Part shown: positions 1 to 64,000 of the stretch, one piece after another
Layout of the letters: every line of letters begins with the position of its first letter
Numbering within the stretch: the first letter of the stretch is position 1
Origin: Ignavibacteriota bacterium
GTDB lineage: Bacteria > Bacteroidota > Ignavibacteria > Palsa-1295
Direction: 5' to 3'
Assembly: GCA_963787835.1 (NCBI GenBank)
Contig: CAWBEI010000002.1
Coordinates: 160,001 to 224,000 of the forward strand
DNA length: 64,000 nt
The notes under the pieces: model-generated
What the model was told of the DNA's origin: nothing
The model's input: only the letters and a program-made list of their open reading frames with translations
Databases searched by the model: none
Translations under genes and position numbers: made by a program

Positions 1-152
1 TGTATGGCATCGACGGTGCCATTTTCTTGGCTAACCGAGACATCGGTAACAGCGACTATTGCGCCTTCCTGTGCCAAAAGAATGGCCGTTGCACGGCCAA
101 TGCCCAACGCTCCACCGGTTACGATCGCTACTTTATTCTTTACTCTGTTCAT
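1..152 (-). CDS. SDR family oxidoreductase, N-terminal part (runs off the window edge)
   Basis: Manual translation of the minus strand from ATG at 152: MNRVKNKVAIVTGGALGIGRATAILLAQEGAIVAVTD, containing the TGxxxGIG Rossmann motif. Not in the supplied ORF track. Confidence 0.9.
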   Translation of the reverse strand, partial: MNRVKNKVAIVTGGALGIGRATAILLAQEGAIVAVTDVSVSQENGTVDAI

Positions 153-189
153 TATATTATTTATAAAAAGTACTTCTATGACTACGCAG

Positions 190-258
190 CAAAAATACGG
201 TGGCAACCTTCAAAAAACGTTGCAAAATTTTGGAAAAGAGTTACATAATTCACACATT
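190..258 (-). promoter_or_regulatory. Promoter of the SDR gene: TAnnTTTG -7 element plus tandem GTT(A/G)CA(A/T)AAT box (site 1)
   Basis: CAAAAATA at 190-197 (reverse complement TATTTTTG); GTTGCAAAAT at 219 and GTTACATAAT at 240 (21-bp period), then TCACACATT. Confidence 0.75.
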
Positions 259-301
259 CTCATCTAAAGCCTTGAAATGGGTATGATGCCTTCCTTTTCA
301 T

Positions 302-514
302 CTACCAATTTGTCCGCCGCCGAACAGATTTTCGGACTTCCTCCTCACCCTGCTCTGAAAAAGTTCTTCGCAGAGCAAATCTCGTCTTCATCTGATGTTC
401 AAGTAATGAGTGGATATCCTCATTCGAGATCGGATTCTCGTCCTTTTCGTGAGCGGTATTACCATCCTGTGCCGGCGGTTGGTTTTCTTCAGTTTTTGAT
501 GGTTCGTTGTTCAT
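302..514 (-). CDS. Small charged hypothetical protein (70 aa)
   Basis: ATG-started ORF downstream of motif site 2 on the same strand; no recognisable domain. Confidence 0.5.
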   Translation of the reverse strand: MNNEPSKTEENQPPAQDGNTAHEKDENPISNEDIHSLLEHQMKTRFALRRTFSEQGEEEVRKSVRRRTNW

Positions 515-633
515 TGCGTTCAGGTTGATTGAAGAACACGCGTTATCGTATGTTCAAAAAGATTGAAGATTGCGCTCGCGTGGGTTATTGAAGCAATGTT
601 AAACCCGTTGAAACAATCACGATTACTACAAAA

Positions 634-702
634 CAAAATTACGGCAATGGCCTTCAAAAGAGGTTACAAAATTTTAGAAAAAAGTTACAAAATTCACACA
701 TT
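634..702 (-). promoter_or_regulatory. Promoter with TAnnTTTG element plus tandem GTTACAAAAT box (site 2)
   Basis: CAAAATTA at 634-641; GTTACAAAAT at 663 and 684; TCACACATT follows. Confidence 0.75.
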
Positions 703-805
703 TGCTTTTCTGACAGCACTGGCTGTAACGAAGTGGAAATCCTTACTGTTGGAACCATCCTAATCATTAGATAAAAAAATTCTTAATACCTAATCCCAAT
801 CTTTT

Positions 806-1903
806 ATGCTGACGGAAATAGCGGTAGCGGATCCAGTGGCAGACCTCATCGTGTTGCAACCGCAGCAGCGACATTATCTCATTCCTATTGCTATTGCGAG
901 CGTGGTGGTCATCGGAGTGCTGCTTCATTTTGTCAGCAATATCTTTTTGTCCATTATTACCGCGCTGTTCCTGGCAAATATCTTTATGCCGCTCGTCAGC
1001 GGGCTTCGCACACGGAAGGTGCCGATGATAATCTCAATTTTATTGGTGCTGGCGCTGGTTGGCGGCTTGTTCTTTGGAATTGCAAAAATTATCGGCGTGA
1101 CGGTTGAATCCATCATTCTCGTGATGCCGAAATACGAAGCAAAGTGGGAAAATGTATTATTGCCCCAAATCGCGGGGATCCTTGGGAACATCTCCGATGG
1201 CATGAGGAAGCAAGCGATGGATTTTAATCTGACATCCCTTGTACCATCTAACGAGATGGGTTCAGCGCTTTCTTCCGCCACGAATCTTGTGAGCGGCTTT
1301 GCTATTATTCTTCTAGCGATGCTTTTTATTTTAGCAGCGAATGGCCAGTTTAAGAAAAAGATCGGAATAGCATTTCCGAAATCAGGTTCGTTACAACTCA
1401 CGCAGATCATACAAAACATTGAACGAAGCGTTCGGCGCTATTTAGTTACAACACTGATCCTGAACACTTTAGCCGCAGTCACAATGACCGTTGTTCTGCT
1501 TCTTTTTGGTGTCGATCTTGCGTTCCTGTGGGGCATCCTGACTTTTTTACTGATGTTCATACCCACCTTTGGCGGATTATTTGCTATTGTACTGCCCGTC
1601 TTAGCAGCATTCCTGCAATTCGACACCGTAAGCACTCCGATTCTTCTTGCCATCACGGTGATCGTGACTCAACTTATGATCGGCAGCGTTCTTACTCCGC
1701 GCGTAATGGGTTCGACGCTCAATATTAGTCCCTTGCTTATTATTGTATCGATCATTTTCTGGGGATGGGTATGGGGACTGCTTGGGATGATCCTTGCCGT
1801 GCCGATCACCTCGACCATCGCCATCGTCTTTCAAAACATTCCCGCTCTTACGCCAATCGCGGTGCTGATGAGCACCGATCCGGGAAAAGTCCGTTGGTAT
1901 TAA
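806..1903 (+). CDS. AI-2E (PerM/TqsA) family transporter
   Basis: 365 aa, multi-TM; family-typical motifs FIPTFGG and PRVMGSTLNISP...WGWVWGLLGMILAVP. Confidence 0.9.
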   Translation: MLTEIAVADPVADLIVLQPQQRHYLIPIAIASVVVIGVLLHFVSNIFLSIITALFLANIFMPLVSGLRTRKVPMIISILLVLALVGGLFFGIAKIIGVTVESIILVMPKYEAKWENVLLPQIAGILGNISDGMRKQAMDFNLTSLVPSNEMGSALSSATNLVSGFAIILLAMLFILAANGQFKKKIGIAFPKSGSLQLTQIIQNIERSVRRYLVTTLILNTLAAVTMTVVLLLFGVDLAFLWGILTFLLMFIPTFGGLFAIVLPVLAAFLQFDTVSTPILLAITVIVTQLMIGSVLTPRVMGSTLNISPLLIIVSIIFWGWVWGLLGMILAVPITSTIAIVFQNIPALTPIAVLMSTDPGKVRWY

Positions 1904-3549
1904 AAACCAACAACCTTACCGATGGATTTACGGAGTGCTAACCATATGAATTGGAAGAACTCTTCATCTCTCGAATAGATATAGGTGGTTGTTCCTGAGA
2001 TCGCTTTGTTGTTCCCGTTATCGACGTTATTCGTGCGAAGCACAAACGTATTCGCAATAAATGATTGAATGCCTTCGAAAATACCGCTGTGATCTTTGAC
2101 TTTGGTTGTAAGCACATTCATTGAAACATCTTCATAACGCGGTGCGACCGTGGTTATTCCAGTTCCAGCGTGAACATCCATTTGTAATGCTCCGCCTAAA
2201 CATTTTCCTTTCATTATCTCTTTTCGCTCGTTCGTAACGAGATAGGAGTTCAGAGACGTTACATCGAACGGCCCGACGGTTGCATCGATGTGAAGATCGA
2301 ACTGCTTTTGATGTACCGGATACACAACCGTCCCCAATACTTTTCCTTGCCCCATAAAAAATGCACTGACCGCAAAATGCAGGGGCTCGCTATAAAGCGA
2401 ACTTCTAGTATCGGTACAGAATGGATGCTCAATAACTCGGACTTGCGTAAACGTTAACAAGCTTGCGTGGGTACTTCCCGTGACACGTTCCCGGTGATGA
2501 ATCGTCCCCTTGTTGAAAATGATCGAATCGAGCGTGATGGGCGCTTTGATCGAACTAATGACCACATTGGGCAATACTGCATTCGGAGGGTGCGGATTTT
2601 TCGGTTTGCGGAGATCGCCATAGTAGTCCACGAACCATGATTCTGCCTCCAGTGACCGGACATGAAGCCCACCGCCCGCGAGCAGCTTCGTGAAATTGAT
2701 GCCGCGAATATGTAATCCGGTACATTGGAAATCCAGCCTTCCCTGGGCATATTGATGCAGATCGGCAAAGGCTTGTTCGCTATAATTGGGCTTGTACTCG
2801 AAACTATCGATCGTTACAAGCGAATCCGATAAACTACCGTGGATACCTCGAACTTCGATAGAATATGTGCTATCGCCGATAGAATAGCTCCCGGTAGGGA
2901 GTTCAAATCCTGCATTCTTAGAGAACAGTGCCGATTCGCCAGCGTTGCGACTTGGATCGAGAGAAAAATCGGTTAGCCGGATCGTAATGTTTCGATAAGA
3001 TGGCACCATGTCATTTCCGGATGTCTTCGGCAGGAACACACTAATATCACGTAAGACAATACTATCGAACGAGATAACGGGCACATCCGAAAGCGCAAAT
3101 TTCTTCGCTGCAACGAATTTTGGAATGCGTGGTAGCGTGATCCCCGTATCAATATCGGTCATGTATAGCTTTGGTGCGTTCAGCTCCAGGGTGCTCAAGT
3201 TCAAATCTTTTTGCCAGAGCACGTCCCACCAATCGATGCCTTCGAACCTCGCGCTATCGAGCGTGATCCGTTCGAGCACCACGCCATGCTCACCGCTATC
3301 GTAGGCGATGCGGTAAAGAATGAAGGTATTGCACTCCAGCGTGCCATGCTTGTAGAAGATCTTATCTAAGGTAAGTGCAAACCTGCCGTGCGTTGATTTC
3401 AGCACAGCTTGTTCTATTTTTGGAATGACGGCTTTATTAAGTGTACTTTCAAAATAGAAGGTGAGAAAAACCCAAATTGCAAGCAACACCACAACAACGA
3501 TCGAGCCGAACGTGTAGAGGATCGGCTTGAGTAGCGATCGTTTTTTCAT
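1900..3549 (-). CDS. AsmA/DUF748-like membrane-anchored beta-rich protein
   Basis: N-terminal TM anchor, repeated beta-strand segments, C-terminal FFQFIWLALRKSI amphipathic motif of the kind seen in Bacteroidota DUF748-like proteins. Confidence 0.6.
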   Translation of the reverse strand: MKKRSLLKPILYTFGSIVVVVLLAIWVFLTFYFESTLNKAVIPKIEQAVLKSTHGRFALTLDKIFYKHGTLECNTFILYRIAYDSGEHGVVLERITLDSARFEGIDWWDVLWQKDLNLSTLELNAPKLYMTDIDTGITLPRIPKFVAAKKFALSDVPVISFDSIVLRDISVFLPKTSGNDMVPSYRNITIRLTDFSLDPSRNAGESALFSKNAGFELPTGSYSIGDSTYSIEVRGIHGSLSDSLVTIDSFEYKPNYSEQAFADLHQYAQGRLDFQCTGLHIRGINFTKLLAGGGLHVRSLEAESWFVDYYGDLRKPKNPHPPNAVLPNVVISSIKAPITLDSIIFNKGTIHHRERVTGSTHASLLTFTQVRVIEHPFCTDTRSSLYSEPLHFAVSAFFMGQGKVLGTVVYPVHQKQFDLHIDATVGPFDVTSLNSYLVTNERKEIMKGKCLGGALQMDVHAGTGITTVAPRYEDVSMNVLTTKVKDHSGIFEGIQSFIANTFVLRTNNVDNGNNKAISGTTTYIYSRDEEFFQFIWLALRKSIGKVVGF

Positions 3550-3597
3550 TTTTGTAACGGTAGGATTATTCAGCGAGTGGCTAATTTACCACCAGTA

Positions 3598-3666
3598 CAA
3601 AGATATGAAATTCAACCGAAAGACACGTTACAAAATTTTAGGAAAAAGTTACAAAATTCACACATT
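3598..3666 (-). promoter_or_regulatory. Promoter with TAnnTTTG element plus tandem GTTACAAAAT box (site 3), overlapping the AraC stop codon
   Basis: CAAAGATA at 3598-3605; GTTACAAAAT at 3627 and 3648; TCACACATT is the reverse complement of the last AraC codons. Confidence 0.75.
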
Positions 3667-4218
3667 CTCAAGTCCACCCATCCTTTTATGCTTGATATTC
3701 TTAAAAAAGGTAGGAGTGAGTCCGGTGATCTTCTTAAATTGATTCGAAAGCGCTGCTACGCTGCTATAATGAAGCCTGTACGATATTTCTGTGAGCGAAA
3801 GCTCGTCGTAAATAAGCAACTCCTTTGCTCGTTCGATCTTATGCTTGATAATGAATTGCTCGATCGTCGTGCCCTCGACTTCTGAAAACATATTGGCAAG
3901 ATAGGTATAGTCGTACTTTAACTTTTCGGTTAGGTGATCGGACCAATTTATTCTCAGTGCTTCGTCGGAATAATGGATGGTTTCGATGATAACCTGCTTG
4001 ATCTTTTCGATCAAAATAGCTTTCTTATCATCCATCAGCTCCAGCCCGGACCGTTTTAAGACACGGGTCAATTCGATGCGTTGCGCCGGAGATATAGGTC
4101 CTGGAATCTCCACTTCTCCAAGATCGACGGTGGTATAAGGAAGGCCGAGGGTTTCTAACTCGGCGATCACCACCATCTTGCACCGGATGCTCACCATGTA
4201 CTTAACGTACAGCTTCAT
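3658..4218 (-). CDS. AraC family transcriptional regulator (Bacteroidota 'YMVSxRC' type)
   Basis: N-terminus MKLYVKYMVSIRCKMVV; C-terminal double HTH (LSLTEISYRLHYSSVAALSNQFKKITGLTP). Confidence 0.92.
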   Translation of the reverse strand: MKLYVKYMVSIRCKMVVIAELETLGLPYTTVDLGEVEIPGPISPAQRIELTRVLKRSGLELMDDKKAILIEKIKQVIIETIHYSDEALRINWSDHLTEKLKYDYTYLANMFSEVEGTTIEQFIIKHKIERAKELLIYDELSLTEISYRLHYSSVAALSNQFKKITGLTPTFFKNIKHKRMGGLENV

Positions 4219-4289
4219 TCCGTTATTTAAATTATTATTTTACCCCAAGCCAAATACGAGTGGTTTGGTTCGCAGAAAGGCTGAGATGC

Positions 4290-4730
4290 TTAATTCTGGA
4301 TCATATAGGCGCTCAACCCCTGGCGCAGCCGGTCGGGTATCCGGCGCGGGCGCAGCGAAGTCCGGCCAACCGTCACCAGAACGCAATGGCCGGTAACCAG
4401 CACTTCGCCCAATTTCCCTTTGACCGAATGTTTACGCGTGATCTCGAAGTGAAGTTCGATCGAACTATTCCCGAGATGGGTCGCCCAAATTTCTGTGGTG
4501 AGCAAATCATCCAGAAACGCAGGCGCTTTGAAATCGCAATGAAATTGAGCGCGAACCGGATAGACGTCTAACTCATCGAATGCGCCGGAATAGGGCAGGC
4601 CCATTTCACGATACAGCTCCGTCTCAGCGATCTCAAAAAAGCGGACATAGCTGCCGAAATAAATTATTCCCGCGTGATCGACATCCGACCAGCGAACTCG
4701 CTCCTCGATCGAAAAATGCTTTCCAGCCAT
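4290..4730 (-). CDS. Acyl-CoA thioesterase, YbgC/4HBT hotdog family
   Basis: RVRWSDVDHAGIIYFGSYVRFFEIA motif. Confidence 0.88.
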   Translation of the reverse strand: MAGKHFSIEERVRWSDVDHAGIIYFGSYVRFFEIAETELYREMGLPYSGAFDELDVYPVRAQFHCDFKAPAFLDDLLTTEIWATHLGNSSIELHFEITRKHSVKGKLGEVLVTGHCVLVTVGRTSLRPRRIPDRLRQGLSAYMIQN

Positions 4731-4785
4731 GTATTCTCGGTTGCTTTAAGTAAAAAGGAATCTTCGGCTAACAAAAAGATGGGAT

Positions 4786-4820
4786 AAAAAAAACCCCGGG
4801 TGGTGAGAGTTACCCGAGGT
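4786..4820 (-). terminator. Intrinsic terminator-like hairpin with U tract (distal of a tandem pair)
   Basis: On the minus strand, stem ACCUCGGGU/ACCCGGGGU followed by a U run. Confidence 0.6.
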
Positions 4821-4844
4821 CTGATTGAGTTGTGTTGTGTCTTC

Positions 4845-4876
4845 AAAAAGCCGGAGGTTGTCCCTAGACCCCGGCT
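4845..4876 (-). terminator. Intrinsic terminator-like hairpin with U tract (proximal of a tandem pair)
   Basis: On the minus strand, AGCCGGGGU...ACCUCCGGCU followed by U residues. Confidence 0.55.
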
Positions 4877-5190
4877 AACTCTTATGCTATGAAGCTTATC
4901 TTCTGCTTTCTAACAAACGTTTACGCCCGATACGGATTCGTGTTACACTTTGGGTTGAATTTCTGCGAAAATCTCCTGTTTTTTCTTTTAGAAGTGTTCA
5001 ATAATGGACTCGTTATGGCATATTTGAGCAATTCCCGGGCCAATTCAGCTTGGACAGACTTTTAACGTTTATCGTCAGTGCAATCACCCTGAATTCTACA
5101 ATATCAGACACGCTTATTAACACGCGAACCTGAAAAGTGTTGCATTAAAAGTCATCTCTTTTGCAATATTATTTGAAATTAATATTCCCA

Positions 5191-5341
5191 GTTGTCTCTT
5201 TTCCAGGACGTGTTGGGAAATCGACAGCCCCCCATTGCTTCGAAGCACACTCTAAAAGAAGTGATTCAGAAAAGAGAGGCTTGCTCGCTCGGAATTCTCT
5301 CACCGATACAGAAGTTGTCGATCCTATTAGAGGATCAAACT
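5191..5341 (+). promoter_or_regulatory. Candidate structured 5' leader (riboswitch-like) of the ferritin-like gene
   Basis: TCTCTTTTC (5195-5203) pairs with GAAAAGAGA (5269-5277); ATCGACAGC (5220-5228) pairs with GTTGTCGAT (5314-5322); the hairpin GATCCT-attag-AGGATC (5320-5336) covers the AGGA SD. Confidence 0.4.
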
Positions 5342-6736
5342 ATGGAACGAAACGGTCATCCAACAGATACGAACGGGACGATGGAAGCACGCTGGTCTAA
5401 TTCACCGGAATTGCGCGGCGTGGGAATCCCTCTGGCAAAATACAATTTCCCGAAAGACCAGCGCCGGTTAGGCGGCGATTTCACCGTGGAGCAGAATGTC
5501 GGCCAACTGCTTCGATTTTTCCTCTTCGAGCGGAATATCCTTCGAGCGATGGCCGGCTGGGGAATGGGCACACCGGAGTTCGAAGTAAAGGTCGAGTTCG
5601 GGCGGCATATCTATTATCATGCAGAAGCAGGAATGAAGATCCGTACCCGGCTTACGGAACTCCGCATGGCTGAAGAAACAACGGATAAGTTTCAGTCCGA
5701 TGAGATCGCCGAGTTATTCAATGAGTTGATCCTTTCCGAAAGCCCGGCACACTTTGTCGCCGCATTATATGGAGTAGTGCTACCACATTTGAAACGGGCG
5801 TATCAGGAACATTCCGCACACACCGATCAGGTTGCGGACGCCCCAACGGTTCGGATCATCCATCAGATCATGCCGGATTACGATGCGATGATAGCATGGG
5901 GTAAAGGTGCGATCGAAGCATATATTCAAGGCGGATACAACGAGGGCGGTCTGCACAAGTGGCAATATCACATCGAGAAGCTGCTACGCTCTTTTGGGGG
6001 AGTCGGCGGTTCTGCCGAACGTGGTAAACGGCCAGACTCACTTCGTTCTGCGGGCAAGCCGCCGTTCGAGCGCTCCTTCATCGCTACCCGCGATCCGCGC
6101 TTCGATACTTTTGAAGATACCTATGATTATCAGGTTGGCGATGATGGCCGGTTAGGCTACGAATCAGAGTTCGACAAGACTCGCCTGAATCTCGTCCGGT
6201 CACAACGCGATGAAATGGACGCCATCGAAACGTTCGCAAATGTACTCTATGAGATCCGCAATGTGCCATTTGGATTCGATTACGATATTGCCCGTATCAT
6301 CTGGGATGAAACGCGCCACACCGAACTTGGCCACAAAGCGATGGAAGCCCTCGGGTATGATCCTTATGATCTCTTAAATCGCCTCATTGGTATCAAAGTA
6401 CGCACAAAGTTACCGGCTGTGTATTCGCTGGCAGAGATCAATCTGTTCGGCGAGGCCAACATTGTGCAGGAATGCCTCCGCTATGCCCGCGAAGCATACG
6501 AAAAGGGTGACGACCTGACGGGACGCCTCTTCGATTTCGTCAATGCCGACGAGCGTACCCACATCAGCAAAGGCGTTCATTGGCTAAAGCATATCTTCAA
6601 GACCGATTCCGTGCAGGAGATCGAACAAAAAACGAAACAGATTGCCATCGACCGCCTGCTCGAACTCGGCATTATTGATCACGAAGTCGCGTTAACCATT
6701 TCGCACCGGGAACTGGCGAAAATCATTGGGGAATAA
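5342..6736 (+). CDS. Tandem ferritin-like domain protein (C-terminal DUF455-type putative di-iron domain)
   Basis: C-terminal DEMDAIE...WDETRH...GEAN...ADERTH metal-ligand pattern; the N-terminal helical domain has a degenerate RHIYYHAE. Start moved to ATG 5342, which has GAGGA upstream. Confidence 0.75.
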   Translation: MERNGHPTDTNGTMEARWSNSPELRGVGIPLAKYNFPKDQRRLGGDFTVEQNVGQLLRFFLFERNILRAMAGWGMGTPEFEVKVEFGRHIYYHAEAGMKIRTRLTELRMAEETTDKFQSDEIAELFNELILSESPAHFVAALYGVVLPHLKRAYQEHSAHTDQVADAPTVRIIHQIMPDYDAMIAWGKGAIEAYIQGGYNEGGLHKWQYHIEKLLRSFGGVGGSAERGKRPDSLRSAGKPPFERSFIATRDPRFDTFEDTYDYQVGDDGRLGYESEFDKTRLNLVRSQRDEMDAIETFANVLYEIRNVPFGFDYDIARIIWDETRHTELGHKAMEALGYDPYDLLNRLIGIKVRTKLPAVYSLAEINLFGEANIVQECLRYAREAYEKGDDLTGRLFDFVNADERTHISKGVHWLKHIFKTDSVQEIEQKTKQIAIDRLLELGIIDHEVALTISHRELAKIIGE

Positions 6737-6751
6737 TTGCTAAGGTTTGTC

Positions 6752-7564
6752 TCATTTCAAAATAGCCTCTAATCCTTTGCAGCCATTTTTCACGGCAAGG
6801 TCATACGGTCGATCACCCGCATCATCTTTCACATTCTTGTTCGCTCCATATTCCACAAGTAGGTGTGCTGCTGAAGTATCGCACTGCTTAGCGGCTTGGT
6901 GTAAGAACGTGTCACCATTCTCATAGTGTATAGACGGATTTGGTGTGGCACCAAACTTTAATAATATCTGAATAATTTGGAGATCGTTAGCGCGACGTGT
7001 GTCACCAGTAGTATCATGTTGTTCGATTTCGATATCCTTCTGCTTTAGTGTATTCATTCTGTGACTCTCGGAAAGAGCGAACCAGAGTGGCGTAATGTTA
7101 TGTGGAGCAATAAAATTTGGATTGGCTCCATTGTTAAGAAGGAAGAAAATCATCTGAATATTTCCTAAAAAGATCGACTGTATTAGAGGTGTTATACCAG
7201 ACGAGTCTGGAAGATCCACACTCAGCCCGTGTTCAATTAGATATTTTGCGGCAATAAATCTATTAATCGATACGCAGTGACCAATTAGCGATCCACCGAG
7301 AGTTGGGCAACGTGATTGAATATCAGCGCCGTGATTTAAAAGAATATTAATCATTAAAGTATCATCCTTATCTACTGCCCACTCTAAAGGACTGCTTCCG
7401 AACTGGTCTCGTTCATTTGGATTTGCACCCTCGTTTAGCAATTTTTCAACAAGCTGATAATTTTGCCTGTTTATTGCACGATCAAGAAGCGGCGGCTCTT
7501 GCGAACGCGAACATACAGTACAGACTATGAGCAAGAAAAAACAAATAATAATTTGACGCATCAT
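6752..7564 (-). CDS. Secreted ankyrin repeat protein
   Basis: Signal peptide; several ankyrin repeats (GSSPLEWAV, GITPLIQSI, GDTFLHQAA, GANPN). Confidence 0.9.
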   Translation of the reverse strand: MMRQIIICFFLLIVCTVCSRSQEPPLLDRAINRQNYQLVEKLLNEGANPNERDQFGSSPLEWAVDKDDTLMINILLNHGADIQSRCPTLGGSLIGHCVSINRFIAAKYLIEHGLSVDLPDSSGITPLIQSIFLGNIQMIFFLLNNGANPNFIAPHNITPLWFALSESHRMNTLKQKDIEIEQHDTTGDTRRANDLQIIQILLKFGATPNPSIHYENGDTFLHQAAKQCDTSAAHLLVEYGANKNVKDDAGDRPYDLAVKNGCKGLEAILK

Positions 7565-7568
7565 TGTA

Positions 7569-8783
7569 TTAAAAATGATACGACCCGCTCACCATGGGGA
7601 TCACCTCGAAGGGCGCATTGAACACATACTGCCCTAATGTTTCCATATTGCTCGCTCCTGCTTTGTAGAGCGAAAAGACCACCGCCGCATCGATCGTGAG
7701 ATCGTTCTGGAAATACCGGACGGAAAAAATGGTTGGAACAATTCCAAAATCCTGAATAAAATAGAGCTCCAGCGCTACCTTCAAGTTCTCGCCCACCCGC
7801 ATATCTCCGGCAAAGCCAAAAAAGGAATTCTTAGGATAATACAAGGCGCCCGATGAATCGATCACGCCGCTTTGATAGGACATCCCCACCAGCAGCGTCA
7901 ATTCGGATTCCCATGTTCCGTAGGTAGCCGCAAGATACGGGAATGCGATGTGCGTTGTGTTCACAACCTTCGAATAAATATCCTGAAATCCAGCGGAAAC
8001 ATTGAGCACATCCGAACCATAGGGAGTGATCTTTATGCCGCCGGTCATCGCCGTCACGGTGGTCGGCAAAAAAGGTGCAAGAACCCCGCCCGCATTCAGG
8101 CTGATCCAATCCGTGACGCCATAATTGGCTTGCAAGCCTGCGACCATATAATCATTCAGGAAGAAATTACCTTCCCCGAAGGAGCGCGCCGTTGGCAAAA
8201 GAAAATCCTGCGAGGATTCGGGATCTTTCGCAACATAATACTTGGAGGTCGCAAAATCCTCGCGCCGGTCATTCTGTCCGGACCAATTATCGACATATTG
8301 CAAGTCCGGGTAGGTAAAGAAGAGATTCCCATAATCAGTTGCGAGGATCACATGCGCGGTATCGTCAAAAATATATCGGTGCCCTTTGAAAATATCGAAA
8401 TCCTTCGTAGCAACGGTGGAAGTATCCGGCATTTTCGGCTTTCGGAGAAAGCGCATCACCTCATTGGTTTGCACATCGGTAATATTTTTTAGCGCAGCAG
8501 ATTTCATATCCCCCTTTTGCACCCAATTATACCGGTAGTCGATCGCATAATTGATGCGGTCGATGGGAATTTCGAGTCGTCCATAGGCGGTTTCGACAAT
8601 AAATCGGTCTGGCAAAGGTCTCGCGAGAACGGTCACATAAAATTCCGAAGAATCGAACATGACGAGCTTCACATAACTATCCGGTGTAAGCTGGTCGGGA
8701 GGCATTTGGGCTATGACCCGATGCGAAAGTAGCAGCAGAATGAATAGTGTGAGCAAAGTCCTCAACAAGCTATTAAATGTCAT
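7569..8783 (-). CDS. Hypothetical exported protein, likely with a C-terminal outer-membrane beta-barrel
   Basis: Signal peptide after MTFNS; alternating beta strands ending GSYHF (terminal Phe). The frame stays open upstream to a GTG at 8948 through a palindromic repeat. Confidence 0.65.
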   Translation of the reverse strand: MTFNSLLRTLLTLFILLLLSHRVIAQMPPDQLTPDSYVKLVMFDSSEFYVTVLARPLPDRFIVETAYGRLEIPIDRINYAIDYRYNWVQKGDMKSAALKNITDVQTNEVMRFLRKPKMPDTSTVATKDFDIFKGHRYIFDDTAHVILATDYGNLFFTYPDLQYVDNWSGQNDRREDFATSKYYVAKDPESSQDFLLPTARSFGEGNFFLNDYMVAGLQANYGVTDWISLNAGGVLAPFLPTTVTAMTGGIKITPYGSDVLNVSAGFQDIYSKVVNTTHIAFPYLAATYGTWESELTLLVGMSYQSGVIDSSGALYYPKNSFFGFAGDMRVGENLKVALELYFIQDFGIVPTIFSVRYFQNDLTIDAAVVFSLYKAGASNMETLGQYVFNAPFEVIPMVSGSYHF

Positions 8784-8925
8784 CCTGAGCGGAGCAAAAC
8801 GGAGCGATAGCGTAGTTTTGCTCAGTCGAAGGATCTCCGGACATTCATCACTCAGCTGAGCTGCATGGGATCCTTCGACTCCGTTCGCCCCTCCTTCGTC
8901 GGGCCGAACTCCGCTCAGGATGACA
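8778..8925. repeat. Palindromic REP-like element, family A (TGTCATCCTGAGCG...CGCTCAGGATGACA), copy 1
   Basis: Terminal inverted repeats, inner GAAGGATC/GATCCTTCG and two side hairpins; homologous to 24504-24633 and 43522-43669. Confidence 0.85.
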
Positions 8926-8944
8926 ATCATTAAATTTACTACTC

Positions 8945-9508
8945 TCACTTCTTTATCCTTCCCGGATTCATTTCCACAAATTGCTTCCAGTTCTTGGAAG
9001 AAGCTTTCGCGGCTGTGGACGAACTGCCGTTCCGAAATCGCGCCGCGTGCGTGATCGCAACCGCGAGCGCATCATACGCGTCCGGTAGTTTCTTATCCGC
9101 AGGTTTTAATCCTAATAATGAACGAACCATGAATTCCACTTGCTCCTTCGAGGCATTTCCGTTCCCAACGACGGCCCGTTTTATTTCGCGTGGCGCATAT
9201 TCTGCGGGCGGAACATCCTTGAGCATGCTCGCCAGCATCGCTACGCCGCGCGCATGACCTAACTTCAGCGTCGATTGCACATTCTTGTGATAGAATGCCG
9301 ATTCGATCGCAACCGCATCGGGGTTTGCGCGCTCGATCACCGCCGTGAGCCTTGTAAAAATAACACGCAGCCGAACGGCCAGAGTTGCAATCCGTTTGGA
9401 TTCGATGGTGCCATATTCCACCAGCTCGAAGCTGTTCCCGTTGCTGCTCGATTGGATCACCCCGTATCCGGTAACCAACGTGCCTGGGTCGATGCCGAGT
9501 ATCTTCAT
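8945..9508 (-). CDS. ruvC: Holliday junction resolvase RuvC
   Basis: MKILGIDPG, AIESAF, LGHARG, GNGNASKEQV, DAYDALAVA. Start ATG 9508 overlaps the hpnD stop (ATGA). Confidence 0.95.
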   Translation of the reverse strand: MKILGIDPGTLVTGYGVIQSSSNGNSFELVEYGTIESKRIATLAVRLRVIFTRLTAVIERANPDAVAIESAFYHKNVQSTLKLGHARGVAMLASMLKDVPPAEYAPREIKRAVVGNGNASKEQVEFMVRSLLGLKPADKKLPDAYDALAVAITHAARFRNGSSSTAAKASSKNWKQFVEMNPGRIKK

Positions 9509-10362
9509 TGTGGTAACCTCAGCCGGTTCTTCACCCAAACATTCAGTGCGATCCGTATTTTTTGGAAATTCGAAAATCTGATACGCTCGGCAAAAACATT
9601 AAATCTTGATTTCTCGATCTTGGTCAAAAGCCGGAAATAGATCGCGTCCATGATCTGCGCAGCAACCATGGATCGCCGTTCATCCGGTAGAAGCAACGAG
9701 TGCGCTTTTGAATAAAATTCTCGCGCCCGCTCTGCCTCGAATTTCATCACGGCTATGAACCGCTCATCATATAGCGAGGATATAATACTTTGCTCGTCGT
9801 ATCCGAATTTGTGGAGATCTTCGAGCGGTAAATATATTCTATTATTTGCCGCATCCTGTTTTACATCACGCAGGATGTTCGTAAGCTGAAGTGCGTAGCC
9901 AAGCTGGACAGCATATTCCCGGGTTTCTTCGTGCTTGAACCCAAATACTTGAATGGAGATCAACCCGACTACGCTTGCAACCGCATAACAATACTCTAGA
10001 AGTTCCTCGAAGGTTTCGTATCGCGTTTGATGGAGATCCATCTCCACGCCATCAGTGAGTGTCAGAAGATACTCTTTCGGAATCTCATATTCATGAATAA
10101 TATCTCTTAAAGAAATCATCACGGGATGTGTTGGCTTGCCGTTGTAACACGCTTCTATCTCCATGCGCCATGTTCGGATGCGCTCTTGCTTTTCTTCGAC
10201 AGATGCGTTATCTTCATCCACGAGGTCATCCGTGTATCGGCAGAAATCATAGATACGGAGCATGGCTTCGCGCTTCCGTTTTGGCAGAAGCATGAAGGAA
10301 AAGAAAAAATTACTGCGACGTGAGCCAGAGTGAGCAGATGCCATTGGCATGTGCAACAGCAA
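9505..10362 (-). CDS. hpnD: Presqualene diphosphate synthase HpnD / phytoene synthase family
   Basis: SNFFFSF, FCRYTDDLVD, YCYAVASVVG, QLTNILRDVKQD, RIYLP. Confidence 0.8.
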   Translation of the reverse strand: MLLHMPMASAHSGSRRSNFFFSFMLLPKRKREAMLRIYDFCRYTDDLVDEDNASVEEKQERIRTWRMEIEACYNGKPTHPVMISLRDIIHEYEIPKEYLLTLTDGVEMDLHQTRYETFEELLEYCYAVASVVGLISIQVFGFKHEETREYAVQLGYALQLTNILRDVKQDAANNRIYLPLEDLHKFGYDEQSIISSLYDERFIAVMKFEAERAREFYSKAHSLLLPDERRSMVAAQIMDAIYFRLLTKIEKSRFNVFAERIRFSNFQKIRIALNVWVKNRLRLPQ

Positions 10363-10371
10363 CTTTGAACG

Positions 10372-11241
10372 CTAAACTCCGCTACGGTTAGTGAATGCGG
10401 ATAGAAGCATCTTCAATTTTTCAAGCATAGATAGCGTGGGCCGCTCCTCAATGGTATTCCCATTTATTGCTCGAATCTTCCCGATCATCATTCTTGCACC
10501 TGTTAGAACGGCACGAAGCTCCATTCGAAGGCGTCCGCTCACGCTTGCAGGAAGTGCAGCACCATTCGCGAGCAGTTGTTCGATTCTATCGCATTCGAAG
10601 AGGATCAATCTGTCCGTCATCGAAGAATTCAATACTTCATCGGCGGTTTCGATGCCGAATGACTGGAAATCTTCTCGTGGGAAATAGCAGCGATTCTGGG
10701 TAAGATCGTCTTTAGCATCCTGAAGAAAATTGATAAGTTGCAATGCGGTGCAAATATCGTTCGACCACCCTATTCGTTCCTGATCCCGATAGCCAAACAG
10801 CGCCAGCACTAACTGCCCCACGGGTTCGGCGGAACGCATGGTGTACCAGTGCAGATCATCATACGTATCGAAACGAACGTTGCCACGGGCATCGAATTCG
10901 AATGCATCGACCAGCATATCGAATGGCTGAATCGCAAGACTAAATTTTTGAACAGTATCCTGTAATGCGAGAAAGATGGAATCGCTGGGCTGCTCGTTCT
11001 TATAGATGGAATGAAGCATTGTGCGCCAATCTGCAAGCAAAACAAGCCGTTCTTCGCTCGAACGATGTGGGAGATCGGCAAAATCATCCGCGGTGCGCAT
11101 GAAGGCATAGAGCGCGTAGAAATACTTGCGAAGTTTGCCTGGAATCAGCACGGAGCCAACGGGAAAATTCTCGTAATGGCCAGTGGCAATTTGCCGGCAA
11201 TGTTCGTAGGCTTCGTTGGGGGATGGGTTTGTCACGCCCAA
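10372..11241 (-). CDS. hpnC: Squalene synthase HpnC
   Basis: HYENFPVGS, YAFMRTADDFAD, SAEPVGQLVL, ICTALQLINFLQD. Confidence 0.88.
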   Translation of the reverse strand: MGVTNPSPNEAYEHCRQIATGHYENFPVGSVLIPGKLRKYFYALYAFMRTADDFADLPHRSSEERLVLLADWRTMLHSIYKNEQPSDSIFLALQDTVQKFSLAIQPFDMLVDAFEFDARGNVRFDTYDDLHWYTMRSAEPVGQLVLALFGYRDQERIGWSNDICTALQLINFLQDAKDDLTQNRCYFPREDFQSFGIETADEVLNSSMTDRLILFECDRIEQLLANGAALPASVSGRLRMELRAVLTGARMMIGKIRAINGNTIEERPTLSMLEKLKMLLSAFTNRSGV

Positions 11242-11243
11242 TC

Positions 11244-11645
11244 CTACTTCAATAATGCGACAAAACCAGCTTGCTCAAAATGTTTATCGCCGGTGAGCGC
11301 TTCTTTAATACCCTGATCGCGCATGACGATAAAGGATGTGCAGTCTGTAAGTGACCATTCTTTATCAGAATGTCGATGATAATAATGGAGAGCATGGTCG
11401 AAAAGATCTCGACTGGCTTCGAGTACTTCACAGTGAGGTAGTGATCTTAAATAAAGGAAATAGTCGCGTGCTTGATCGCGTACTTCTGAACCGGCTAAAG
11501 CATCCGCTACTTCCATCAGTACCCAGTCGGTTGTGACGAGACTGGCCCGCATGGTTTTTGAAAACTCAATCACACGATCGTGATGTTGATCCTCCTGATT
11601 GATCCGAGCAATGAAATAATAAGCATCAGCAAAAAATACTCTCAT
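11244..11645 (-). CDS. vapC: PIN-domain toxin, VapC family
   Basis: FADAYYFIA...DQHH...WSLTDCTSFIVM...ALTGDKHFEQAGF. Confidence 0.9.
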   Translation of the reverse strand: MRVFFADAYYFIARINQEDQHHDRVIEFSKTMRASLVTTDWVLMEVADALAGSEVRDQARDYFLYLRSLPHCEVLEASRDLFDHALHYYHRHSDKEWSLTDCTSFIVMRDQGIKEALTGDKHFEQAGFVALLK

Positions 11646-11863
11646 TTTTTCGGATGCCCGTGGACGTAATGATCGATATTCGCCGCTAAGTCTGGCGGAA
11701 GATCAGTAGCAATGCCATCCCATTTCTTTAGCATTTCGTACAGCGTAGGGATTTCTTCCTCTTCAGGTATCACGCGCACGGTCATCCCATCCGGCCAGTC
11801 CACGTCAGGCGGCATGACAACGTGGCCTTTTTCGATTTTCGCTGTTATTGGTTGGTATGTCAT
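11642..11863 (-). CDS. Putative cognate antitoxin of the VapC toxin
   Basis: 73 aa upstream of vapC with an ATGA overlap; N-terminal beta-strand segment and C-terminal LPPDLAANIDHYVHG of the type seen in PIN-associated antitoxins. Confidence 0.75.
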   Translation of the reverse strand: MTYQPITAKIEKGHVVMPPDVDWPDGMTVRVIPEEEEIPTLYEMLKKWDGIATDLPPDLAANIDHYVHGHPKK

Positions 11864-11984
11864 AATATCACCATGTTTACAATAACGCAGGTTCAGAGTA
11901 GGAAATTCATTCCGTAAAGTTCAACCCCATGCAAGAAATGCCTCGGAGCCGAACGGCATTCATTTACGTTTAGGCGCTTGATAT

Positions 11985-13007
11985 ATGGAAGCTCGCCGAA
12001 ACGCCGCCTCAAGTCGTCAATCCGCTTGGATTCACCGGTTCGCTATTTTCACAGCAGTGTGCTGTTTTGCGCTGCTATTTATTGGTGGGCTTGTGACAAG
12101 CCATCAGGCCGGGCTATCCGTCCCCGACTGGCCGACGAGTTATGGCTGGAACATGTTCACCTTCCCGATGAAAGATTGGACGGGCAACATTTTTTACGAG
12201 CACACGCATCGGCTGTTCGCATCGTTCGTCGGCTTTCTTATTCTTGCTCTCGCGATCGTTCTGCAAATCTATGAGCCGCGCAAGTGGGTGAAGCGACTTG
12301 GGTGGTTCGCATTGGGTTGTGTGGTGATGCAAGGCGTTTTGGGTGGAATCACCGTGCTAACCTATCTTCCTCCTGCGGTTTCGAGCGCACATGCGGGGCT
12401 CGGGCAAGCGGTGTTTTGCTTAACCATCGGCATTGCAATGGTTACCGGTAAACGATGGGACAAACAAGGAACTAAGTGGAGTGAGCGGACGAAAGTTGGT
12501 GTTAGGATGCTTTCATTGATTACTGTATGCTGTATTTTCACTCAACTTATGATCGGTGCAGTGATGCGGCATACCTTTTCCGGCCTTGCTATCCCATCGT
12601 TCCCATTTGCACCGAATGGCAGTTTAATTCCCGATTTCACGTCCTTCGGCGTGGCGATCAATTTTACTCACCGCGTTGGTGCATTTGTGGTTACGATCAT
12701 GATGTTCCTTACAGCGCGCGCTATCTTTCGGTGGTATCCACGGGAAAGATCGCTGGTATTTCCCATGATGTTTGCCATGCTCCTGCTTGGCATTCAGATC
12801 ATGCTTGGCGCCATCACAATATGGAGCCAGAAAGCTGTTACGCCGACCACACTTCACGTCTCCTGTGGCGCGGCTATTCTGGGAACGATGGTTTATATTA
12901 TGGTAAAAAGCCGGCACATGTTGGCGGCTAAGGCAGAGAACGTGACCTATGCCAGCGAAGGGAGACATACTTTAAGCGAGAAAATAGCTTCGGCATCGGT
13001 AAAATAA
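11985..13007 (+). CDS. ctaA: Heme A synthase (COX15/CtaA family)
   Basis: [21 protein letters not shown], conserved His in TM helices (SAHAG, FTHR, TLHV). Confidence 0.88.
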   Translation: MEARRNAASSRQSAWIHRFAIFTAVCCFALLFIGGLVTSHQAGLSVPDWPTSYGWNMFTFPMKDWTGNIFYEHTHRLFASFVGFLILALAIVLQIYEPRKWVKRLGWFALGCVVMQGVLGGITVLTYLPPAVSSAHAGLGQAVFCLTIGIAMVTGKRWDKQGTKWSERTKVGVRMLSLITVCCIFTQLMIGAVMRHTFSGLAIPSFPFAPNGSLIPDFTSFGVAINFTHRVGAFVVTIMMFLTARAIFRWYPRERSLVFPMMFAMLLLGIQIMLGAITIWSQKAVTPTTLHVSCGAAILGTMVYIMVKSRHMLAAKAENVTYASEGRHTLSEKIASASVK

Positions 13008-13913
13008 ATGGAGAATACTGCAAAGCTTGATTCCCCGGCAGCCCCACCATCCTTCGATTGGCGGCAGCTTCTGCGGGATTTCTACGATCTTTCGAAACCT
13101 GGCATTGGATTTTATTCCCTGCTAACAACAGCCACCTCGTTCTGGCTTGCCTCCACGGAATTTAATCTCGTCCTTTTCATTCACACGATGATCGCAACCG
13201 GGCTTGTAACCTGTGGCGGCGGCGCGTTGAATCAAGTGATCGAGATCGAGGCAGATTCTCAGATGCGGCGTACCGAGAAGCGTCCGCTTCCATCTGGCAG
13301 AGTGTCACCTACTGCCGGCCTTGCGTTCGGGGTACTTGCATCTCTGGCTGGGGCGGTTTATATGCTAACCTTTGTTGGAAGTTTGGCAAGTATTCTTGCC
13401 ATTCTGACACTTCTTGGATATTTATTCGTCTATACTCCGCTGAAGAAACGGACGCATCTTTCCACGCTTGTGGGTGCGTTCCCGGGAGCAGTTCCCATCC
13501 TGATCGGCTGGGCGGCCGCGCGCGGGTCGCTGAATGTAGAGGCATGGTCGTTGTTTGCAATATTGTTCCTGTGGCAGATCCCCCATTTCCTCGCCATTGC
13601 GTGGATGTACCGTAAGGATTACGCCCGCGCAGGGTTCCCGATGCTCACCGTTATCGATCCGGAAGGCTCCCGTGTCGCCTTTCAAGCCCTGAGTTACACG
13701 CTTGTCCTTATTCCTGTCAGTTTATTACCGTCGCTTCTGAAATTGACAGGGCCGATCTATTTCGGCGGAGCATTGCTATTGGGAGTCGGCTTTACCATCG
13801 CCGCAATTCGCATCGTGAGTGCGCGCACGAATACCACTGCGAAACAACTGCTCTTTGCCTCGATCATTTATTTGCCGGTTCTGCTCGCACTGATGGCGAT
13901 CGATAAGCAATGA
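13008..13913 (+). CDS. ctaB: Protoheme IX farnesyltransferase (heme O synthase)
   Basis: DSQMRRTEKRPLPSG, YTPLKK, WQIPHFLAIAW, DYARAGFPML. Confidence 0.95.
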   Translation: MENTAKLDSPAAPPSFDWRQLLRDFYDLSKPGIGFYSLLTTATSFWLASTEFNLVLFIHTMIATGLVTCGGGALNQVIEIEADSQMRRTEKRPLPSGRVSPTAGLAFGVLASLAGAVYMLTFVGSLASILAILTLLGYLFVYTPLKKRTHLSTLVGAFPGAVPILIGWAAARGSLNVEAWSLFAILFLWQIPHFLAIAWMYRKDYARAGFPMLTVIDPEGSRVAFQALSYTLVLIPVSLLPSLLKLTGPIYFGGALLLGVGFTIAAIRIVSARTNTTAKQLLFASIIYLPVLLALMAIDKQ

Positions 13914-13973
13914 CAGCGTTCGGGATGTGAACTAAATGATCTACCGCTGCTTTTATAGCATGGGAGAACGAAT

Positions 13974-14525
13974 ATGCTGGAAACCATAGAAAAACGGGCA
14001 ACGATCCAGGACTACGAGCGTCTCGAAGAAGGTGCGCCCTATCAACTGATTGGCGGAGAATTAATTATGACCCCGAGTCCCAGCTTTTTTCATCAGAGAA
14101 TTCAATACCGACTTGCAAATGCACTCGGTACCTTCGTTGAGAAGAATAGACTCGGTATTCTTGTCGGTGCACCGCTCGACGTCTATTTAAGCGATGAAGA
14201 TGTCTATCAACCCGATCTCATCTTTATTCGCGCAGACCGGGCACACAATCTCCAAAAAGATAAGCTCCATATTATCCCCGATCTTGTCATTGAAGTGCTT
14301 TCATCTTCCACGGCTTATTATGACTTTACACGCAAGAAGGAAATGTATTGCACGCACGGTGTATCGGAATATTGGATCGTTGATCCTGAAGCCGAAACAA
14401 TCGAAATGATGGTCAAGCGCGGTGAGATTTACCAAACGGAACAATTGCTGCACAAAACCGGTACATTGGAATCCTCGATGTTTCCTGCCTTTAGCATGAA
14501 AATACAGGACGTTTTTGAATTCTAA
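13974..14525 (+). CDS. Uma2 family PD-(D/E)xK endonuclease-like protein
   Basis: YQLIGGELIMTPSP..HQ, QPDL, PDLVIEVLS, GVSEYWIVDP. Confidence 0.92.
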   Translation: MLETIEKRATIQDYERLEEGAPYQLIGGELIMTPSPSFFHQRIQYRLANALGTFVEKNRLGILVGAPLDVYLSDEDVYQPDLIFIRADRAHNLQKDKLHIIPDLVIEVLSSSTAYYDFTRKKEMYCTHGVSEYWIVDPEAETIEMMVKRGEIYQTEQLLHKTGTLESSMFPAFSMKIQDVFEF

Positions 14526-14605
14526 AGAACAATGAATGTGTCTTTTCTTTCACGAACTGGTACCACATTCTCCATGTTTACTTTATTTAAGGGTTTAAAA
14601 GCAGG

Positions 14606-15013
14606 ATGAAACGCAAACATATTATCGCTCTCGTCGTCGCGGTCGCATTTATCGGTATTGCGGCATTTGCGTTGATCGATAATAAGGTCGATTACTCGGA
14701 TTTTGAAAAGGCTGCATCGAGCGGGCGGCGCACCCAGGTATCCGGAACCTATGATAAAGATAAAGGCGCTCAGTATGACGCAAATTCCAACACGTTCTCC
14801 TTTTTCATGAAAGATCGTGCCGGGCACGAAATGCCGGTTAAATATGCAGGCATGAAGCCGAACAACTTCGAGATCGCGCCTAGCGTCGTCTGTGTTGGAA
14901 AAGTCGAAAGCGGTGTATTCGAAGCCACGGATATTCAGACCAAATGTCCATCGCGGTACGAGGGTTCTGGCAAGATGAATACAAATGTAACAAGTCAGTC
15001 CGGCCAATCATGA
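14606..15013 (+). CDS. ccmE: Cytochrome c maturation heme chaperone CcmE (CxxxY variant)
   Basis: N-terminal TM, OB-fold-like body, TKCPSRY motif, directly upstream of ccmF. Confidence 0.85.
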   Translation: MKRKHIIALVVAVAFIGIAAFALIDNKVDYSDFEKAASSGRRTQVSGTYDKDKGAQYDANSNTFSFFMKDRAGHEMPVKYAGMKPNNFEIAPSVVCVGKVESGVFEATDIQTKCPSRYEGSGKMNTNVTSQSGQS

Positions 15014-15030
15014 GGTCAACTCGACCGATG

Positions 15031-15069
15031 AGATTGCTTCGTCGTCCCTCTCGGGCTCCTCGCAATGAC
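15031..15069. repeat. Half copy of palindromic repeat family B (AGATTGCTTCGTCG...CTCGCAATGAC)
   Basis: Nearly identical to the right arm of 29634-29740. Confidence 0.8.
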
Positions 15070-15098
15070 GGTCTTAATTCTTAATTTTTAATTCTCAA

Positions 15099-17726
15099 TT
15101 GCTCGGTAATATCGCACTCGCCTTTACGCTTACCGCCTCCGTTATGGGGATGGTATTATACACGCTTGCTGCTCGCGGGAGAACCGAACTTACCATAGCA
15201 GCGCGTTTCGCAACACGGCTTGCGATCCTTGGCATGTTTGTTGCCTGTGGAACCCTCCTCTATTATATTTTCAATTACCATTTCGAGTTCAATTACGTCT
15301 ATGAACATGTGTCTCGCAAACTGAGTAAGTTCCTGCTCTTCTCGACATTCTACGCAAGCCAGGAAGGAAGCTTTATGCTGTGGGGCTTGTGGACATCCGT
15401 CATCGCCGCATTCCTTATCGGTTACGCTCGCCGCCAGCGATATGAAGCGCATGTCATGGCGATCTTTCTCTCGGTGCTCGTTTTTATCTCGATCATGCTG
15501 CTTGCCAAAAGCCCGTTCGAGACGATTTATGCTGCAAATCCGGGTCAGGCGCCGAAAGGATTTATACCGATGGATGGCAAAGGCCTAAATCCATCGCTGG
15601 AAAATCTTTGGATCGTCATTCATCCTCCGATGTTGTTTCTAGGGTTTTCCTTGCTTGCTGTTCCATTCGCATTTGCTCTGGCTGGGCTTATCAAACGTGA
15701 TTATCAGGGTTGGGTCGTAACATCGATGCCCTGGACGCTTGGAGCGGCGATGGTCTTAGGATTTGGTGTGATGCTCGGCGGATTCTGGGCGTATGAAACG
15801 CTTGGCTGGGGCGGATTCTGGGGATGGGATCCCGTCGAGAACGCAAGCTTGCTTCCCTGGCTGATCACAGTAGCGGCCGCACATTCGATGCTCACACAAA
15901 AGCGAACCGGCGGCCTCATTAGAACGAACATTGCGCTCACACTTCTTGCGTATGCGCTCGTGTTATATGGCTCATTCCTGACCCGCTCCGGCGTACTTGG
16001 CGATGCCAGCGTACACTCGTTCGCCGATCCCGGCAATCTTGCATTTACATTGCTGGTTGGTGCATTAGCAGTCTTTATTCTTGTCCCTTTCGGAATTTTC
16101 TTCTGGCGATGGCGCGAAATGTCGGGCTTTGCTCAGGATTATAAGATCCTCTCTCGCGAAACCGGACTTTCCATTGCATCTGCGCTATTGGGCGCGAGCG
16201 CTCTCGTTGTTTTTATTGGCACGAGCGCTCCGTTGCTGAAGAAAAAAGTCGAGACCGATTTCTATAACAATCTCCACATTCCGCTCATCACCGTTTTACT
16301 ACTTGTAAACGGACTTTCCTTGCTGCTGAAGTGGCGTCAATCGAGCTGGAACGAAGTTGTGAAAAAATCGATCACGGCATTGATTGCCTCTGCGGTATTT
16401 ACCATTGGCGTGGTATTCATGGGTGTTCACGACCCAAAATATGTTGCCGTTTGTGCGGCAGCATTCTTTGCGCTATTTGTTAATCTTGAAATCGGCTGGA
16501 AGATCCTTCGGGGTCATTGGCGCTTTTCCTTCGAGCGTTCTGCTCCCACCCGGCACGATTATGTTCGGCGGCTTTCCACTGCGCTTGGCATTACCCTGCT
16601 TCTTGGGCTGATCGCTCTGCTTGTCAGCACTGCTGGCGATTACAATCTCTTTGGAGTAGCCATTGCTCAATATTGGCCATATTTAGCGATCCTCTTTGCG
16701 GCGCTTCTGACTGCATTTGTTCTCGCAGGTTATCCAAAATTTATTTTCGACACGAAATTTCTTGGGGCCTATGTTGCACATGTCGGGCTGGCCGTTTTCG
16801 TGATCGGCGTCATTGCGGCAAATGGTTATACCAAACGGGATTTTATCACTCTGCCGATCCACAAACCGGTTCCGGCGTTCAATGGCAAATACACACTGAC
16901 ATTCCGTGGCACCGAGGAAGCTCCAAACGAGCACAGCTACTTCATTATCAATATCGCCGATAAAAACGGTTATGCCGGAACCGCAAGACCATTGTGGTTC
17001 ATGACGGACTTTAACCAGCATCAGTCACCCATTGCTAATCCCGGAATTGTGAAGTACGCGTCCCGCGATCTCTACTTTACCGTCATGGCGAACGAACTGG
17101 AAGGCGGAGTTCCCAAGGACACGCTTGGCAAGCTTCAGGAAGCGACCGTCCTCGATGGCAAGCTCAAGATAAAATTTATCAACTTCGATTTTCCACAGTC
17201 CGAGCGAACGAAGATGCTGTCACAGCAGCCCTTTCACGTCAAAGGGACTGTCGTTGCCAGCACGGAAGCAAAACCCGCAGGCGACACGCTCATTTTGGGC
17301 GTGACACGCAATCCTGTTACTGACGAAGCGCAGGAAGACGACGTACTCGTTCCGGGCACCAGCTTTCATGTTCAGTTGGGGCAGTTAATGCCGGACATGC
17401 AGAATCCTGCGAATTCCAAAGTCGTATTACGATATTTCGACGATCAGCACCTGCCTCCTGCGCCGACGGAAGTTGTAACCGTCGAAGCATTTGTAAAGCC
17501 TTATATCAATCTGGTATGGGGCGGGATTCTCACGCTGGTGCTTGGCTTTGGGTTCTCAGTGATGCGCCGTCGCCGTGAGGCACTCGTCGCGATCGACCGT
17601 GCAGAGCGCGTGTACGAAAAACTTCTGGCAAGCGACCATTCCAGAATGATCCCGGATGCGCCCGCTCTGGCCAGAAAAACCGACGCTCCGTTGTTAACGA
17701 AAAAGAAATACGACAAAAGGGCGTAA
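15099..17726 (+). CDS. ccmF: Cytochrome c-type biogenesis heme lyase CcmF
   Basis: QEGSFMLW, GLNPSL, IHPPMLF, WAYETLGWGGFWGWDPVENASL, RSG..SVHSF, KPYINLVW. Confidence 0.93.
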   Translation: MLGNIALAFTLTASVMGMVLYTLAARGRTELTIAARFATRLAILGMFVACGTLLYYIFNYHFEFNYVYEHVSRKLSKFLLFSTFYASQEGSFMLWGLWTSVIAAFLIGYARRQRYEAHVMAIFLSVLVFISIMLLAKSPFETIYAANPGQAPKGFIPMDGKGLNPSLENLWIVIHPPMLFLGFSLLAVPFAFALAGLIKRDYQGWVVTSMPWTLGAAMVLGFGVMLGGFWAYETLGWGGFWGWDPVENASLLPWLITVAAAHSMLTQKRTGGLIRTNIALTLLAYALVLYGSFLTRSGVLGDASVHSFADPGNLAFTLLVGALAVFILVPFGIFFWRWREMSGFAQDYKILSRETGLSIASALLGASALVVFIGTSAPLLKKKVETDFYNNLHIPLITVLLLVNGLSLLLKWRQSSWNEVVKKSITALIASAVFTIGVVFMGVHDPKYVAVCAAAFFALFVNLEIGWKILRGHWRFSFERSAPTRHDYVRRLSTALGITLLLGLIALLVSTAGDYNLFGVAIAQYWPYLAILFAALLTAFVLAGYPKFIFDTKFLGAYVAHVGLAVFVIGVIAANGYTKRDFITLPIHKPVPAFNGKYTLTFRGTEEAPNEHSYFIINIADKNGYAGTARPLWFMTDFNQHQSPIANPGIVKYASRDLYFTVMANELEGGVPKDTLGKLQEATVLDGKLKIKFINFDFPQSERTKMLSQQPFHVKGTVVASTEAKPAGDTLILGVTRNPVTDEAQEDDVLVPGTSFHVQLGQLMPDMQNPANSKVVLRYFDDQHLPPAPTEVVTVEAFVKPYINLVWGGILTLVLGFGFSVMRRRREALVAIDRAERVYEKLLASDHSRMIPDAPALARKTDAPLLTKKKYDKRA

Positions 17727-17747
17727 AACCCGTTTGCAAAGTGTTGG

Positions 17748-17783
17748 AAGCCGGATTCGTCGAAAGATGGAGCCGGTTTTTTT
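17748..17783 (+). terminator. Rho-independent terminator after ccmF
   Basis: AAGCCGG-ATTCGTC-GAAA-GATGGAG-CCGG followed by a T run. Confidence 0.8.
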
Positions 17784-17838
17784 GTGCCCAATCATTAGTC
17801 ACATTTTTTTCGCAAACGGAGGTTTGCGCTACACATAG

Positions 17839-19590
17839 ATGAGCATCGTACGCGACGTTTTTAGCCTTCCACGCCGCCTCAGTTATGCCGACCTTGTCGT
17901 CTTTGGCATCTTTGGTGGCCTGATGTATTGGCTTGTGCTTGTTTCGCGTGAATGGTCGCAAGCCATCCAGCCGCACACGGTTATTCATTCCGAGTTCACC
18001 TACCTTCCGCTCTATACACTGTATTCACTTTCCCGTGGCTTAGGCGCGTACATTATTTCTCTCCTATTTACGATCGCCTATGGCTACGTGATGGCGCATT
18101 CGAAGCGTGCAGAGAAAGCGATGCTTTCGCTTCTCGACATTTTGCAGAGCGTCCCGATCGTCGCGTTCCTCCCGGAACTCGTGACCGTATTCGTGCTTCT
18201 TTTTCCGAACTCCTACGTCGGTCTCGAGATCGCTTCGGTCATCACGATCTTCACCGGACAGGTCTGGAATATGACCTTTGCCTTTTACCATTCGATCAAG
18301 GCCATCCCGCAGGATTTGAAAGATGCCACGGAAAGTTATCACCTCACGAAACGCGAAACGCTGCGGCGTCTTGAATTGCCCGCAAGCGCCATTCCACTGA
18401 TCTGGAATTCGATGATGTCCATGGCAGGTGGGTGGTTCTTTCTCTCGTTGAGTGAAGCATTTACCGTCGGAGGCAAGGATTTCCGGCTGCCGGGTATCGG
18501 AAGCTACATGGCCCAGGCCGTGGAGCAAGGCAACATTCCGAGTATGATCGGTGCAATGATCGCGATGGGACTGATGATCATTTTCCTGGACCGAGTGCTC
18601 TGGAGACCGCTCGTGATCTGGAGCAGAAAATTCAGGGTCGAGGAACTTTCAAGTGAACCGGAAGGAAAATCTTTTGTACTCTCCATCATTCAGAGATCGG
18701 AAATGATTCAGTCCATGAACCGATGGTTCGAACGCCGGCGTCGCGACAAGGCCGGTGCCACCGACGCTTCGTACCTCGCAACGAAAGAAGCCCTCAGCCA
18801 TGACGCGTTCGATCAAAAGGTCGAGACCGACACTCCGTTCCGAAAAGCGGTCGGGGTCGCGCTGGCCGTCATCGTGTTAGGACTGCTCGCCTATGGTGTG
18901 TTCCGGTTGTATTTGATTTTTACTCAAGAGGTGACGGCCGCGGAATGGCTGGACATTCTCAGCGATTCCTTCCTCACACTTCTTCGGGTAATGGCTGCGC
19001 TCGCCATTGGCGCTGCGTGGGCTGTGCCTGCGGGCATTATGATCGGCATGAATGCAAAATGGTCCCACCGATTACAACCGGTGGTGCAATTCATGTCGTC
19101 GTTTCCTGCACCGCTGGTATTTCCGATCTTCATTCTGATATTTCGAGAATGGGGCATTTCGATCGAGTATGGTTCCATCGTACTCATGCTGCTCGGCACA
19201 CAATGGTATCTGCTCTTCAATGTCATTGGAGGTGCGAGCGCGATCCCAACCGACTTGCAGGAAATGTCAGCCAGTTACCGTATTACGAAGAAGTCGCTCT
19301 GGAAAAAACTACTATTACCGGCGGTTTTTCCCTCAGTGGTTACCGGGGCGATCACCGCAGCTGGCGGCGCGTGGAATGCGAGCATCGTGGCCGAGTTCGT
19401 TGAGTACCACCATAACACCTATGCGGCACACGGTATCGGAGCCTTGCTTCAGAAAGCATTTGAAGACGGGCATTATGCACTGCTTGGCGCAGGTATCTTT
19501 GCGCTCTGCCTCATGGTCATTTGCCTCAATAAATTTGTCTGGCGCAAACTCTTCGCGATCGCGCAGGATAGGTTTGCGTTGAACGTATAG
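17839..19590 (+). CDS. ABC transporter permease, NitT/TauT family, with two fused permease domains
   Basis: LDILQSVP, FTGQVWNM, WNSMMSMAGGWFFL..SEA, GTQWYLLFNVIGG, GGAWNASIVAE. Confidence 0.9.
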   Translation: MSIVRDVFSLPRRLSYADLVVFGIFGGLMYWLVLVSREWSQAIQPHTVIHSEFTYLPLYTLYSLSRGLGAYIISLLFTIAYGYVMAHSKRAEKAMLSLLDILQSVPIVAFLPELVTVFVLLFPNSYVGLEIASVITIFTGQVWNMTFAFYHSIKAIPQDLKDATESYHLTKRETLRRLELPASAIPLIWNSMMSMAGGWFFLSLSEAFTVGGKDFRLPGIGSYMAQAVEQGNIPSMIGAMIAMGLMIIFLDRVLWRPLVIWSRKFRVEELSSEPEGKSFVLSIIQRSEMIQSMNRWFERRRRDKAGATDASYLATKEALSHDAFDQKVETDTPFRKAVGVALAVIVLGLLAYGVFRLYLIFTQEVTAAEWLDILSDSFLTLLRVMAALAIGAAWAVPAGIMIGMNAKWSHRLQPVVQFMSSFPAPLVFPIFILIFREWGISIEYGSIVLMLLGTQWYLLFNVIGGASAIPTDLQEMSASYRITKKSLWKKLLLPAVFPSVVTGAITAAGGAWNASIVAEFVEYHHNTYAAHGIGALLQKAFEDGHYALLGAGIFALCLMVICLNKFVWRKLFAIAQDRFALNV

Positions 19591-19591
19591 C

Positions 19592-20587
19592 TTATTTTTC
19601 CCGCTCGATAACATAATGAGCGAAATTCAGAAGCGCTTCTCGCGCTTCTGATTCTGGAAAGACCATCAGCGCTTCGCAGCCTCTGTTCACATGTTCTTCC
19701 GCTTTTGCGCGAGCATAGGCAATGCTTCCGTTCGACGAAACGAAATCCATTACTTCCTGATAGGATTCTTTTGCCGCTTTACCATTTTTTACCAGTCCAA
19801 TGATCCGCTTCCTTTGACTTTTATCGACCTTCGAGAGCGCATGAATGATCGGGAGTGTTAACTTTTTCTCTTTTAGGTCTGCTTCCGCAGGTTTGCCGGT
19901 CTTGCCATTCAAAGACTCAAATCCGAAGAGATCGTCGCGAATTTGAAAGGCGATACCAACCCCTTCGCCATAATTTTGCAAAGCATCGCGAAATACCTTC
20001 CCCTGCCCTTCTGATTTATCGGGATAGATACTGGCGGCGCCAAGTTCGCAACAGGTACTGATCAGTGAAGCCGTCTTATCTGCTATGATCCGGAAATAGG
20101 CTGCTTCATCAATATTAAGCTGACGTGCTTTTTGCAATTGGTACAGTTCCCCTTCCGACATTCTTCGAACAGCGTTCGAGGTGATCTCCAAAAAATGATA
20201 CTCATTGGTCTTCACGGTTCGGAGCAAACCCTGCGCGAGAAGATAGTCGCCCATCAGAACGCCTACCTTATTCTTCCACAGCGCTTTTATGCTCGCAAGC
20301 CCACGGCGTAGTTCGGAATCATCGACCACATCATCGTGAATGAGCGTCGCCGTGTGAAGCAACTCGACAAGCGTGGCAGCGCGATACGTCGCATCGTTCA
20401 CTTCACCGCAGGCTTTCGCTGAAAGCAGCACCAGCATCGGGCGAAGTTGTTTGCCCTTTGTGCGAATGAGGTATTTCGCCACGAGATTTACGAGCGGGAC
20501 GTCCGAGATCATCGCGCGGCGGAATTCGGCATTGAATTCCTTCATTTCGCGCTCGACTGGGCGAACGATGTCGTTGAGTTGGGACAT
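19592..20587 (-). CDS. Long-chain polyprenyl diphosphate synthase (IspB/HepT-like)
   Basis: GKQLRP, LIHDDVVD..LRRG, GDYL, KTASL, FQIRDD. Start taken as ATG 20587; the longer ORF-track start overlaps tatC. Confidence 0.92.
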   Translation of the reverse strand: MSQLNDIVRPVEREMKEFNAEFRRAMISDVPLVNLVAKYLIRTKGKQLRPMLVLLSAKACGEVNDATYRAATLVELLHTATLIHDDVVDDSELRRGLASIKALWKNKVGVLMGDYLLAQGLLRTVKTNEYHFLEITSNAVRRMSEGELYQLQKARQLNIDEAAYFRIIADKTASLISTCCELGAASIYPDKSEGQGKVFRDALQNYGEGVGIAFQIRDDLFGFESLNGKTGKPAEADLKEKKLTLPIIHALSKVDKSQRKRIIGLVKNGKAAKESYQEVMDFVSSNGSIAYARAKAEEHVNRGCEALMVFPESEAREALLNFAHYVIEREK

Positions 20588-20597
20588 GAATTTCGGT

Positions 20598-21377
20598 TTA
20601 TGACATAGCAGCAGCTTCGGCCTTGCGCCGCTGGCGAGCGGCGAGGGCTGTTCCGGCGATGGAAATTTCGAAAAGTGCCCAGAGCGGGCCAAACAAGATA
20701 AGCTGCAAAATTGGATTCCCGCCCGGCGATAACACGGCTGCAATGGCAAGCAAGATGACAATAGCATGACGGCGATAATGCCGCATGAACGTTGGAGTAA
20801 GAATTCCCAAACGCCCGAGAAAATAGGCGACTAACGGCAGTTCAAATACGATTCCGGAAAGCAATATGATCTCGAGAAATACGGAGAGATACTTATCGAT
20901 CTGGATCATGTTCTGAACATTGCCGATCACAAATCCCATTGAAAAGCTGAGCACCATCGGCAGCATCACCCAATACGCAAACGCAAGCCCACACAAAAAA
21001 CTGAAAACGGTAAAGAATGCGATCTGGCTTACATACTTTCTCTCTTTCTCTTTCAATCCCGGAGAAACGAATTTCCAGATCTGTATGAGCGTGTATGGGA
21101 ACGAAACAATCACGCCGCCCCATAACACGATCGACATCCACACCGATAGCTGACCATAGACTTCCGTGTTCAGGAGCTTCATCGGTGGTTTGGTCTGCAT
21201 CGTGGGCAGCAGGATCACGTAATCCATGATCTGATCGAAGAAGATCGCGCACAGCCCCATCCCGACGCCGATCCCGATCACCGCGCGTACCACGACCCAG
21301 CGCAGTTCTTCGAGATGCTCCCACACGGACATCTCCTGATCGTTGCTCGGTTGTGTGTTGCTATCGTTTTCGGCCAT
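20598..21377 (-). CDS. tatC: Twin-arginine translocase subunit TatC
   Basis: EMSVWEHLEELR, QIWKFVSPGL..KE, FELP, RRHAIV. Confidence 0.93.
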   Translation of the reverse strand: MAENDSNTQPSNDQEMSVWEHLEELRWVVVRAVIGIGVGMGLCAIFFDQIMDYVILLPTMQTKPPMKLLNTEVYGQLSVWMSIVLWGGVIVSFPYTLIQIWKFVSPGLKEKERKYVSQIAFFTVFSFLCGLAFAYWVMLPMVLSFSMGFVIGNVQNMIQIDKYLSVFLEIILLSGIVFELPLVAYFLGRLGILTPTFMRHYRRHAIVILLAIAAVLSPGGNPILQLILFGPLWALFEISIAGTALAARQRRKAEAAAMS

Positions 21378-21482
21378 TGTCCGCGATAAACGCACAAGTA
21401 TGCGATTTCGTCACCATTTTTATGCCTAAAGTGAAAGGGCCATAGGCCCGGCCAGTTTGTAGAATGAATGCAACAAAAAAAG

Positions 21483-21527
21483 ATAGCTCCGTTAGAAGCG
21501 ACCTAAGGCCGCTCCTAACGGAGCTAT
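21483..21527. repeat. Imperfect palindrome ATAGCTCCGTTAGAAGCGACC-taa-GGCCGCTCCTAACGGAGCTAT (REP-like or terminator)
   Basis: 21-bp arms with two mismatches, intergenic. Confidence 0.6.
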
Positions 21528-21631
21528 TTGGATTCTAAAAATACGAGGTTCTACAAACGGGCCACGGCTACGCCGTTTATCATGCCTCCGCAACTAATCG
21601 ATTTCGCTTCGAATGATCCTTATAAGAGATA

Positions 21632-22285
21632 TTATCTCGCGACAATGATTCTCCTCCAAATTGCGAATTGCTCTCCACTATCGGACTCGCCAGTAATTCG
21701 GACGAAATAAGTGCCTGTGGCAATGCTCGAGGCATCCCATTGCCAGGTCGTCGTATTCGACGAAGCGATCTCTTTGCCGAGCAGATCATAAATTCCGATC
21801 TCTGCCGTACGAACGCCGTTGGACAGGATATTGACATTATCCGTCGCAGGATTCGGACTAATAGTAAACGAGACATTGCTCGGAAGAGCGTTCGAAACAC
21901 CCGATGCTGCGACGGTACCTACTAATTGGAATGTTTTATTGCATTCGTCGCAGTACAATGTTCCCGTAAATGTTCCAGAGGAGTTTGCGCCGGGTGTGAA
22001 AGTAATTGTAAACGTTGTCGTTCCACTCCAAGAAAAAGTGGACTGCCCATGATCGAAAGTAAATACATCCGATCCGGTGGTAATGCTAAGGGTTCCAGCA
22101 TCGCCCCCGGTTCCATCAAGTACGGTCCACGTTAGGCTCTGCGAGCCTCCCGGCACGGCTGTAAATGAAGTCGGTCCAGAATACCCCACTGGGCAGGCTG
22201 TCGCTGTGCGGCTAAAAATGGATACTGAGCACAGTAGCATGAAAAATGCCGCCACTCTTAAAAACGAAGTGCGATACGTTTTCAT
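21632..22285 (-). CDS. Small T9SS type A sorting domain protein (single Ig-like domain), paralogue 1
   Basis: Signal peptide, Thr/Gly-rich beta sandwich, CTD ISPNPATD...IYDLLGKE...GTYFVRI. Confidence 0.88.
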   Translation of the reverse strand: MKTYRTSFLRVAAFFMLLCSVSIFSRTATACPVGYSGPTSFTAVPGGSQSLTWTVLDGTGGDAGTLSITTGSDVFTFDHGQSTFSWSGTTTFTITFTPGANSSGTFTGTLYCDECNKTFQLVGTVAASGVSNALPSNVSFTISPNPATDNVNILSNGVRTAEIGIYDLLGKEIASSNTTTWQWDASSIATGTYFVRITGESDSGEQFAIWRRIIVAR

Positions 22286-22352
22286 ATTTATTTTTGTAAC
22301 AAAAAGTGAATAAAACCACTAAATTCGCTCTGTATGGTTTTTATGAGAGGCA

Positions 22353-22997
22353 TTATCTCGCAATAATGATTCTCCTCCAAATTGCGAATTGCTCTCCACT
22401 ATCGGACTCGCCTACAATTCGGACGAAATAAGTGCCCGTTGCAATGCTTGAGGCATCCCATGTCCAGGTGGTCGTATTCGACGAAGCGACCTCTTTGCCG
22501 AGCAGGTCGTAAATTCCGATCTCTGCAGTACGAACGCCGCTTGATATGATGTTGATATTATCCGTCGCAGGATTCGGACTAATAGTAAACGAGACGTTGC
22601 TTGGAAGAGCGTTCGCGACTCCCGCTGCTGCTACAGTGCCTACTAATTCGTATGTATGGCCGCAACCGCAGGTTATTGATCCACTATATGTTCCGGAGGC
22701 GTTTGCGCCTGGTGTGAAGGTAACCGTAAAAGTAGTCGAATCATCATAACTGAGCGGCATTTGGCTAAGGGTAAATACATCCGATCCGGCGGTTATCTTT
22801 ACCCACATTAAATCCGTTCCTGCGAAAGAGTACGCTGTCCAGGTCTGGCTATGCGAGCCTCCGGGTGCGGCAGTAAATGATGTCGGTCCGCTAATCCCAT
22901 CTGGGCAAGCTATTGCGTTCCGGCTAACAATACATGTCAAGCACAACAGCATCAAAAAAACCGACACACTCAAAAATGAAGTACGGTAAGTGTTCAT
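22353..22997 (-). CDS. Small T9SS type A sorting domain protein (single Ig-like domain), paralogue 2
   Basis: Same architecture; the CTD is nearly identical to paralogue 1 at DNA level. Confidence 0.88.
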   Translation of the reverse strand: MNTYRTSFLSVSVFLMLLCLTCIVSRNAIACPDGISGPTSFTAAPGGSHSQTWTAYSFAGTDLMWVKITAGSDVFTLSQMPLSYDDSTTFTVTFTPGANASGTYSGSITCGCGHTYELVGTVAAAGVANALPSNVSFTISPNPATDNINIISSGVRTAEIGIYDLLGKEVASSNTTTWTWDASSIATGTYFVRIVGESDSGEQFAIWRRIIIAR

Positions 22998-23102
22998 GTT
23001 TTTTCGTAAAAAAGTGAATAAATATACCTAAAACACTTTAAGCAAACGCATCCCTTAGTACAAAGTTGCAGCTTTTTAGGGTAAATCGGAGTGCATACCG
23101 GA

Positions 23103-23147
23103 CTGCTCTCGATCCTGTGAGGATTAGGAGATGAAGATGTCAGACAT
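23103..23147 (-). pseudogene. Relic of a TIR-domain gene 5' end (MSDIFIS*SSQDREQ)
   Basis: Manual translation of 15 codons matches the bacterial TIR_2 start motif DIFISYS.xD, with TAA (23124-23126) at the Tyr position. Confidence 0.6.
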
Positions 23148-23211
23148 GGCGAGATCGGATCACAACTATACGGCTGACCGCCCGGCTTTAGGCCTGAACT
23201 AAGCAGCATGA

Positions 23212-24498
23212 TTAGGCATAAAGCGGGAACCGGCTCGTAAGCCGTTTCACTTCTTCCCGAACCCCGGCAATCAATGTCGCATCCGTAGGATTTGAAACTA
23301 CTCGGTCTATCATTTCTGCGATCACATCCATTTCGGCCTCTTTCATTCCGCGCGTAGTAACGGCCGAAGTGCCAATCCGAATACCGCTTGTGACAAGCGC
23401 TGGTTTATCGTCATACGGAACGGCATTTTTGTTTACTGTGATGGCGGCTTTGTCCAATGCTTCCTCAGCAGATTTGCCGGTAATATTCTTCCCACGCAGA
23501 TCGGCAAGCATCAAGTGATTGTCCGTGCCTCCTGAAATAATATAAAATCCCCGCTTCACGAGTTCCGATGCGAGACGTTTCGCATTACGAATGACCTGTG
23601 CGCCATATTCGGTAAAACTATCTTCGAGCGCTTCACCAAACGCCACGGCCTTTGCGGCAATAACGTGCATCAGCGGACCGCCCTGTATCCCTGGCATCAC
23701 GGTGGAATCAATAATTTCGGAAACCATCTTCGTGCGTCCTGATTTTGGCGCAACTGATCCCCAGGTGTTCTCGAAATCTTTCCCGAGCAGAATCAGTCCC
23801 CCGCGCGGGCCGCGAAGCGTTTTATGGGTCGTCGATGCGACAACATGGCAATACAGAAGCGGGCTGGTGAGATGGCCTTTAGCAATCAGGCCGGCAGGAT
23901 GTGCCATATCACAAAAGAGAAATGCGCCGACAGAATCGGCGATCTCACGGAAACGCTTGAAATCCATGTCGCGCGAGTAAGCGCTTGCTCCGACCGTGAT
24001 CATTTTCGGCTTGACTTCATGCGCTTTTCGTTCGACGTCCTCATAATCGATGTATCCGGTTTCTTTCGAGACGCCATAGGCATGGAATTCATACAGTTGG
24101 CCAGAAAAATTCGCTGGATGACCGTGCGTGAGATGTCCACCGTGGGAAAGATTCATTCCCAATACACGATCTCCCGGTTTTAGGAAGGTAAAATAGACCG
24201 CCATGTTTGCCTGGGAACCGGAATGGGGCTGAACGTTCGCATATTCTGCGCCAAAAAGTTTTTTCACACGATCTCGCGCCAGGTTTTCTACAACATCCGC
24301 GAACTCGCACCCGCCATAATACCGCTTGCCGGGATATCCCTCTGCATATTTATTGGTAAGCACGCTTCCCTGCGCCTGCATCACGGCAGCGGAAGTGAAA
24401 TTCTCGCTCGCGATGAGTTCCAGTCCGTGCTGCTGTCGTTCGAGTTCCTGTTCGATGGTGTGGAATACTTCGTTATCGTACATTGGATTCAAGTTCAT
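23212..24498 (-). CDS. glyA: Serine hydroxymethyltransferase
   Basis: [41 protein letters not shown]. Confidence 0.98.
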
Positions 24499-24503
24499 TA
24501 GAA

Positions 24504-24633
24504 TGTCATTCTGAGCGGAGCAAACCGTAGCGACAGCGAAGGTTTGCGAACTCGAAGAATCTCTTGAACTGCCAGAGATCCTTCGACTCCGTTCGCCCCT
24601 CCTTCTTCGGGACGAACTACGCTCAGGATGACA
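24504..24633. repeat. Palindromic REP-like element, family A, copy 2
   Basis: TGTCATTCTGAGCGGAG...GATCCTTCGACTCCGTTCG...CGCTCAGGATGACA. Confidence 0.85.
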
Positions 24634-24660
24634 TGCATCCTGAAACAGATTCTTGCTGTT

Positions 24661-25098
24661 TTAATGATCGCCGCTCATCATTTTTTGAATTCTTGCGATA
24701 TGTCTTCCTCCTTCGAATGAAGTCGATAGCCAAATCTCTACGATGTTGAGTGCTATTTCCTGCGAGATCATACGTTCCCCCAAAGAGAGCACATTTGCAT
24801 CGTTATGGCGGCGTGAAGCGCTCGCCGTTTCGTCATTCCAACAAAGCGCGCACCGCACGCCATGCACTTTATTCGCTACCATCGCCTCGCCGTTCCCGGA
24901 ACCTCCCAACACGATGCCTCGCTCGCATTCGCCATTAGCAACGGATTCGGCGGCTGGGCGTATGAAGTCAGGATAGTCCACCGGAGCCGTGCTGGACGTG
25001 CCAAAATCCTTCACGGTATGACCGGCTGCGATCAGCCACGATTTGATGGCCTCCTTGTAGGTAAAACCAGCATGGTCGCTGGCGATGGCAATGGTCAT
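24661..25098 (-). CDS. rpiB: Ribose-5-phosphate isomerase B
   Basis: SDHAG, DYPD, GGSGNGE, ANKV, RRHNDANVL, FEGGRH..RI. Confidence 0.93.
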   Translation of the reverse strand: MTIAIASDHAGFTYKEAIKSWLIAAGHTVKDFGTSSTAPVDYPDFIRPAAESVANGECERGIVLGGSGNGEAMVANKVHGVRCALCWNDETASASRRHNDANVLSLGERMISQEIALNIVEIWLSTSFEGGRHIARIQKMMSGDH

Positions 25099-25102
25099 GG
25101 GG

Positions 25103-25210
25103 AAATTATGAATGATAATTTATGAATGATGAAATTAGGATTGAAAAAAATGGCAGTTGTGATATTATGATGTGTTCGAAGTCACCATTCATCATTTATA
25201 ATTCATCATT
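25103..25210. repeat. AT-rich short tandem repeats (ATGAATGAT-like) arranged as an inverted pair
   Basis: AATTATGAATGATAATTTATGAATGATG at ~25104-25131 and CATTCATCATTTATAATTCATCATT at 25186-25210. Confidence 0.55.
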
Positions 25211-26468
25211 GTCTCCTGGTTGGTGTGAACCATTGCTCGGAAAAGCTCACATCAGCCCCTAAACGCACGAAGGTCTCGTTCGGTGCGGAGCCGCTTATCT
25301 GCGGCGTACGCTGGCCAATGACCAGCGAAAGATTCAACAATGTTTCCAAGCTCACCGGTATCCCCACTCCGCCAGAAACAGAATATTCCCGAACACCGCC
25401 AGAACCTACCGGGTTGACAGGAAGCGTGCCATAAGAAAAACCTAATCGAAGTGCCCATCGGTCAAGACCAGAATTGCTGCCAAATTCGCTGCCTAAATTC
25501 GGCAGACGTTCAATGCCAACTGAGAACCGATTGCTCGAACGCATCAGCGTGTCACCGGAGATCGCTGTTGGCGAGTAGAGATATGCCGTGGAAAAATCCT
25601 GTGCGAAATAGTCAACCTCAGCACGATATCTTCTGCCGACATGAAACGAGATACCGGCGGATAGCGAAGCCGGATAACGCCCGACCCCGTTCACATCAAT
25701 GTTCGTATCGAGCGATGAGGAAATCGGTGTGATGATCGTTTGCTGCGTGGATTTAAGATTAGTTGCAAAGCTATAGCTTGCTCCGAAGGATATTCCGTCG
25801 AGCGCATCGGCAATAGAATCTCCGATGAGCTGCAAACCGAACGTTGGCCGAACTCCATAAAAAAGATAGTCCCGTTCGAATTGGCCGGTGGCTGACTCCG
25901 TATCGGTATAACTTACTTGGTCGATGTGCCGGATATCGCCGGTCACGAGATCCAGCCGAGCGCCGAGTGCGACTGCTGGGATAGGCCGAGCCGCAAAACC
26001 GGCAAACACAAGATTGGTACCACCGCGAATGATATAATTCTTGGTGCTGGACGAATCGCTCTCGTTAATATCATCGCTGGCGTTGGTCAAAGGAACATAG
26101 CCGAGCGAGATCGCACCATGATACTTGTTCAATACCGGCGCGGCGAAAGAGGCCCCGCTGAATTGTATGTTTTGCTGACGATCCGTATTACCAGACAGTG
26201 TGGCATTACTCATATCGTAATGGACTGAAGCCTGAAACCGCGTTCGGGCGATCCACGTCCAGTCGGCGGGGTTAAGATCGTTCACTAACCTGCTTGCCTC
26301 CATGGCTATGCCGGTTCCGCCCAGCGCTTCGAGTGTTTCACTTCCGGAATGCACCGGAAGCCCAAAGCCGATCAAATCATACGGCGACCCCTGAGCGAAG
26401 CCCGTATTAGAAAATGCAAGCAAAAAAAGTACAAATAAGGCCCAGCGCGCCCTTCGGTGTTGGTGCAT
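25206..26468 (-). CDS. Outer-membrane beta-barrel protein, FadL/OMPP1-like
   Basis: Signal peptide, N-terminal SPY...GG.G.A...NPA hatch motif, C-terminal ..SEQWF. Confidence 0.75.
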   Translation of the reverse strand: MHQHRRARWALFVLFLLAFSNTGFAQGSPYDLIGFGLPVHSGSETLEALGGTGIAMEASRLVNDLNPADWTWIARTRFQASVHYDMSNATLSGNTDRQQNIQFSGASFAAPVLNKYHGAISLGYVPLTNASDDINESDSSSTKNYIIRGGTNLVFAGFAARPIPAVALGARLDLVTGDIRHIDQVSYTDTESATGQFERDYLFYGVRPTFGLQLIGDSIADALDGISFGASYSFATNLKSTQQTIITPISSSLDTNIDVNGVGRYPASLSAGISFHVGRRYRAEVDYFAQDFSTAYLYSPTAISGDTLMRSSNRFSVGIERLPNLGSEFGSNSGLDRWALRLGFSYGTLPVNPVGSGGVREYSVSGGVGIPVSLETLLNLSLVIGQRTPQISGSAPNETFVRLGADVSFSEQWFTPTRRQ

Positions 26469-27739
26469 TACTTCAGTTTAGAATATGAAAGAATGAAGTA
26501 CGGACGCTTTGTCACATCAGCACAGTTCGGGCCATAAAAAGTCCAGCGGTTTACGGTGTTGTCTTCGACTCCTATCGTTTCCGGAGCGGGTGCATCGAAA
26601 CTTCGCGAAGAGTATCCGGACCGCAATTCAAATCCCAAATTTGGGATGGAATCCCGAAGCCATTCCTGCACCATGCCTCGGACCTGGAAGCGGTACGTGA
26701 TATTCGGATTTGTCGGTGAGATAGTATCCAAGGAGCCATTGCCGTCATAATGATCGGCAGAGTCCACGCTGCCAACGAGTACAATATCCGGGCCGATCGT
26801 ATCTCCTTCAATATTGGAATGGCTGGAATTTGCCGGGTCCAGCGTGAGTACCAGCGTGGCATTATTGATCGTCGTAAAGGCATTGAGCTGGGCATCCGTG
26901 GTATCTTTCGAATTTGCAAGATTCAGCGTAATACGTTCTCGCTTGCCAGAGCCGCCTCGAAGCGTAAATTCCCCGGCTGGCGGCGTGCTCATCTCATGGA
27001 CATAAAACAGATCCACCGAGGGAGCGCGGAAGACCGAATCGCCATTATTTAAATAATACTCGATCTGCGGTACGGAGTTTACATCACCATAACTATGGAT
27101 CGTGCCAAAACCACGGGCATTGGTCATCTTCTGCATTGGGGCGATCACATAATTGATGAACGGTGACGTAAGATTTGGAATAGCACTGGAAGAGATGGGA
27201 ATCTCGAGTCCGCGATCGGTGGAGTCCGGAAACGAGGTGTCAATCGAGCCTATCGGAACTGTGGATGCGATCGTGCTCCAGGGTAATGTAGTTACGGAAT
27301 CATAATCGAAGCTGCTATAAAGGCTATAGACCACAAAGCTCACCTGGCTTTTCAAGCCACTTGTCGTATCGCCGTAAGACATATTTCCATCTTTAAGTAT
27401 CAATCTAATACCAGTTATCATGGAGAGGGAATCCGGACTTAGAGGCGGAAATTGCAACAGCCCCCAGGACTCGAAATTATCCGTTCCGCCATACGGATTC
27501 TGTACTTTCCCGATGATCATCAGCGTGGTGGAATCGGTAAGCGCGTAGTTTATCTGGTTGGCCGTGACGAATGGGCGGAGGGTATCGGCGAATTGGATAA
27601 AGGCGGCGTCGTTTCGGATGCTCGTCTGGGTTGCAATCGTATCCGAATAATACGGTGCTCCGAGGTTTGAGATCTTATCCACGCAACCCGAGAGTGCAAG
27701 GCTGGCAGCAGTAAGAAGAAGGATGGTGTATTTCAGCAA
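26468..27739 (-). CDS. Hypothetical lipoprotein (DUF4270-like by position)
   Basis: Lipobox LSGC; C-terminal KRPYFILSYS; lies downstream of glgA, as DUF4270 genes do in Bacteroidota. Confidence 0.6.
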   Translation of the reverse strand: MLKYTILLLTAASLALSGCVDKISNLGAPYYSDTIATQTSIRNDAAFIQFADTLRPFVTANQINYALTDSTTLMIIGKVQNPYGGTDNFESWGLLQFPPLSPDSLSMITGIRLILKDGNMSYGDTTSGLKSQVSFVVYSLYSSFDYDSVTTLPWSTIASTVPIGSIDTSFPDSTDRGLEIPISSSAIPNLTSPFINYVIAPMQKMTNARGFGTIHSYGDVNSVPQIEYYLNNGDSVFRAPSVDLFYVHEMSTPPAGEFTLRGGSGKRERITLNLANSKDTTDAQLNAFTTINNATLVLTLDPANSSHSNIEGDTIGPDIVLVGSVDSADHYDGNGSLDTISPTNPNITYRFQVRGMVQEWLRDSIPNLGFELRSGYSSRSFDAPAPETIGVEDNTVNRWTFYGPNCADVTKRPYFILSYSKLK

Positions 27740-27823
27740 GGCGTGATATTCTGGATGGCACTGAGGAAATGCCGATCGATACTTATGAACGGTTATCTGG
27801 AGAAAACGCGACTATCATGACCA

Positions 27824-29410
27824 CTACTCAAAGGATGAGAGAGCGCTGGTCGTTCCCGCAGGCTGCTTCGGAGCCACTTTTTGTACTTTAAGCACCTTCT
27901 CATAGACTTGAGCATATTCGACCGCTGACCGATCCCAGGAGAAATCCTTTTTCATGCCATTGATCTGAAGCTGCCGCCAGAGCGGCTGATCGTTATGATA
28001 GATCTTCAGCGCATGTTCGATGGCTTTCCAGAACGCATGCGCATCGTATTTCTCGAAGGTAAATCCGGTTGGCCGCGTGCGCGGTCGGTCGGCTGCACCA
28101 TCGAGATCGATCACGGTATCCGCCAAACCACCGGTCTTGCGAACAACAGGGACCGTCCCATAGTGCATGGAATACATCTGGTTCAGGCCGCAGGGTTCAT
28201 AGGCACTCGGCATAAGAAAAATATCGCACCCGGCCTCGATCTTATGCGCAAAACTATCGTGGAATCCAAAATAGATACCAATGTGGTCAGGATGCTTCTT
28301 TTGCAATTTCGTCAGAATATCGACGTATTTCTTATCGCCCTCGCCGAGCACGACAAGTTGAGCATCCGCCTCGACGATCTTTTCGATGATCTCGACCAAT
28401 AAGCCGAATCCCTTTTGGTCGATAAGGCGTGCGATCATGCCGAGCACCGGGCGGCCCTCCTTATACGGAATATTCATATCGAAGCAAAGGTCTTGCTTGC
28501 AGGCTTCTTTCGCTGAAAAATCGCCTTCTACAAAATCTTCGGTGGCATAGGGCCGCACGATATTCACATCGTTGGCCGGATCCCAGACGAGCAGATCGAT
28601 CCCATTTAAAATTCCATGCAGATCGCGTTTGCGTTTAGCGAGTAGCTGGTCGAGGCCGCAGCCAAATTCCGGCGTGCGAATCTCTTCCGCATACGTCTGG
28701 CTGACGGTAGTAATCGCATCGGCATACGCAATGCCGGATTTGAGATAAGAGACCTGGCCATAGAATTCCAATCCATCGGGCGTGAAAAATTCCTGCGGGA
28801 GTTCGAGCTTTGGAAATGTCGATGCAGGAAAATTCCCTTGATACTCCAGATTGTGAACCGTGAACACCACTTTCGTATCCTTGAAGAATGGATCGTCTTT
28901 GAATCGTCCTTTCAGGAGTGCAGGCACGAGGCCGCCCTGCCAGTCATTACAATGAATGATGTCCGGCTTCCATTGCAGCAAGCGGCATAACTCGAACGCG
29001 GCAAGCCCATAGAGCAAGAAGCGTTCGTCGTTATCGGGATAATCGGTATGGGTAACGGGATCGACGTAAAGCCCCAGACGCTGGAAGTATTCTTCGTTCT
29101 CCAGAAAATACAGTTGAATGCGCGTTTTGTTCGTCAGGATCGCGGAAGATTTTAAATTGGTAACAAGGGTTTTGCCAGCGATCTCGAACTCCACGCCCTG
29201 CAACCGGTTGATAAGATGGATCTTCTGCTTTTTCTCGCCGATGAATCCGTACTTCGGCATCATGACGCGCACATCATGACCAAGCTCGCGAAGAGCCTGC
29301 GGCAGCGCGGCGCTGACATCCGCCAGCCCGCCTGTTTTCGCGAACGGATACACTTCCGTCGAAAGAAAAAGAACGTTCCGAGGGGTAAATTGTGGCCGTG
29401 GTGAGGTCAT
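27824..29410 (-). CDS. glgA: Glycogen synthase (GT5)
   Basis: PFAKTGGLADV, HCNDWQ, TVHNLEYQG, MPSAYEPCGLNQ, TGGLADTV. Confidence 0.95.
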   Translation of the reverse strand: MTSPRPQFTPRNVLFLSTEVYPFAKTGGLADVSAALPQALRELGHDVRVMMPKYGFIGEKKQKIHLINRLQGVEFEIAGKTLVTNLKSSAILTNKTRIQLYFLENEEYFQRLGLYVDPVTHTDYPDNDERFLLYGLAAFELCRLLQWKPDIIHCNDWQGGLVPALLKGRFKDDPFFKDTKVVFTVHNLEYQGNFPASTFPKLELPQEFFTPDGLEFYGQVSYLKSGIAYADAITTVSQTYAEEIRTPEFGCGLDQLLAKRKRDLHGILNGIDLLVWDPANDVNIVRPYATEDFVEGDFSAKEACKQDLCFDMNIPYKEGRPVLGMIARLIDQKGFGLLVEIIEKIVEADAQLVVLGEGDKKYVDILTKLQKKHPDHIGIYFGFHDSFAHKIEAGCDIFLMPSAYEPCGLNQMYSMHYGTVPVVRKTGGLADTVIDLDGAADRPRTRPTGFTFEKYDAHAFWKAIEHALKIYHNDQPLWRQLQINGMKKDFSWDRSAVEYAQVYEKVLKVQKVAPKQPAGTTSALSSFE

Positions 29411-29561
29411 TTTTTAGAACGTGGAGAGGTGTGGCGACTGGTCCTTAAACAGAGCTTCCGTCACCCGCAAAACATGAATTTCAATACGCGACGCTAAAAA
29501 TGTAGTATTTTAGATTGTTGAGTTATGTGTCCGAAGTCCTGTGACGTGACACAAACATCTA

Positions 29562-29569
29562 CAAAAATA
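29562..29569 (-). promoter_or_regulatory. TAnnTTTG -7 element upstream of glgA
   Basis: CAAAAATA on the plus strand, i.e. TATTTTTG on the minus strand. Confidence 0.45.
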
Positions 29570-29633
29570 CGGAATTTTCGAGGGGAATGTGTGGAATGGG
29601 GAAATACCTTACTTTACCATTGTTCTTGACATC

Positions 29634-29740
29634 GTCATTGCGAGGAGCATTTGGCGATCGAAGAGAGCCAAATGCGACGAAGCAATCCCTCTCCATTGAA
29701 TAGATTGCTTCGTCGTCCCTCCGGGACTCCTCGCAATGAC
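29634..29740. repeat. Palindromic repeat family B, full copy (GTCATTGCGAGGAG...CTCCTCGCAATGAC)
   Basis: Terminal inverted repeat with inner CGACGAAGCAATC/GATTGCTTCGTCG. Confidence 0.85.
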
Positions 29741-29750
29741 AGGGTAAACG

Positions 29751-30206
29751 TTATTGCTCCAACGCCCAGACCCGCGCAACCTGCTCCTTGTTCCACGCGC
29801 TTTGGGCATCGCCGGAAGAAATGGGCGTAGCGAACCAGGCATCGAGGATCTCCTTCATTACCGGTACCGGAGTAGCGCGAAGACTTAGCGCAAGCACATT
29901 CGCGTGATTGAAAATGCGGGCGCCCCGAGCAGTTTCGGCGTCTCCGGCAAGAGCGCAGCGAACGCCAGCGATCTTATTTGCCGCGATAGCGACACCCGTT
30001 CCAGTCCAGCAGCAGACGATCCCTTCCACTGCGCTGCCATCGGCCACGGCACGCGCCACATCTGCTGCGACGAGCGGCCAATCGCGGTTCGCCTCTCCGA
30101 TCGTCAGTGGACCAAATGCTACAAGCGTGTGCCCGCGATTCTCAAGCTCGGATTTGAGCGCTTGCGTTAGTTCTGTTGCCGTGTCGCTGCCGATGGATAT
30201 TTTCAT
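29751..30206 (-). CDS. RpiB/LacA/LacB family sugar-phosphate isomerase, divergent paralogue
   Basis: CCWTGTGVAIAANK, ARIFNHANVLALS; lacks the SDH His and the C-terminal GGRH. Confidence 0.85.
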   Translation of the reverse strand: MKISIGSDTATELTQALKSELENRGHTLVAFGPLTIGEANRDWPLVAADVARAVADGSAVEGIVCCWTGTGVAIAANKIAGVRCALAGDAETARGARIFNHANVLALSLRATPVPVMKEILDAWFATPISSGDAQSAWNKEQVARVWALEQ

Positions 30207-30333
30207 GTTTTCTGAAAGTGTGTAAACCGGGTTTTAACCCGGTTCAGAATGATCGATCATGCTTTTTCAATTCGCTGGAATAGGCGCATATTATGTGCCA
30301 GTTTTGCATGGCGGAACTCAATAAAAACATTGA

Positions 30334-30558
30334 TTACACTTTTTTAAATGCATTGTCGATGAGAAGGATGCCGGGATGAACTCCTAACGCATCGGCAAGT
30401 TGACATAAATTTGAAAGAGTAAGATTCATCTCTCCCCTTTCCACCGCGCCGATATATGTTCTTTTGAAACCAGATTTTAATGCGAAACCCTCCTGAGAAA
30501 AGCCCTTAGCCTCTCTCAAAAATCGTATATTTCTACCCACTATTTTCTGCATATCCAT
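30334..30558 (-). CDS. XRE family HTH transcriptional regulator
   Basis: GRNIRFLREAKGFSQEGFA...RTYIGAVERGEMNLTLSNL..LADALGV; start ATG 30558 or 30552. Confidence 0.9.
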   Translation of the reverse strand: MDMQKIVGRNIRFLREAKGFSQEGFALKSGFKRTYIGAVERGEMNLTLSNLCQLADALGVHPGILLIDNAFKKV

Positions 30559-30612
30559 GCTGTAAAAGGATGGAATATGAAGGGGCGGTAAAATTACGCC
30601 ATTCAAGCATGG

Positions 30613-30635
30613 CGACAAAAAATGTCGTATATTTG
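30613..30635 (+). promoter_or_regulatory. Palindromic operator CGACA-N5-TGTCG abutting a TATATTTG -7 element
   Basis: CGACA 30613-30617, TGTCG 30623-30627, TATATTTG 30628-30635, between the divergent XRE and secreted-protein genes. Confidence 0.6.
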
Positions 30636-30688
30636 TATTGACTTTTGAGATTCAATACTTCAAACATTCTATATCTGGTAGGGTTTTT

Positions 30689-31693
30689 ATGAAACGAATC
30701 ATTTTCCCCGTTCTGCTTCTCAGCATGGTTTTCGTGGCTTCGATAGCGCGAGCGCAAGCTCCGACTTACTATGGAGCATTGCTTTATAGCATGCACGCTG
30801 ATACTTCTGAGCCTCCGCTATACACGGGCCAACCAACGGCTGTAACAACGGCGTACCTCTGGCTCGATGAGGCGATGAGGTTTTATAACGAATCTACAAT
30901 TGAACATTTTATAAATGCACTTTCGTGGGATGATACCCCCCAGACGATAGCAAGCAATTTTTATCAGATCCAACATGATAACCCTCTCTCGTTCTATGTA
31001 TGGTCTGGAGATCGGATGAGACCAAACCCCTATAAGGCTGAACCAAGCATGGCTCGTGAATTTTTCGAAAATTTCGTTTCCACGAGCGCAGGAGACACGG
31101 CCCGAACGAGTTGGCTTCTGTCAGCAGATATTATCGCGGATATTACTGTTTCAGACACATTGTGCAGATTCGATCCCACTGCAATGAGTGTGAAAGACTG
31201 GGTTTTGGTAAATTCGACCGTACTCGACACCATAAAAGGTAAAAAAATTCCAGAGTGTTCTGGTTATTTCAGAACGGGAAAGAAGATCGAATTGCCCCTA
31301 AGCACCCCCACATCAGCCTTGCCAGTCTATGCTGTCGCTGCAAACGTTGGCACATGCCTTCAATTCCAATATTCACCGGAAGGGCATCGAAGTCTTGACG
31401 AAGATATGCTTAATAATTCCCTAAAGGATTCATTGGGAGGATGGTGGATCAAACCAGGTAAAGAGTATATTGTTTTTCTCTCTTTCGTGGGAATCGGAGC
31501 GGACACTTCTTCAGCATATTTTACCACTTGTCCGTGTAATGGTATTACCGGCCATAGTGGGGGAATGTATTTGGTTAAGAGTGGGGTCGTACAGGATCCG
31601 TATGATGATTTTGGGTTAGGTGGAACTGGTTTGACTGTAGCCGCTTGGAAATCCCGGTTGCGAGCGCGAATTAACGCAATTATTACTCCTTGA
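30689..31693 (+). CDS. Secreted hypothetical protein with a possible TIMP/NTR-like OB-fold C-terminal domain
   Basis: Signal peptide MKRIIF...ARAQ; pattern ADIIADITV...VLDTIKG...IKPGKEYIVFL; several Cys. The fold call is inference. Confidence 0.6.
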   Translation: MKRIIFPVLLLSMVFVASIARAQAPTYYGALLYSMHADTSEPPLYTGQPTAVTTAYLWLDEAMRFYNESTIEHFINALSWDDTPQTIASNFYQIQHDNPLSFYVWSGDRMRPNPYKAEPSMAREFFENFVSTSAGDTARTSWLLSADIIADITVSDTLCRFDPTAMSVKDWVLVNSTVLDTIKGKKIPECSGYFRTGKKIELPLSTPTSALPVYAVAANVGTCLQFQYSPEGHRSLDEDMLNNSLKDSLGGWWIKPGKEYIVFLSFVGIGADTSSAYFTTCPCNGITGHSGGMYLVKSGVVQDPYDDFGLGGTGLTVAAWKSRLRARINAIITP

Positions 31694-31728
31694 AATTATC
31701 CATTAAATATTAGAAGTGGAGTGATTTA

Positions 31729-33318
31729 ATGAAACGCATTATCGCATTAGTTCCATTAGTGTTACTTTTGATTTCGAATGAAACATCTGCACAGGTGAGA
31801 TGCACCACCCCGTGCTGGGAGCAAAGCTTCCCTTATCTCTTTTGTGATCCCAGATCAGGTATTCAATCAGTAGGTTGCTCTACTAACCCGAATGACGATC
31901 CGCAGGGAATTCCTACAAAAGCGTACATACCCGGCTGTGTATCGATCTATTACGAATTTAACTTGGATACGCTTTGGCAACCTTCTGATCCGATTCCGGT
32001 TTTTACTGAGACCCCACCGGATAGAGAAACAATTTATGAGGCGTATGTAGATAATCTGAGCTCGTATCCCGGACCGCCCTGGTTCAATCCTTTTGACCCT
32101 GATTCGGACGTTTGGAGTGATGACTATTCGGCTTACGTGGCTGCTACACTGCAATGGGATAAGGACACTTCGAATTTTTTCGCTGGCCTCGGATGGGAAA
32201 TGATTGATACGTCGGGCATGGATAGTAATGCTCAAGGTGCCGTCGTAAATTTTTATATTGGCGACTATAATAACTTGTTCGCAGTATATGATAACGAAGA
32301 GACCGCGTATGAAGACAGTTTGAATGCTTACAATAGAGGCACGGATGTTCACTATGTGCAGCCATGGAACGATGTTCAGGCGGACTCAGATGCACAACAT
32401 GCTCTTGATAATTGGCTTGGGGTATGTCACCCGGCAATAAGCTCAGATGGGCCAGGATGTTGCATTCACGTCAATCTTGATGCCAATCCTAATGATTTTA
32501 ATCCAGCGGCGACAGACTTTGCTGAAACTCGTAGTGATAGCAATCAAGAGGGATTTCCAAATTGTGATGAAGCTTCCTGTCCCGACTTATACAGATTTAT
32601 CAACGTCAATGTATCTCCGGCTTTTCTTTATCAATCTAATAATCCGCTAACATGGCATTCCGACCCTGGTTATAAACTTCATTCTTCCCCGAAAAGGATT
32701 TGGTACACTGGGACCGGTTTGCCTTTTATGCCTAATATTTATTATTATGGCGGTTACAACGTTCTTAGCTTCTATCAATTGATGGAGCATGAGATAGGGC
32801 ATTGGCTTGGGCTTATGCACCCAGAATCCGGCCCCCCCAATGGAAATTCTACTTATGCCTGTCCGAATTGCTATACTAACAATCCTTATGTTACCCCTGC
32901 TCAAAAATATAATCCATCGGGTTTCTGGACAGTTATGGCTCAAGGTAACAATATTCAGAATGACACAGCTCTCCTTCTGACCAACGAAGATAGCTGTCAA
33001 TTTAAGAAGCTCTATTGTGAGGAGGATGTATCTGTTAAGCTTGCTCCGCAAAGAGACAACTGGTTCAATCCAGAGGTCTTTCCGAATCCATCCAATGGCG
33101 GGATGACGCTGACCTTCACCAGCATAGCACCAAGCCTCACACAGATAGCGGTCTATGATGTGCTCGGCAATGAGGTGAAGGAAGTATGTAATGGGTATAT
33201 GAATCCTGGGCCTTACTCCATTCCTCTCGGGACTGAATCATTACCATCGGGTAATTACGTGTGTCGTGTTCGTGTAGGCGATATGGTAAGTTATATTAAT
33301 CTGGCAATTACAAAGTAA
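31729..33318 (+). CDS. T9SS-secreted zinc metallopeptidase (metzincin clan)
   Basis: Signal peptide, HEIGHWLGLMH (HExxHxxGxxH), probable Met-turn TVMA, CTD VFPNP...VYDVLGNEV...SGNYVCRV. Confidence 0.88.
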   Translation: MKRIIALVPLVLLLISNETSAQVRCTTPCWEQSFPYLFCDPRSGIQSVGCSTNPNDDPQGIPTKAYIPGCVSIYYEFNLDTLWQPSDPIPVFTETPPDRETIYEAYVDNLSSYPGPPWFNPFDPDSDVWSDDYSAYVAATLQWDKDTSNFFAGLGWEMIDTSGMDSNAQGAVVNFYIGDYNNLFAVYDNEETAYEDSLNAYNRGTDVHYVQPWNDVQADSDAQHALDNWLGVCHPAISSDGPGCCIHVNLDANPNDFNPAATDFAETRSDSNQEGFPNCDEASCPDLYRFINVNVSPAFLYQSNNPLTWHSDPGYKLHSSPKRIWYTGTGLPFMPNIYYYGGYNVLSFYQLMEHEIGHWLGLMHPESGPPNGNSTYACPNCYTNNPYVTPAQKYNPSGFWTVMAQGNNIQNDTALLLTNEDSCQFKKLYCEEDVSVKLAPQRDNWFNPEVFPNPSNGGMTLTFTSIAPSLTQIAVYDVLGNEVKEVCNGYMNPGPYSIPLGTESLPSGNYVCRVRVGDMVSYINLAITK

Positions 33319-33327
33319 TAGCAAAAT

Positions 33328-36300
33328 TTATCTCGCCACACCCCCCTTTCTCGCTGTCTTCTCGCGATCGTTGCCGAGGACGAGGAAGTAATCGCCGCTG
33401 GCATTCGGGATGGGAATGGATGCGTGATGCTCGCCGAGGGAGGTTTCTAGCTCGGTGATGCGGGAAATGCGGGCGCCGGTGGCATCGTACATATCGAGCG
33501 TGAGCGTGGTCACTTCTGCGCGTGTGATGTAATCAATATCCCATACGCCGGAAGAAGCTGGGTTCGGCGCCACGCCAATAAAGGTAAAACTGATCGGCTG
33601 TTCGCGCAGCAGATCGAGCAGATAGGGATCGCCGCATTCCATCGCGATCGTGAACGGCTGCTCCGGAATGCTGCACAGCCCGAGCGTGGGTTCCCGATCG
33701 GTCGAGAACGTGTTTAACTGCACTTCAGTCGTCGTATCGATGGTGAGCGCAACGTTCGTCTTGATATAGACCAGTGGCAACGTGAGAGGACTGTTCTCCG
33801 AAACCGTATCGATCAGATTTACCGTACCAGAACACCCGATGCCGGGTTCCGGCGTGAACGAATAGGTTAGCATACGCGCCGAGCAGGTGTTCGCAAACTC
33901 AAGATCGGATGGCGTCAGCAGATCGGTATTGAACGAAAGATGGAACGTGTAACTATGGATCGAAAACGTATCCGTCGTCGGCGTTAGCATAATGGGAATA
34001 TCGAGGACGTTCCCAGCCGCGAGCGATGGAAGCGCAGGAATGAATGGAGCCGGAGCCGTTAGATTTTTCGCGGCGATCGTGATCAGGGTGTCGATCGCCA
34101 GCCCGTTCTCATGCACATACAGCTTTGCCGTAATCGTACGCGAACCTGTGCTATCCGGCGTGAATGTAACGAACGTGGAATCTATTTCGCCCGGCTGAAG
34201 CGAATCCGGTGGTTTCGGCAGGTAAAATTCGTTCAGAGAATCGCCTGTGACGATGAGGGAATCAATAGTCATCACATTGCACCCCAAATTCCCAATGATG
34301 AATGGCACCCTTACCGTCTGACAATATTTCGTGAACAGCCAAAGCGAATCCGAGGAAAGCGCAAGCGGTTCGGATGCAATAGTGTTCGATACCGTCACCG
34401 AGATCGTCGTATCGATGACGCGCTGAGCGGTGTGCATCGCTAAACGCATGGTGAGTGCCTTCGTTTTTCCATCCAACGGATTATACGCAATGTGGATCGG
34501 CAAAATGTTCCCGCTCTGAATGGGCGACTGCGTGGGATCGTAGCCAACCGTTATTTCACTACCATCCCCGATCGTTACAGAATCCAGGAATAACATTCCG
34601 CATCCCTGATTAGAGACCAACAGCGTATCCGAAAGCGAGAGGCAGCTCCCCGTCGCAAGCGTAATTGCATCCTGCGAAAGCGTCGCCGATTGCGGAAGGG
34701 TAATGTTACTGGCGGAAACAAGGATGGTCGTGTCGCACAAACCCCATTTGCCGTGTGCGAAGATCCGAATGCTGTCATTCGAAGTGCCGGCAGAATCCGG
34801 TGCATACTGGATGCTAAGGCTATCGCCGATCGAAGGCGCAAGTCCGGAGGGTGCGTGCATCAATACAAACGAGCCATTCGCGGAAACGAGGGAATCAAAA
34901 ATGATGCTATCGCATCCGGGCGCGTGAAGACCAATATTCGAAACCACCGGTTGGCAGTACTTCGTCCCAAGCGAAACCGACGTACTATCGAGCACGAAAC
35001 GTTCCGGCTCTGGGGCGGATCGAACAAAGATTGAAATAATAGTATCATACGCACGGCGGCCATCGTGTGCATAGACTATGGCGGTAAGCGTATCCGCGCC
35101 CGCGCTATTCGGCTGAAATAGGAAGTGGAGCGGGTATTGCGTTGTATCCACCAAAAGGGTCGGAAGTATATTCAACAATCTGACACCGCCATTGGTAAAA
35201 GTTACCGAATCGAGCACCATCCCCGGACACGCAAGATTGGCTATCAACACGGTATCATAGGCGGCAGTGCATGCACCGGCGTTCATTCTGCTGGTATCTT
35301 TCGAGAGCGAAAGCGTCGATGGCTCATTATTTTGGGTAATAATGGTTACTGTTTTGGCGACAACGTCTTCCCCGGAATGTGCGAAGATGGTTGCCTTGGT
35401 TACGATCCTGCCACTCTTTGTGGGTGAATAGAGAAGTATAACCCGTGTGGAGTCTCCAGCGCTAAGCGTCTGCGGCAATGTGCCATCGTTCGGAAGCCGT
35501 AGGAACTCCGATCCGCTCGGCAAAACGATGGAGTCTATCGTTACCGGAATACAATTGACACCACTGATGCTAAATGCAAGTGTATCGCCACAGGGATTCG
35601 GCAGCCAGTTAATGGTATCCGAAGCAAGAGCAACTTTCCCGGTAAGGGTTCCATCGCCTCCGTCATCTGTTTTATAGACATCACCGAACGCATCGAAGGC
35701 ATAAACGATCTGGCCCATACAGCCCGCTACCACGAACCGTGTATCCCGACTGGTAGAAGGACCATTCACAAAATGCCAGGTTGCGCCGGTATCATCGGAA
35801 CGATACATGCCATGTTGGTAGGAATCGGCATCTAAGTAGGAGTATAAGGTTCCAGTATCCGTTTGGAAATAGAGCGTTTTCCCCTGCCCTTCGATCGTGC
35901 CGGTAAAGTGCATTGCGGGAAAACTTGCGCGCTGGCTCCAGGTAAATCCGCCATCCGTTGACCAATTGATCGATTGGTGCGGAATGAAATCCTGTGACTC
36001 ATTCGCACAGAGATAGATACGTTGCCCCGGCATCACATACACCGACCACGATTCATATTGATTTGTGAGGCTCGACTGCCACGTTCGGCCCGCATCTAAC
36101 GTAACCCAAAAGTTATTACCGGGCGCATTGGGATTCATTTCCGTTATCACGCCATTGAGGCTATCCGAAAAAGCGATCCCATTGCAGCGGCGAAAATTTG
36201 GGGTCCACGTTACTCCGCCATCATACGAGTAATCCCCGCCGAGTGGGTCAGGCGGAAAATAGTGGCTGGTTTCAGAACCATCCCACTTCGTAATGAGTAT

Positions 36301-36816
36301 CAAACCGTTCTGTACATAAACACTTGTAATAGCATGATCGAGATGGAACGGATCGAACCATGTACTTCCGCCATCAGTCGTCTTCCAGAGCGAGGAACCA
36401 CCGAAGGTAAGTTGAGTGGAATAATCGACCGAAGGCAGAATGGACGCAAAACCTATTAGCGAATCCTGCATCCAGATCGAAGTAACAGCTCCATTGATCT
36501 GTGCCGGCACCGTTGAGATAGTCCAAGTTATTCCTCCGTCAGTCGTTCGATAAATAGCGCATGCGTCATTCGGATACACTTCTGCCCAGCGAATGCCCGA
36601 GCCGATAAGACCATGATCTTCATCGGTGAAAAACCCACAGCCGATCGAAGTTGGAAAGGTTTGGAGAAGCTTCCAGGTATTTCGTTGAGCTTTTAGTGGA
36701 AGAGTCGATGCCGTGATGATGAGCAATAAAAGAATCGGGAACACTCTCACGCGCAAACGCTGTAACGACCGATTCGGCCATCGAGGAACGAGAAAGAAAG
36801 AGACTACTTCGCTCAT
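33328..36816 (-). CDS. Large secreted protein: Asp-box/BNR beta-propeller, tandem Ig-like domains, cohesin-like segment and degenerate T9SS CTD
   Basis: Repeated (T/S)xDGGxTW motifs; repeated C....IxNxGC...IDS...F.P units; C-terminal VAPNPA...YDATG...SGDYFLVL. Confidence 0.8.
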   Translation of the reverse strand: MSEVVSFFLVPRWPNRSLQRLRVRVFPILLLLIITASTLPLKAQRNTWKLLQTFPTSIGCGFFTDEDHGLIGSGIRWAEVYPNDACAIYRTTDGGITWTISTVPAQINGAVTSIWMQDSLIGFASILPSVDYSTQLTFGGSSLWKTTDGGSTWFDPFHLDHAITSVYVQNGLILITKWDGSETSHYFPPDPLGGDYSYDGGVTWTPNFRRCNGIAFSDSLNGVITEMNPNAPGNNFWVTLDAGRTWQSSLTNQYESWSVYVMPGQRIYLCANESQDFIPHQSINWSTDGGFTWSQRASFPAMHFTGTIEGQGKTLYFQTDTGTLYSYLDADSYQHGMYRSDDTGATWHFVNGPSTSRDTRFVVAGCMGQIVYAFDAFGDVYKTDDGGDGTLTGKVALASDTINWLPNPCGDTLAFSISGVNCIPVTIDSIVLPSGSEFLRLPNDGTLPQTLSAGDSTRVILLYSPTKSGRIVTKATIFAHSGEDVVAKTVTIITQNNEPSTLSLSKDTSRMNAGACTAAYDTVLIANLACPGMVLDSVTFTNGGVRLLNILPTLLVDTTQYPLHFLFQPNSAGADTLTAIVYAHDGRRAYDTIISIFVRSAPEPERFVLDSTSVSLGTKYCQPVVSNIGLHAPGCDSIIFDSLVSANGSFVLMHAPSGLAPSIGDSLSIQYAPDSAGTSNDSIRIFAHGKWGLCDTTILVSASNITLPQSATLSQDAITLATGSCLSLSDTLLVSNQGCGMLFLDSVTIGDGSEITVGYDPTQSPIQSGNILPIHIAYNPLDGKTKALTMRLAMHTAQRVIDTTISVTVSNTIASEPLALSSDSLWLFTKYCQTVRVPFIIGNLGCNVMTIDSLIVTGDSLNEFYLPKPPDSLQPGEIDSTFVTFTPDSTGSRTITAKLYVHENGLAIDTLITIAAKNLTAPAPFIPALPSLAAGNVLDIPIMLTPTTDTFSIHSYTFHLSFNTDLLTPSDLEFANTCSARMLTYSFTPEPGIGCSGTVNLIDTVSENSPLTLPLVYIKTNVALTIDTTTEVQLNTFSTDREPTLGLCSIPEQPFTIAMECGDPYLLDLLREQPISFTFIGVAPNPASSGVWDIDYITRAEVTTLTLDMYDATGARISRITELETSLGEHHASIPIPNASGDYFLVLGNDREKTARKGGVAR

Positions 36817-36855
36817 GGAAGCGTTACGATATTAGATCAACGACCGCCCTCAACG

Positions 36856-38175
36856 ATGATTTCATCGGCGAAATCGTCGTTATCAAAGAAACTCCGGAAC
36901 GTGAAAAAAGTCACTACCATTATCTTCATAGCTTTGGTGCTCGCCTCAATGGCGACGGCGGGCGCTACACGGCGACATCCGCGAAAAAAAAGCGCGGGAC
37001 GAAAACCGGCATCCTCCGCCCTGCAACAGAAGCGCATGACCGATCATGCGAGGGCCTCCACGGAAAAAGCCCTTGCTAAATTGCAACAGGAGATAGCAAA
37101 ATATGAATCCGAGCTAAAGGAGCACGAAAAAAAGGAAAAACACTCGAAAGAAACCATCCACGCGTTCGAGAAACGCGAAGCAAGCCTGAAAGCTGCTATT
37201 GCCCGCCTCGAAAAAGAGGCTTCCGTGCTGGAGGGGCAGAAAACAGAGATCGATGCCTCCATTACGCAAACTACCAATCTGCTGGAGTCACGAAAAGAAG
37301 CCTACGCCAACAGCAGCCGGCAGCTTTATATTCAGGGAGCACTTACTCCCATTGACCCCATCTTTGCATCTGCGTCGGATGCCGACCCGATCCGTATGTC
37401 CTATTATGCTCAAGTAATATCGCAGGCCCATGCGATGGATAAATCCCGGCTGGATTCGCTGAAATTGTCGCTCGGTGCCTCCAGCGAAACCCTTGCCACG
37501 ACCATTGCATCCGAGGAGCAGCAGATCGGAGCACAGCAAACCCAGGCCACCACGCTCGAACAAAAGAAGGCAGCGGAAGCAACAGCCCTCGCTCAAATAC
37601 AGGCGAAAAAAGCGCGGCTCCGAAAACTTTTGGATGAACGCCGCGCCAGCGAAAAACGCCTCGAAAATATTATCGCCGATCTTGTGACCAAAGAAAAAAC
37701 AACGCGCCGGACAGCTAAAGGACGACACCGCTCCACGACCCATGAGGAGGAATCCGAAAGCGATCTGGGGCTTGGGCCGGCGCACGGCCCGCACTCCCTT
37801 GATTGGCCAAGCGCATCGCACCGGATCGCGCAGGGATATGGCGCTCATCGCAATCCCGATCTGGGAACTGTCACGATGAATCTGGGGATCGATATTGCCG
37901 CCCCGGCAGGGTCAAGCGTGAAGGCTGCCGCTGAAGGCGAAGTGGCGCTTGTTTCGTCGCTGCCGAGTTATGGAACGGTGATCGTGATCCGGCATTCCGG
38001 TGGGATACATACGGTCTATGCCGATCTCTCCGGAGCATCCGTACAATCCGGAACACATATTCGCGCCGGGCAAACGATCGGCAAAAGTGGATCGAGCGAA
38101 ATGAGCGGAGCGGTCATTCACTTCGAAGTGTGGAAGGGGAAATCCAAACAAAACCCTCTTGGATGGCTGAAGTAA
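36856..38175 (+). CDS. Murein hydrolase activator EnvC-like (coiled coil plus degenerate M23/LytM)
   Basis: Long coiled coil; NLGIDIAA and VIHFEV lack the Zn-binding His residues of active M23 peptidases. Confidence 0.85.
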   Translation: MISSAKSSLSKKLRNVKKVTTIIFIALVLASMATAGATRRHPRKKSAGRKPASSALQQKRMTDHARASTEKALAKLQQEIAKYESELKEHEKKEKHSKETIHAFEKREASLKAAIARLEKEASVLEGQKTEIDASITQTTNLLESRKEAYANSSRQLYIQGALTPIDPIFASASDADPIRMSYYAQVISQAHAMDKSRLDSLKLSLGASSETLATTIASEEQQIGAQQTQATTLEQKKAAEATALAQIQAKKARLRKLLDERRASEKRLENIIADLVTKEKTTRRTAKGRHRSTTHEEESESDLGLGPAHGPHSLDWPSASHRIAQGYGAHRNPDLGTVTMNLGIDIAAPAGSSVKAAAEGEVALVSSLPSYGTVIVIRHSGGIHTVYADLSGASVQSGTHIRAGQTIGKSGSSEMSGAVIHFEVWKGKSKQNPLGWLK

Positions 38176-38193
38176 TTTTCTGAACCGTGATTT

Positions 38194-39174
38194 ATGGGAT
38201 TTTTGAAATTGTCATTCCCGCGAAAGCGGGAATCCAGTGGTGCAATTAGCACTGACTGGCGGTTTTGCAGACGAGCCTGGATTCCCGCTTTCGCGGGAAT
38301 GACAATAGGATGTTTATACTCATCATTTTCGATCCAATTACAAGCCCAACCTATCGCCATCGAACTGAACAATCCGAAAGCGGCACAACTGCAAACCGAT
38401 AGCGTAAATTGGAATGAAGGATGGATAGAAATTTCGGGTATCTCGCCTGGAGAAAAGCCAGATATAGACGACCTTCACGTTACCAGCGGCAACCGACCCG
38501 CCGATGTGCTAACTATTGACTCGATCGGCTCAAGTTTTCGAAGCCGACTTGCCCTCAGTTTTGTGCTCGATAATTCCGGCTCCATGTTCCATGCCTTCGA
38601 TTCGCTTACCAAAGATTGTGATAGCATCGTGAAACTGCTTCCAACCGGTGCGATAGGGCAAGCTTTAACTTTTGATACACGGTATCGTGATCCGTCGCAT
38701 CGGTACACCAACCGTTCCTCCACGTTTATTGCCGAGAACGATTTTACCGACAGCTTACCAAAGCTTAGCTATTTCTGGCATTTCTTCGATACAATTCGAA
38801 CTCAACACACCCCGCTTTATGATGCGATCGCCGCAGGAGTGACAAATATCACCGAGCGCAGGGAGCGAGGCGACACCGCTCATAACGATGTGCTCATCAT
38901 TGTGACCGACGGCGAAGACAACGCAAGCAGAACTTCCATTGAATCGCTGGAAAAGCTTGTAGCAAGCGCCCATCTTCGGCTGTTTGCAATAAATTTCAGG
39001 ACCGACGAGGATAACCGCCTTGAATGGCTTGCACGCAAAACGGGCGGAGAATTTTTTACTGCCAATAATATTACTGAATTGCGAACATTGCTCCGGTCTA
39101 TCGGACTTTCAATAACGCAGCAATACCACATTCGATACCGATTTCCCACGCTTGGGCCAAGCAGTGGGCATTGA
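38194..39174 (+). CDS. VWA domain-containing protein
   Basis: MIDAS DNSGSM, TPLYDAI, VTDGEDNAS, LARKTGG; the N-terminus contains a translated palindromic repeat. Confidence 0.85.
   Translation: MGFLKLSFPRKRESSGAISTDWRFCRRAWIPAFAGMTIGCLYSSFSIQLQAQPIAIELNNPKAAQLQTDSVNWNEGWIEISGISPGEKPDIDDLHVTSGNRPADVLTIDSIGSSFRSRLALSFVLDNSGSMFHAFDSLTKDCDSIVKLLPTGAIGQALTFDTRYRDPSHRYTNRSSTFIAENDFTDSLPKLSYFWHFFDTIRTQHTPLYDAIAAGVTNITERRERGDTAHNDVLIIVTDGEDNASRTSIESLEKLVASAHLRLFAINFRTDEDNRLEWLARKTGGEFFTANNITELRTLLRSIGLSITQQYHIRYRFPTLGPSSGH
38211..38303. repeat. Palindromic repeat family C (GTCATTCCCGCGAAAGCGGGAATCCAG...CTGGATTCCCGCTTTCGCGGGAATGAC)
   Basis: Perfect 27-bp terminal inverted repeats, each containing ATTCCC-N8-GGGAAT. 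Confidence 0.9.
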
Positions 39175-39249
39175 TAAGTTACGAATAAATCGAATGAAAT
39201 TCATTCCACGCTGGTTTTCTATTTTCTACTTCAACCAACCAATATTTCA

Positions 39250-40818
39250 TTGACCACCACGCACACACCACCAACGGAGCATCCGAACGAGATCAAGGAA
39301 GCCCTTCATCGCATCGAAGAATCGGAACGCCCGGAAGCACTGACCGACCAGGAGCGCGAGCGACGAAGCTCGCTTACAGCATTGCGCCGGCTTGGCGTCG
39401 AGCCGTATGCCTATGCGTTCGACCGCACGAGATATTCGGATGAAGCAATGTCCCTGTTCGACGAAGCAAATCCGGATGCGCATCCCTCCGCGAGTATCGC
39501 CGGACGTATCATGGGGATTCGGCACATGGGAAAAGCATCGTTTGCACATTTGCAGGATGAAGCAGGAAAAATTCAGATCTATTTCAAATCGAATGAACTA
39601 GCAGAACGGTACGATCTGCTAAAATTGCTCGATATTGGTGACATCATTGGCGCGCATGGATTTATTTTCCGCACTCGAACAGGCGAGGTTACTCTGCACG
39701 TCACATCCTTCGAAGTGCTGGCAAAAGCCATCCGCCCGCTGCCGGTCGTGAAAGAAGAGACCGATCCCGTCACCGGAGAAAAAATAGTTCACGATGCGTT
39801 CTCGGATAAAGAACTGCGCTATAGAAGGCGATATGTCGATCTCACGGTCAATGCAGAAATACGAAAAACATTTCGAACGCGCGCGAAAATAATCACCTCT
39901 ATTCGCAGCTTTTTCGATGAGCGCGGGTATCTCGAAGTTGAGACGCCAGTGTTGCAACCCATTTATGGCGGTGCGTATGCGCGACCATTCGTTACGCATC
40001 ACAACGCACTCGATTTCGATCTTTTCCTCCGCATTGCAGATGAGCTGTATCTGAAACGCCTTATCGTTGGCGGCCTTGCTGAAGGCGTGTACGAGATCGC
40101 AAAAGATTTCCGCAACGAGGGCATGGATAAAAACCACAGCCCGGAATTCACGATGGCGGAAATATACATTGCCTATAGAGACTATGAGTGGATGATGTCG
40201 TTCGTGGAAGAACTATTTGCAGAAGTTGCACGAGCTGTTGGTGATTCTAAAGCTAATTTTACTCCTCCATTTCGTAGGCTCTCGATGTATGATTCCATCA
40301 AGGAATATGCAGGAATTGATGTAAGCGAAATGAATGAAGACGAGCTTCGCATTACTGCAAGCAAATTCGGCGTCGAACTGGAACCTGGTTCCGGCGCAGG
40401 AAAGATCATCGACGAGATCTTTTCCGAAAAGGTGGAGCATCATCTCATTCAGCCGACGTTCATTACGGATTATCCGCTTTCGATGTCGCCATTAGCAAAA
40501 ATGCACAAGACGAAACCGGGACTTGTCGAGCGGTTCGAATTGTATGTGAACGGTCAGGAACTTGCCAATGCGTTCAGCGAGCTAAATGACCCGCTCGATC
40601 AGCGCGCGCGATTCGAAGAGCAAGCGCGACTGCGAACGAAAGGCGATGAGGAAGCGATGGTCCTCGATGAGGATTTCCTCCGCGCAATGGAATACGGAAT
40701 GCCGCCGATGGCCGGCCTCGGCTTCGGCATTGACCGTCTGGTGATGATAATGACGGGCGAGGAATCCATTCGAGATGTCGTGCTATTCCCTGCGATGCGT
40801 CCGGAGCGGATGCGGTAA
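39250..40818 (+). CDS. lysS: Lysine--tRNA ligase (class II)
   Basis: [52 protein letters not shown]. Confidence 0.98.
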
Positions 40819-40846
40819 ATTAGAATCTGCAAATCACAGTTAAAAC

Positions 40847-40887
40847 GTCACTGCTTCGTCACCCCTCCGGGGTTTCCTCGCAATGAC
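40847..40887. repeat. Internally deleted copy of repeat family B
   Basis: GTCACTGC-TTCGTCACCCCTCCGGGGTTTCCTC-GCAATGAC retains both termini. Confidence 0.7.
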
Positions 40888-40997
40888 GTTATAGAAATGG
40901 CTCAACTATAGGTTCTAAAAATTATCCGATACTTTCTGGATAATTTTTCGTTTACACTCGGGAGTCCATTTTTTACAATCCTTTTTGGTCAACATCC

Positions 40998-42179
40998 ATG
41001 GCAAATCTTAACGAGCGAGAAAAAAACTCTTTCTTTCCAACTTACGAACGGCTCCCGATCGGTGCGGTGACGCACGCGGAGGGAGTGCATATCACGACCG
41101 ATGCTGGTAAAACATACCTCGATGCCATAGCCGGACTTGGCGTGAATGCGCTCGGGCACTCGCATCCAGCGATCGTTGAAGCGATTCGCGAGCAGGCAGG
41201 GAAGTATCTTCATCTCTCAAATTTGTATTTGCAGGAACCGCAGGTTCAGCTTGCTGAGAAGTTGGAGCGTCTCTCTGGAATGGAGCGCACGTTCTTCACG
41301 AATTCCGGCACAGAAGCTGTCGAAGGCGCGATCAAACTTGCTCGAAAAGTCTTTTCCAGTGAATACAAAGCGGAAGTGCTTGGTATTGCTAACGGATTCC
41401 ACGGGCGCACCTACGGTCCGCTTTCCGTGATGGACAAGGCAAAATACCGCGAGAACTTCGGGCCGTTTCTTTCGGATGCTTCCTGCATTCCGAGCTATGA
41501 TGTGGATGCGTTGGAATCGGCAGTTTCCGCTCGGACGGCGGCTGTTATCATCGAGCCGATTCAGGGTGAAGGCGGAATTATTGAAGTTCCGGTGGATTTT
41601 GCTCGAGCGCTTGCCGAGCTTGCCAAGAAGCATAATTTTCTCATTATTGCAGATGAAATTCAATCTGGAATTGGCAGGACTGGAAAATTCTTCGGCTACG
41701 AACATCTCGGAATGAAACCGGATATTGTGGTTTGCGCGAAAGCCATCGGCGGCGGGCTGCCGCTGGGTGCAATCCTCTCCCGAAAAGAAATTGCCGAAGT
41801 CTTCAAAGCAGGAACTCATGGTACGACTTTTGGCGGAAATGTTCTTTCATGCGTAGCAGGAAACGTCGTGCTCGATCTTGTTGAAAAAAGCTACATGAGC
41901 AATGCCGCAACTGAGGGCACCTACATCAAAACGAATTTCGTAGGGTTACAGGAGAAACATCCCAACTCCATCCGAGAAGTGCGTGGGCACGGACTGATGC
42001 TCGGCATCGAATTCACCTCGAATGCCAAGCAAGTGCAGAAGCAGTTATTCGATAATAATATTATCACGAATGTGACCGCCGGTGAAGTCCTGCGCCTGCT
42101 GCCGCCGCTTATTTTCGAGCGGAAGCATTCCGATGAATTGATCGATGGAATAAAAGAGGCGGTCGAGACGATGGATTAA
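40998..42179 (+). CDS. argD: Acetylornithine/succinylornithine aminotransferase (class III PLP)
   Basis: NSGTEAVEGAIKLARK, FHGRT, EPIQGEGG, DEIQSGIGRTG, AKAIGGG, HGTTFGGN. Confidence 0.9.
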   Translation: MANLNEREKNSFFPTYERLPIGAVTHAEGVHITTDAGKTYLDAIAGLGVNALGHSHPAIVEAIREQAGKYLHLSNLYLQEPQVQLAEKLERLSGMERTFFTNSGTEAVEGAIKLARKVFSSEYKAEVLGIANGFHGRTYGPLSVMDKAKYRENFGPFLSDASCIPSYDVDALESAVSARTAAVIIEPIQGEGGIIEVPVDFARALAELAKKHNFLIIADEIQSGIGRTGKFFGYEHLGMKPDIVVCAKAIGGGLPLGAILSRKEIAEVFKAGTHGTTFGGNVLSCVAGNVVLDLVEKSYMSNAATEGTYIKTNFVGLQEKHPNSIREVRGHGLMLGIEFTSNAKQVQKQLFDNNIITNVTAGEVLRLLPPLIFERKHSDELIDGIKEAVETMD

Positions 42180-42751
42180 GGGGACAGAACCGGGATTACG
42201 CGGATTGAAGGGGATTACGCGGACGATTTTAGGGGATGAGGAATAATTCTTATAAGTCTTTTACGAAGCGTTTCGTTTTCTCTTCGTAACCACAGCTCAA
42301 ATAGAATTGGTGCGTTTCGTGGCGTTGTATGCCGCTGGCAACCGCAATTCGCACGCATCCACTTTGTATTGCAAATGCTTCGACATGATCAATAAGTTTG
42401 CTTCCGATCCCTTGAGCACGCATAGTTTCCAGCACGCACATTGCGGTGATCGTTCCTATTCTTCCTTCCAGATGAAATGCTGGTTCCGAATCGAAACTTA
42501 GGAATCCAACAACTGCACCCTCCCGCTCTGCCGCAAAAACTTTCGCGCTCGCTCTCACCGACAATTCCTCCAACTTGCGAACAACGAATGAAGCATCCTG
42601 TGGATAGCCAAGTTGTGAAAGAAGAATAGCTAGCGCGTCGGCATCCTCATTCCCTGCTTCCCGGATTACAATGTCATGTGACATAAAAAATCAAATCCTA
42701 AAAATCGTCCGCGTAATCCTTCCAAATCCGCGTAATCCCGGTTCTGTCCCC
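42180..42751. mobile_element. Putative non-autonomous cassette: GNAT gene flanked by ~55-bp inverted repeats
   Basis: 42180-42233 and 42697-42751 are inverted copies (outer 27 nt identical), each with two GGATTACGCGGA units. Confidence 0.55.
42250..42684 (-). CDS. GNAT family N-acetyltransferase
   Basis: IREA...D...L.QLGYP, RAQGIGSKL, HQFYLSCGY. Confidence 0.9.
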   Translation of the reverse strand: MSHDIVIREAGNEDADALAILLSQLGYPQDASFVVRKLEELSVRASAKVFAAEREGAVVGFLSFDSEPAFHLEGRIGTITAMCVLETMRAQGIGSKLIDHVEAFAIQSGCVRIAVASGIQRHETHQFYLSCGYEEKTKRFVKDL

Positions 42752-43476
42752 TACTTTAGATTATGATACACCGCCTGCACATCATCATCTTCTTCGAGCT
42801 TTTCGATGAGTTCCAGGACGGGTTCTTCGTCGGTTTCGGATAATTCTTTGAAGACGGTGGGCAGGCGTTGGACTTCCGCGCTTGTCACTGCGATCTTCCG
42901 TTCTTCGAGCGCTTTTGACATTCCTACAAAATCCGGGAAGGATGTCAGGATGGTCACTTCGGATGGTCGTTCATCCGTCCCTTCTTCGACTGTGATTTCC
43001 TCCGCGCCGAAATCGATCAGTTCCAATTCTAAATTATCAAGATCGATTCCTTCCGCCGGAAATTTGAACACGCCTTTACGCTCGAAAAGAAAATCAAGCG
43101 AGCCGGTGGTGGCAAGCTGACCGCCCGAGCGAACGAAGGCGCTGCGCACATTCGCGACGGTGCGCGTGGGGTTATCCGTCGCGCATTCCACGACGATCGG
43201 CACGCCCGATGGGCCGTAGCCTTCATACACCACTTCCTGAAATGCTTCCTGATCTTTGGAGGACGCGCGCTTGATCGCACCTTCGACGCGATCTTTGGGC
43301 ATGTTCACGCCTTTGGCGTTGGTGATGGCCATGCGAAGGCGCGAATTGCTATCGGGATCAGGGCCGCCCAATCGGACGGCAATAGCGATCTCTCGGCCAA
43401 TTTTGGTAAACGCTTTGGACATTTTGTCCCAGCGCTTAAATTTACGTGCTTTACGGAATTCGAATGCGCGACCCAT
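42751..43476 (-). CDS. yebC: YebC/PmpR family protein
   Basis: MGRAFEFRK (Bacteroidota-type N-terminus), YEGYGP, TDNPTRT, LEEDDDVQAVYHN. Confidence 0.95.
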   Translation of the reverse strand: MGRAFEFRKARKFKRWDKMSKAFTKIGREIAIAVRLGGPDPDSNSRLRMAITNAKGVNMPKDRVEGAIKRASSKDQEAFQEVVYEGYGPSGVPIVVECATDNPTRTVANVRSAFVRSGGQLATTGSLDFLFERKGVFKFPAEGIDLDNLELELIDFGAEEITVEEGTDERPSEVTILTSFPDFVGMSKALEERKIAVTSAEVQRLPTVFKELSETDEEPVLELIEKLEEDDDVQAVYHNLK

Positions 43477-43521
43477 ATTTTAATTAAGAATTAACACTGA
43501 AGAATTGGAATTCACTTTGCT

Positions 43522-43669
43522 TGTCATCCTGAGCAGAGTTCATCCCTCCAGGCATCGCCCACGATGCCTGGAGGGATGGACGAAGTCGCAGGATCTCATG
43601 CAAAAGCCAAAGATCCTTCGACTACGCAAAACTCCGCTGTCGCTCCGTTTTGCTCCGCTCAGGATGACA
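43522..43669. repeat. Palindromic REP-like element, family A, copy 3 (opposite orientation)
   Basis: TGTCATCCTGAGC...GATCCTTCGAC...CGCTCAGGATGACA; one side hairpin is replaced by CATCCCTCCAGGCATCG/CGATGCCTGGAGGGATG. Confidence 0.85.
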
Positions 43670-43759
43670 TTAGTTGAAACAGATAGTCGTTAGAAGCCCT
43701 AAACGGTTACGTAACATAATTTCGATTTGCTAATTCCTTGCGCCGCATGGGAAAGTCCG

Positions 43760-43767
43760 TATATTTG
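43760..43767 (+). promoter_or_regulatory. TAnnTTTG -7 element upstream of the Yip1 gene
   Basis: TATATTTG about 45 bp before the ATG. Confidence 0.55.
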
Positions 43768-43811
43768 CATTTGACAATTGTGTTTTTCATCCATTTAATC
43801 AAACAATCACC

Positions 43812-44411
43812 ATGAATTTATCAAATGCGAAGAATGTAGTGCTCAGCCAACAGTCCGAATGGACTCGTGTCATGTCCGACGAGAATGACAAATCCAGCCT
43901 CATGCGCTATGGCATGACACTGATCGTTATCACCTATGCGATCATGTTAGTCCTCTCACTTGTATTCAACAGCGGGATGGGTGTGTTCGTCTCGTTTTCC
44001 ATGACGTATGTCATCACCATGATCGTGATTCAATTCGTACTTGCGATCGCGTCCCTCTATTTTATTCCGATGATCCTTGCGGCCATTGCACCATCGTTTG
44101 GAGGCAAGAACGATGCGCTCAACGCACTCAAGCTCTATGTTTTCGTTGAAACACCCGCGTGGATCGGGATGGCCGTTTCAAGGCTGCCTGTTATCGGCTG
44201 GCTGGTAGCTATTGCTGCCGCTATCTATGCGATCTATCTGTTCTGGCTCCATGTGTCCGAAGCAATGACTGTTCCGGAAGATAAGAAGATCGGTTATGTG
44301 ATCGTCAGCGTGATCGTTCTCGCCGTTATTTATTTCGTGATCGGCGCGATAGGAGCGGGTATCGCAGCCATGGTATCGCCGGTTTCCGTCTTCCACGGGA
44401 TCCACTACTGA
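43812..44411 (+). CDS. Yip1 (DUF1282-like) membrane protein
   Basis: About 5 TM segments; APSFGG...ALKL...TPAW, YAIYLF, PEDKKIGY. Confidence 0.8.
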   Translation: MNLSNAKNVVLSQQSEWTRVMSDENDKSSLMRYGMTLIVITYAIMLVLSLVFNSGMGVFVSFSMTYVITMIVIQFVLAIASLYFIPMILAAIAPSFGGKNDALNALKLYVFVETPAWIGMAVSRLPVIGWLVAIAAAIYAIYLFWLHVSEAMTVPEDKKIGYVIVSVIVLAVIYFVIGAIGAGIAAMVSPVSVFHGIHY

Positions 44412-44429
44412 CAAGAACGAGGGCCAGCG

Positions 44430-45336
44430 TTAGATCACATGCTCCGGGGCAAGCTCACAGCCGGGTGCCCCGCGCTCGACTTGAAGCGTGGTGTGCTCGA
44501 TGCCATAACGGTCATGCAATACGTGTGAGATCTCGAACAGGAGTTGATCATCCACGCTGCTTTCAGGAATAACAAGGTGCGCCGTGAGCACCACATGCGT
44601 GGTGCTCATCGCCCAAATATGCAGATCGTGAACCTCGCACACGCCCGGAACGCTCAGCAAATATTGCTCGATGGCAGCGGGATCGATCTGAGCGGGAACT
44701 GCATCGGCGGCGAGATTGAAGGAATCCCGCAAGACCGACCATGTCCCGAACGCGATCACGATGGAAATGATAATGCTCATCGCCGGATCGACCCATACCG
44801 CACCCGCCGCCATAATAATAATTCCCGCGATCACAACCCCGGCAGAAACAGCGGCATCGCCCGCCATGTGAAGGAACGCGGCCTTTACATTGAGATCGCC
44901 TTTTTCTGCCGCGTGCAAAGAGCCACGCAGACGCTGCATTCAGCACAATGCCAATTCCCGCAACAATAGAAACCACCCCACCCTCCACAGGAACCGGATG
45001 GTTGAGCCGCTCGATCGATGCGAATAAAATGGCGCCGGTGGTAACGAGCAGGATCCCGGCATTCAGCAGTGCAGCAAGGATCGTCGTGCGTCGGTAGCCG
45101 TAGGTGCGTTTCTGCGTCGGTGGACGCGCAGCCAGGATATTAGCGCCAAGCGCAAAAAGCAGGCTTAGAACATCCGTCAGGTTATGCCCCGCATCGGCAA
45201 TAAGCGCGATGGAATGGCTGAGAAATCCATAGATAACCTGAATGACCACGATCACAACATTCAACCCGATCGCGATCTTAAAACTCGCATTCGGGGACTC
45301 GCTGGCGGGTGCGTGATGATGGTGGTCATGCGGCAT
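44430..45336 (-). pseudogene. Cation diffusion facilitator (CzcD/ZitB-like), split by a single-base insertion
   Basis: N-half (HDHHHH, ADAGHNLTD, TYGY.R) and C-half (DLNVKAAFLHMAGD, HDLHIWAMS, HTTLQVE) are in different frames; removing one T from the T5 run at 44901-44905 restores ARGRKGDLNVK. Confidence 0.85.
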
Positions 45337-45393
45337 AGCAATGAAACAGCAAGAAGTGAAGTTTTGTCATTGCAGGCTCCGAGTGCATAATTT

Positions 45394-47043
45394 GTGTGTT
45401 ACAAAATAATGGTATATCGACGGATATTAGTGACGGCTCTGTTAGCAGTTCTCTGCGGTTGTGCAGCTCCTAAAAAAATTACGACAGAAAAGCCCCCGCC
45501 TCAGCTGGCCGCGCCTACTACTCCAAAACCTGTACCCGCACCAGTTCCGTCACCCGCTCCAGTGCCCGTTCCCATGGGACTTCCGCCGGTTCCCGCATCT
45601 GCACACGATGCCCCATTACATATCAGCGTAGCCTATCCGGTTCCCAACCAATGGCGGCCCAATGTGGATTCTAATTTTATCTTTGGGACGGTTGGTAATG
45701 GCAATGCGTCGTTAAGCATCGATGGGTTCTCTGTGCCCGTGGCAAAGAACGGCGCATTTCTTGCCTTTCTTCCCATGCCCGAAAACGGTACCTATCATTT
45801 AGTGGCCCAGCACGGTATGGATCGAGATTCGATCACCGTTGCCTATAGTGCGAGAACGCTGGAGGAAACCCCGAAAAAGAATAGTCCGGATAAAAATTTC
45901 TCTCCAAAATTTGCCTTTATAACCAAAGGCAGCGATACGCTTCAGAACGGGAATGATGTCGCCTGTGGCGCACTTACGCCCGATGGGAACCGCGAGTGGT
46001 TCTTCCCGCTCGGCACACGGCTGCACCTTGTTGAGCATGAGGGAAAATATTACAAAGCAAAACTCGATAGCACCACCTTCGCATGGATCGCCGATAGCAA
46101 TTTTGACACAAAAAAATCGACGAGTCATATTATTTTATTAAACCGCCCTGTTGCCGGTCGTGCCGATATATTCCCCGCAACAGAATATATTAATCTTCTT
46201 ATTCCCAGCAGTTACAACCCATTTCAGATCAATACGACGGCATTTTCGGTTCGGATCCACGTCTATGGCGGCACATTACCTGGCTCATTCATTTCTTCCG
46301 GCAACGACCCTCTGATGAATGGCTGGAGCTACGATACGGTTCCCGGAGGTATCGAATATACCATCTTACTGACAAAGCCGGTCTGGGGATATAAAGTCTA
46401 TTACTCAGAAGATGGCTCGATCAATATTCGTATTCGGCGACCACCGGTGATCGATTCCAGCAATCCACTTATAGGCATACGTATCATGCTCGATCCGGGA
46501 CATCCGCCCGGCGGCGCGACGGGGCCGACGGGCATGATGGAGCGGGAAGCAAATCTTGCTGAGGCGTTAAAATTGAGAGATCAACTGACCGCAAAAGGCG
46601 CGATCGTGCTTATGACCCACGAAACACTAAGCGGTTTAGTAAGCGATGTGAACCAAACGGAAGAATTAGAAGCACGCTCGTTACTTGGGGTGCAGTCCAA
46701 CGTCGATCTGTATCTAAGCGTCCACAACAATGCGTTCCCAGATGGGACCGATCCGTTCCTGAAATATGGAACCTCGACCTATTATTTCCATCCTTTCTCT
46801 GCTCAGTTTGCAATCGATCTGGATAAAGAGATCGTGGCCGTTACACGCATCCCCGATCTTGGCGCGAAATTCAAAAGCCTGGCCGTCTGCCGCCCAACCT
46901 GGATGCCGTGCGCCCTGACCGAATCGCTGTACATGATGTTCCCCGATCAGGAAGCAGCCTTGCGCAACCCGGATTTCCTCGATAAACTTGCCGCCGCACA
47001 TGTTCGCGGCATCGAGGATTTCTTGCGGGAACGGGCTCAGTAA
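45394..47043 (+). CDS. N-acetylmuramoyl-L-alanine amidase (Amidase_3), lipoprotein with a Pro-rich linker
   Basis: Lipobox LCGC, PAPVP linker, MLDPGH, ERE.NL, LSVHNNA, LTESLY; ATG 45409 is a likely start. Confidence 0.88.
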   Translation: MCYKIMVYRRILVTALLAVLCGCAAPKKITTEKPPPQLAAPTTPKPVPAPVPSPAPVPVPMGLPPVPASAHDAPLHISVAYPVPNQWRPNVDSNFIFGTVGNGNASLSIDGFSVPVAKNGAFLAFLPMPENGTYHLVAQHGMDRDSITVAYSARTLEETPKKNSPDKNFSPKFAFITKGSDTLQNGNDVACGALTPDGNREWFFPLGTRLHLVEHEGKYYKAKLDSTTFAWIADSNFDTKKSTSHIILLNRPVAGRADIFPATEYINLLIPSSYNPFQINTTAFSVRIHVYGGTLPGSFISSGNDPLMNGWSYDTVPGGIEYTILLTKPVWGYKVYYSEDGSINIRIRRPPVIDSSNPLIGIRIMLDPGHPPGGATGPTGMMEREANLAEALKLRDQLTAKGAIVLMTHETLSGLVSDVNQTEELEARSLLGVQSNVDLYLSVHNNAFPDGTDPFLKYGTSTYYFHPFSAQFAIDLDKEIVAVTRIPDLGAKFKSLAVCRPTWMPCALTESLYMMFPDQEAALRNPDFLDKLAAAHVRGIEDFLRERAQ

Positions 47044-47058
47044 AATAATTAGATAACT

Positions 47059-48636
47059 CTAAATGTATTCGCCGAAGACATGGCGGAGGGCGTCCGAAAT
47101 TTCGCCGAGGGTGGCATAAGCTTCCACGGCGGCAATGAGGCGTGGCATGAGGTTCTCGCCATCCTTGGCTGCGCGCTCCACTTCGGCGAGCGCATCGCTG
47201 GTGATCCTGGCATCGCGGCGAGTGCGAAGGTTTTGCACGGCGGCGATCCGGCGGGCTTCGAGTTCGGGATCGATGCGGAGCGTTTCGGGCGCGACAAGTT
47301 CCTCCGTGACGAACTCGTTCACGCCGACGACGATGGCCTCTTTCGTTTCCACTTTCTTCTGGAACTCGTATGCGCTTTGTGCGATCCGTTCCTGATAAAA
47401 TCCGGCTTCGATGGCGCTGACCGCTCCGCCGATAGCTGCAATTTCGCTCATGAGCATTTCGGCTCTTCGAATAAGTTCCGAGGTGAGATATTCGACGAAA
47501 TAGCTCCCCGCCATCGGATCGACGGTATCGGCAATTCCCGATTCGCACGCAATGATCTGCTGAGTGCGAAGCGCGGTGCGGGCGGCCTCTTCGGTAGGCA
47601 GGGCAAGGGCTTCATCCTTGCCATTGGTATGCAGGGACTGGGTTCCACCGAGCACCGCAGCCATCGCCTCGATAGTGGTGCGAACGATATTGTTCTCGAC
47701 CTGTTGTGCCGTCAGCGTGGAACCGGCGGTCTGCGAATGGAACCGGAGTTTCATCGAGTTGGGATTTTTTGCATGGAACCTGTCGCGTATGATGCCCGCC
47801 CAGAGCGTCCGGGCCGCGCGGAACTTAGCAATTTCCTCGAAGAAATTGGAGTGAGCATTGAAGAAGAAGGAGAGCCGAGGGGCGAAGTCGTCGATGGAGA
47901 GCCCGGCACCGATCGCCGCCTCGACATACGCGATGCCGTTAGCGAGCGTGAAGGCGATTTCCTCAACGGCCGTGGAACCCGCTTCGCGAATGTGATAGCC
48001 GGAAATGGAAATGGTGTTCCACGAAGGAAGTTCCGCAGCGCACCAGCGGAAAATATCCGTCACGATCCGCATGGATTGCAATGGAGGATAGATATAGGTT
48101 CCACGAGCAGCGTATTCCTTCAGGATGTCATTCTGGACCGTTCCGGAAAGTAGTTTCAGATCGGCACCCTGCTTTTTAGCTTTTGCCACGTAAAGCGCCA
48201 GCAGGATCGCAGCCGTGGCATTGATCGTCATCGAAGTGGAAATTTTCGCCATTTCGATGCCATCGAAGAGGATATCGAAATCCTCCAGCGAATCGATGGC
48301 GACGCCGACGCGACCAACTTCGCCGGCGGCCATCGGGTGATCGGAATCGTAGCCGATCTGGGTGGGCAGATCGAAGGCGATGGAAAGTCCGGTTGTACCA
48401 GAGGCCAGCAGGTATTTGTACCGCCGGTTGGATTCCTCGGCGCTGCCGAAACCAGCATACTGACGCATCGTCCAGAGCCGAGAACGGTACATTTCGGGGT
48501 AAATGCCGCGAGTAAAGGGAAATTCGCTGGCATCGAGAGCTGGGGCAACCGCTCTATCCTGCGATGGAAGGGGCTTGTTGATACGCTCGATGGGTATCCC
48601 GGAGCTGGTTTCGAATTTGGCTTTACGCAATGGCAT
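47059..48636 (-). CDS. Methylmalonyl-CoA mutase, substrate-binding (N-terminal) subunit of a split enzyme
   Basis: [41 protein letters not shown]; no DxHxxG B12-binding domain. Confidence 0.92.
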
Positions 48637-48744
48637 GGGACAAAAATACGGCTAATTTCGGATGGGGGAAGCATTCGGGCATAGGTTGCGTTAGCGAACG
48701 CTCCGAAACAGAACCTATTATAGAGCCGTACTTAGCCCGAACGA

Positions 48745-50163
48745 ATGGAAAAATCCGCTGCAACCACCCCCCGCCCCCGCCTTGAAAAGTCGGTGGAGAA
48801 TGTTCCTCTTACTGGTCATGCCGCCGCATTGGAGGGGAAGCTTAAAAATAAGACGGCGAAGATCGGAGTCGTGGGGCTGGGATATGTCGGGCTACCGCTG
48901 GCGATAGAATTCGCCAAGAAGGGATTCGAAACGGTCGGCATCGATCTCGACAAATCGAAAGTTGAATCGCTGCAAAAAGGGAAAAATTACATTCAGGATA
49001 TTCCGGATGCCGAGGTTAGCGAGGCTGTCAAGAATGGGACGTTTCGAGCACAAGCCAATTATGAAAATTGCGGTAAGCTGGACGTCATCTATATTTGCGT
49101 TCCCACGCCTTTTACCGAGAATAAAGATCCCGACATCAGCTATATCACGAGTTCGGCGGAATCGATCGCAAAGGAGTTACGCGATGGTCAGCTTATCATT
49201 CTGAAATCGACAACTTTTCCCAATACTACGGAAGGCTCGGTTCAGCCCATCTTCGAAAAGAATGGAAAGAAAGTTGGCAAGGATTTTTTCCTCGCGTTCA
49301 GCCCGGAACGAATCGATCCGGGAAATCAGAAATGGACGACAGCGAATACGCCGATCGTTGTTGGCGGTGTAACGCCAAGTTGCACAAGGCTCGCAGTCCT
49401 GACGAATGAACAGATCATTCAGAATGTCATCGCAGTCAGCGGACCAAAAGTCGCTGAAATGGAAAAGCTGCTGGAAAATATTTTCCGGTCGGTGAATATC
49501 GCATTGGTAAATGAACTTGCAAAGCTTTGCGACCGAATGGGTGGAATTAATATGTGGGAAGTCGTCGATGCTGCGGCAACGAAGCCATTCGGATTTATGC
49601 CATTCTATCCAGGGCCGGGAATTGGCGGGCATTGCATTCTGATCGATCCATTTTACTTATCATGGCAAGCGCGAGCTTATGATTTCGAGACGAATTTCAT
49701 CACGCTTGCAGCGGAGACGAACGAGTCCATGCCGTTTTATGTGAAGGACTTGGTTTTCAAAGCTGTCGCAGAACTTCCGATACGCTTGCGAGATGCGAAA
49801 ATTTTAATGATCGGCGTAGCATTCAAGCGCGACGTGGATGACACGCGGCACTCCCCCGCTATCCGTGTCATGGAATTGTTGCTCGATGATGGAGCATCGC
49901 ATATTGATTTTACTGACCCATTCGTAGAAAAGATCAACGTCAAAGGCAGAGATTTTACTGCAAAGCCGTTCGATGCCAAGACGCTGCAATCGGCGGATGT
50001 TGTCATTATCACGACCGATCACTCGCAATACGACTATGAGTTCCTGGTTCGAAACGCATCACATATCATCGATACAAGAAATGCAACCAAACACATTCAC
50101 GAACCGGAGCTTCGTGAAAAGATCGTTCTGCTTGGATCGGGAAATCGCCATACGACCGCGTAA
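48745..50163 (+). CDS. UDP-N-acetylhexosamine 6-dehydrogenase (WbpA/TviB/WecC family)
   Basis: GLGYVG, ICVPTP, SPERIDPG, KLLENIFRSVNIALVNE, GPGIGGHC. Confidence 0.92.
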   Translation: MEKSAATTPRPRLEKSVENVPLTGHAAALEGKLKNKTAKIGVVGLGYVGLPLAIEFAKKGFETVGIDLDKSKVESLQKGKNYIQDIPDAEVSEAVKNGTFRAQANYENCGKLDVIYICVPTPFTENKDPDISYITSSAESIAKELRDGQLIILKSTTFPNTTEGSVQPIFEKNGKKVGKDFFLAFSPERIDPGNQKWTTANTPIVVGGVTPSCTRLAVLTNEQIIQNVIAVSGPKVAEMEKLLENIFRSVNIALVNELAKLCDRMGGINMWEVVDAAATKPFGFMPFYPGPGIGGHCILIDPFYLSWQARAYDFETNFITLAAETNESMPFYVKDLVFKAVAELPIRLRDAKILMIGVAFKRDVDDTRHSPAIRVMELLLDDGASHIDFTDPFVEKINVKGRDFTAKPFDAKTLQSADVVIITTDHSQYDYEFLVRNASHIIDTRNATKHIHEPELREKIVLLGSGNRHTTA

Positions 50164-50166
50164 ATT

Positions 50167-51276
50167 TTGACAAAGAAAAAAATTCTGTTCGTCGTTGGCG
50201 CTCGCCCGAACTTCATGAAGGTCGCGCCGGTGCTGGAGGCCGTTCGCGCAACTGGGAAATTCGATTCTATCCTTGTTCATACCGGCCAACATTACGATGC
50301 TAATATGTCGGATGTGTTCTTCAGCGATCTCGACATGCCCCAGCCAGATCGGTTTCTTGGCATTGGCTCTGGAACTCATGCACAGCAGACGGCGAAAGTA
50401 ATGATCGAGATGGAAAAGCTTCTGGTCGAAGAAAAGCCTGATCTTGTGATGGTTGCTGGCGATGTGAATTCAACACTTGCCACTGCGCTTGTTGCAGCTA
50501 AAGCTGGAATTCCACTTGGACATATCGAATCGGGATTGCGCTCGTTCGATCGCTCCATGCCCGAAGAAATTAACAGAATAGTGGCCGATGAATTCTCCCG
50601 ATTCTGTTTTGTGACCGAGCCGAGTGGGCTTAAAAATCTGGAGTATGAAGGAATATCGAACGATCGGGTGTTTGTTGTAGGCAATACGATGATCGATTCA
50701 GTGCAAAAATATTTACCTAAAGCACGCGAACGATTTCCGGAACTCGCACAGAAATACGGAATTGAGTCGAAAAATTACGCTCTTGTTACCCTGCATCGGC
50801 CAAGCAACGTGGATGAACCGGCTGGACTCACACGCTTTGTGGAGCTTTTTGAGCGCATGTCCTCGTTTGTGTCTCGCATCGTTTTCCCCATTCATCCTCG
50901 CACTCGGAAGCAGCTCGAAGCATTTGGCTTAGATGCTCGCGTTCGAGAAAATCAGCGTTTGTCGCTGATCGCCCCGGCTGGGTATCTTGATTTTTTGGCT
51001 TTGCAGGATTCAGCGGGTGTCGTTCTAACAGATTCCGGAGGTATTCAGGAAGAAACAACCGCACTTGGAATCCCGTGCATCACTTTACGAGAGAACACGG
51101 AACGGCCGATCACAGTCGAAGAAGGAACCAACGAGCTTGTTGGGCTGAACATGGAACTGGCCCTTAAATTTTCGAAGGCCGCATTAGCAGGACATTGGAA
51201 ATCGCATCAAGTTCCCATACTGTGGGATGGACATGCGGCAAATCGTATTGCAGCTATTTTAGAATCATCATTTTGA
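50167..51276 (+). CDS. wecB: UDP-GlcNAc 2-epimerase (non-hydrolysing)
   Basis: GARPNFMK, HTGQHYD, HIESGLRS, TDSGGIQEE, RENTERP. Confidence 0.93.
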   Translation: MTKKKILFVVGARPNFMKVAPVLEAVRATGKFDSILVHTGQHYDANMSDVFFSDLDMPQPDRFLGIGSGTHAQQTAKVMIEMEKLLVEEKPDLVMVAGDVNSTLATALVAAKAGIPLGHIESGLRSFDRSMPEEINRIVADEFSRFCFVTEPSGLKNLEYEGISNDRVFVVGNTMIDSVQKYLPKARERFPELAQKYGIESKNYALVTLHRPSNVDEPAGLTRFVELFERMSSFVSRIVFPIHPRTRKQLEAFGLDARVRENQRLSLIAPAGYLDFLALQDSAGVVLTDSGGIQEETTALGIPCITLRENTERPITVEEGTNELVGLNMELALKFSKAALAGHWKSHQVPILWDGHAANRIAAILESSF

Positions 51277-53024
51277 GAAATTTTAGCGCTTCTCTTATCA
51301 TCATCTCTGTGGCAATCGCTTGCTTGGGAGATGGCGCGCGCGCGCAACTTACCTCGCCATTATCTCCACAAAGCTCGATCCCACAACTTAGCTCACAGAA
51401 GGGCTCAACACCTCCAACATCAGCCGAAGGCACGATCTTTGAAAGCAGTATCGATCCCGCCGAATACCATTTAGGTCCCGGCGATGTATTCGAATGTCGT
51501 TTCTGGACAAGTGGCGAGACATTTTATCCATCGGTCTCACTGGATAATTTGCTCTTGATTCCTAATCTTGGCGCGTTCGATATACAGGGAAAAACACTTG
51601 CTCAAGTTAGGGAAGAAGTGTTACAAGAAGCCACAGCATCCTTCGCATCTAAACATCCCGACCCGAACCATCCGCCAATTGCACTTGCTCTTTACCAACC
51701 TCGTAAGATCTACGTGACAGTTCAAGGGGATGTATCAACGCCAGGGGAGTATGCCCTTTCGGCTGCCGATCGTGCCAACGTCGCAGTAGATATTGCCAAC
51801 AAGATAGATCCTGCAATGCAGCCTTCCCATGAGCCGGGAATGCAAAAGCAGATGGATCTCGATCAATTAGGAAAGAAACATCTTCAAGCACTTTTTGGGG
51901 ATCGTGAGGCTGCACCAGCAAGCAAACGCTATCTTACTGTCGCTCATGAGGATGGCACCATGGATCGGATCGATCTTGTACGTTACAACTCGATGCATGA
52001 CCCTAAAGCTTCACCACCATTGCGTCAGGGAGACGTGATCGATGTCCCGTTTCGAGATATGATGCACCCCGCTATCGGAGTCTATGGTGCTGTTCAAGCA
52101 CCAGGAGAATTCGAATTTGTGCAGAGCGATTCCCTCTCATCTGCCATTAAGTACGCTTTTGGGCCGTCTGCGAATGCGGATCTTCATCATGTAGAACTCT
52201 CGCGAATTGGTGCAGGAGATACGACCGGCCATCCGCAGGTTTATGATCTTGCAGCAATCCAAGCCCACACGGCCCCAGATGTCCCCCTCCAGCCCAATGA
52301 TAGAGTGATCCTGCGATCATTACCAGAAGAAAACCGAGCGGCGGTGGTAGAAGTGATCGGAGAGGTTGGCGAACCGGGCCCCTACCCGATTGACGATGGT
52401 CATACTACCCTATCGCAAGTGGTGCAAGAGGCTGGTGGGTTGACAGCAAAAGCTTATCCCGCCGCTGGGGTGATAAAGCGACACAGCCATGATGAGCGGC
52501 TGACGGCTGGTTCGCCGGAAGATGTGGCCCAAATTACACGTCTGCAAAACCTCACCGTTGCTGATACTGCAAATTATGAGAGGCAACTTTCCATGAGACC
52601 CACAACCGCTGTCACCGACATGTACCGTTTGTTTGTGCAAGGCGATCGTTCTGCAGATGTAAGACTTGAGGATGGAGACGAGATCATCATCCCGAAGCGA
52701 CCGACCAGCGTCTATGTCAATGGATTCGTCAATATTGCCGGTTTTGTAAATTATCAGGAAAATGCACCTCTTCGTTATTACATAGCGCAGGTTGGCGGAT
52801 ACGCCGATGGTGCTGAAAAATCAGAAACTGTGGTAATAAAACTCAGTTCGAAAGCTTGGATGGACCCAAGCGATACTAAGATCGAACCCGGCGACGAAAT
52901 CTTCGTTCCAAAAGAGCCCGATTATTCTGAAGATTATAAACTGGCCAGACTCACGACAGCTGTAGCCATCGTTGGAGCGCTTCTCACGGGGCTCTCAATC
53001 TACGTCAACGTTACACACAAATAG
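51273..53024 (+). CDS. Polysaccharide export protein with multiple SLBB domains (Wza/KpsD-like)
   Basis: YHLGPGD export motif, repeated V.G.V..PG units, IEPGDEIFVP; a TTG start overlapping the wecB stop was chosen. Confidence 0.85.
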   Translation: MRNFSASLIIISVAIACLGDGARAQLTSPLSPQSSIPQLSSQKGSTPPTSAEGTIFESSIDPAEYHLGPGDVFECRFWTSGETFYPSVSLDNLLLIPNLGAFDIQGKTLAQVREEVLQEATASFASKHPDPNHPPIALALYQPRKIYVTVQGDVSTPGEYALSAADRANVAVDIANKIDPAMQPSHEPGMQKQMDLDQLGKKHLQALFGDREAAPASKRYLTVAHEDGTMDRIDLVRYNSMHDPKASPPLRQGDVIDVPFRDMMHPAIGVYGAVQAPGEFEFVQSDSLSSAIKYAFGPSANADLHHVELSRIGAGDTTGHPQVYDLAAIQAHTAPDVPLQPNDRVILRSLPEENRAAVVEVIGEVGEPGPYPIDDGHTTLSQVVQEAGGLTAKAYPAAGVIKRHSHDERLTAGSPEDVAQITRLQNLTVADTANYERQLSMRPTTAVTDMYRLFVQGDRSADVRLEDGDEIIIPKRPTSVYVNGFVNIAGFVNYQENAPLRYYIAQVGGYADGAEKSETVVIKLSSKAWMDPSDTKIEPGDEIFVPKEPDYSEDYKLARLTTAVAIVGALLTGLSIYVNVTHK

Positions 53025-53030
53025 CTGAGT

Positions 53031-54773
53031 ATGCGATTATTGTGTGCATTGGTATTAGTAGTCTCGATGGTGACATGTACCATTCAATCAGTGTGGGGTC
53101 AGATCCTTACCTCGCAACCGCACATTGGCGTAGAGCAGGTTCCGCTTGACGATAATGAGATCTATGCTTTCCTTCGACATCTTTCTGTTCGGGGTGTAAT
53201 TACGGGGTTTTCGGAAGCCGAGCTTCCACTTTCCCAATTTGAAGTAGCCGGTTTTTTGCGGCAGGCACGATCGGCAAAACTTTCCGGCGCAGAGCAAGCG
53301 CTTCTAAAAAAATATCTTCAAACATATGCCCTCGATCCTCGTGAAGCTGTGACGATGTTTTCTTCGCAGGATGCAATGCCCCTTTTCTTCGATGGAATTT
53401 TTACCCAACAAGATAAATATCTTTACCAATGGTATGATGACTCTACCAAATCTGACCTTTTTGTGCATGGGATAGGTAGTGTGGAGTATCTTCGCGAGAC
53501 AAGTCCTGCTTCCGAATCCGTAAAGCTGCTTAATCTTGGTGGACGTTTCTCCGGAACGTTGAGTGGGCACGTCGGATACTTTATGCAGACCACCAACGGA
53601 GTGGCCATAGGTGATCAGCAGTTGGCGCTCGAAGATCCTGCACTGGGCAAAAATAATAATTTGCGTTATTTCTCTAATTTTTTTGACTTCACCACCGCAG
53701 AGCTATCCTATAATAACGATTGGTTCACCGGCAAAATAGCACGGGAGTCTATTGCTATCGGAGGATCCTATGAAAACGATAATATCCTTCTTTCTGCCGA
53801 CGGGGTACCCACGTTCGATTTCTTCAGCCTCGGTGCTCATGTTGGAGCGGTTCGTTATCAGGCAATCGTTGGATCATTGGTACAGGATACAGTGACATAT
53901 AACGAGCCGCCTTATCCACTAAAATATCTTGCCCTACACGACCTCACATTCGGAATTGGCAAAAATGCGGAACTCGGATTTACTGACATTATGGTATTTA
54001 CTGAGCGCCTCGATCTCGCCTACCTGAATCCGTTTTCCTTCCTCGGAACTGCTAAACATGGACTCGATGATCAGGATCATGATAATGGCTTGCTTGGTAC
54101 ACATGCGCGATGGCAGATAGCGCCGGGTTTTGAGGTTCGAGGTCAGGCTTTACTTGATGATTTCGTGGCAGGCAACATCGGAAAGGGATATTGGTCAAAC
54201 AAGTGGGCGTGGCAGCTCGGAGGAATGTGGGCAGGTGCTTTCGGTTGCTCTGATCTCGATTGGGAAGCGGAATGGATCCGGGTCGAGCCCTATACCTACT
54301 CACATTGGGATACGGTGGGTTCCTACTCCAGCTCACAGACCCTTCTTGGTACACAGATCGGCCCAAATGCCCAAAGCTTTTGGACAACCCTGCGATGGAC
54401 TCCCGATTCCAAATGGACCTTCGTTCTCAATGGCCAGTTCATTGAACGTGGTGAAAATATCTATGACTCGAGCGGTAATCTTTTATACAATGCTGGAGCA
54501 GACTACCGCGTAAGCATGAATGCCGAAGGAGCTCCGTACGATACCCATTTCCTTGAAGGGCGCCGTGTAAATATTTATACGATAACTGCAGAAGTTCAAT
54601 TCGAACCATGGCGAGGGCTTATTCTCTTTGCGAACGGAACAAAGAAGATCGTCGATTACTTAGGAGGATCAACTTCGACGCCAGGATTCGATCTCACAGG
54701 ACTTCCCGTTTCGCAAGCACCGCTGGAATTACCTGAGACCCTTATTGACATTGGCGTAAAAGCACTTTTTTAA
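53031..54773 (+). CDS. Capsule assembly Wzi-like outer-membrane protein
   Basis: Signal peptide, YLNP, DNGLLG, RVEPYTYSH, GPNA, terminal Phe; capsule-locus context. Confidence 0.7.
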   Translation: MRLLCALVLVVSMVTCTIQSVWGQILTSQPHIGVEQVPLDDNEIYAFLRHLSVRGVITGFSEAELPLSQFEVAGFLRQARSAKLSGAEQALLKKYLQTYALDPREAVTMFSSQDAMPLFFDGIFTQQDKYLYQWYDDSTKSDLFVHGIGSVEYLRETSPASESVKLLNLGGRFSGTLSGHVGYFMQTTNGVAIGDQQLALEDPALGKNNNLRYFSNFFDFTTAELSYNNDWFTGKIARESIAIGGSYENDNILLSADGVPTFDFFSLGAHVGAVRYQAIVGSLVQDTVTYNEPPYPLKYLALHDLTFGIGKNAELGFTDIMVFTERLDLAYLNPFSFLGTAKHGLDDQDHDNGLLGTHARWQIAPGFEVRGQALLDDFVAGNIGKGYWSNKWAWQLGGMWAGAFGCSDLDWEAEWIRVEPYTYSHWDTVGSYSSSQTLLGTQIGPNAQSFWTTLRWTPDSKWTFVLNGQFIERGENIYDSSGNLLYNAGADYRVSMNAEGAPYDTHFLEGRRVNIYTITAEVQFEPWRGLILFANGTKKIVDYLGGSTSTPGFDLTGLPVSQAPLELPETLIDIGVKALF

Positions 54774-54804
54774 TATTCCAGCGAAGAATCACGGTTTAGA
54801 ACAT

Positions 54805-56037
54805 ATGCAAACTGAGCAACCTATACCATCCTCATCCGAGCCTTCAGGAACTGCCATAAACGGCGAAGGCAAGAGCGCCATGCTACTCACTCCCGCCCGA
54901 AAGGCATGGGTAGAAAGTGTCTCGATCCTGCTTCGCCATAAGTTCCTGATCATAATTGTTGCTGTCGTTGTCACTGGAATCACCGGGTGGTATTCCTTTA
55001 CCAGAATGCCAAATTATTACAAAGCGCGCGCAGTCATCCTCCCGGCACGTCATGCTAATGGATCGTTGGATAATGCCACTTCTGGAATTGCTTCAAGTCT
55101 TAAGGATCTCGGCATTGCAAAGCTCGGCGGCGGCGATGAAAGCTATACTCCCCTGTCGCTACTCCGAAGCAGAGAGTTAATGGAAAAGATGGTACGCCAA
55201 TTTAACTTTGAAGCGATCTATCGTGATACCACGATGGAAGATGCGATTGACGACTTTTCAAAGAATTTGGATGGCGAACTTTCCGAGGAAGGTAACTTTA
55301 TTATTACCTTCGAAGACACCACACCGCGCCGTGCTGCTCAAGTTACCAATGCCGTTATCGATGAGATCAACAATGTGAACAGTCGACTCGCCAAAGACGA
55401 GGCTGACCACAATATCGCGTATGTGCAAGCCCGATATCAACAAAATCTTGCTGATCTCGATACGGCGGAACACGCATTTCTCGCTTTTCAGAAAAAATAT
55501 GGGATTTTTTCTTTAACTGAACAAGCTCGTGCCGAAATGAGTGCGCTTGCAGAAATGGAAGAACAAAAGATGGGGGCCGAAGTACAATTGCACAGCGCAG
55601 AACAGATGTACGGCGCCAATTCCGGACAAGTAAGCGTGTACAAGGGAACCATCGATGAAATAGAATCGAAGCTTGCTCAGATGAAAGTCGGCATGGATGC
55701 ACAGGCAAGCTCCTTTGTGCCAACGAATGTTTTGCCCGATGTGGCCATGCAATATTTGAGCTTAACACGCGAGTTCGAGATACAGAGTAAACTCAAAGCC
55801 TTCCTCCTGCCGGCCTACGAACAAGCTAAACTCGACGAGCAGAAAAATCTCTATGGATTCGTCACCCTTGATTCTGCTTCGGTGCCGGTTCACAAATCCA
55901 AGCCACACCGATCTGTAATATTGCTCGCTGCATTATTAGGAAGCGCAATTATTACATCGCTATTTGTACTGCTTTTGTCTGGAACGCACCGGCTTCGAGT
56001 GAATTTCGCCCACGACCGTAAACAACTTGGCTTATAA
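54805..56037 (+). CDS. Chain-length determinant / polysaccharide co-polymerase (Wzz/GumC-like, no kinase domain)
   Basis: Two TM segments flanking a coiled coil; LD.A..P..KSKP.R motif. Confidence 0.85.
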   Translation: MQTEQPIPSSSEPSGTAINGEGKSAMLLTPARKAWVESVSILLRHKFLIIIVAVVVTGITGWYSFTRMPNYYKARAVILPARHANGSLDNATSGIASSLKDLGIAKLGGGDESYTPLSLLRSRELMEKMVRQFNFEAIYRDTTMEDAIDDFSKNLDGELSEEGNFIITFEDTTPRRAAQVTNAVIDEINNVNSRLAKDEADHNIAYVQARYQQNLADLDTAEHAFLAFQKKYGIFSLTEQARAEMSALAEMEEQKMGAEVQLHSAEQMYGANSGQVSVYKGTIDEIESKLAQMKVGMDAQASSFVPTNVLPDVAMQYLSLTREFEIQSKLKAFLLPAYEQAKLDEQKNLYGFVTLDSASVPVHKSKPHRSVILLAALLGSAIITSLFVLLLSGTHRLRVNFAHDRKQLGL

Positions 56038-56049
56038 TTCCCGAAAAGC

Positions 56050-57513
56050 GTGCAAGCATTAGCATTAGATAGCGGCAATTCGTTCGGAGAGAACAGAGGT
56101 GCTTTCCAGCTCTCGCTTCGGGCTCAAATTGCTACGGGGATTGCGATAATCGCTGTACTTGTGGGTTCATTCATTCTCACGGAATCCCTGATTCCTATCG
56201 CCGTTATTCTTGGTGGGTTTGTTGTTTTTGCTACAGTTCGAAATCCGGTAGCGTCGCTATTTGCCTTTATTGTGATTAATGTGATCTTAACCCTTCGAGG
56301 CAGAGATAATGGCGAGCCCACCGTTCTGGATCTGGCCCTCGGAATTGTGCTCGCACTGATTATGGCGTATTGGTTATTACGTTTGCGATTCTTCGAACGA
56401 CAATCACTTAGCACCTCGAAAGGTCAACTTGCCTTGGTTCTGTTCGCGGTGTGGTCTCTGATCGTCACTCTTGTTGGTCTTTCGGGTGAGCACACGACGC
56501 TGAATTTCGCTCTTCGGGAATTGCTCAATCTTTCCCCGTTTCTGGCCATTCCGATAATTTATTATAACTTCGTCGAGTTTGAATCCCCGTCAGAGCGATG
56601 GCTGATATTGAGTGTCTTGCTCTCTGGAATCATCATTGTTGTCTGGAATTTTTTTCGACTAAGGAGCAATGTGCTCCGTGCAGTCTATCTGTATCAAACT
56701 GGGCGCGGAAATTCGAATGAGATGATTTCGGGGCTTATTGTTCTCATCGCGACTTCGATTCTAATGGACCAGAAAGGATTTTGGAAGACTTTACTGGCTG
56801 TGCTATTACTATTGCTTGGCATTCTCGGAATCATCATATCCTTTAGACGAAATCTCTATGTGGGAATCATTATTTGCATGATCGGGGTGGTGTTGCTAGG
56901 AGATCTTAAAGAAAGGCGGAGAGGAATAAAGCGCTTGCTGGTTAGCGGGTTGTGTGGAATAATTGGATTGCTGCCTTTCTATTTTCAATCTCGAACCTTT
57001 CGCCTTCTTCTGATGAACTATGGTTTACGTTTTATTAGCTCTCAACATTTAGGAACGGATCTTTCTTTACGCATGAGATTTGTGGAGTGGAAGTATGAAT
57101 GGCAGGATATTCTTCAATCTCCGATCCTTGGACATGGATTCGGAACCAAGTTTCGCATTTTTGACATCGTGAGAGATGTGCATTATTGGATGCCCTTCAG
57201 TCATAGCAGCTATCTTTACATGGTCTTCAAGTCAGGTTTTATAGGCGCAATATTATTTTTGGGGGCATTCTTTTCAATTTTGTTTAAAGGTTTTCGACTT
57301 CTAAAGTCCCACAGCCTCCCGCTGCATGCTCAAATTATCTTACGCGCAAGCTTGGGTTTTCTCTTCGCAATTCTCATAAATGCCTATACCGAACCCTCAC
57401 TGGGTGCAAAAACTGACCTCACATGGGTAGGACTAATATGGGGCTATTTTCTGGTACTTGAAAAGAACATAGAGTCTATTCCGAATCAAGCAATTATTTT
57501 AGGAGTAGCGTGA
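56050..57513 (+). CDS. O-antigen ligase/polymerase family (Wzy_C) membrane protein
   Basis: Many TM segments; SLRMRF...SPILGHGFG...HSSYL...GFIG. Confidence 0.8.
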   Translation: MQALALDSGNSFGENRGAFQLSLRAQIATGIAIIAVLVGSFILTESLIPIAVILGGFVVFATVRNPVASLFAFIVINVILTLRGRDNGEPTVLDLALGIVLALIMAYWLLRLRFFERQSLSTSKGQLALVLFAVWSLIVTLVGLSGEHTTLNFALRELLNLSPFLAIPIIYYNFVEFESPSERWLILSVLLSGIIIVVWNFFRLRSNVLRAVYLYQTGRGNSNEMISGLIVLIATSILMDQKGFWKTLLAVLLLLLGILGIIISFRRNLYVGIIICMIGVVLLGDLKERRRGIKRLLVSGLCGIIGLLPFYFQSRTFRLLLMNYGLRFISSQHLGTDLSLRMRFVEWKYEWQDILQSPILGHGFGTKFRIFDIVRDVHYWMPFSHSSYLYMVFKSGFIGAILFLGAFFSILFKGFRLLKSHSLPLHAQIILRASLGFLFAILINAYTEPSLGAKTDLTWVGLIWGYFLVLEKNIESIPNQAIILGVA

Positions 57514-58985
57514 TACTCACCACTCCATTCGTATGTAAACGAACAATGAAAGAAAATCTCCTTGATAAATCTGAAATTATCAATTGGCGTATGGTTGTCT
57601 GTTTTGGGCTCGCAACATTAGCCACTCGCATGTTTGCCAGCTATATATTCCCGCAATTTGACGATAGCTTCATCACATTGCGTCACGCTCGAAATCTGGC
57701 AACAGGCAACGGTTTTGTTTTCAATCGGGGTGCTGCGATTCTTGGAATTAGCTGCCCACTGTTCGGACTCTTAGAGGCTTTTCTCTTTAAGATTCGTCTT
57801 CCAATGCCGATTACTGTCCTAATTCTGAATATTGGCTTAGATGTTGCGGTACTTGTCTGGGGTTTGAGAATCCTTGCACAAAATGGCGGAAACATTTCTG
57901 CATTTATTTTTGGGATAGTCTTCGCGCTTAGCCCGTCACTTGCCCGCATTACCATCGGAGATATGGAGGTAAATTTATTTCTCACATTTAGTCTGTTTTC
58001 TATTTCGCTTTTTTATGCTGGAAAAACTTTTACAGCCATTGCACTTGCGTCTATTACTTTCTTCATTCGAGAAGAGGCCCTAATTTTAGTTGCTATTCTT
58101 ATAGCATTGGAGTTCTTCCAGAGATCGAAGTTACATGCACTTCGACTTGCTGGAGTAAGCATTCTTGCTGTGATTCCTGGTCTTGCCATCATATATTATT
58201 CCTATGGCAGCATTATTCCACAGTCGGTACTAATAAAACTTGGGTGGAGATCACCCACATTTTTTTACCCTCTCCATGACCTCCTTCTCAATGACCCCGT
58301 CGGAATAGTTTTGATTCCATTCACGATTTTAGGAGGTTGGCTGGTAAAACAAAAAAGAGGCCAAATGCAGACCATTGTAATTTGGATGTTGCTACTTATC
58401 CTGATTTATTGTGCAAATCACTCAAGAATAATGCCTTGGTACGGCGAGGTTAGCCATTTCGGACAATTTATTTTGGGTTCATTGGGTTTGGGGATTATTC
58501 TCCAGAGGTCGACTAAAATTTCTCGATTGTTCTCCCAGAATTGGATGCTCTATTCCAGCACTCTCGCTATACTCGCAATTTGGTCATTCATCGCATGTAA
58601 AGTCGGACCCAGCCGAGTGACAACTAATATTTACACACGATTAGAGCAGTGGGGGAGTAGCCATTCGCTCCAATCAGCGACGATTATGGCATCGGATATC
58701 GGTGCATTGGGGTACTATTCTGATGCCACAATCTTAGATCTCGATGGATTAGTATGGCCGACTGAATTGCGAAAAGACCCGGTGCAGGTCGTACGAGTTT
58801 TCAAACCTACTTTTTTATTTCTCATTCGATCGAGACAAAGCTATAATTTAATGCAAAATTCCGTTATTAGAGACTCGTATCTGCAAACGAGGGAATTTGC
58901 ACAGGATTCAGGTGTGATGCCGCTTCAGAGTGCACCTGATTCTTGGAATCAAAATTATGTTCTTTTCCAAAGGGTTGAAAAATGA
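57510..58985 (+). CDS. Multi-pass GT-C fold glycosyltransferase-like protein
   Basis: DDSFITLRHARNLATGNGFVFN luminal motif, GDME, R.E, DIGALGYYS...DLDGL. Confidence 0.7.
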   Translation: MILTTPFVCKRTMKENLLDKSEIINWRMVVCFGLATLATRMFASYIFPQFDDSFITLRHARNLATGNGFVFNRGAAILGISCPLFGLLEAFLFKIRLPMPITVLILNIGLDVAVLVWGLRILAQNGGNISAFIFGIVFALSPSLARITIGDMEVNLFLTFSLFSISLFYAGKTFTAIALASITFFIREEALILVAILIALEFFQRSKLHALRLAGVSILAVIPGLAIIYYSYGSIIPQSVLIKLGWRSPTFFYPLHDLLLNDPVGIVLIPFTILGGWLVKQKRGQMQTIVIWMLLLILIYCANHSRIMPWYGEVSHFGQFILGSLGLGIILQRSTKISRLFSQNWMLYSSTLAILAIWSFIACKVGPSRVTTNIYTRLEQWGSSHSLQSATIMASDIGALGYYSDATILDLDGLVWPTELRKDPVQVVRVFKPTFLFLIRSRQSYNLMQNSVIRDSYLQTREFAQDSGVMPLQSAPDSWNQNYVLFQRVEK

Positions 58986-59019
58986 AGAGGAATTCTGATT
59001 CAACCTTTTTGCAGTTAAA

Positions 59020-60549
59020 ATGAGTGGTGAAGTTCAAAATCAAGCTTATTACTCGGCCGGTTCTCGCTTAGTGCGGGGTGCTGCGAGCGGCCTATTTCTT
59101 AACATCCTTTCGAATGCATTCCTGTTTGTTGGCCAACTTATTATTCCTCGGATGCTTTCGAGGACAGAGTATGCGCAATTTACCGTTTCCATCAGTTTTG
59201 TCGTGATGATGAGCCTTGTGGCCGACTTAGGGATGAATTCCTTGTTCACACGAGTATTCTCAGAAGCAGAAGAGGATGCTTCGGTAGGACATCCCGACCG
59301 TCGGGGGAAACTGATCGGTAGCGCGCTCGCACTTCGTGTGGGTCTCGCGCTTATCGTGGCAGCGTTGGTTCTCCTTATTGCTCCGCAATTATATTCATCC
59401 GGCATGGTCGTGAACATGCAAATTGTATTAATTACAATCTTTATTTCATCCAGACTGCTGATCGTACGAGCGGTTGGAGAATCGATTCTTAAAAGCCGAG
59501 GGAAATTTTATCTTGCAGCTGCGTTTGCTCTTGCCGATGCAGTTGCCTTCGCGATCGCATTATTGATATGCTCGGGTGATCATCTTTCGGTATCACAGGT
59601 TCTTTTCATTTACTCATTTTCCAACCTTCCTGGGTTTGCTCTGCTATGTGTGTCCACAGCCAGATGGTGCCGGACGGAACGCATTTTACTCAGAGTAGAT
59701 TGGCATACGATCTTAGAATTCATAAGAGGCGCCCTGCCCCTCAGTGTGGCTATCGGCTTTCTCACGATACACACAGAAATTGATAAATTATTATTAGATC
59801 GCTTGAGTAGCCCATACGAAGTATCCAGCTATGGTGCAATGGTTAGGCTAATCTCCGCAGTTATTCCAATCCCACTTGTCATTGCTTATGTCGCTGCTCC
59901 GGAACTCACGCGGCTAATGCGGCGGGGGGACCATGTTAAGTCAAAACGATTGACGGGTCTTGTGCTTCGGTTTTTGATGGTGTCTGCGGGTATAATTATC
60001 GTAACGTTACTTCCATCCTCAACCATGGCTGCGACGCTCTTTCTTGGTGCGAAATATTCCGCTTCAGGTTATCTTCTTCAATATATGGGATGGATGCTAT
60101 TACCAATTTTTATTTCGACGTTTCTAACCGAAATGAGCATCGCTGCAGGAAAATCATGGCCATTCACCGTTTACGCCACGATATTGATGGCGGCAGTCAT
60201 TTTGGGAGACTTCATCTTGATACCTTCCTATGGTGCGGCAGGGGCGATGATCTCCAAATTAATAGCTGTCTCACTTGGCTGCGTCGGATTATTAGGACTT
60301 CTCTGGAAGTCCGAATTCTTGACTATGAACCTGTTAACAAAACTTGTGCTCAAGGTTATCGTAGCAATGAGCATGGCATTTATTATCAACATCGCGATAC
60401 CAGTAGGATTTATTTCCCCATGGATTGAATCTGCTTTGCTTTTAGTAGTGTTCCTATGCTTGGTTCATCTACTTAAGATCCTTTCTATTTCAGATGTTCA
60501 TAGCCTATTTAGTAGAATTAAAGTGGAGACCACCGGTGAAACGATCTAA
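59020..60549 (+). CDS. wzx: Oligosaccharide flippase (Wzx)
   Basis: 12-14 TM segments, ADLG, IDKLLL...EVSSYG, LIPSYGAAGA. Confidence 0.85.
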   Translation: MSGEVQNQAYYSAGSRLVRGAASGLFLNILSNAFLFVGQLIIPRMLSRTEYAQFTVSISFVVMMSLVADLGMNSLFTRVFSEAEEDASVGHPDRRGKLIGSALALRVGLALIVAALVLLIAPQLYSSGMVVNMQIVLITIFISSRLLIVRAVGESILKSRGKFYLAAAFALADAVAFAIALLICSGDHLSVSQVLFIYSFSNLPGFALLCVSTARWCRTERILLRVDWHTILEFIRGALPLSVAIGFLTIHTEIDKLLLDRLSSPYEVSSYGAMVRLISAVIPIPLVIAYVAAPELTRLMRRGDHVKSKRLTGLVLRFLMVSAGIIIVTLLPSSTMAATLFLGAKYSASGYLLQYMGWMLLPIFISTFLTEMSIAAGKSWPFTVYATILMAAVILGDFILIPSYGAAGAMISKLIAVSLGCVGLLGLLWKSEFLTMNLLTKLVLKVIVAMSMAFIINIAIPVGFISPWIESALLLVVFLCLVHLLKILSISDVHSLFSRIKVETTGETI

Positions 60550-61501
60550 TGGATGGGATCTTAAATCATGGAGTGTTGGTGCCGAGGAATCCACTGACCC
60601 GTCACTGCCACTTGTTACCATCGGGATTCTGAATTACAATCGTTGCGAGGATCTTAGACGGACGCTGGATGTGATCTTTCGGGGTGTCATATACCCGAGG
60701 GTGGAAGTCATCGTCGTGGACAACGGATCGTCCGATGGTAGCGTTGAGATGATTCGCGCGGAATTCCCAAAAGCGAAGTTACATGAAGTTGGTTGGAATG
60801 CTGGCACAAGTTCGAGAAACTGGGAAATGCGGTTGGCCACCGGTAAATACATTTTTAGCTTCGATGACGATACTATTCCTGCGACACCTGCCACAATCCT
60901 ACGAATGGTTAAATATATGGAGTCTCATGAGAACATCGATGCTCTTGTAAGCACATATTACCAACCCATCGCAGGATTCGATGAGACGGGAGAAGATCCT
61001 TGGTTCCGATTTGGAGGCAATGGTGTTGAAGGGTTTGAAGGGATATATCTTGCAGAAGGCGGAACGTGCTTCCGTGTTAGTTCTCTTCGTGCTGTCGATG
61101 GATATGATGAACGAATCATTTGTTATCGCGAAGGGTATGATTTGGCACTGCAGCTGTATAAGGCTGGGTATGGCATTCGTTTCTGCCCTTGGTTTGTCAC
61201 CCTGCATTTGAAGTCCCCTTCCATGCGAGTTTCGGGTCGATTTGCTTTTCTGAATGCGCAACACCATATTTGGATTATTGCTAAACATTGGCCCTTGCTT
61301 CTTGTACCTCCGATGTTATCTCTATGGCTATTGCGACGGGTTCTTGGCGCCATTATTCATCCCAGCGTCGCACAGGCAAGCATGAAAGGAGTAATGAGCG
61401 GACTCCGGGGAGTTCGTCCATTTCTAAGATACCGACCAAAGCTCTCGTTGAAGCAGCTGATACTCTTAAAACGATTTTACATCCAGCTCTATCGCTGGTA
61501 A
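60494..61501 (+). CDS. Glycosyltransferase family 2
   Basis: ILNYN, VVDNGSSDGS, FDDD; the start may be GTG 60536. Confidence 0.9.
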   Translation: MFIAYLVELKWRPPVKRSNGWDLKSWSVGAEESTDPSLPLVTIGILNYNRCEDLRRTLDVIFRGVIYPRVEVIVVDNGSSDGSVEMIRAEFPKAKLHEVGWNAGTSSRNWEMRLATGKYIFSFDDDTIPATPATILRMVKYMESHENIDALVSTYYQPIAGFDETGEDPWFRFGGNGVEGFEGIYLAEGGTCFRVSSLRAVDGYDERIICYREGYDLALQLYKAGYGIRFCPWFVTLHLKSPSMRVSGRFAFLNAQHHIWIIAKHWPLLLVPPMLSLWLLRRVLGAIIHPSVAQASMKGVMSGLRGVRPFLRYRPKLSLKQLILLKRFYIQLYRW

Positions 61502-61513
61502 CAACTTCCGAGA

Positions 61514-62749
61514 GTGAAAATCCTCCAGCTCACCCCTCGCATGCCCTACCCGCTCACTGATGGTGGCGCGATAGGGATTTTCAATATTACAAAATCGCTT
61601 GCGGAACTTGGGGAAGATATTACGCTTGTAACCTATCCTTTAGATGAAATAACTGCAACTCAGGATGCTGTACATGCGCTTTCGAAATTTTCGAAAGTAG
61701 AAATGGTCTCGAAGCCTTTGCCTCCGCGCTGGAACGTATTGACACGGACGATTTTCCACGGAGCATATCCCATTGAGCGCAGGATGATGCCAGAGATGTT
61801 CGATTTGCTAAGAAAAATAGTAGCGAGAGATAAATTCGATGTTGTGCATGTCGATCATTCCCACATGGGTAAATATGGCTTGTGGCTTAAACGTGAATTC
61901 GGACTCCCCGTCGTTCTTCGGGAACATAATTTTGAAGCCTTGATCTACGAGCGTTTTGCTCGCACAGAGCCAAATCCTTTGAAGCGCTTATTGGCTGGCA
62001 TCCATGGGCGGCGGCTAAAACAGGAAGAAATTCAATTTCTGAAAAATTTCGACGCTGTCGCCGCGATCACAAACGAAGACGCGGTGCTAATGCGCAGGGT
62101 CGCCCCGGAAGCGAAAATTCGCGTTATTCCTGCAGGGGTGGATACATCGTACTTCCAACCTTCGACCCAACCTGAAGACTCTAACCAGATCCTGTGGGTA
62201 GGCAGCCTCGGTTGGGATCCGAATTACGACGCTGTTCGGTATTTTCTTACGTCAATTTTTCCGATCATCCTTGAATCTAGTCCAGATGCAAAATTTGATG
62301 TGGTGGGTAATGAATCAGGTCGTGTCTCGAAATTCTCAGAGCGATTTGGAGCACGAGTACGGTTACTCGGACAAGTCCCAGATGTGCGTGACTATTTAGC
62401 CCGTTCTGCCGTTCTTGTGGTACCCCTGAGGATCGGTGGTGGAATGAGACTAAAATTACTCGATTTCTTTGCTGCCGGAAAAGCAGTGGTGACTACTTCC
62501 ATTGGATCCGAAGGTAATTTGGCTAAGGATTCCGTTGAGGTATTGATCCATGATGAACCTCGAGCCTTTGCAGCGGCAACATCCGAGCTTTTGAGGAATG
62601 CCGACATGCGACACAAGCTGGGAGGATCGGCAAGAAAACTTGTTATGCAAGAATATAGCTGGGAAAAAATAGGAGAAGATTTTATTGCGCTCTATCAATC
62701 AGCCCTCTCCAAGAGCACTGAGAGAATGCAAACTGCTACCTTAGAATAG
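61514..62749 (+). CDS. Glycosyltransferase family 4
   Basis: PYPLTDGG, HNFE, GVD..YF, VVPLRIGGGMRLK. Confidence 0.9.
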   Translation: MKILQLTPRMPYPLTDGGAIGIFNITKSLAELGEDITLVTYPLDEITATQDAVHALSKFSKVEMVSKPLPPRWNVLTRTIFHGAYPIERRMMPEMFDLLRKIVARDKFDVVHVDHSHMGKYGLWLKREFGLPVVLREHNFEALIYERFARTEPNPLKRLLAGIHGRRLKQEEIQFLKNFDAVAAITNEDAVLMRRVAPEAKIRVIPAGVDTSYFQPSTQPEDSNQILWVGSLGWDPNYDAVRYFLTSIFPIILESSPDAKFDVVGNESGRVSKFSERFGARVRLLGQVPDVRDYLARSAVLVVPLRIGGGMRLKLLDFFAAGKAVVTTSIGSEGNLAKDSVEVLIHDEPRAFAAATSELLRNADMRHKLGGSARKLVMQEYSWEKIGEDFIALYQSALSKSTERMQTATLE

Positions 62750-63946
62750 ATGATTTATCTTGCAGCAGGCTGCTTCCTCCTACTATTTTACTCCTACGTG
62801 GGGTTTCCGCTCCTTGTAGCACTTCTTGCGCGCCTTCGACCAAGCAGGTGGAGCGTGGATGAGACCTACCGTCCGACCGTTTCGATCATTTTGCCGGCTT
62901 TCAATGAAGCATTGGTCCTACGCAGATGTTTAGAATCTCTTCTCAGACAAAATTATCCACAAGAGAAAATTGAGATTCTCTGTGGATCGGACGGATCGAC
63001 CGACCAAACCAACGCTATCCTAAACGATATCGCCGAGCACCACTCAATAATCCGTCCTTTTTTCTTTCAACATCAACGCGGGAAGATGCTCACGTTAAAT
63101 GACTTGGTAGCCAAAGCTCAAAATGAAATTCTCCTTTTTGTGGATGCGGATGTTACTCTGAATCCGAATGCGGTGCTGAGTCATGTCAGGCACTATGTTG
63201 ATTCCACTGTTGGAGGAGTTGCCGGGCGACTTGTGATTGCCAGCGAACGAAAGGACGGGATCTTCCGCTCAGAATCTACCTTTCTTTCATTTGAGAGCAA
63301 TCTTCGGAGAAATGAAGCAGAAATCGGTTCGACGGTCGGCCTATATGGAGGTAACTATTCTATGCGTCATTCGCTTTGGAGGACACTGCCCAATGATCGC
63401 GTCCATGATGATTTCTTCGGGGTTCTTTCCATAATTGAGAAGGGACAGCGCCTACTTTTTGAGGAGGGTGCTGTCTCGACTGAACTCTACGCCAGAAATT
63501 ATCGAGACGAAGCGTCAAGAAAACGACGCAACCCAGCCAGGGGACTCTATACTCTCACGCTTATGCCAGACATGATTTTTCATGGCATCGGAGCTTGGAT
63601 GTTGTGGCCTCACAAGATCTTACGTTGGACCACCGGATTTCTCGGACTCGGAGCGGTCGTTGGAAGCGTTGGAGCCTATTTGAATGGCAATCATTGGCTA
63701 CTTCCGCTAGTACTAATCGAGGGCTTTTGCATCATTTTGGTTCTTTTGGGTGGACTAACGCGGAACCTCAAGCATCCAATACCTATTGCAAGTGGACTCT
63801 ACTGGTTTTTCAGTATGAATGTCGCGTTCACATTGGGAGTAATTGATTTTTTGCTAGCTCGGCAAAACCCGATATGGAATCAGACCACGAGGCTCAGCGA
63901 TATCTCTCACAGTAAGGTCGTCGAGCAGGAGGCGATCCATTCGTGA
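62750..63946 (+). CDS. Glycosyltransferase family 2 (membrane-anchored, IcaA-like)
   Basis: PAFNE, SDGSTD, RGK, FVDAD, DDF, RKRR, HKILRW. Confidence 0.9.
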   Translation: MIYLAAGCFLLLFYSYVGFPLLVALLARLRPSRWSVDETYRPTVSIILPAFNEALVLRRCLESLLRQNYPQEKIEILCGSDGSTDQTNAILNDIAEHHSIIRPFFFQHQRGKMLTLNDLVAKAQNEILLFVDADVTLNPNAVLSHVRHYVDSTVGGVAGRLVIASERKDGIFRSESTFLSFESNLRRNEAEIGSTVGLYGGNYSMRHSLWRTLPNDRVHDDFFGVLSIIEKGQRLLFEEGAVSTELYARNYRDEASRKRRNPARGLYTLTLMPDMIFHGIGAWMLWPHKILRWTTGFLGLGAVVGSVGAYLNGNHWLLPLVLIEGFCIILVLLGGLTRNLKHPIPIASGLYWFFSMNVAFTLGVIDFLLARQNPIWNQTTRLSDISHSKVVEQEAIHS

Positions 63947-64000
63947 CGCAACGCAAGGAATTTGCACTCCTCGTCGTAGGAGATTTTATCGCCTTGAACG
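63943..64000 (+). CDS. Start of the next gene, probably the N-terminal TM of a priming sugar transferase (truncated by the window)
   Basis: GTGA overlap; MTQRKEFALLVVGDFIALN. Product inferred from context and the hydrophobic ...GD... pattern only. Confidence 0.45.
   Translation, partial: MTQRKEFALLVVGDFIALN

Follow-up and report, generated by a model that had tools for sequence, protein, structure and literature searches.

Six copies of a repeated element beside a small AraC-family gene are probable activator-dependent promoters of a likely stress and envelope island in an Ignavibacteriota genome

The left end of the window (the whole 64,000-nucleotide stretch that was analyzed) carries a gene for a 186-residue AraC-family regulator and three copies of a repeated element, sites A, B and C. 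The features are as follows.

1-152, minus strand: 5′ part of an SDR-family oxidoreductase gene (255 aa, extending beyond the window), the first gene after site A
190-197, minus strand: -7 box of site A (TATTTTTG); predicted start near 185, placed from PMC9723704
219-258, minus strand: putative operator of site A; proximal half-site 219-233, distal half-site 240-254, TGTGA box 250-254
302-514, minus strand: 70-aa ORF of no family, the first ORF after site B
634-641, minus strand: -7 box of site B (TAATTTTG); predicted start near 629
663-702, minus strand: putative operator of site B; half-sites 663-677 and 684-698
806-1903, plus strand: AI-2E family transporter (Pfam PF01594, E 3.5e-48), divergent from site B and not faced by it
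1900-3549, minus strand: 549-aa protein with an N-terminal hydrophobic segment, the first gene after site C
3598-3605, minus strand: -7 box of site C (TATCTTTG); predicted start near 3593
3627-3666, minus strand: putative operator of site C; half-sites 3627-3641 and 3648-3662
3658-4218, minus strand: 186-aa AraC regulator; HMA-like N-terminal domain (residues 1-62, MVSxRC) and AraC DNA-binding domain

Re-reading the sequence confirmed, base for base, the three-site pattern that an earlier note on this DNA had described. CAAAnnTA lies at positions 190, 634 and 3598, pairs of GTT(A/G)CA(A/T)AAT with a period of 21 bp lie at 219/240, 663/684 and 3627/3648, and the tail TCACACATT lies at 250, 694 and 3658. 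At all three sites the box and the first repeat are 29 bp apart start to start, a gap of 21 bp. The count of three holds for the window but not for the genome. A matrix built from the three window sites, from which the CAAAnnTA box was excluded, found 6 sites in the 3.57-Mb genome at 51.4 to 54.8 bits (next best, 17.1), and no seventh in 7.1 million positions on both strands. The other three (C2:154475, 154906 and 157633) sit 2.4 to 5.5 kb to the left of the window, each with CAAAnnTA 29 bp away. A broader matrix recovered the same six at 38.6 to 42.9 bits, with 16.4 for the next match and a maximum of 14.7 in the block-shuffled genome. All six face one way within 9.2 kb, and the cluster ends at the AraC regulator gene. 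The minus-strand genes faced by the window sites are those that the note had named, except that its "DUF748-like" label for the 549-aa protein is weak: this protein has zero Pfam matches even at an E value of ≤1, and a DUF748 match, below the cut-off, came only from a 42%-identical homologue. The full SDR gene matched Pfam adh_short_C2 (E 1.3e-68). The 70-aa ORF had no significant Pfam match and a single homologue (67% identity, locus L006) among the fetched loci.

Each element consists of two 15-bp half-sites (TGTGA-N4-TGTAAC) with a 21-bp period, and the pair ends 21 bp before the TAnnTTTG box. The distal half-site is complete, while the proximal one conserves TGTAAC only. The same 15+6+15-bp layout was found in 121 non-redundant sites from more distant, mostly Bacteroidia, loci, where the distal consensus is TGTGATTTATGTAAC and the proximal half-site likewise retains TGTAAC alone. 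The gap between operator and -7 box is fixed at 20 to 21 bp. According to PMC9723704, the -7 box spans -12 to -5 relative to the start; the start sites given here derive from that source only. In the three window sites, no TTG was present at the 17- to 23-bp spacing reported for Flavobacterium promoters. A scan for E. coli-type promoters found 10 against 8.7 expected, which is the chance level.

Among the six copies, mean pairwise identity was 0.95 to 0.97 in the repeats, 1.0 in the tail, 0.86 in the spacer and 0.83 in the -7 box; it was 0.43 in the 21-bp gap and 0.28 to 0.36 in the flanks. The copies might be non-regulatory relics of a duplicated or mobile cassette, or recombination sites. 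Their 40-bp core, spacer included, is 86 to 100% identical, their common orientation would fit, and one copy overlaps a gene end: at site C, the tail (3658-3666) supplies the regulator's final codons and stop, and the TGTGA box contains the stop codon. Yet the copies keep their distance to the -7 box even though the gap and flank sequences are close to random, only the boxes and not the remainder of the element are conserved across Bacteroidota, and the sites precede gene starts across loci and track the regulator. Recent cassette duplication was rejected because the gap and flanks are near random, and we give a non-regulatory origin almost no credence.

We consider it probable, from sequence comparison, that the six elements are activator-dependent promoters at which the adjacent AraC protein (186 residues) binds and switches on a likely stress and envelope island. 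That this protein instead represses, or both represses and activates, is suggested by the proximal half-site, which abuts the region expected for a -33 element, but the sites lie entirely upstream of about -34, in a single orientation and at a fixed distance. The window sites also have no -33 TTG, and the -7 box is often suboptimal elsewhere, as activator-dependent promoters should be; we hold either role to be very unlikely. Slightly less credible still is that an RpoD paralogue, serving as an alternative sigma factor, recognizes the element as its promoter, alone or together with the AraC protein. An RpoD-like paralogue does occur in 9 of 81 loci, and beyond the closest relatives most -7 boxes depart from TAnnTTTG (the first base is usually C, G or A, and the strict form was seen in 10 of the 121 distant sites). 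Against this, all six boxes in the source genome are canonical TAnnTTTG, and conserved boxes reaching to about -69 with a 21-bp period extend beyond known sigma factor contacts. The alternative sigma factor was set aside for the source genome, where tblastn with the RpoD-like paralogue found one RpoD-type gene, on another contig.

The regulator has the domain of about 100 residues with two helix-turn-helix motifs by which AraC/XylS proteins are recognized. It matched Pfam HTH_18 (E 4.7e-16; 59.3 bits against a cut-off of 33.6), and Foldseek matched the C-terminal domain to that of AraT (E 7e-5) and to MarA and SoxS. The family comprises 1,080 clusters at 50% identity with E values of ≤1e-30. 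Residues 1 to 62 show a beta-alpha-beta-beta-alpha-beta order in the AlphaFold model (block pLDDT 91 to 95); this predicted order and an M-x-[SC]-x-x-C loop are shared with the HMA proteins CopZ, Atx1 and GolB. By hhalign, the N terminus matched a CopZ-like profile with 88% probability (E 2.7e-6), and a second hhalign comparison gave 97%. Foldseek HMA matches were not significant (E 0.06 to 0.3), the Pfam HMA profile PF00403 found no match in the regulator, and in the ESM Atlas the N-terminal part fell into unnamed clusters only, under 0.9, while the whole protein fell into AraC clusters. The two-cysteine MxCxxC site is absent: the regulator reads MVSIRC, and 95% of 76 aligned proteins have Ser in place of the first Cys (SxxC for CxxC). 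The M..RC motif, which the note suggested might sense metal or redox state, is what is left of a metal-binding HMA loop. Because the first Cys of the loop is Ser, direct chelation of Cu(I) by two Cys is unlikely, and the input is probably a single-thiol or protein-partner signal rather than copper chelation. Our guess for a partner would be a stand-alone receiver domain first and a co-inherited cupin second.

A sister clade of HMA-AraC proteins retains the MxCxxC motif and adjoins copA/copZ-type genes. In a quick tree, 21 copper rows separated from 70 others (SH-aLRT 97), and an HMA gene lay within 1.5 kb in 19 of the 21 compared with 1 of the 70. This clade is likely a copper sensor, and the HMA-like domain of the SxxC regulator would share its ancestry with this paralogue beside copper-export genes. 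With a matrix of the repeats only, a site was found directly behind the gene for 35 of 62 SxxC regulators (none for the remaining 27) and for 9 of 29 CxxC regulators. Exact TGTGA was present at 22 of the 35 SxxC sites but at 0 of the 9 CxxC sites, and 29 of the 35 had a -7 box at 20 to 21 bp. With the same matrix, 11 of 22 copper-clade rows exceeded shuffles at P < 0.05. Helix 6 is nearly identical between the clades, and helix 3 differs. Since the copper clade often has TGTAAC repeats too, likewise 21 bp before a -7 box and lacking TGTGA, the comparison ties these repeats to the HMA-AraC family. No paper on the copper paralogue appeared among the titles and abstract openings surveyed.

The element also recurs next to this regulator throughout the phylum Bacteroidota and co-occurs with it across genomes. 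Among 61 relatives, all 20 genomes that have a close homologue (E < 1e-80) carried the strict pattern, as did 3 of the 17 whose homologues are all distant and 1 of the 24 that have none; the reversed-pattern control gave 0 in all 61. Of 201 phylum genomes, 111 have the family and 28 of these carried the pattern, whereas none of the other 90 did. Related genomes are not independent. A second phylum sample contained the same genomes again and was used for loci only. The six-site matrix, which was not trained on the relatives' loci, gave 113 matches in 53 of 80 loci compared with 4.7 in shuffles. An iterated matrix, trained on the same 80 loci, gave 198 matches in 73 (0 to 2 in shuffles) and no site in 7. 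In 97 of the 121 non-redundant sites the -7 core AAAnnT, which was not scored, lay at either of two offsets, and a site overlapped the regulator stop codon in 40 of the 80 loci. A close homologue occurs in 24 phylum genomes, of which 8 lack a strict match: 5 have matrix sites beside the gene, 1 has the CxxC form and 2 were not fetched.

Three genomes of one other family (f26) do not fit this pattern. G071 (98% complete), G075 (94%) and G080 (92%) have 4 to 5 strict sites each, at 28 to 40 bits, which precede genes for Usp, OmpA-like proteins and others of this kind, but the searches found just a copper-clade paralogue in them and no stress-clade regulator. These sites are not explained by the AraC-operator reading. 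They would suit a different DNA-binding protein that recognizes the TGTGA box or the whole element, with the AraC gene merely co-inherited in the island. Proteins of the LytTR family bind direct repeats of 21-bp period, and the three genomes carry 5 to 7 LytTR genes each; the distal half-site also resembles the Crp box, TGTGA-N6-TCACA. However, profile searches found no LytTR match (PF04397) in the source genome or in G006 and no Crp match (PF13545) over the cut-off in the source genome (97.9% complete), where both candidates were rejected. Furthermore, other regulator families each recur in at most 9 of 81 loci, the copper paralogue shares the repeats although its neighboring genes differ, and the pattern is missing from all 90 genomes without the AraC family. 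We regard a different binder as unlikely. The earlier note's proposal of an operator of the adjacent AraC subfamily beside the -7 box is supported by co-location, genome co-occurrence, the repeats of the copper paralogue, which lack the TGTGA box, and the failure to find a Crp or LytTR candidate in the source genome.

The genes downstream of the sites look like general-stress genes, a label taken from family names with no comparison of enrichment against background. Targets in the source genome include the lmo0937 family and YtxH. CsbD, Usp, OsmC and DUF2383 occur in a set of 50 genes picked by hand from 106 first downstream genes. Many targets belong to no family. OmpA, Dps-type ferritin and SDR are further targets, and the AI-2E transporter family follows sites in other loci. 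General stress regulons are governed by SigB in Bacillota, by RpoS and by EcfG/PhyR. Their targets overlap with these in kind (lmo0937 family, YtxH, CsbD, Usp, OsmC, Dps-type ferritin and SDR), but here a putative AraC activator would act at primary-sigma promoters and the targets are clustered in islands.

In the proposed mechanism, two regulator molecules would bind head to tail to half-sites at about -69/-55 and -48/-34, TGTAAC being recognized by helix 6 and TGTGA by helix 3. The proximal molecule would substitute for a -33 element by contacting the primary sigma factor, as in class II activation, and the bound regulator would activate a gene island with likely roles in general stress and the envelope. 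AraC at araI1-I2 and RhaS have a comparable arrangement. XylS at Pm also has the AraC-type domain with two helix-turn-helix motifs. As described in PMC5481539 (section 4), it uses two 15-bp direct-repeat half-sites, whose 5′ and 3′ boxes (A and B) are read by helices 3 and 6. At Pm the proximal site abuts the polymerase-binding region, as it would here if the predicted start is right. The box sequences differ, the promoter here is the Bacteroidota TAnnTTTG type, and the targets are not a catabolic operon; XylS has 321 aa with a cupin-type sensing domain, whereas this regulator has 186 aa with a 62-residue HMA-like domain. The enterobacterial MarA, SoxS and Rob are likewise small AraC-family proteins that drive stress regulons, but they bind one box as monomers and have neither the tandem half-site pair nor the extra N-terminal domain.

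More tentatively, HMA-AraC could be a master activator of the general stress response in free-living Bacteroidota, a possibility that we hold as somewhat doubtful. Such a protein would have lost one metal-binding Cys, changed one recognition helix and been rewired to a detached receiver/kinase or a cupin, expressing SigB/RpoS-like genes from primary-sigma promoters. We know of no general stress regulator described for Bacteroidota, and the titles and abstract openings surveyed named none; neither the regulator nor the motif was the subject of any paper among them. The analysis yields a candidate regulator together with a precisely defined putative operator and a list of targets for an apparent stress-survival program across Bacteroidota, and the motif places many small unannotated genes in one putative regulon. 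The likely copper-sensing CxxC clade and the SxxC clade, with related operators, form a pair in which divergence of a metal sensor and its DNA site may be followed.

Autoregulation in the source genome was rejected, as the regulator's own upstream region has no site. Several Bacteroidia loci do have a site upstream of the regulator gene.

We consider the element beside the regulator gene (a 186-aa AraC-family protein; window 3658..4218, minus strand) to be real, and it is likely, by our prediction, the operator of this HMA-AraC activator. An earlier note had described three sites, and every coordinate was exact on a sequence check. All three are real, but the count was too low. A matrix derived from them and run over the 3.57-Mb source genome gave six matches of 51 to 55 bits, and beyond these six elements no match in that genome exceeded 17.1 bits. 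A broader matrix gave an agreeing result. Each of the three additional elements, which precede the window (C2:160001-224000), has a -7-like box 29 bp off, though this box lay outside the matrix scoring. Among the six elements, identity was 83 to 100% in the boxes, 43% in the 21-bp gap, and 28 to 36% in the flanks.

Elements in the source genome
Window 190-258, minus strand: site A
Window 634-702, minus strand: site B
Window 3598-3666, minus strand: site C
C2:154475, left of the window: additional match of the three-site matrix
C2:154906, left of the window: additional match of the three-site matrix
C2:157633, left of the window: additional match of the three-site matrix

Genes after the six sites
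549-aa protein (first gene)
70-aa ORF (first gene)
SDR, then YceI
YceI, then cupin-like protein, lmo0937-family membrane protein, and YtxH
67-aa basic peptide (first gene)
OmpA (first gene)

Gene order suggests operon links among these genes. On the transcribed strand, each element starts with TGTGA-N4-TGTAAC; after 6 bp comes another 15-mer, in which only TGTAAC is kept, and after a further 21 bp comes TAnnTTTG. A passage on Flavobacterium psychrophilum places TAnnTTTG at -12 to -5 (PMC9723704), which would put the half-sites at -69/-55 and -48/-34; by this analogy, transcription is predicted to start near window positions 185, 629, and 3593. The Flavobacterium promoter consensus is given in a passage of another source as TTG-N17-23-TANNTTTG (bioRxiv 10.1101/172254), and TTG at that spacing (17 to 23) is absent from all three window sites. 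The TGTGA box of site C takes in the stop codon of the regulator gene, and there is no site upstream of that gene in the source genome.

The earlier note had called for a co-occurrence scan of relatives, and the strict pattern did track the regulator. Among 61 relatives, it was present in 20/20 genomes with a close homologue, 3/17 with distant homologues only, and 1/24 with none (a 70% complete genome); kin genomes are not independent, so Fisher values for co-occurrence are overstated. The reversed pattern gave zero matches in these relatives. Among 201 genomes of the phylum that are at least 90% complete, the strict pattern occurred in 28 of the 111 with the regulator family and in 0 of the 90 without it. 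Since this pattern recovers 67 of 121 known sites, absences are soft. Five of the eight close-homologue genomes without a strict match have matrix sites beside the gene (genome and locus handles paired through identical coordinates).

The AlphaFold model of the regulator (mean pLDDT, 89.7) consists of a beta-alpha-beta-beta-alpha-beta domain (residues 1 to 62), a linker helix, and the AraC domain. A nine-protein CopZ-like profile aligns with residues 2 to 61 (88% probability; E, 2.7e-6) and puts MVSIRC onto the MxCxxC loop; Pfam HMA has no match in the regulator, and Foldseek HMA matches are weak. Distant homologues are of two kinds: NMVCxRC proteins, which adjoin P-type ATPase and CopZ-like genes (CopZ profile alignment, 97%), and mostly Cys-poor proteins, which adjoin a lone receiver, often plus a PAS kinase. 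A quick, unrooted tree set 21 copper rows apart from 70 others (SH-aLRT, 97), the latter taking in Cys-poor and seven CxxC forms. HMA genes flank 19/21 copper rows versus 1/70 others, by a profile made from nine of the copper loci, for which the count is circular. All 76 aligned proteins have Cys13. Position 156 in helix 6 (window 3751-3753) is Ala in the window's regulator and His in 83% of 76 aligned relatives.

The two clades served as a natural control, in which the region behind each regulator gene was scanned with the two repeats only. A site lay behind 35/62 SxxC (stress-clade) genes; of these 35 sites, 22 contained an exact TGTGA, and 29 had a -7 box 20 to 21 bp away. Among CxxC genes, 9/29 reached the same repeat score, with TGTGA in none. 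Shuffles were beaten at p<0.05 in 11/22 copper-clade rows, typically before copA or copZ-type genes. Helix 3 differs between the clades, while helix 6 is nearly identical. XylS recognises a pair of 15-bp repeats, reading a box A and a box B in each via helices 3 and 6 (PMC5481539, section 4), and a passage on another AraC activator also describes two 15-bp blocks (PMC4514859). The simplest reading of the sequences would be that the family binds TGTAAC repeats and that the stress clade has added TGTGA; we infer which helix reads which box. At loci L093-L111, L113, and L164, copA/copZ-type genes immediately follow CxxC HMA-AraC genes. These loci have a 21-bp repeat operator of their own (TGTAAC/TATAAC) and are likely a copper regulon. 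Site/regulator co-occurrence and the two-clade control make it likely that the element is an operator for the adjacent AraC protein, as first suggested. Activation would follow the class II mode of the AraC/XylS family, to which the regulator belongs.

Three genomes of one family (G071, G075, and G080; 92 to 98% complete) have strong dispersed sites ahead of genes for Usp, OmpA-like proteins, and the like, and a copper-clade paralogue was the only member of the regulator family found there. Assembly gaps could explain this, as could cross-activation by that paralogue or another factor. LytTR regulators bind direct repeats with a 21-bp period, and the distal half-site resembles the Crp box TGTGA-N6-TCACA; all three genomes possess LytTR genes, but a search of the source genome for Crp and LytTR found neither.

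The predicted operator of the HMA-AraC protein recurs in relatives' loci. The best 80 of 109 confirmed loci comprise Ignavibacteriota or Candidatus Kapaibacterium records (82 to 90% identical) and mostly Bacteroidia (59 to 70%). Among these 80, the six-site matrix gave 113 matches in 53 loci versus 4.7 in local shuffles, an iterated matrix trained on the same loci gave 198 in 73, and a site overlaps the regulator stop codon in 40. In more distant loci, the unscored -7 core lies at one of two offsets in 97/121 nonredundant sites, and T is seldom its first base. Among 50 hand-picked of 106 first downstream genes, Pfam found OmpA (four), ice-binding (two), kinases (two), CsbD, Usp, OsmC, Band 7, AI-2E, DUF2383, YceI, SDR, and cold-shock families; many had no Pfam family. 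General-stress regulons are tied to such target families. A literature search at the level of titles and abstract openings did not find the operator, the HMA-like sensor, or the regulon.

In Runella rosea and Chondrinema litorale, plasmids (L176 and L177) also bear the regulator and motif sites, an ice-binding protein gene adjoining in one case, so the island can be plasmid-borne. In Flavobacteriaceae islands (L023:8764-9627 and eight other loci) there is a sigma paralogue of the RpoD type (287 aa), frequently accompanied by a cold-shock gene; this paralogue could be related to the noncanonical -7 boxes there. In G004, a variant element in two tandem copies (L144:5575 and 5714) adjoins a divergent Cys-containing paralogue.

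The most constant neighbours at regulator loci are a cupin-like protein (48/81) and a short protein of CsbD-like look with no Pfam match (31/81). Among the 61 relatives, the close cupin form occurs in 15/20 close-homologue genomes and 0/41 others. Further features of the source locus (L001) and window are as follows.

L001:11562-11975 (C2:156562-156975): cupin-like protein, single copy, Pfam below cut-off
L001:237-2330 and 2327-2800 (C2:145237-147800): histidine kinase and lone receiver
L001:2842-4125: 427-aa protein upstream of the receiver-kinase pair, with charged internal repeats, no Pfam family, and homologues in three loci
Window 5342-6736: 464-aa protein containing a ferritin-like domain (DUF455), its gene preceded by a long AT-rich intergenic region; no motif link

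The histidine kinase and receiver are a candidate input for the island; the N-terminal half of the kinase has about 20 tandem 21-residue coiled-coil-like repeats and no recognised sensor domain. Among 15 longer homologues picked from the 150 matches listed, there were one receiver fusion and one PAS-kinase fusion; as single records, these could be artefacts of read-through. For the regulator's input, our leading guess is a receiver partner. Two similar segments of about 140 bp (L001:7070-7200 and 7248-7400) resemble degraded copies of the 3′ part of the adjacent 169-aa gene.

Follow-up and report, generated by a model that had tools for sequence, protein, structure and literature searches.

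A predicted NTR/TIMP-type barrel protein encoded upstream of a predicted MMP-fold, T9SS-tagged protease in Ignavibacteria: a putative protease guard

Among the known couples of a secreted metzincin and a co-encoded partner, Pseudomonas AprA/AprI comprises a serralysin and its periplasmic inhibitor, with AprA using type I secretion. In Listeria monocytogenes, the metzincin Mtz and the TIMP-like protein Tim are under XRE control, and in the passages covered of the paper that describes them Mtz trims Tim by about 50 residues at the N-terminus, leaving the TIMP-like core, and AprI is stated not to be TIMP-like in structure (Boichis et al. 2021, PMC8235301). In Tannerella forsythia, pairs of potempins and KLIKK-peptidases, such as PotA-karilysin, combine T9SS proteases with OB-fold inhibitors whose genes lie upstream, as given in the covered parts of Ksiazek et al. 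2022 (PMC9890683). In TIMPs, the zinc-binding element is the free N-terminal Cys1-X-Cys3 (PMC4860685, in the part covered). The gene pair analysed here lies in a 64,000-nucleotide stretch of DNA from an Ignavibacteriota bacterium, called the window, whose positions are used throughout. Its presentation in the preliminary description as a candidate for an undescribed system is too strong, since this kind of system is already in print for Listeria (PMC8235301) and Tannerella (PMC9890683); no description of the gene 1 family or of its architecture came up in the open-access literature covered by the search. The locus consists of the following features.

30209..33327, no strand: entire inserted cassette, flanked by rpiB and a BNR-repeat gene (relatives' sites compared)
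30334..30558, minus strand: XRE-family HTH regulator, 74 aa (HTH_3, E 2e-13)
30559..30688, no strand: divergent intergenic region of 130 bp, AT-rich (GC 0.35), presumed promoter region
30689-31693, plus strand: gene 1, 334 aa, no CTD and no lipobox; signal peptide 1-22, N-terminal arm 23-49, helical domain 50-133, predicted NTR/TIMP-type barrel 136-334
31094..31690, plus strand: coding region of the predicted NTR/TIMP-fold domain of gene 1, residues 136-334 (VIA-align matches)
31729..33318, plus strand: gene 2, 529 aa, predicted metzincin with T9SS tag; signal peptide 1-21, Cys-rich MMP-fold (matrixin-like) catalytic domain 22-432, T9SS type A CTD 446-529
31939..32373, plus strand: acidic insert of gene 2, residues 71-215, predicted helical, subclade-specific
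32788..32820, plus strand: zinc-binding motif HEIGHWLGLMH, gene 2 residues 354-364, with the Met-turn M403 downstream

Coordinates and translations bear out the earlier account of two co-oriented genes 35 bp apart with similar starts (MKRII in both proteins), the layout being operon-like, and the XRE gene lies divergently 130 bp upstream of gene 1. With Mtz-Tim, as described in the passages covered, this locus has in common a secreted metzincin, a predicted TIMP-like partner, an adjacent XRE gene and a mobile context. However, in Listeria the protease precedes its partner, whereas here the partner comes first, and Tim is a lipoprotein of a Gram-positive bacterium cleaved by Mtz, whereas gene 1 lacks a lipobox. 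Compared with Tim by its description, gene 1 also carries an extra helical domain, and gene 2 is Cys-rich with a T9SS CTD. No match to the gene 1 barrel or to a related matrixin was found in phage sequences, and the Mtz-Tim pair was not found in the phage A500 region. Potempins and gene 1 share, on the published parts covered, the position immediately upstream of a T9SS peptidase, several pairs per genome, the occurrence of orphans and, in the case of PotA, C and D, an OB-fold barrel; the predicted barrel of gene 1 matches the NTR type. Since potempins are outer-membrane lipoproteins of 98-132 residues with zymogen peptidases, and mature gene 1 has 312 residues and is not a lipoprotein, gene 1 was rejected as a potempin; none was present among its best 50 fold-match rows. 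Animal TIMPs and NTR modules have the same predicted fold as gene 1 residues 136-334, and the protease beside it, like the targets of TIMPs, has a predicted MMP fold, but gene 1 differs by the absence of a Cys1-X-Cys3 N-terminus and of any Pfam match, and by its helical domain. If gene 1 acts as a guard, it would resemble AprI in being encoded together with the secreted metzincin that it keeps in check in the periplasm.

Gene 2 is a predicted zinc protease of the MMP fold (metzincin, matrixin/M10-like), and the HExxHxxGxxH motif, Met-turn, many Cys and T9SS CTD ascribed to it earlier were all found. Residues H354, E355, H358, G361, H364 and M403 are invariant in 21/21 close homologues, and among 75 family rows the zinc motif reads H-E-H-G-H in 57 and H-E-H-G-D in 8, with M403 kept in 95%. 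As a chance control, a six-frame translation of the genome (14,090 ORFs) gave only 2 ORFs with HExxHxxGxxH, both following a gene 1 paralogue. The gene 2 model (pLDDT 85) matched MMP-2 (Z 10.3, rmsd 4.0, 158 aligned), MMP-9 (Z 10.2) and MMP-12 (Z 10.1), with AprA as a weaker match (Z 9.0). The Foldseek matches for gene 2 were filled by the CTD. PF00413 was matched by 36/75 family members at E<=1e-3, with gene 2 itself only at E 0.02. Residues 22-432 contain 14 Cys, an even count. MMP catalytic domains align to the model from residue 43-62 onward, so that an MMP-type propeptide would find no space, and the protease apparently lacks one. The acidic region exists (26 D/E vs 3 K/R in residues 71-215), but its reading as an N-terminal, propeptide-like extension was ruled out: it is a clade-specific insert, predicted to sit between the first strand and the first helix of the catalytic domain, with residues 101-190 gapped in >80% of the 75 rows.

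Gene 2 is predicted to be T9SS type A cargo from its CTD and the T9SS genes of the host. At residues 450-518, PF18962 was matched with E 7.6e-6 (26.6 bits vs a cut-off of 27) and TIGR04183 above its cut-off (29.2 vs 23 bits), and the CTD fold matches those of PorU and mirolase (Z 10.4). SprA, PorU and PorV were all found above cut-off in the host genome; GldN was not, in a search whose control was also silent. The signal peptides of both proteins were judged from sequence and from the conserved Gln at the mature start, present in 84% of 113 and 81% of 75 rows.

Mature gene 1 starts at Gln23 and, as described earlier, no CTD was found in it, nor a lipobox, and a lipobox-like pattern occurs in 3/120 family rows. 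The family comprises 482 representatives at E<=1e-3; it is matched by no Pfam or NCBIfam model, Pfam TIMP, NTR and NtA match 0/120 members at E<=0.01, and no related sequence was found in the PDB. The sequence pattern noted in gene 1 was recovered, and its residues are conserved (I149, K183, invariant in 120/120, G184, Y260, F263, L264), and the NTR/TIMP-like OB fold proposed from it agrees with the model, in which residues 136-334 form a predicted NTR/TIMP-type barrel behind a helical domain. The top 8 of 48,161 chains for this barrel were NTR modules, spanning Z 9.1 to 6.7, with the first unrelated row at 6.3; as the background of the search is Z 7-8, only the best match exceeds it, which is agrin NtA (Z 9.1, rmsd 2.7, 115 aligned, VIA-align). 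N-TIMP-3 matched with Z 7.4 (rmsd 3.3, 115 aligned) and TIMP-1 with Z 5.4. Foldseek gave no match at E<=1e-3, only at E 0.03-0.07, and Atlas scores were 0.81-0.86, at lead level. Most of the top matches, among them complement C345C, PCOLCE1 and meteorin, are binding modules, not inhibitors. Membership of the TIMP family (MEROPS I35) was rejected because the zinc-binding Cys1 N-terminus is absent: Cys-X-Cys occurs in residues 16-45 of 0/75 and 3/120 rows, and the barrel begins only at residue 136 behind the helical domain, with TIMP residues 5-6 aligning to 136-137.

The cassette is an insertion at the rpiB/BNR-repeat site, as the two flanking genes lie about 55 bp apart in the relative G224, an empty site that upholds the proposed acquisition as far as this position is concerned, and in G089 and G276 the site is filled by other single genes. 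A recent foreign origin of the family itself was rejected, because it was found in 15/15 genomes of the genus at different sites, so that only the site is new; the source genome has three copies. The cassette is more AT-rich than its flanks, as claimed (GC 0.439 vs 0.510 and 0.516), with 0.7% of 1192 genome windows as low. The ends of the window are as AT-rich as the cassette. The XRE regulator likely controls the pair in the host genus, judging from gene arrangement; the earlier claim of XRE control stands in that a divergent XRE gene adjoins the pair, but not as a general feature, since it is found at 15/32 genus loci and 0/88 loci outside, and it was hence discarded as a defining part. A promoter scan of 30559..30688 gave sites at chance level (8 vs 6.7 +- 2.4 in shuffles), and no convincing operator repeat was found. 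No RNA source was present among the matches listed for the cassette; short DNA contigs match pieces of it without differences and may stem from the same sample.

Across the class, gene 1 lies directly upstream of 77/81 protease matches (38 of 301 genomes), confirming co-occurrence with gene 2-type metzincins; of the four others, two are pieces at contig edges, one is a fragment and one opens a protease/gene 1 array as its first unit. The protease profile was derived from linked copies, which makes this count from protease to gene 1 partly circular. In the host family 37/38 proteases are linked (54 candidates scored per genome). Conversely, no protease is near gene 1 at 34/115 evaluable loci. 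Most of these orphans are intact (22 single rows and 6 tandem ones in the tree), and they branch at dispersed positions as sisters to linked copies, an asymmetry such as repeated loss of a dangerous partner would give. Linkage is kept although mean pairwise identity is about 26-27% in both families, spans several families of the class and includes one array with reversed gene order (G051); 74 distinct cognate pairs were collected. A divergent short subfamily of gene 1 (hhalign 99.6%) precedes matrixin-like proteins of another architecture in 3/7 evaluable genomes, with no adjacent protease in the other four. Gene 1 was also seen in tandem arrays and, in one case (L143, 642 aa), fused to another domain. 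Beside intact gene 1, the zinc motif is lost in 5/75 protease rows (FGxxFxxGxxD three times, and two others), and a broken gene 1 precedes an intact-looking protease at two loci (G276:C9 and G027:C1:778574). Further gene 1 copies are present in both G276 and G027, and the breaks could be errors of assembly. The protease core diverges faster than gene 1, with a mean identity of 0.49 vs 0.57, lower in 88% of 88 non-independent comparisons.

The conserved pairing across the class and the predicted MMP/TIMP-type folds suggest that gene 1 is the likely guard of the protease through putative binding, that is, a co-encoded inhibitor or escort for the apparently propeptide-less gene 2 protease, to which we give a probability of roughly 0.5. 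Both proteins would cross the inner membrane by Sec, and the gene 1 product would remain periplasmic because it has no CTD or lipobox; there, it would bind the protease and hold this inactive until exit from the cell, as a protease that presumably lacks an MMP-type propeptide would need an inhibitor in trans. Contact would not follow the TIMP Cys1 mechanism but use another surface, for which the long hairpin at 148-183, the helical domain and the N-terminal arm are candidates, and gene 1 copies standing alone would be guards left behind or kept in reserve. In favour of guarding, an enzyme and an inhibitor with these two predicted folds, MMP and NTR/TIMP, are already known as a couple; the linkage asymmetry, the lack of space for a propeptide together with the even Cys count of gene 2 residues 22-432, the second protease architecture behind the short subfamily and the faster divergence of the protease core point the same way, and potempins, which inhibit the downstream T9SS peptidase, provide a precedent by analogy (PMC9890683, parts covered). 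Complex prediction with gene 2 22-432 and gene 1 23-334 gave 0.70, 0.28 and 0.00 in three runs vs a mark of 0.32, with controls not folded. Inter-protein covariation over 75 paired rows (best z 7.5) is within the range of 10 shuffles (6.3-8.4), hence no signal at this depth, and the correlation of distances between the two families (Pearson 0.75, Spearman 0.33) stems from shared inheritance and carries no weight here as evidence of contact.

Against guarding speak the missing TIMP zinc ligand, the best fold match to agrin NtA among what are mostly binding modules, the intact gene 1 copies beside motif-less proteases, the intact-looking proteases after a broken gene 1, and Listeria Mtz-Tim, the one tested bacterial couple of a metzincin and a TIMP-like protein, where the protease cleaves its partner and the passages covered show no inhibition (PMC8235301). 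The linkage asymmetry is explained equally well by an obligatory chaperone, and gene 1 might be a dedicated folding chaperone, a detached prodomain or a stable co-subunit, which folds the disulfide-rich protease or leaves with it, catalytically active or not. We regard this as unlikely: the near-absence of proteases without gene 1, the pairs with motif-less proteases intact in G077 and G104, the 14 Cys of the catalytic domain and the interaction modules among the top NTR matches agree with it, but 34/115 gene 1 loci lack a client nearby and most such copies are intact, the two proteases behind broken gene 1 copies look intact, and PotA was shown to be without effect on maturation or secretion of its protease (PMC9890683, parts covered).

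Processing as in Mtz-Tim, which we likewise consider rather improbable, would have the protease cut the gene 1 product, perhaps close to where the helical domain meets the barrel (about 131-137), the freed NTR fragment, alone or with the protease, being the active agent. The trimming of Tim to its TIMP-like core at a locus that is also XRE-controlled and mobile (PMC8235301, passages covered), the separable domain before the barrel and the variable sites of gene 1 copies fit such cleavage, but the junction is weakly conserved (best columns 41% at the S134 and 53% at the P135 equivalent), covariation pairs within gene 1 (27-304, 31-307 and 31-150, from a shallow alignment) hint at packing contacts between the N-terminal arm and the barrel, so that one cut might not free the latter, and gene 1 has no outer-membrane export tag and is kept beside motif-less proteases and alone. 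That both genes travel as a cassette and do not interact, the NTR module binding another envelope or external ligand, is quite improbable; orphans, tandem arrays, the domain fusion and the short-subfamily genomes lacking an adjacent protease would suit it, but the linkage outlasts deep divergence in both families across several families of the class, and persists with reversed order and with a second protease architecture.

More broadly and only tentatively, gene 1 may represent a large unannotated bacterial family of MMP inhibitors, with a TIMP/NTR barrel lacking the N-terminal zinc ligand, in a T9SS protease/immunity system that is polymorphic, present in several copies and accompanied by orphan immunity genes, the MMP-NTR partnership then being old in bacteria and not an animal invention. 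If the Mtz-Tim reading were true, a little-understood processing mechanism would reach into a Gram-negative T9SS setting. If instead gene 1 inhibits its partner, it would provide a new scaffold that inhibits MMP-fold proteases by a mechanism other than that of TIMPs, 74 natural cognate pairs usable for specificity studies and a function for 482 sequence clusters outside Pfam/NCBIfam models, and would bear on the origin of the MMP/TIMP partnership.

The pairing of an exported protein (gene 1) with a T9SS-tagged metzincin (gene 2) is real and conserved, and in the window it occupies a cassette between rpiB and a BNR-repeat gene:

30209..33327, the cassette
30334-30558, minus strand, XRE gene, divergent from gene 1
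30689-31693, plus strand, gene 1, 334 aa exported protein with a predicted NTR/TIMP-type barrel (residues 136-334)
31729-33318, plus strand, gene 2, 529 aa T9SS-tagged metzincin

The layout in the preliminary description, two genes with a 35 bp gap, a common MKRII start and a divergent XRE gene, is entirely present in the sequence, and so are the zinc motif and Met-turn of gene 2, together with its cysteines and CTD. The reported AT-richness was confirmed by a GC content of 0.439 for the cassette, compared with 0.51-0.52 for the flanks and, over 1192 genome windows, 0.501 +- 0.038. SprA, PorU and PorV are present in the host genome, alongside which dozens of T9SS CTD proteins were observed; GldN gave no match there, the control for this search being likewise silent. 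Related records carry the labels Candidatus Kapaibacterium, Ignavibacteriota or Bacteroidetes. A palindromic REP-like element lies between glgA and rpiB (29626-29745; 73 blastn matches of >=35 nt in the genome), and RpiB/LacAB-family genes occur twice, 5 kb apart (24661-25098 by resemblance, 29751-30206 by Pfam).

Gene 1 has no Pfam or NCBIfam match, and neither have 120 members of its family (482 representatives at 50% identity), one stray match excepted. In its structure model (pLDDT 88.5), an arm leads into a helical domain spanning residues 50-133, and residues 136-334 form a beta domain. When the model was compared with 48,161 chains, NTR modules took the first eight places, led by agrin NtA (Z 9.1) and N-TIMP-3 (7.4), with complement C345C domains (7.0-7.4), PCOLCE1 (7.2) and meteorin (6.7) further down and the first unrelated row at Z 6.3. 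Since only the agrin NtA row exceeds the tool background of Z 7-8, the NTR case rests on agreement among rows, to which weak Foldseek NTR matches and, at lead level, Atlas neighbours including TIMP, NtA and NTR families (0.81-0.86) are added; as a predicted fold, the earlier TIMP/NTR guess is right. Membership in the TIMP family itself was ruled out: Cys1, the zinc-binding element of TIMPs (PMC4860685), has no counterpart in gene 1, because the mature start is Gln, Cys-X-Cys is absent and TIMP residues 5-6 align with residues 136-137. At one locus (L143:3027-4952), a 642 aa open frame without adjoining protease carries the gene 1 domain followed by about 250 more residues.

The catalytic part of the gene 2 model (pLDDT 85) matches MMP-2 (Z 10.3), MMP-9 (10.2), MMP-12 (10.1), MMP-20 (9.6) and AprA (9.0), its C-terminal end matches the CTDs of PorU and mirolase, and Pfam matrixin matches 36 of 75 family members. 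The acidic stretch, formerly read as a long N-terminal region, is instead an insert (71-215) after the first strand of the catalytic domain; residues 101-190 are gapped in >80% of the 75 family rows, and relatives are mostly 370-450 aa long. Alignments with MMP catalytic domains begin at model residue 43-62, so that an MMP-type propeptide is not evident in the model. A partner clade at three loci (L108, L109, L116; genomes G077 and G104) has FGVGFWYGLPD in place of the zinc motif; its members are otherwise intact, retain the CTD tag and still stand next to a gene 1 copy, which makes them candidate pseudo-proteases.

Gene 1 was found in 62/301 genomes of the class, in each of the genus's other 14 genomes and in 10 of a phylum sample of 401, one weak positive lying outside the class. 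The genome holds two further pairs, one intact among IS genes (C2:344980-347634), the other with both genes broken (C3:18878-21375). Around the second intact pair, transposase-like genes and short AT-rich ORFs were seen (L001:5563-6483, 11177-11869, 12286-13140), the former being IS1595- and IS1-like by their motifs. The genes flanking the cassette are about 55 bp apart in G224, and a different single gene occupies the site in G089 and G276, encoding another exported protein (L279:1050-2069, L280:1084-2022), so that the site looks like an insertion hotspot. These empty or otherwise filled sites, and the lack of matches (E<=1e-20) to the window's four flanking proteins at 180 fetched loci, indicate that the cassette moves from one site to another inside a lineage long holding the family. 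At locus L149, an orphan gene 1 is followed by a protein that by eye resembles the one at the rpiB/BNR-gene site. A divergent XRE gene, a putative regulator of the pair, is present at 15/32 genus loci versus 0/88 others, by a profile seeded from close relatives, so the association seen in the window does not extend beyond the genus. An AraC-like ORF (by eye), not XRE, precedes gene 1 of a shorter subfamily at L224:892-1305 and L226.

Co-occurrence with metzincins, proposed earlier as a check, is supported by counts in both directions. In the forward count (120 of 150 matches fetched; copies in the host's own genome, four unlisted rows and most of the short fragments were excluded, and four split matches were merged), a gene 2 homologue or metzincin lies directly downstream at 76 loci, is broken or cut at 3 and stands in arrays at 2, giving 81/120; of the other loci, 5 lie at the end of a contig and 34 lack a protease nearby. 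Conversely, gene 1 is directly upstream of 77/81 protease matches in class genomes (profile made from linked copies, six candidates per genome, kin non-independent) and of 37/38 in the host family (54 candidates per genome scored). Orphan copies are dispersed over a quick tree of 110 rows, from which 10 short, broken or duplicate rows were dropped; they often stand as sisters to linked ones. The shorter subfamily (hhalign 99.6%) precedes matrixin-like proteins of other architecture in G100, G278 and G260, and is not followed by one in G026, G032, G193 and G228, a comparison resting on these seven genomes, with G135, G214 and G082 not evaluable. In G051 (C1:2052995-2060021; L134, L136, L128), three protease/gene 1 units alternate, protease first.

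With a probability of about 0.5, gene 1 is a putative co-encoded periplasmic inhibitor or escort of the protease. This reading is favoured because the protease would cross the periplasm without a propeptide, and rarely occurs without gene 1, and because gene 1 persists where the protease is gone. Against a purely inhibitory role stand the 5/75 partners that lack the zinc motif but are still paired with gene 1, together with two intact-looking proteases behind a broken gene 1. An obligatory chaperone or co-subunit seems rather unlikely, and about as doubtful is processing of the gene 1 product by the protease, as in Listeria, where Boichis et al. describe an XRE-controlled metzincin that cleaves its TIMP-like lipoprotein partner (PMC8235301). 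Least probable is that the two products do not interact at all.

The gene 1 family was not found in searches of open-access literature. According to Ksiazek et al. (PMC9890683), lipoproteins encoded upstream of T9SS peptidases, the potempins of Tannerella, inhibit those peptidases, and three have OB folds; the present pair has the same layout, with gene 1 upstream of a T9SS peptidase. What sets it apart is that this potempin layout comes with a predicted barrel of TIMP type, to which gene 1 adds an extra helical domain.
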